Virus record (IMG/VR): IMGVR_UViG_3300045988_005826
Coordinates: 1-5,567 of that record
DNA from: a virus
Strand: one strand, 5' to 3'
DNA length: 5,567 nucleotides
Below, one piece after another: positions 1 through 5,567 of the stretch. The notes below the pieces were generated by a model. That model was not told the origin of the DNA, did no database searches, and worked only from the letters and a program-made list of their open reading frames with translations. The position numbers were made by a program, and so were the translations under genes. Numbering within the stretch: the stretch's first letter is position 1; the number at the start of each line of letters is the position of its first letter.

Positions 1-55
1 AAAAAAGTTTAGATGTACTATTTCTTGAAGGTCATGCGCTAGGCGCGGTGCGCCG
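1..55. repeat. Terminal direct repeat, left copy (circular-genome assembly overlap)
   Basis: AAAAAAGTTTAGATGTACTATTTCTTGAAGGTCATGCGCTAGGCGCGGTGCGCCG at 1-55 is identical base for base to 5513-5567. An exact end overlap of this kind is the usual signature of a circular contig written out linearly. Confidence 0.95.
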
Positions 56-70
56 TACGAAGAGCATGAC
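31..70. other. Nested GC-rich stem-loop in the noncoding region
   Basis: The outer arms GTCATGCGCT (31-40) and AGAGCATGAC (61-70) pair 9 of 10 positions, with one G/A mismatch at 38/63. The inner hairpin is GGCGC (42-46), loop GGT, GCGCC (50-54). Confidence 0.6.
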
Positions 71-112
71 GCAACTTTTCGGTTTTGCTCGCCGGACTGC
101 CTTTAATTCGAA

Positions 113-150
113 TTTTCAACAGTTTTAACAGTTTCAACAGGTTTTCAACA
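113..150 (+). repeat. Iteron cluster A: four tandem (T)TTTCAACA-type repeats at 9-11 nt spacing
   Basis: The copies are TTTTCAACA (113-121), TTTTAACA variant (123-130), TTTCAACA (132-139) and TTTTCAACA (142-150). All share one orientation and are separated by a single G or GG. Confidence 0.85.
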
Positions 151-156
151 AAAAGT

Positions 157-176
157 TGCACAAATGGTTTTGTGCA
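157..176. repeat. Perfect 8-bp inverted repeat TGCACAAA-N4-TTTGTGCA between iteron clusters
   Basis: TGCACAAA at 157-164 and TTTGTGCA at 169-176 are exact reverse complements, separated by the 4-nt spacer TGGT. This could be a hairpin or a dimeric protein-binding site. Confidence 0.7.
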
Positions 177-186
177 TATTGCTACA

Positions 187-226
187 CTTTCAACAATTCA
201 ACAACTTATCCACAAAATTATCAACA
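187..226 (+). repeat. Iteron cluster B: two TTCAACA iterons, a perfect DnaA box and a near-perfect DnaA box
   Basis: The sites are CTTTCAACA (187-195), AATTCAACA (195-203), TTATCCACA (206-214) and TTATCAACA (218-226), all in the same orientation as cluster A. Confidence 0.85.
206..214 (+). promoter_or_regulatory. Consensus DnaA box (TTATCCACA)
   Basis: This is an exact 9/9 match to the canonical high-affinity DnaA box 5'-TTATCCACA-3'. A second site 12 nt downstream (TTATCAACA, 218-226) matches 8/9. The flanking iterons TTTTCAACA differ at one position from the relaxed consensus TTWTNCACA. Confidence 0.6.
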
Positions 227-271
227 TTAAAATTATTAAAAAAATATCGCTCCAAGGATAATTATTCGTTG

Positions 272-288
272 TTTTCAACATTTCAACA
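272..288 (+). repeat. Iteron cluster C: two abutting copies TTTTCAACA + TTTCAACA
   Basis: TTTTCAACA at 272-280 and TTTCAACA at 281-288 have the same orientation as clusters A and B. A further degenerate copy, CTACAACA, lies at 305-312. Confidence 0.8.
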
Positions 289-311
289 CTCCCTACTACT
301 ACGACTACAAC

Positions 312-335
312 AAATAAATAATAAATAATAAAAAT
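312..335. other. Pure A/T tract (candidate DNA-unwinding element)
   Basis: The 24 consecutive A/T bases AAATAAATAATAAATAATAAAAAT abut the GC-rich palindrome that starts at 336. Confidence 0.6.
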
Positions 336-375
336 CGTGCGCGCGCGTGCGTGATTACACGCGCGTGTGCGCACG
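336..375. repeat. 18-bp alternating pyrimidine-purine (CG/TG) palindrome with ATTA loop
   Basis: CGTGCGCGCGCGTGCGTG (336-353), loop ATTA (354-357), CACGCGCGTGTGCGCACG (358-375). As written there are 15 Watson-Crick pairs and 3 G-T wobbles (343/368, 345/366, 348/363). Both arms alternate Py-Pu perfectly, which is Z-DNA-prone and cruciform-prone. Confidence 0.8.
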
Positions 376-384
376 TTCCAATAA

Positions 385-432
385 ATGGTAAAAATATTCG
401 GCCAAGTAGCTTACTTGATAGTTACTTGGCCG
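385..432 (-). terminator. Putative intrinsic terminator downstream of VP4 (rep)
   Basis: The site begins 14 nt past the rep TAG (446-448). On the - strand a perfect 10-bp stem, CGGCCAAGTA (432-423) with TACTTGGCCG (408-399), encloses a 14-nt loop and is followed by AATATTTTTACC. The loop is large for a canonical terminator. Confidence 0.5.
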
Positions 433-445
433 AGTGACACCAAAG

Positions 446-1465
446 CTAAAAAATGCCTTTTGCTTTGGACATCTTCTTCTTCATGGTCGTTTCCTTGTCT
501 GCCAGTTGTTCGGCATACTGTTTGTCAGTTCCCATGTTTCTTTCGATTAGGGACGCGATGGCTTTTCCTTGACGGTACTTCTTGATTCTCCACGCTTTTT
601 CCGGATTTTCTGCTTCTAGTTTTCGCCAATAATATTCTGGTATGGCCGCTCTCTTGCCGTTTGTCAGCTGGATGTATCCAAGTTGCCAGAGTCTTTCCTG
701 GTTCTCTTGAAACCATTCGTCCCCTAGTCCTGGTTTTCGGCTCATTACACAGAATGGCGGTATGATTCCCATTTTCTGGTACTTTTTTCGGTCGTTGCCG
801 AACAGCTTTTTGGTCACATATCCGGCTACATAGTTGTATGTTTCCGGCGTTGCTTGTGCAATGTCAACTGTACCCTGTCTCCAGATCTTGAGCAGCTTAT
901 CGCTCGTGTAGTGTCCGAATCTTGATAGCTTATGGATTGGCTTCAGGTCGTCTGGATGCCACCCGTACAGTATCATGTGGTAATGTGGTCTTGCCGTGTT
1001 GTCCCCGTACTCTCCTGCCAGAAAGTACCTTAGAGCTTCTCCTGTGGCTTTCCTGAGCCTTTTAATAAACAGCTGGACATCCTCTACGCTTAAAGTTAGC
1101 GCTGTTCTAGGACGCTCTGAGGTGTCTTTCCAGACGTTTACCCCGCCTCTGTAGATTTCACCTGTTTCCGTGTCCTGTGTTGGTACATGGTCTTCATCAT
1201 AGGTGAGTGTGATAAACCAGATGCTTTCTTTTTCGTGGCTGTATGCTTCCAGCTCCATTCTTGTGCTCCAGTCTTTCCGCTTTCGGAGTTTGCATCCGGT
1301 GCATTGTCCACACGGTATAAGCATGACGTCTTTACGGTACATCAGGTCTTCATATCTCAGTTCGGTCTTATGACTCGCGTTAAAAGAAGCGAGTGAGTAT
1401 ACTCGCCCACTCGCTTCTTTATTGTGAGGTACATAAAACCGGATTAACGGTTTGTTACACCCCAT
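446..1465 (-). CDS. VP4: Replication initiation protein VP4 (HUH rolling-circle endonuclease, phiX174 gpA-like), 339 aa
   Basis: All three RCR motifs are present: FITLTY (motif I), RPHYHMILYG with HYH encoded at 977-985 (motif II, HUH), and YVAGYVTKK with two Tyr three residues apart at 818-832 (motif III; compare phiX gpA YVAKYVNK). The gokushovirus-typical N-terminal PCGQCTGCKLRK is also present. The SD GAGGAAG sits 8 nt upstream of the ATG. The ATG follows the VP2 stop with a 1-nt gap (TAA-A-ATG). Confidence 0.93.
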   Translation of the reverse strand: MGCNKPLIRFYVPHNKEASGRVYSLASFNASHKTELRYEDLMYRKDVMLIPCGQCTGCKLRKRKDWSTRMELEAYSHEKESIWFITLTYDEDHVPTQDTETGEIYRGGVNVWKDTSERPRTALTLSVEDVQLFIKRLRKATGEALRYFLAGEYGDNTARPHYHMILYGWHPDDLKPIHKLSRFGHYTSDKLLKIWRQGTVDIAQATPETYNYVAGYVTKKLFGNDRKKYQKMGIIPPFCVMSRKPGLGDEWFQENQERLWQLGYIQLTNGKRAAIPEYYWRKLEAENPEKAWRIKKYRQGKAIASLIERNMGTDKQYAEQLADKETTMKKKMSKAKGIF

Positions 1466-1466
1466 T

Positions 1467-2270
1467 TTATCTTCCTCTTCCTGCGCCTCCGCCGTGACTT
1501 TGGCCGCCGCCCATTTGATGATTGTACTGTTTGCTTTGATTTCCCAAGCTGTTAAGGCTGTTAAGGACGTCTCTGAATTCTTTTAGTGCCTTGTCTGCGC
1601 TTGTGTGTGACCAGCTCGTTGCGTCTCCTACTGCTTGTGCGGCATTGTACCAGTTACTTTCACTTTTGCTCCATGTGTTGTTGTGGTTCTGGCTTACTCC
1701 CAGTGCGCTTGCGCTTGCCGCGCTACTGCTTGCAAGGCCCATACTTGCGCCGCTGATTGTGCCTTGTGCGCCTCCTGGCGTACTTGCTCCGCCTTGCTGG
1801 TATGCTAGGATAGGGTTGATGCCTGCTTTTTTCATGTCTTCTACAGCTCGCTGATAAGCTGTATTGCTCATTTGCTCTTGCCAAGCTCTGTTTTTGGCTG
1901 CTTCTGCGCTGTTGTAGGCCATCGCTGCGTTGTTGCTTATCTGGTTGTATACACCTTGCGTGATTGCCGCCATGGTGTTGTAACCCATCTGTTCGAACAT
2001 GCTTCGACGGTTAAACTTCTGCTGGCTTTGCATGTTGCCTTGAATTGCCCCTAGCATGCTGTTCCAGTCTTGCAGATTCTGTTCTCGGTTTACGCCGCTG
2101 GCGGCGCTGCTGTAGCCGCCTCCCTGGCTTGTGCTTTCGTTGTGCTGTTGGCTTCCTCCGGTGCTTTCCATCAGACTTCCGCCTAGCGCTTTGTTTATGA
2201 GTCCTCCGGCGATTGTTGGCAGTAACTGCTTGCCGATTCCAAGTAGTGCGCTTCCAATTTGTGCTAACAT
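1467..2270 (-). CDS. VP2: DNA pilot / minor capsid protein VP2, 267 aa
   Basis: The gene lies immediately after VP1, as in gokushoviruses. It has a Gly-rich hydrophobic N-terminus ([31 protein letters not shown]), low-complexity Gly/Ser/Gln/Ala content, and a VP2-like [11 protein letters not shown] motif. No SD precedes the ATG, which is preceded only by a T7 run. Confidence 0.8.
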
Positions 2271-2303
2271 AAAAAAATAGGCCCGGGGTTTTGCCCCGGG
2301 CTT
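2271..2303 (-). terminator. Rho-independent terminator between VP1 and VP2
   Basis: The - strand reads GCCCGGGG-CAAAA-CCCCGGGC: an 8-bp all-G/C stem (2301-2294 with 2288-2281) and a 5-nt loop. CTATTTTTTT follows and runs straight into the VP2 ATG at 2270. The site begins about 14 nt after the VP1 stop. Confidence 0.8.
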
Positions 2304-2316
2304 TCCCCCTTTCTTG

Positions 2317-3981
2317 TCAGTGATGATCTACCAGACCCGGAATACTGTACATCGGCATAGGTCTCACGCTGGTATTGTCAATGACCGTGTCCATGATAAA
2401 CTGAGGCTCATTGTCCTTGGCCAGAGTTCTCTGGATCTCGGAATCTCCCTCCTTCATCCATGCCTGGCTCAGGCTCGGAGTTTCCTTGTAGTTGTCGCCG
2501 TAGTGCCAGCTGTCCAATGTCCCTTCTGCATTCGAACGGAACTTGCCGCTGATGCGGTTTGGCTTCATTCGGTATTCTGCCCATGCTTCTTGATAACCAA
2601 AGGCCTGCTCATCAGTGTCTGTACCAGTGAGATAAAGCTCTTTCTTCAGGATAGCCTGCTCTCCCAGATTTGCGAAGACAGGATAGTAGAAGTCCAGATT
2701 GGTTTTCCGGCTCCACATCCGTTCCAAGCCCTGCTGGTAGGTATGGTCATGTCGGATGCAGCATACGCCGATAACATAGCCGTGTTCTTCGAAGCTCTTC
2801 GTGAACATGCTGCCATTGTACGGCGTAACACTTATTGCCGCGGCGTTACCCTGCGGACTCTCTTGCGTTGTGCCACTGGTCTGGATGACCTGACTCATGT
2901 TGATAGTGATGCGTGTGCCACCCAGGTACTCAGGAATTTGTACCGTCTTATCGCTGATTTTGGTGTGGAACAGCGAATAAATCATCTCTCGGTAACGACT
3001 GCCTCCGCGTGCCAGCTGTTCGTAGTACTTCTGTACCTGAAATGCCTGTCTCAGCTGATTAATGGTTGCCGATGTTGCGTTTGACAGGTCTGCTTTTAGT
3101 GTAAGTGGTTCCTCTACCAGGTTTCCGGGTTGTCCTAAGATACCGTCATATTTTGTTAATTCGGCTACGCTTCCGTTGTGTATTTCCAGCTGGCCTCCGT
3201 CGGCAGGTGCTTTTTGTCCGTTACTCCGGTAGTATCCGTATATTTTTGCAGTGTCTCCCAGCGGAATTTTTACAGGTTCTGCCGATTTCTGAGGGGAAGG
3301 CAAAGCCGATGTGAAATAGTCGTGGTACTTATTGACCGGTAAAGGTCTCCCGCCGGTGTATGCGTTCTGGAGAATATACTCCAAGTCCGGCTTTGCCGCG
3401 TCCATGCCTTTGGTTTCGTCGTCCGTGTAGTTCACGGTTGCGTCTGCCGTGCTGTTGATGGCCGGATTGTCAACATTTTGGTCTCTAAACCATTCCTGCC
3501 ATATCATAGCATAAGCGCGAAATGGCAGTGCATTAACGCTGAACGCCGAACTTGCGTTTATGCTTACCTTGGTCGGGATGCCCATATAGTCCATGATGCT
3601 TCCCTCATAAGGTGCAGGCTTTTCTGCCGTGCCGGTAACTTTGATCTGTGGAATAGTGTATTCCTGAGTCTGTGTCCAAGGCCCGCTGTCGTTCTCACCC
3701 ATAAATCGCTTGAAGTGGTCCCAGATGATTCGACAAGGCACGTTAAAATAGTAGATGTCCATGTGACAGTTATCCATAACTGGGAAGATAGGAGTTGTCA
3801 TACGGATAATAGCGGCCTGGTCGATGCTGAACGTGTCTCCCGGTAACACCTCGTCCACATAAAACGGGATGAGCTGTCCTGCGTTGAGCGTCAGCTTGAC
3901 ATCCTGTCGCCGCTTGAATCGGCTTCGCGTAATGTCCAAGCGCGGAACTTGGTTAAATCCTGCGTCTTTATTCCTGTTCAT
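2317..3981 (-). CDS. VP1: Major capsid protein VP1 (Microviridae F-like jelly-roll capsid), 554 aa
   Basis: This is the longest ORF. The N-terminal region [43 protein letters not shown]...TPIFPVMDN...[12 protein letters not shown] matches the conserved gokushovirus VP1 / phiX F signature. Its size is typical of Gokushovirinae. The SD GGAGGTGAAGGA lies upstream. The start overlaps the VP3 stop by 14 nt. Confidence 0.95.
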
Positions 3982-4462
3982 TCGATTCCTTCACCTCCGT
4001 CTTTTCTTTTTCGGGCTTTTCCGGCTCAGCGTAGATCCCCAGATTTTTTGCCCACTCGACCGTACCAAAGTCTGCGACGAACTTATCAACGTCGTTATCG
4101 TACTTGAGCTTGATTTCCTTCGGTACGTCGTCCCAAATCTGCTCTGCGCGGAGCATGATGTTTTGGAGTTCTGCTAGGTTCTCCGGTGCTTCGGTGTAGT
4201 CCTGGATGCCGTTCCCAATGTCCGGTACGAGTCGTGCTGCAAGATCTGGGTCAATGGATGCCCGACGGATGATGTTTTCCAGCTTGGTCTCTTCCAAATA
4301 GCTGTCAATTTCAGCCTGTTGGTCAATGACCTGGTCAAGCTTCAGGACTTTTTCGCCTTTTTCGTTGATTTTCCAGAGGTACGTTCGTCTTACGGTTTCT
4401 CCTGCTTCGGTCGGTTTTGCTGTTGCGGTTTCCCGCCAATTACTTACTGAGCGATACGCCAT
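3968..4462 (-). CDS. VP3: Internal scaffolding protein VP3, 164 aa from the ATG at 4462
   Basis: The protein is acidic and helical. It carries the gokushovirus VP3-like C-terminal pattern ...DYTEAPENLAELQNIMLRAEQIWDDVPKEIKLKYDNDVDKFVADF... and lies directly upstream of VP1. The ORF-track start at 4510 is a TTG. The ATG at 4460-4462 has the SD AAGGAG 10 nt upstream, so it is preferred. Confidence 0.8.
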   Translation of the reverse strand: MAYRSVSNWRETATAKPTEAGETVRRTYLWKINEKGEKVLKLDQVIDQQAEIDSYLEETKLENIIRRASIDPDLAARLVPDIGNGIQDYTEAPENLAELQNIMLRAEQIWDDVPKEIKLKYDNDVDKFVADFGTVEWAKNLGIYAEPEKPEKEKTEVKESNEQE

Positions 4463-4676
4463 CGAAGATGTTCTCCTTTTCGTTCTCAAAGATGCCCGTG
4501 GTTTCGTCAAACTTTGCCAGTCTTACAAGCCGGTAGTCGCTAGCCGCTTTGCTCATGATGTTGTTCGGGTCCGTCAGGGCGATTTTGAAGTTACGCTCTG
4601 CAACCTTATCGTCGCGCTCGTTAAAGGTGGTAATGTAGCCGTTAACACAACGGTCGAAGATTCCGTATACCTTCAT
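4440..4676 (-). CDS. Small conserved non-structural protein at the VP5 position, 78 aa
   Basis: A strong SD (AAGGAG) lies 8 nt upstream of the ATG. The gene sits immediately 5' of VP3, where gokushoviruses carry VP5/ORF5. The pattern MKVYGIFD...F...D..A.RNF......P.......DY.LVRLAKFDETTG resembles a recurrent small Microviridae protein family. The functional call is tentative. Confidence 0.65.
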   Translation of the reverse strand: MKVYGIFDRCVNGYITTFNERDDKVAERNFKIALTDPNNIMSKAASDYRLVRLAKFDETTGIFENEKENIFDGVSLSK

Positions 4677-4688
4677 TGTTCTATCTCC

Positions 4689-4787
4689 TTACTTAAACCA
4701 GTTTTTGATGATGTCGATTGCGAAGATGACGAAGACGAAGCTTACCGTGAGACATGCCATCGTCACGCCTGCGTATACAGCACTCAC
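4689..4787 (-). CDS. Hydrophobic single-pass membrane micro-protein (32 aa from GTG 4787, or 23 aa from ATG 4760)
   Basis: My own translation gives (M)SAVYAGVTMACLTVSFVFVIFAIDIIKNWFK*. The ORF is not in the track because it is under 60 aa. The GTG overlaps the upstream stop as GTGA and has GAGGGGG 9 nt upstream. The TAA stop is embedded in the SD of the next gene (TAAGGAG). Its C-ending codon bias (TTC, GTC, ATC, GAC, AAC) matches VP1. The ORF fills an otherwise empty 107-nt gap. Confidence 0.5.
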   Translation of the reverse strand: MSAVYAGVTMACLTVSFVFVIFAIDIIKNWFK

Positions 4788-4903
4788 AGCCTGATGCCCC
4801 CTCTCATTGCGCCGCTCCCCAGGTTGATTGCCTTGGTCTTCCGTGCGGTCTTGTTGTAGATTTTTGCGTCTTTCGACTTGCGGACTTTACTCCTCTTTGC
4901 CAT
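4784..4903 (-). CDS. Highly basic DNA-binding/packaging micro-protein (phiX gpJ / gokushovirus ORF8-like), 39 aa
   Basis: The sequence MAKRSKVRKSKDAKIYNKTARKTKAINLGSGAMRGGIRL is very Lys/Arg-rich and ends in a MRGGIRL-type C-terminus, as in small Microviridae DNA-condensing proteins. The ATG at 4901-4903 is preferred over the TTG at 4975 used by the ORF track. AAGGGA lies 9 nt upstream. Confidence 0.7.
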   Translation of the reverse strand: MAKRSKVRKSKDAKIYNKTARKTKAINLGSGAMRGGIRL

Positions 4904-5108
4904 GGTTGATTTCCCTTCTGAGGATTTCCACCTCGATATTGCTGGCAAGCGCCTTTTTTCTGAAGACAAGGTCAATATAATACTTTGCGTCCTCGATATT
5001 TGCGGCCTGTCTTACCATTTTGTACGCGGCATTTATTGCCTTGTAGGTTTTCGAGAGTTCCTTCATAAGGTTCTCGTCGGTCTGGTCTCTTATGTTCCAT
5101 GTTTTCAT
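4887..5108 (-). CDS. Hypothetical helical protein, 73 aa
   Basis: The ORF starts with an ATG and has a weak SD (AAAGG, 7 nt). It is packed tightly between neighbouring genes, 11 nt after the upstream stop and overlapping the J-like start by 17 nt. It is charged and helical and I recognise no motifs. Confidence 0.6.
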   Translation of the reverse strand: MKTWNIRDQTDENLMKELSKTYKAINAAYKMVRQAANIEDAKYYIDLVFRKKALASNIEVEILRREINHGKEE

Positions 5109-5119
5109 TTTTTGGCCTT

Positions 5120-5242
5120 TCAGTCTCCGTTAAAGGTCTGGAACCTGTTGTCCTTGTCCTCCAACGTGTGGTAAATCTTGTCCAGCATAGCTAAGATTTT
5201 CTGGATGTTTTCGAACAGCGTTTTGATTTCTTGGATGGTCAG
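5120..5242 (-). CDS. 40-codon amphipathic-helix ORF without an upstream ATG (candidate CTG start)
   Basis: My own translation gives (L/M)TIQEIKTLFENIQKILAMLDKIYHTLEDKDNRFQTFNGD*. Its C/G-ending codons (ATC, GAC, AAC, TTC, ACG, CTG) match VP1 usage, whereas the overlapping 123-aa track ORF is A/T-ending there. AAGAGG lies 9 nt upstream of the CTG at 5242, the same spacing as the other SDs in this genome. The only in-frame ATG (5188) has no SD and would give 22 aa. Confidence 0.4.
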   Translation of the reverse strand: MTIQEIKTLFENIQKILAMLDKIYHTLEDKDNRFQTFNGD

Positions 5243-5344
5243 AGCAGTTCACCTCTTTCTGTAAGTTATTTGTAAAAATAGAATTTGTCGAAGCACCTTC
5301 TTGCTGTTCGACTATTTTTGTTATATCATAAGGCAGAGGGCCCG

Positions 5345-5464
5345 TCAATCCCTGTTGTTTAATTCTTTTCGAACTTCGTCGTGGATGTAGCTGCATCTGT
5401 ATCCTTCTGTTTTGCATGGACAACTTTCGCAGTCTCCGTCGCAGTGATTGAATCTGTAATCCAT
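5345..5464 (-). CDS. Cysteine-rich micro-protein, 39 aa (putative metal-binding)
   Basis: My own translation gives MDYRFNHCDGDCESCPCKTEGYRCSYIHDEVRKELNNRD*. The SD AAGGAG lies 9 nt upstream of the ATG at 5462-5464. It is the first gene after the noncoding region. It has 5 Cys and 2 His (H7, C8-x3-C12-x2-C15-x-C17-x6-C24-x3-H28). Its C-ending codon bias matches VP1. It is under the 60-aa track cutoff. Confidence 0.55.
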   Translation of the reverse strand: MDYRFNHCDGDCESCPCKTEGYRCSYIHDEVRKELNNRD

Positions 5465-5512
5465 GTATAGCAGCTCCTTTGTTTCTATGCTTATTTGTCA
5501 ACAGGTTTTTTG

Positions 5513-5567
5513 AAAAAAGTTTAGATGTACTATTTCTTGAAGGTCATGCGCTAGGCGCGGTGCGCCG
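5513..5567. repeat. Terminal direct repeat, right copy (redundant with 1-55)
   Basis: Exact 55-nt copy of 1-55. The true unit length is 5,512 nt. Confidence 0.95.

Follow-up and report, generated by a model that had tools for sequence, protein, structure and literature searches.

The stretch of DNA analysed in this work (hereafter the window, 5567 nt) contains the circular genome of a gokushovirus (5512 nt), with a terminal overlap of 55 nt, positions 1–55 being identical to positions 5513–5567. All of the genes of the window are carried by the minus strand, and the sole large noncoding region, which runs from about position 5465 across the junction to position 445, contains an array of short repeats on the plus strand. 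No plasmid-type Rep is encoded in the genome of the window, and a search of Rfam returned zero matches. The features of the noncoding region and the genes are as follows:

113–150, plus strand: putative distal DnaA-box cluster A, with TTTTCAACA (113–121), gTTTTAACA (122–130), gTTTCAACA (131–139) and TTTTCAACA (142–150)
156–176, no strand assigned: short hairpin/spacer TGCACAAATGGTTTTGTGCA between clusters A and B (−8.1 kcal/mol, z −4.2)
187–226, plus strand: putative distal DnaA-box cluster B, with cTTTCAACA (187–195), aATTCAACA (195–203), TTATCCACA (206–214, canonical) and TTATCAACA (218–226)
227–271, no strand assigned: variable AT-rich spacer of low conservation, holding a stretch (228–247, −16.8 kcal/mol) that ranks second in the genome for low duplex stability
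272–288, plus strand: putative proximal tandem DnaA boxes, facing the trios, with TTTTCAACA (272–280) and aTTTCAACA (280–288)
289–292, no strand assigned: GC-rich spacer CTCC of 4 nt, separating the proximal box from the first trio
293–313, minus strand: putative DnaA-trio block CTACTACTACGACTACAACAA; three CTA on the plus strand (293–301) give three 3'-GAT-5' on the minus strand
314–336, no strand assigned: AT-rich tract ATAAATAATAAATAATAAAAATC, predicted DNA unwinding element and least stable duplex stretch of the genome
337–376, no strand assigned: GC-rich hairpin of alternating purines and pyrimidines (−23.0 kcal/mol on the plus strand, −18.4 kcal/mol on the minus strand), terminator-like on the minus strand
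446–1465, minus strand: VP4, rolling-circle replication initiator (HUH Rep; PF23343, 2.7e-17; phrog_942, 3.8e-109), neighbour of the putative DnaA module
1467–2270, minus strand: VP2
2317–3981, minus strand: VP1
3968–4510, minus strand: VP3 scaffold
4440–4676, minus strand: VP5
up to 5464, minus strand: small ORFs

Repeats of the noncoding region

The heptamer TTCAACA is found exactly at positions 115, 133, 144, 189, 197, 274 and 282, in all cases on the plus strand and nowhere else in the genome; these 7 copies compare with 0.97 expected per genome, and none of 200 dinucleotide shuffles reaches this count. The 9-mer TTWTCMACA is present in 5 copies, all on the plus strand and within 113–280, where 0.23 would be expected (0/200 shuffles). 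An exact canonical DnaA box, TTATCCACA, occupies positions 206–214 and is followed by TTATCAACA at 218–226. The original prediction had described the heptamers, TTATCCACA and TTATCAACA at these positions, with the heptamers all pointing the same way, and our analyses bear it out. It had also listed four variants of the heptamer, viz. TTTAACA (124), ATCAACA (220), TACAACA (306) and GTCAACA (5497), all of which can be read in the sequence, but TACAACA at 306 is no copy of the repeat and instead forms part of the trinucleotide block CTACTACTACGACTACAACAA at 293–313. Tandem Repeats Finder reports a period of 9 at 114–150 and a period of 8 at 189–204 and 273–288, and the boxes of cluster A are spaced, from start to start, by 9, 9 and 11 nt. 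The extent of 113–288 originally given to the array is correct for the boxes, but it misses the GC spacer, the trios and the AT-rich element that follow at 289–336.

The original prediction treated the iterons and the DnaA boxes of the array as two classes of site. This distinction does not hold, because TTATCCACA and TTTTCAACA alternate at the same aligned position in related phages and therefore represent a single family of sites. The third and fourth boxes of cluster B, for example, align with TTTTCAACA in roughly half of the relatives, and cluster A is retained in the relatives with an exchange of A and C at position 6 of the box. The pooled consensus of the repeats in the phage relatives is (T)TTTC[A/C]ACA, in which position 6 is A in 85% and C in 15%. 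It is at this position that TTTTCAACA departs from TTWTNCACA, a consensus which is that of E. coli. On the present sequence comparisons the TTCAACA repeats are best read as DnaA boxes of the host type, TTTTC[A/C]ACA, rather than as iterons for a phage Rep, the binding of DnaA to TTTTCAACA being suggested by the location of this sequence in bacterial origins (see below).

Conservation and mobility among microviruses

The noncoding region of the window matches 44 gut gokushoviruses in GenBank (from human, pig, monkey, dog and raccoon faeces) with 67–96% identity, and in several of these records (H10–H12, H15) it is the sole match at the megablast level. In alignments of 15 sequences and subsequently of 51 and 114 genomes, the array, whose conservation in relatives had been proposed as a check, is conserved with a fixed layout consisting of cluster A (3–4 boxes), a variable hairpin spacer, cluster B (4 boxes), a variable AT-rich spacer, a tandem pair (C), CTACTACTACnnCTACAACAAGTTA and an AT-rich tract. 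Box columns carry 1.62 bits as against 0.89 bits for the spacers (114 genomes), and different hairpins occupy the position of 156–176 in different relatives. The block CTACTACTACnnCTACAACAAGTTA is nearly invariant across the aligned relatives; this invariant block belonged to the pattern by which the genomes of the 114-genome alignment were selected, and a second, independent scan that demanded CTACTACTAC alone still yielded CTACAACAAG in the main clade. The 4-nt spacer of the relatives reads CCCC, TGCC, ACTC and similar, many of them have 4–5 consecutive trios, and the distal part of the trio block, CTACAACAA(G), is an extension specific to the phages that is conserved in the main clade. AT-rich DNA follows the trios in the relatives and also in bacterial oriC.

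The module is kept in more than 110 gut gokushovirus genomes in which VP4 is just 31–90% identical to that of the window. Among 115 IMG/VR genomes, the module is antisense to the genes and located downstream of VP4 in 99, as in the window, and has the sense of the genes in the remaining 16. One clade of the gene-sense group, like the GenBank genomes KT264784 and MT121961, has it between VP2 and VP4, and in another clade of this group (L022, L297 and L322) the module alone is inverted and its flanks are unchanged. One genome (L292) has lost cluster A and half of cluster B; besides the trios, only four boxes remain in it, the proximal pair and the final two of cluster B. A distant clade (L313 and L316; VP1 ~35% and VP4 ~31% identical) carries five canonical TTATCCACA boxes, TTTCCACATTTCCACA, ATGC, (CTA)6 and AT-rich DNA, and it lacks CTACAACAAG; in this clade the architecture is kept and the type of box changed. 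These observations, with boxes that are independent of the divergence of the Rep and of orientation and position, favour a host factor whose target is duplex DNA and speak against Rep-specific iterons or a promoter.

Agreement with the bacterial basal unwinding system

The basal unwinding system (BUS) comprises, in B. subtilis incC, DnaA boxes 6 and 7, the DnaA-trios and an AT-rich DUE (Richardson 2016/2019; Pelliciari 2021; PMC8287927, PMC6669920). In its general layout two boxes of the same orientation are followed by a GC spacer of ~4 bp, described as a "GC-rich region, 4 bp on average" (PMC8287927), by trios (3'-GAT-5' on the complementary strand) and by an AT-rich element (PMC8287927, PMC6669920). 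The published search for this system asks for a box with at most 2 mismatches to TTATCCACA that lies 0–16 bp upstream of the trios, with a peak at 10–13 bp, for a second, weaker tandem box of the same orientation which is 0–3 bp away and has at most 4 mismatches, and for a run of at least 3 trios, each with A as the central base of the strand that DnaA binds, of which 3'-GAT-5' is preferred (PMC8287927).

The window agrees with each of the sequence rules of this search. Its plus strand reads, over positions 272–336, TTTTCAACA-TTTCAACA, CTCC, CTA CTA CTA CGA CTA CAA CAA and ATAAATAATAAATAATAAAAATC. The box TTTTCAACA at 272–280 has 2 mismatches to TTATCCACA and ends 12 bp before the first trio (293), the second box, aTTTCAACA at 280–288, has 3 mismatches, and these two proximal boxes correspond to boxes 6 and 7 in incC of B. 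subtilis. The spacer is CTCC (289–292), three consecutive trios are formed by CTA CTA CTA at 293–301 of the plus strand, and the AT-rich element (314–333) comes directly after the trio block. Trios 4, 6 and 7 of the window (CGA, CAA and CAA) break the NAN rule. For comparison, the trios of C. difficile read 5'-CACCTACTACTATTACTACTATGA and the trio strand of B. subtilis reads 5'-CTACTATTACTTCTACTA. No 20-mer of the genome forms a less stable duplex than the element at 314–333 (−16.3 kcal/mol; the mean is −26.5 kcal/mol, sd 2.5). The neighbours dnaA and dnaN that mark the chromosomal context are replaced here by VP4 and the small ORFs, between which the phage element sits; from its sequence, the element has the layout of a BUS and yet is no chromosomal oriC.

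On the minus strand, the coding strand, the AT tract doubles as the T-run behind the GC-rich hairpin of 337–376 in a terminator-like arrangement. This hairpin folds better on the gene-antisense strand in both orientation classes of the module, and hairpins genome-wide are without such bias; because the asymmetry of the strands is alike in both classes, the hairpin is separate from, and probably lies outside, the putative DnaA module. The asymmetry of the hairpin does not settle which strand is packaged.

Bacterial origins retrieved with the phage pattern

The pattern TTTCMACANNNNCTACTACTAC, derived from the phage and made up of a box, 4 nt and CTACTACTAC, was used to scan bacterial genomes, each species being represented by one. 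The scan gave at least 120 bacterial matches, where ~35 would be expected by chance from the information content of the pattern. At least 91 of the 120 matches listed have a DnaA C-terminal domain within ~0.4–1.9 kb, and at the 4 loci that were checked with Pfam, dnaA is located upstream and dnaN downstream. The matches listed come from Streptomyces, cyanobacteria, Acidobacteriota, Deinococcus and Clostridia. Among 119 matches listed, the upstream box abuts the proximal TTTCMACA in 18 and is 1 nt apart from it in 76, and the spacer has at least 3 G/C bases out of 4 in 102; the median number of trios in the bacterial matches listed is 4, followed by AT-rich DNA. The abutting arrangement of the proximal boxes of the window, TTTTCCACATTTCCACA, is found in identical form beside dnaA in bacteria. 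Because its matches mostly adjoin dnaA and share the layout of the phages, the phage string is a specific signature of chromosomal origin-opening modules. The original prediction had recognized in the array the grammar of chromosomal theta origins built on DnaA boxes, and the comparative evidence strongly supports this part of it.

The proximal box has an A at position 6, as in the window, in 12 of the 120 matches listed. Eight of these are from gut Clostridia: Oscillospiraceae (L137, L152, L172, L183), Ruminococcus (L164), Faecalibacterium (L249), Eubacteriales (L177) and a goat-cecum Clostridia MAG (L225). The others are from Mesoaciditoga (L211), from a Pseudanabaenaceae cyanobacterium (L159), in which the A-type is seen in the proximal box only, and two matches (L240, L254) that look like chance. 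The dnaA–dnaN spacers of L152, L164 and L172 are full of TTTTCAACA mixed with TTTTCCACA, with runs such as TTTCAACAgcTTTCAACAggtTTTCCACA that mirror cluster A of the phage, and the arrangement CAACAggTTTTC of cluster A is likewise seen in dnaA–dnaN spacers of Ruminococcus and Oscillospiraceae. This filling of the dnaA–dnaN spacers of gut Clostridia by A-type boxes leads us to infer that TTTTCAACA is a variant of the DnaA box in gut Oscillospiraceae, Ruminococcus and Faecalibacterium, and it indicates that the host of the phage is probably a member of the Oscillospirales.

All of the origins with at least 4 A-type boxes belong to genomes whose DnaA has RDHST rather than RDHTT in domain IV. We have set this residue pattern aside as evidence, RDHST also accompanying canonical boxes, e.g., in Deinococcus. 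Capture of a host oriC fragment was considered and rejected: blastn of positions 100–345 against the bacterial loci gave motif-level matches of at most 65 nt only. The data support mimicry or convergence at the level of motifs, as judged from these sequences, and not a recent capture.

Proposed mechanism and alternative explanations

What we observe directly is the architecture of the element, that it is conserved and mobile among phages, and that it is identical with bacterial oriC modules located beside dnaA. Our main reading, to which we assign a probability of about 0.65, is that positions 113–336 represent a miniature origin module of the chromosomal type, through which the DnaA of the host would open the phage duplex for replication. 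Such DnaA-driven opening of the duplex, which is the best-supported role, was missing from the list of roles in the original prediction. The binding, the unwinding and the downstream step that we infer would proceed as follows. Host DnaA-ATP would occupy the boxes on the double-stranded replicative form (RF), eight of them distal in two clusters and two proximal, and the distal clusters would raise the local concentration of DnaA, as in B. subtilis incC (PMC6669920). From the proximal pair DnaA would oligomerise onto the trios of the minus strand, stretch the trio strand and melt the adjoining AT tract at 314–336; the variable AT-rich spacer at 227–271 is a possible bending or looping region. 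A host helicase could then be loaded on the opened region, leading to amplification or maintenance of the replicative form of the theta type. Another option, which is suggested because HUH nucleases need a single-stranded substrate, is that the opening would expose single-stranded DNA to the phage nuclease VP4. The phage-specific sequence CTACAACAAG (complement AACTTGTTGTAG) sits exactly where the opening is predicted, and its conservation in the phages together with its absence from bacterial origins implies that it may have an additional, phage-specific function. We know of no microvirus that needs DnaA. The phage also encodes a rolling-circle initiator of its own, so that it is hard to see what a second system of initiation would add, which counts against the opening of the duplex by DnaA. 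The mismatch of TTTTCAACA to the E. coli consensus at position 6, the irregular trios 4, 6 and 7, the lack of a bacterial counterpart of CTACAACAAG, the part of the AT tract in the terminator-like hairpin and a likeness to host origins that is confined to motifs count against it as well. A broader statement, viz. that a large clade of gut gokushoviruses carries, as a mobile and invertible cassette, a working copy of the DnaA origin-opening module that is tuned to the boxes of the host, with an RF that is opened and possibly replicated or maintained like a mini-chromosome or else hands single-stranded DNA to the HUH nuclease, is more tentative, and we rate its chances at slightly below even.

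Other readings of the repeats differ in how much of this conserved layout they account for. The roughly ten boxes per RF, multiplied by its copy number, could act as a sink or regulatory decoy that titrates DnaA with no origin firing on the phage DNA, the initiation of the host chromosome being blocked or reprogrammed (as with datA) or phage transcription being made responsive to DnaA. A dense array of boxes in one orientation, the possession of VP4 as an initiator and the independence of orientation, which also suits a passive binding site, are all consistent with such a sink, and host DnaA titration was among the roles first proposed. A sink needs boxes only, however, and leaves unexplained the conserved geometry of the proximal pair, the 4-nt GC spacer, the trios and the AT tract, as well as the retention of the trios with only four boxes in L292, and we consider it improbable as the whole explanation. 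Loading of the primosome for complementary-strand synthesis, also proposed at the outset, is disfavoured for this genome, in that the array is without self-complementarity and DnaA boxes need a duplex. Another reading takes the repeats as a promoter or an array for a transcription factor, with TTGAAA hexamers resembling the −35 element on the coding strand or with 0A boxes for the Spo0A of a sporulating host. The only large noncoding region must hold a promoter, one weak sigma-70-like match is present on the minus strand (286–258), and TGTTGAA, the reverse complement of the repeat, differs by one base from the 0A box TGTCGAA. Promoter-like sites are nonetheless rarer than in shuffles (2 against 5.8), exact 0A boxes are absent from 1–445 and occur twice elsewhere in the genome, which is the chance level, and the module occurs in either orientation and at two places among the genes; this reading, which also leaves the trios unexplained, seems very unlikely. 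That the repeats are chance or low-complexity DNA without function has nothing in its favour beyond the AT-richness of the region, and we regard it as having a negligible probability in view of the 0/200 shuffles that reach the observed count and the more than 110 genomes that keep the array with column-specific constraint.

The binding of VP4 or of a phage micro-protein to the repeats had been a further suggestion. In its most explicit form the repeats would be binding sites for VP4, as in the double-strand origins of RCR plasmids (the "bind" repeats of pMV158) or the iterons of CRESS viruses, with a nick site in 293–313. The module is always beside or near VP4, and CTACAACAAG (in relatives, complement AACTTGTTGTAG) is conserved in the main clade and absent from bacterial origins. 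A candidate nick motif, (A)CTTGTTGTAG, is present on the minus strand of the conserved block; CTTG resembles the nick motif CTTG^ATA of phiX and pC194, and CTTGTTGT is found on the coding strand of phiMH2K and Chp2. Against this, Rep iterons normally co-vary with the Rep, whereas the repeats of the module are unchanged while VP4 diverges to 31% identity, and they also fill the dnaA–dnaN spacers of bacteria; the presence of the same boxes in bacterial oriC and in phages whose VP4 is 31–90% identical disfavours VP4 and micro-proteins alike. The strand of the candidate nick motif relative to the genes flips in 16/115 genomes, in which the module is inverted and the coding strand has no second CTTGTTGT, so that a nick site there would flip the packaged strand. 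The strand composition also tracks the genes and not the module: in either orientation class, the fourfold sites of the coding strand are rich in A and poor in T. Classical gokushoviruses differ among themselves in this respect, so that the composition is not diagnostic, but it lends no weight to a nick site linked to the module. VP4 sites as the sole explanation are in our view less probable still than a DnaA sink. DnaA boxes and a VP4 site within the opened region can coexist, and the two readings are compatible.

Significance and comparison with known systems

The replication of microviruses is taught from phiX174, in which the phage contributes a nuclease that nicks a short site, the remaining steps fall to enzymes of the host, and DnaA has no role. 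Origins built on DnaA boxes and the BUS have precedents, and DnaA boxes are present in some plasmids and phages; what we classify as new is the apparently complete unwinding module of the chromosomal type in a rolling-circle ssDNA phage. A search of the accessible literature gave no work combining Microviridae with "DnaA box". The single paper that it gave on gokushoviruses and DnaA deals, judged by title and abstract, with plasmid origins of ssDNA-virus Reps, and among the listed DnaA-trio papers that mention "phage" none has, judged by title, a phage genome as its subject. If our reading is correct, the chromosomal initiator is put to use by many of the gut's most abundant ssDNA phages, and a second clade of microviruses has built an equivalent module from canonical boxes. 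This would bear on how the replication of uncultured gokushoviruses starts and is kept up, and possibly on their persistence as episomes. Few hosts are known for gut gokushoviruses; the type of box suggests Ruminococcaceae and Oscillospiraceae, and the mimicry of origins, if real, would provide a predictor of hosts for uncultured microviruses from sequence alone, which here indicates the Oscillospirales. The module could further serve as a compact natural substrate for studies of the BUS, and, as a by-product of this work, the pattern "box + 4 nt + CTACTACTAC" is a highly specific probe for bacterial origins.

The original prediction held that the array is not the described origin of the Microviridae, and this is upheld: the phiX origin CAACTTG^ATATTAATAAC... 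(30 nt, inside the initiator gene) has no match at up to 3 mismatches in the window. The phage resembles phiX174 as a microvirus with an HUH initiator, but its element is intergenic, extends over ~225 bp and is made up of putative sites for the host initiator. The theta origins of P1 oriR, pSC101, F and RK2 have auxiliary DnaA boxes and are served by an iteron-binding Rep of their own, with iterons of 17–22 bp that are distinct from the boxes. Such plasmid and phage origins are similar in that mobile replicons recruit host DnaA through boxes near an AT-rich region, whereas the phage described here has no iteron-binding Rep, its repeats are themselves the apparent DnaA boxes, of 8–9 bp and unchanged across VP4 identities of 31–90%, and trios are present. 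The origins of RCR plasmids and CRESS viruses share with it short direct repeats in one orientation that have a conserved block and an AT-rich region as neighbours, close to rep; the phage repeats, in contrast, do not co-vary with the Rep and occur in bacterial origins, and there is no nick-site hairpin within the array. The locus datA of E. coli, which titrates DnaA, is a cluster of boxes outside oriC without trios or the geometry of a DUE; the phage element is likewise a box cluster outside oriC, but it has the full unwinding layout.

The closest likeness is to chromosomal origins. With the BUS the phage element shares tandem boxes facing trios, a 4-nt GC spacer, at least 3 CTA/GAT trios, an AT-rich element and extra distal clusters within ~180 bp. 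It differs in being located in a 5.5-kb rolling-circle ssDNA phage, away from dnaA/dnaN, in having boxes that are mostly TTTTCAACA, and in the conserved CTACAACAAG that replaces the distal trios. The origins of gut Oscillospiraceae, Ruminococcus and Faecalibacterium MAGs (L137, L152, L164, L172, L183 and L249) share with the phage the box variant (TTTTCAACA together with TTTTCCACA), the style of spacing between boxes and the proximal module TTTCAACA-NNNN-CTACTACTAC followed by AT-rich DNA; unlike the phage module, the dnaA–dnaN regions of these MAGs are longer and have boxes in both orientations, and the two are without extended sequence homology.

The module as a cassette and its inverted boxes

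The module, which combines putative DnaA boxes, CTA trios and an AT tract in about 230 bp, behaves as a cassette in the relatives of the window. In one clade (L022, L297, and L322) the whole module is inverted in situ while its flanks are unchanged, and in a second clade it has moved to a position between VP2 and VP4, where it lies in gene sense. Besides the three inversions, this observation rests on L021, L036, L085, L098, L133, L258, and others. Some relatives (viz. L011, L035, L069, and L116; L014, L021, L036, L085, and L133) also carry an inverted box, TGTGGAAAAC, located 3–4 nt from GTTTTCAACA at the upstream end of cluster A, one of the two distal groups of boxes; this pair is absent from the window. 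In single-stranded DNA, the TGTGGAAAAC/GTTTTCAACA pair could form a hairpin that displays a duplex putative DnaA box. A DnaA-dependent primosome hairpin, the "A-site," exists, and the paired boxes of these relatives recall it.

Related modules in bacteria and in other viral contigs

As a probe, the 22-nt pattern TTTCMACANNNNCTACTACTAC is specific for the chromosome origins of bacteria from different phyla: in bacterial genome contigs, at least 91 of the 120 matches listed (loci L135–L254) adjoin dnaA. Among the matches listed, all of the origins with at least four TTTTCAACA boxes are accompanied by RDHST in place of RDHTT in domain IV of DnaA, and RDHST is not confined to such origins.

Analogous modules are found in two 4.7-kb microvirus genomes of a distant clade (L313 and L316), in which five canonical TTATCCACA boxes are followed by TTTCCACATTTCCACA, ATGC, (CTA)6, and AT-rich DNA. 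This makeup suggests that the host of this clade is a different one, with an origin like that of a Lachnospiraceae MAG (L136). Box-trio modules with canonical TTTCCACA boxes are also present in a few "viral" contigs that are not from microviruses (L261, L282, L332, L333, L339, and L345). These IMG/VR contigs are larger than microviruses or are fragments of such contigs, and they may be pieces of host origins that lie within prophage calls, or else mobile elements of another kind whose origins are of the chromosomal type.

Hairpins and a small ORF around the noncoding region

30–70, noncoding region: imperfect GC-rich hairpin, common to many relatives
337–376, much better fold on +: GC-rich alternating purine/pyrimidine hairpin adjoining the AT tract
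398–434, directly past the VP4 stop: strong hairpin (z -6.3)
5345–5464, -: first ORF past the noncoding region, 39-aa cysteine-rich peptide MDYRFNHCDGDCESCPCKTEGYRCSYIHDEVRKELNNRD

The hairpins at 30–70 and 398–434 are both conserved, and the latter is probably a terminator. The small ORF has a good ribosome-binding site. The hairpin at 337–376 folds with -23.0 kcal/mol on the + strand, which is antisense to the genes (18 pairs, G-T counted), vs. -18.4 kcal/mol on the other strand. Among the 79 relatives compared, most of which have the top strand of this element opposite in sense to the genes, that strand folds better in 73 and worse in none. In a separate scan of the genomes whose module lies in gene sense, the strongest GC hairpins likewise favor the antisense strand, and no strand bias of hairpins was seen genome-wide. 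From this preference, the non-coding strand would seem to carry a strand-specific signal or to be under C-to-T pressure.

A candidate nick motif and strand composition

305–314, -: copy of CTTGTTGTAG, reading TTTGTTGTAG, in the conserved block past the trios
4850–4859, +: exact copy of CTTGTTGTAG, within a small basic-protein ORF

These two copies in the window are mutually inverted, and the second is kept as CGGTCTTGTTGTAGAT in several relatives. The motif CTTGTTGTAG is a candidate nick motif for the Rep; in phiMH2K and Chp2 the coding strand carries CTTGTTGT, in an intergenic position and within ORF4, respectively.

At fourfold sites, the coding (minus) strand of the window is strongly A-rich and T-poor (A 0.39, T 0.15), with relatives reaching A 0.55 and T 0.10; this composition prompts one to ask which of the two strands is packaged in this clade. 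A similar composition is seen in phiMH2K, whereas the coding strands of Chp2 and SpV4 are T-rich, the reverse of that in the window.

What the first reader, a model, noticed from the sequence alone, without database searches (positions are those of the whole stretch)
312..375. A/T tract abutting an 18-bp alternating CG/TG palindrome whose three non-Watson-Crick positions are all G-T on one strand
Twenty-four pure A/T bases switch abruptly into a 40-nt element with two arms of perfect Py-Pu alternation, which is the classic Z-DNA-forming sequence class. The arms are also an inverted repeat around an ATTA loop. As written, the three imperfect positions are G-T wobbles. On the coding/virion strand (the window's - strand) they become C-A mismatches. 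So the long hairpin is markedly more stable on the complementary strand, and the virion strand can form only 7-bp and 5-bp sub-stems. This strand asymmetry matters for an ssDNA virus whose two strands exist separately during replication. Sited next to the iterons and a DUE-like tract, the element is a candidate origin or cruciform, or a supercoil-sensitive switch.
Basis: partly seen in the sequence, partly recalled or inferred. Interest (0 to 1): 0.65.

Follow-up and report, generated by a model that had tools for sequence, protein, structure and literature searches.

The report
Strand-specific CG/TG hairpin beside phage origin
A conserved 40-base hairpin in a gut microvirus (a small single-stranded-DNA phage) can pair fully on only one DNA strand, the strand opposite the genes, which also carries the probable replication nick site, so this phage lineage may package the "antisense" strand and use the hairpin to start copying it.

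Summary
A 24-nt A/T tract (312-335) abuts two 18-nt arms of perfect pyrimidine-purine alternation (336-353, 358-375) around an ATTA loop. All three non-Watson-Crick positions are G.T on the window + strand.

The window is a circular gut gokushovirus of 5512 nt, with all genes on the - strand. The element is present in about 139 of 146 related genomes. Across about 100 distinct variants, the + strand folds into an unbroken 17-24 bp hairpin, while the coding strand is broken by A.C mismatches. In 35 distinct close variants, 148 pair cells are G.T on the + strand and none is A.C. Ten of 18 pairs show compensatory changes. So pairing is selected on the + strand only.

This argues against a cruciform, plain Z-DNA or a coding-strand terminator as the selected function.

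Twenty-two nt downstream on the same strand lies a hairpin with the invariant loop TACTTGAT followed by TGACAC. That module occurs in most of 140 diverse gokushoviruses, almost always on the coding strand, but it is inverted in this lineage.

Best reading, which is inferred: VP4 nicks the + strand, that strand becomes single-stranded, and the CG/TG hairpin is a cis signal on it, most likely for complementary-strand synthesis.

The parts
111..288 (+). Iteron-like direct repeats (TTTCAACA / TTTTAACA family), upstream on the same strand. Listed as context only.
   Evidence: Direct-repeat families D1-D3 and D6. The same GTTGAAA repeats appear in the relatives. Their function was not tested.
312..335 (+). 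Pure A/T tract of 24 nt. It is A-rich on the + strand and T-rich on the coding strand.
   Evidence: Read. An A/T-only tract follows the element on the coding strand in nearly all relatives.
336..353 (+). 5' arm of the CG/TG hairpin (CGTGCGCGCGCGTGCGTG). It carries wobble bases G343, G345 and T348.
   Evidence: Covariation with the 3' arm is shown.
354..357 (+). Loop ATTA.
   Evidence: The loop is nearly invariant in clade 1: A 34/35, T 35/35, T 34/35, A 33/35.
358..375 (+). 3' arm of the CG/TG hairpin (CACGCGCGTGTGCGCACG). It carries wobble bases G363, T366 and T368.
376..397 (+). A-rich 22-nt spacer between the two hairpins. On the coding strand it supplies the T-run that follows hairpin 398-433.
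   Evidence: The sequence varies but stays A-rich on the + strand in relatives.
398..433 (+). Origin-like hairpin with a 14-bp stem (one G.T on the + strand) and the invariant 8-nt loop TACTTGAT (412-419). It is the candidate VP4 nick site.
   Evidence: I4; the stem covaries between clades while the loop is invariant. Homology with Chp2 and diverse gokushoviruses is shown and alignment A3. It is the only CTTGAT in a hairpin context in the genome, and the coding strand has no CTTGAT at all.
435..440 (+). TGACAC box that follows the origin-like hairpin in gokushoviruses. It lies 5 nt upstream (+ strand) of the VP4 stop codon (446-448), which is read on the - strand.
   Evidence: TGACAC is conserved after the hairpin in the aligned genomes.
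446..1465 (-). VP4, the rolling-circle replication initiator. It has an HUH motif (HYHMILY) and a two-tyrosine motif (YVAGYVTKK).
   Evidence: ORF, translation, Pfam REP_ORF2-G2P at E = 2.7e-17, and annotated as VP4 in relatives.

Best explanation
The element is a conserved, strand-specific stem-loop that is selected to fold on the window + strand, the strand complementary to all mRNAs.

The most likely molecule is single-stranded DNA. VP4, a phiX174-A-like HUH initiator, probably nicks the + strand in the TACTTG|AT loop of the adjacent hairpin (398-433). Rolling-circle synthesis then displaces the + strand. On that single strand the alternating CG/TG arms snap into an 18-bp hairpin with G.T wobbles, flanked by A-rich unpaired DNA.

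Because the hairpin lies just 5' of the nick site, it is the last part to be displaced. This is the arrangement seen for single-strand origins next to double-strand origins in rolling-circle plasmids. I propose that it is the cis signal, or part of it, at which the host priming machinery starts complementary-strand synthesis.

Shown:
- The structure.
- Its conservation.
- Selection for pairing on one strand only.
- Its position on the same strand as the conserved origin-like module.

Inferred:
- That the module is the nick site.
- That the + strand is therefore the displaced and packaged strand.
- That the hairpin's job is priming.
For: (1) Strand-specific folding is conserved. In 62 distinct variants from 81 relatives spanning two VP4 clades (about 87% and 56% amino-acid identity), the + strand is more stable in 61 (mean -20.7 against -14.7 kcal/mol as DNA). 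In an enlarged clade 2 it is more stable in 58 of 59, and 50 of 59 fold as uninterrupted hairpins. As RNA it is more stable in 60 of 60.

(2) There is covariation. On 35 distinct clade-1 sequences, 99.8% of 630 cells are standard pairs on the + strand (shuffles 93.6 +/- 0.5%, 0 of 500 reach it). Ten of 18 pairs have changes on both sides, in 66 cells (shuffles 18 +/- 6.6; register slid by +/-2 gives 4-6). Every intermediate state is G.U: 148 G.U cells against 0 A.C cells on the + strand. Over all 60 variants the pair counts are 768 G:C, 238 G.T and 129 A:T. Every A on the + strand faces a T.

(3) The origin-like module is on the same strand. A hairpin with loop YACTTGAT followed by TGACA(C/G) is found in 106 of 140 diverse gokushoviruses, against 2 of 140 in a reversed-sequence control. 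In 104 of those it is on the coding strand. In this lineage it is on the non-coding (window +) strand in 76 of 80 genomes.

(4) VP4 has phiX-A-like HUH and Y-x-x-x-Y motifs, and the coding strand contains no CTTGAT at all.

(5) One unrelated gokushovirus (L160) has an independent CG/TG hairpin. Its G.T-tolerant strand is again the strand bearing the origin module, which there is the coding strand.

(6) Hairpins in microvirus intergenic regions are the expected signals for complementary-strand initiation (PMC9865509, section 3.8, citing Shlomai & Kornberg 1980).

(7) At 4-fold degenerate sites, G>A on the coding strand runs at twice the rate of C>T (0.083 against 0.040). This fits deamination of the + strand, but see the evidence against.
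Against: - No experiment shows where VP4 nicks or which strand is packaged, and Microviridae are described as positive-sense.
- The composition test is not diagnostic. Four other lineages have an inverted module (L155, L214, L259, L305). They split 2:2 in 4-fold A/T skew, and genomes with the module on the coding strand range widely. The 2:1 substitution asymmetry could therefore be codon preference.
- The stems of the origin module show no G.T strand bias across diverse genomes (27 against 37).
- The element is absent from at least four related genomes, one of them a demonstrably circular contig (L064). It is therefore not strictly essential, or it can be replaced.
- It lacks the ssoA CS-6 motif and is much shorter than plasmid single-strand origins.
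- Strict purine-pyrimidine alternation (26 of 27 variable stem columns change only by transitions) is not required by a priming hairpin and remains unexplained.
- In one subgroup the arms are exact direct repeats, and the long hairpin is not the minimum-energy fold (L329 group).
- L160 is a single example, with a 50% chance of agreeing by accident.
Confidence: 0.4

Rival explanations
1. The hairpin works in RNA. A non-coding or antisense transcript of the window + strand carries the G.U-containing hairpin, for example to stabilise its 5' end or as an antisense regulator of VP4, in the way copy-control RNAs act in rolling-circle plasmids.
For: G.U tolerance with strict avoidance of A.C is the classic signature of an RNA helix. 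As RNA the + strand hairpin is very stable (mean -35.9 against -23.9 kcal/mol, 60 of 60). The element lies just beyond the 3' end of VP4, on the antisense side.
Against: The consensus scan found no sigma-70-like promoter on the + strand in 1-600. In many relatives the best -10-like hexamer directly abuts the stem, so a transcript would start inside the 5' arm (read). There is no U-tract after the hairpin on the + strand, so it is not a terminator in that direction. There is no Rfam match and no conserved + strand ORF. In L160 the equivalent hairpin is sense to the genes, which fits 'origin strand' better than 'antisense RNA'.
Confidence: 0.15
2. The element acts in the double-stranded replicative form. 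The alternating CG/TG arms flip to Z-DNA or extrude as a cruciform under negative supercoiling, next to the easily melted A/T tract, and so tune origin opening.
For: Both arms alternate Py-Pu perfectly. The alternation is maintained across the lineage: 26 of 27 variable stem columns vary only by transitions, and one variant keeps a continuous 38-nt alternating tract with no loop (L337). A rough two-state estimate puts the B-Z transition of one arm at sigma of about -0.04 in a 5.5-kb circle (the parameters were recalled from the literature, not fitted).
Against: Z-DNA is blind to which strand carries TG or CA, and a cruciform needs both hairpins. Neither predicts 148 G.T against 0 A.C on one strand, nor that every + strand A faces a T. 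The A.C mismatches make the coding-strand hairpin poor (longest helix 6.6 bp on average against 18.9 bp), which raises the cost of a cruciform. The critical sigma exceeds typical unconstrained supercoiling in vivo (from my own knowledge).
Confidence: 0.12
3. It is a pair of direct repeats of a CG/TG motif (CGTGCGCG on the + strand, 12 nt apart) bound by a sequence-specific protein such as VP4 or a host factor. The hairpin appearance would then be a by-product, because CG-rich alternating DNA is nearly self-complementary.
For: The two conserved wobble pairs (13:28 in 32 of 35 sequences, 16:25 in 29 of 35) arise because both arms carry CGTGCGCG. Some variants have exact direct-repeat arms: L010, the L329 group and the L063 duplication.
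Against: Direct repeats do not predict the 66 cells with compensatory G:C to A:T changes at 10 pairs in the outer and loop-closing positions. Nor do they predict the complete absence of A.C. The motif register differs between the clades.
Confidence: 0.1
4. It is a second intrinsic terminator or insulator for coding-strand transcription after VP4. On the - strand this would be a GC-rich hairpin followed by ATTTTTATTATTT.
For: The terminator scan flags a partial - strand stem at 365-340 followed by a T-run. The element lies just downstream of VP4, after hairpin 398-433, which is itself followed by a T-run on the coding strand.
Against: Pairing is not maintained on the coding strand: 23.5% of pair cells are A.C there, and the minimum-energy structures differ from genome to genome. 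The T-run directly after the stem is not conserved; clade 2 has TATAATATTAAC or an inserted block there.
Confidence: 0.08
5. It is a dif-like XerC/XerD site used for integration, as in enterobacterial gokushoviruses.
For: The best match to E. coli dif in the window (18 of 28) falls at the junction of the arm and the A/T tract (- strand, starting at 345). Some relatives read GCGCGCATAAT, which resembles the XerC arm. Some gokushoviruses do carry dif motifs (PMC7062461).
Against: A score of 18 of 28 is within the range of shuffled sequence, which reaches 18. The geometry is 18-4-18, not 11-6-11. No prophage relatives were found among 185,579 species-representative genomes.
Confidence: 0.03

Closest known systems
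Single-strand origins (sso) of rolling-circle plasmids, and complementary-strand origins of ssDNA phages (phiX174 primosome assembly site, G4 oric, M13/fd minus-strand origin)
   Same: It is a non-coding, orientation-specific stem-loop that can form only on the displaced strand. It lies a short distance 5' of the putative nick site on the same strand, so it is exposed last. It is flanked by unpaired A-rich DNA.
   Different: It is much shorter and simpler: one 18-24 bp helix rather than 60-200 nt of branched or bubbled hairpins. It has no ssoA CS-6 motif. It alternates CG/TG strictly. No priming has been shown. It can be missing in rare relatives.
phiX174 / pC194-type double-strand origin (nick core CTTG|ATA), for the neighbouring hairpin 398-433
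   Same: The ACTTGATA octamer is identical to the phiX174 origin core (from my own knowledge). The initiator has HUH and two-tyrosine motifs. The motif sits in an invariant loop of a stem that covaries.
   Different: In this lineage it lies on the strand opposite to the genes, whereas in phiX174, Chp2 and 104 of 106 other gokushoviruses with a recognisable module it is on the coding strand. Cleavage has not been tested.
Z-DNA-forming (CG)n/(TG)n tracts and cruciform-forming palindromes in supercoiled plasmids
   Same: It has alternating Py-Pu arms of 18 bp, rich in CpG, arranged as an inverted repeat next to an A/T tract.
   Different: The conserved one-strand G.T pattern and the covariation show selection on a single-stranded fold, which neither of these structures requires. 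The palindrome is only 83% Watson-Crick.
Conserved intergenic hairpins reported in other small microviruses (PMC9865509)
   Same: They are intergenic, conserved within clades, show compensatory substitutions, and have been proposed as signals for complementary-strand initiation.
   Different: They come from different clades and have different sequences. No strand-asymmetry argument or alternating CG/TG composition was reported for them.

Membership tests
Single-strand (complementary-strand) origin of rolling-circle replicons | Extensive intrastrand pairing that forms on one strand only, so that function depends on orientation | tested here: met
   The + strand hairpin is unbroken and the coding strand is broken in 61 of 62 and 58 of 59 variants. 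There are 148 G.T cells against 0 A.C cells.
Single-strand (complementary-strand) origin of rolling-circle replicons | Lies on the strand displaced by the initiator, upstream of the nick site | tested here: inconclusive
   It is on the same strand as the conserved TACTTGAT-loop module and 22 nt 5' of it. That this module is the nick site is an inference.
Single-strand (complementary-strand) origin of rolling-circle replicons | Directs RNA priming by host RNA polymerase, primase or PriA on ssDNA | not testable with these tools
   This needs in vitro replication or primer mapping.
ssoA-type plasmid origin | Conserved CS-6 loop motif TAGCG(T/A) | tested here: not met
   There is only one TAGCGW in the window, at 4537-4542 and far from the element.
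Z-DNA-forming sequence | At least 12 bp of alternating purine-pyrimidine rich in CG | tested here: met
   There are two 18-bp alternating arms. The alternation is conserved.
Z-DNA-forming sequence | B-to-Z transition at physiological superhelix density | tested here: inconclusive
   A rough estimate gives sigma of about -0.04 (using recalled parameters). Z-Hunt and probing were not available.
Cruciform-forming palindrome | Near-perfect Watson-Crick inverted repeat, so that both strands form stable hairpins | tested here: not met
   Watson-Crick complementarity is 83%. The coding-strand hairpin is weak and variable.
Intrinsic (rho-independent) terminator for the gene strand | Stable RNA hairpin on the transcribed sense, followed directly by a U-tract, with pairing maintained on that strand | tested here: not met
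   A.C mismatches accumulate on the coding strand in 23.5% of cells. The T-run is not conserved in clade 2. Only a partial stem is flagged.
dif / XerCD recombination site | 28-bp site of 11-6-11 with recognisable XerC and XerD arms | tested here: not met
   The best match is 18 of 28, and shuffled sequence also reaches 18. No prophage relatives were found.
Known RNA families (Rfam 15) | A match to a curated covariance model | tested here: not met
   There is only a sub-threshold chance hit, MIR5638 at 18.8 bits against a gathering score of 500.
Gokushovirus origin-like hairpin module (neighbouring feature 398-441) | Stem of 8-14 bp, loop containing YACTTGAT, and TGACA(C/G) within a few nt downstream | tested here: met
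   The window + strand matches at 398-440. Alignment A3 shows invariant TACTTGAT and TGACAC. The module is found in 106 of 140 diverse genomes against 2 of 140 in the reversed-sequence control.

The most novel reading that the evidence does not exclude
This gut gokushovirus lineage (at least 140 genomes in IMG/VR, plus GenBank relatives from human, monkey and pig faeces) is a negative-sense microvirus. VP4 nicks the strand complementary to the mRNAs at an inverted TACTTG|AT origin hairpin, and that strand is rolled off and packaged. The lineage-specific alternating CG/TG hairpin is its complementary-strand origin. The G.T wobbles record C-to-T drift tolerated on the single strand.
Probability: 0.35. 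Interest if true: 0.8.

Novelty: new variant of a known kind. Interest (0 to 1): 0.62.

Why it matters
Gokushoviruses are among the most abundant ssDNA phages in gut and environmental viromes. In the papers I could search, I found no description of their replication origins or complementary-strand signals.

This element gives a sequence-only readout of which strand is biologically single-stranded. Together with the inverted origin-like module, it predicts that a large gut lineage packages the strand antisense to its genes. That would be an exception to the positive-sense description of Microviridae.

The prediction is directly testable with strand-specific probes, or with existing virome libraries that retain strand information. 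The conserved TACTTGAT/TGACAC module is also a practical marker for orienting microvirus genomes and choosing their start coordinate.

Tried and rejected
- Base-composition skew as a marker of the virion strand. The whole-genome A/T skew of the coding strand is +0.28, but phiMH2K is similar, and genomes with the origin module on the coding strand span -0.29 to +0.30. At 4-fold sites the window lineage (+0.45), L155 and L214 fit the model, but L259 and L305 have inverted modules with the opposite skew. Not diagnostic.
- Directional substitution counts. G>A runs at twice the rate of C>T on the coding strand. This is suggestive, but I could not obtain a densely sampled control clade with the normal origin orientation, so selection on codons cannot be excluded.
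- G.T bias in the origin-module stems across diverse genomes: none found (27 against 37).
- Prophage or host search with VP4 in species-representative genomes: no relatives.
- Rfam: nothing.
- Exact-arm search in IMG/VR: 15 hits, only one of them a relative. The rest are large, unrelated GC-rich contigs.
- dif similarity: not above shuffles.
- ssoA CS-6 motif: absent.
- pMV158-type nick motif TACTACGAC at 297-305. I noticed it by eye and rejected it as coincidence, because the G is not conserved; many relatives have TACTACTAC there.
- Literature searches for a described gokushovirus origin or hairpin: none found.

Full report
**What the window is.** The 5567 bases are a circular contig of 5512 nt with a 55-nt assembly overlap. 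It is a gokushovirus (Microviridae) related to isolates from human, monkey and pig faeces; the best GenBank match is MG945657 at 89% identity over 90% of the window. All recognisable genes are on the window - strand:
- VP4 at 446-1465 (Pfam REP_ORF2-G2P).
- VP2 at 1467-2270.
- VP1 at 2317-3981 (Phage_F, E = 4e-145).
- A Chp2-type scaffold protein at 3968-4510.

The finding lies in the single long non-coding region, about 500 nt in all (1-445 plus the 11 nt 5502-5512 before the circle closes).

**The observation.** It is exactly as described:
- A/T tract at 312-335.
- Arms at 336-353 and 358-375, both perfectly alternating pyrimidine-purine.
- Loop ATTA.
- Three non-Watson-Crick positions (343.368, 345.366, 348.363), all G.T on the + strand.

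As DNA the + strand folds into an unbroken 18-bp hairpin at -22.1 kcal/mol (z = -3.8). The - strand reaches -17.4 kcal/mol only through a shifted, interrupted structure (z = -2.0).

**Conservation.** I retrieved 80 relatives by VP4 from IMG/VR plus three GenBank genomes, and later 64 more from the second clade. On the coding strand, the region downstream of the VP4 stop has a constant order:
1. A TGACAC/GTGTCA palindrome at the VP4 stop codon.
2. Hairpin 1.
3. A T-run.
4. The alternating CG/CA element.
5. An A/T tract.
6. A conserved box, (A/T)(C/T)TTGTTGTAGNNGTAGTAGTAG.
7. GTTGAAA repeats.

The alternating element is present in about 139 of 146 genomes. It is deleted or truncated in a few (L023, L064, L074, L356, L366). 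Only L064 among these is a demonstrably circular contig.

**Strand asymmetry is a property of the lineage.**
- Across 62 distinct variants the + strand is the more stable in 61 (mean -20.7 against -14.7 kcal/mol), and almost all fold as one uninterrupted 17-24 bp helix.
- In the enlarged second clade the + strand is more stable in 58 of 59.
- As RNA it is more stable in 60 of 60.
- On an ungapped alignment of 35 distinct clade-1 sequences, 99.8% of 630 pair cells are standard pairs on the + strand. Ten of 18 pairs show changes on both sides (66 cells, against 18 +/- 6.6 in shuffles and 4-6 when the register is slid by two). All intermediates are G.U: 148 G.U cells and no A.C cell.
- Every A on the + strand faces a T, 129 of 129 in the first set. 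T's face G twice as often as they face A.

Any alternating tract that uses only C, G and T on one strand would look like this trivially. What is not trivial is that A's do occur and are always compensated. Selection therefore removes A.C on the + strand and ignores A.C on the coding strand.

That argues against three readings of what is being maintained:
- A cruciform, which needs both hairpins.
- A symmetric duplex binding site, which has no polarity.
- A coding-strand terminator, which would need pairing on the other strand.

Mutation bias alone would need to be nearly absolute to give 148 against 0.

**A second constraint: alternation.** Twenty-six of 27 variable stem columns vary only by transitions, so purine-pyrimidine alternation is kept. 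One variant is a continuous 38-nt alternating tract (L337). Two conserved wobble pairs arise because both arms carry CGTGCGCG. In one subgroup the arms are exact direct repeats, and the long hairpin is no longer the best fold. So Z-DNA potential, dinucleotide slippage or a repeated recognition motif may contribute. A rough estimate puts the B-Z transition at sigma of about -0.04. None of this explains the polarity.

**Which strand is single-stranded?** Hairpin 1 (window + strand 398-433) has a stem that covaries between the clades and an invariant loop. Read on the + strand the loop is TACTTGAT, followed by GTGACACC.

Chp2 has the same 8-mer in the loop of a perfect 14-bp hairpin followed by GTGATAG, but there it is on the coding strand.

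A scan of 140 diverse gokushovirus genomes found this module (stem, YACTTGAT loop, TGACA(C/G) box) in 106, against 2 of 140 reversed-sequence controls. It was on the coding strand in 104 and on the non-coding strand in 2. Later sampling raised the number of inverted singletons to 4. Alignment A3 shows TACTTGAT and TGACAC invariant.

In the window lineage the module is on the non-coding strand in 76 of 80 genomes, and the coding strand has no CTTGAT anywhere.

ACTTGATA is the core of the phiX174 origin, and CTTG|ATA is the pC194-family nick site (both from my own knowledge). VP4 carries the HUH and Y-x-x-x-Y motifs of that initiator class.

The simplest reading is that this module is the gokushovirus plus-strand origin and that it is inverted relative to the genes in this lineage. 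The displaced strand, and hence the packaged strand, would then be the window + strand. That is exactly the strand on which the CG/TG hairpin is selected to fold.

The only other CG/TG hairpin found among the diverse genomes (L160, intergenic) also tolerates G.T on its origin-bearing strand, which there is the coding strand. This is a single case.

**Proposed mechanism.** After nicking at TACTTG|AT, synthesis runs round the circle. The CG/TG element lies 40-80 nt 5' of the nick, so it is displaced last and folds between A-rich unpaired flanks. This is the geometry of a single-strand origin next to a double-strand origin in rolling-circle plasmids. Hairpins are also the known entry points for complementary-strand priming in phiX174, G4 and M13 (for the microvirus context). 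I therefore rank a complementary-strand initiation signal first, at a confidence of about 0.4. Priming itself, the nick site and the packaged strand are all inferred.

**Tests of the packaged-strand idea that did not settle it.**
- Coding-strand A/T skew is strongly positive here, both genome-wide and at 4-fold sites, and G>A outruns C>T two to one. This is what deamination of the + strand would produce.
- However, skews vary widely among genomes with the normal orientation, and two of the four other inverted genomes have the opposite skew.
- The origin-module stems show no G.T bias.

**Other rivals.**
- A + strand RNA is compatible with the G.U signature but lacks a promoter, a terminator or a Rfam match.
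- A dif site is not supported.
- The ssoA CS-6 motif is absent.
- I found no published description of this element or of the origin module.

**Verdict.** The cruciform and Z-DNA mechanism, and the assumption about which strand is the virion strand, are not supported.

The element is best described as a lineage-specific, strand-specific ssDNA hairpin that accompanies an inverted origin. I class it as a new variant of a known kind of signal. It carries a testable and more surprising implication, which is negative-sense packaging.

Noticed in passing
window 398-441 (+ strand); L100 (Chp2) 2903-2950; L155, L214, L259, L305: A hairpin with loop YACTTGAT followed by TGACA(C/G) is conserved in most gokushoviruses (106 of 140), almost always on the coding strand. 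It is inverted in the window lineage and in four singleton genomes. I found no published description of it. It looks like the gokushovirus plus-strand origin.
   Followed up: yes
window 21-110 (+ strand): There is a highly conserved structured block, GGTCATGCG-N-TAGGCGCGGTGCGCCGTRCGAAGAGCATGAC, followed by a CCGG...CCGG hairpin. It is shared at 83-85% identity with gokushoviruses that are otherwise unrelated (MT135258, MG945157, MG945391) and is conserved in 52 relatives. It may be a mobile non-coding module, or another ssDNA or RNA structure.
   Followed up: partly
window 198-281 (- strand): A 27-codon ORF (MLKTTNNYPWSDIFLIILMLIILWISC) starts 8 nt after a GGGAG Shine-Dalgarno-like box inside the 'iteron' region, and its product is hydrophobic. 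The N-terminus (ML-N/K-T..YPW) recurs in several relatives but is cut short in others, for example L015. Some of the 'iterons' may therefore be coding, or this may be a small membrane or lysis peptide.
   Followed up: no
window 1-55 and 5513-5567: An exact 55-nt terminal repeat shows that the window is a circular assembly of 5512 nt.
   Followed up: yes
L160 3351-3396: A distantly related environmental gokushovirus has an independent CG/TG hairpin in an intergenic region, again with G.T on one strand only. There that strand is the coding strand, which also bears the origin module. A GC-rich terminator-like hairpin follows it.
   Followed up: partly
L063, L337, L329/L330/L359/L360/L368, L064: The element has structural variants: a tandem duplication of a half-element (L063), a loop-less continuous alternating tract (L337), arms that are exact direct repeats (L329 group), and a complete circular genome that lacks the element and has a 5-bp mini-hairpin in its place (L064). 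These point to slippage or recombination at the repeat.
   Followed up: partly
window 284-311 (+ strand), coding-strand box (A/T)(C/T)TTGTTGTAGNNGTAGTAGTAG: This box is the most conserved non-coding sequence across both clades. In the window its + strand reads TACTACGAC (297-305), identical to the pMV158 nick sequence as I recall it. The G is not conserved in relatives, so I judged this a coincidence.
   Followed up: partly
whole window, coding strand: The coding strand is strongly A-rich over T (A 33.6%, T 18.7%). At 4-fold sites of VP4, A is 52% and T is 12%. This is unusual compared with most gokushoviruses sampled, whose mean 4-fold A/T skew is -0.36.
   Followed up: partly
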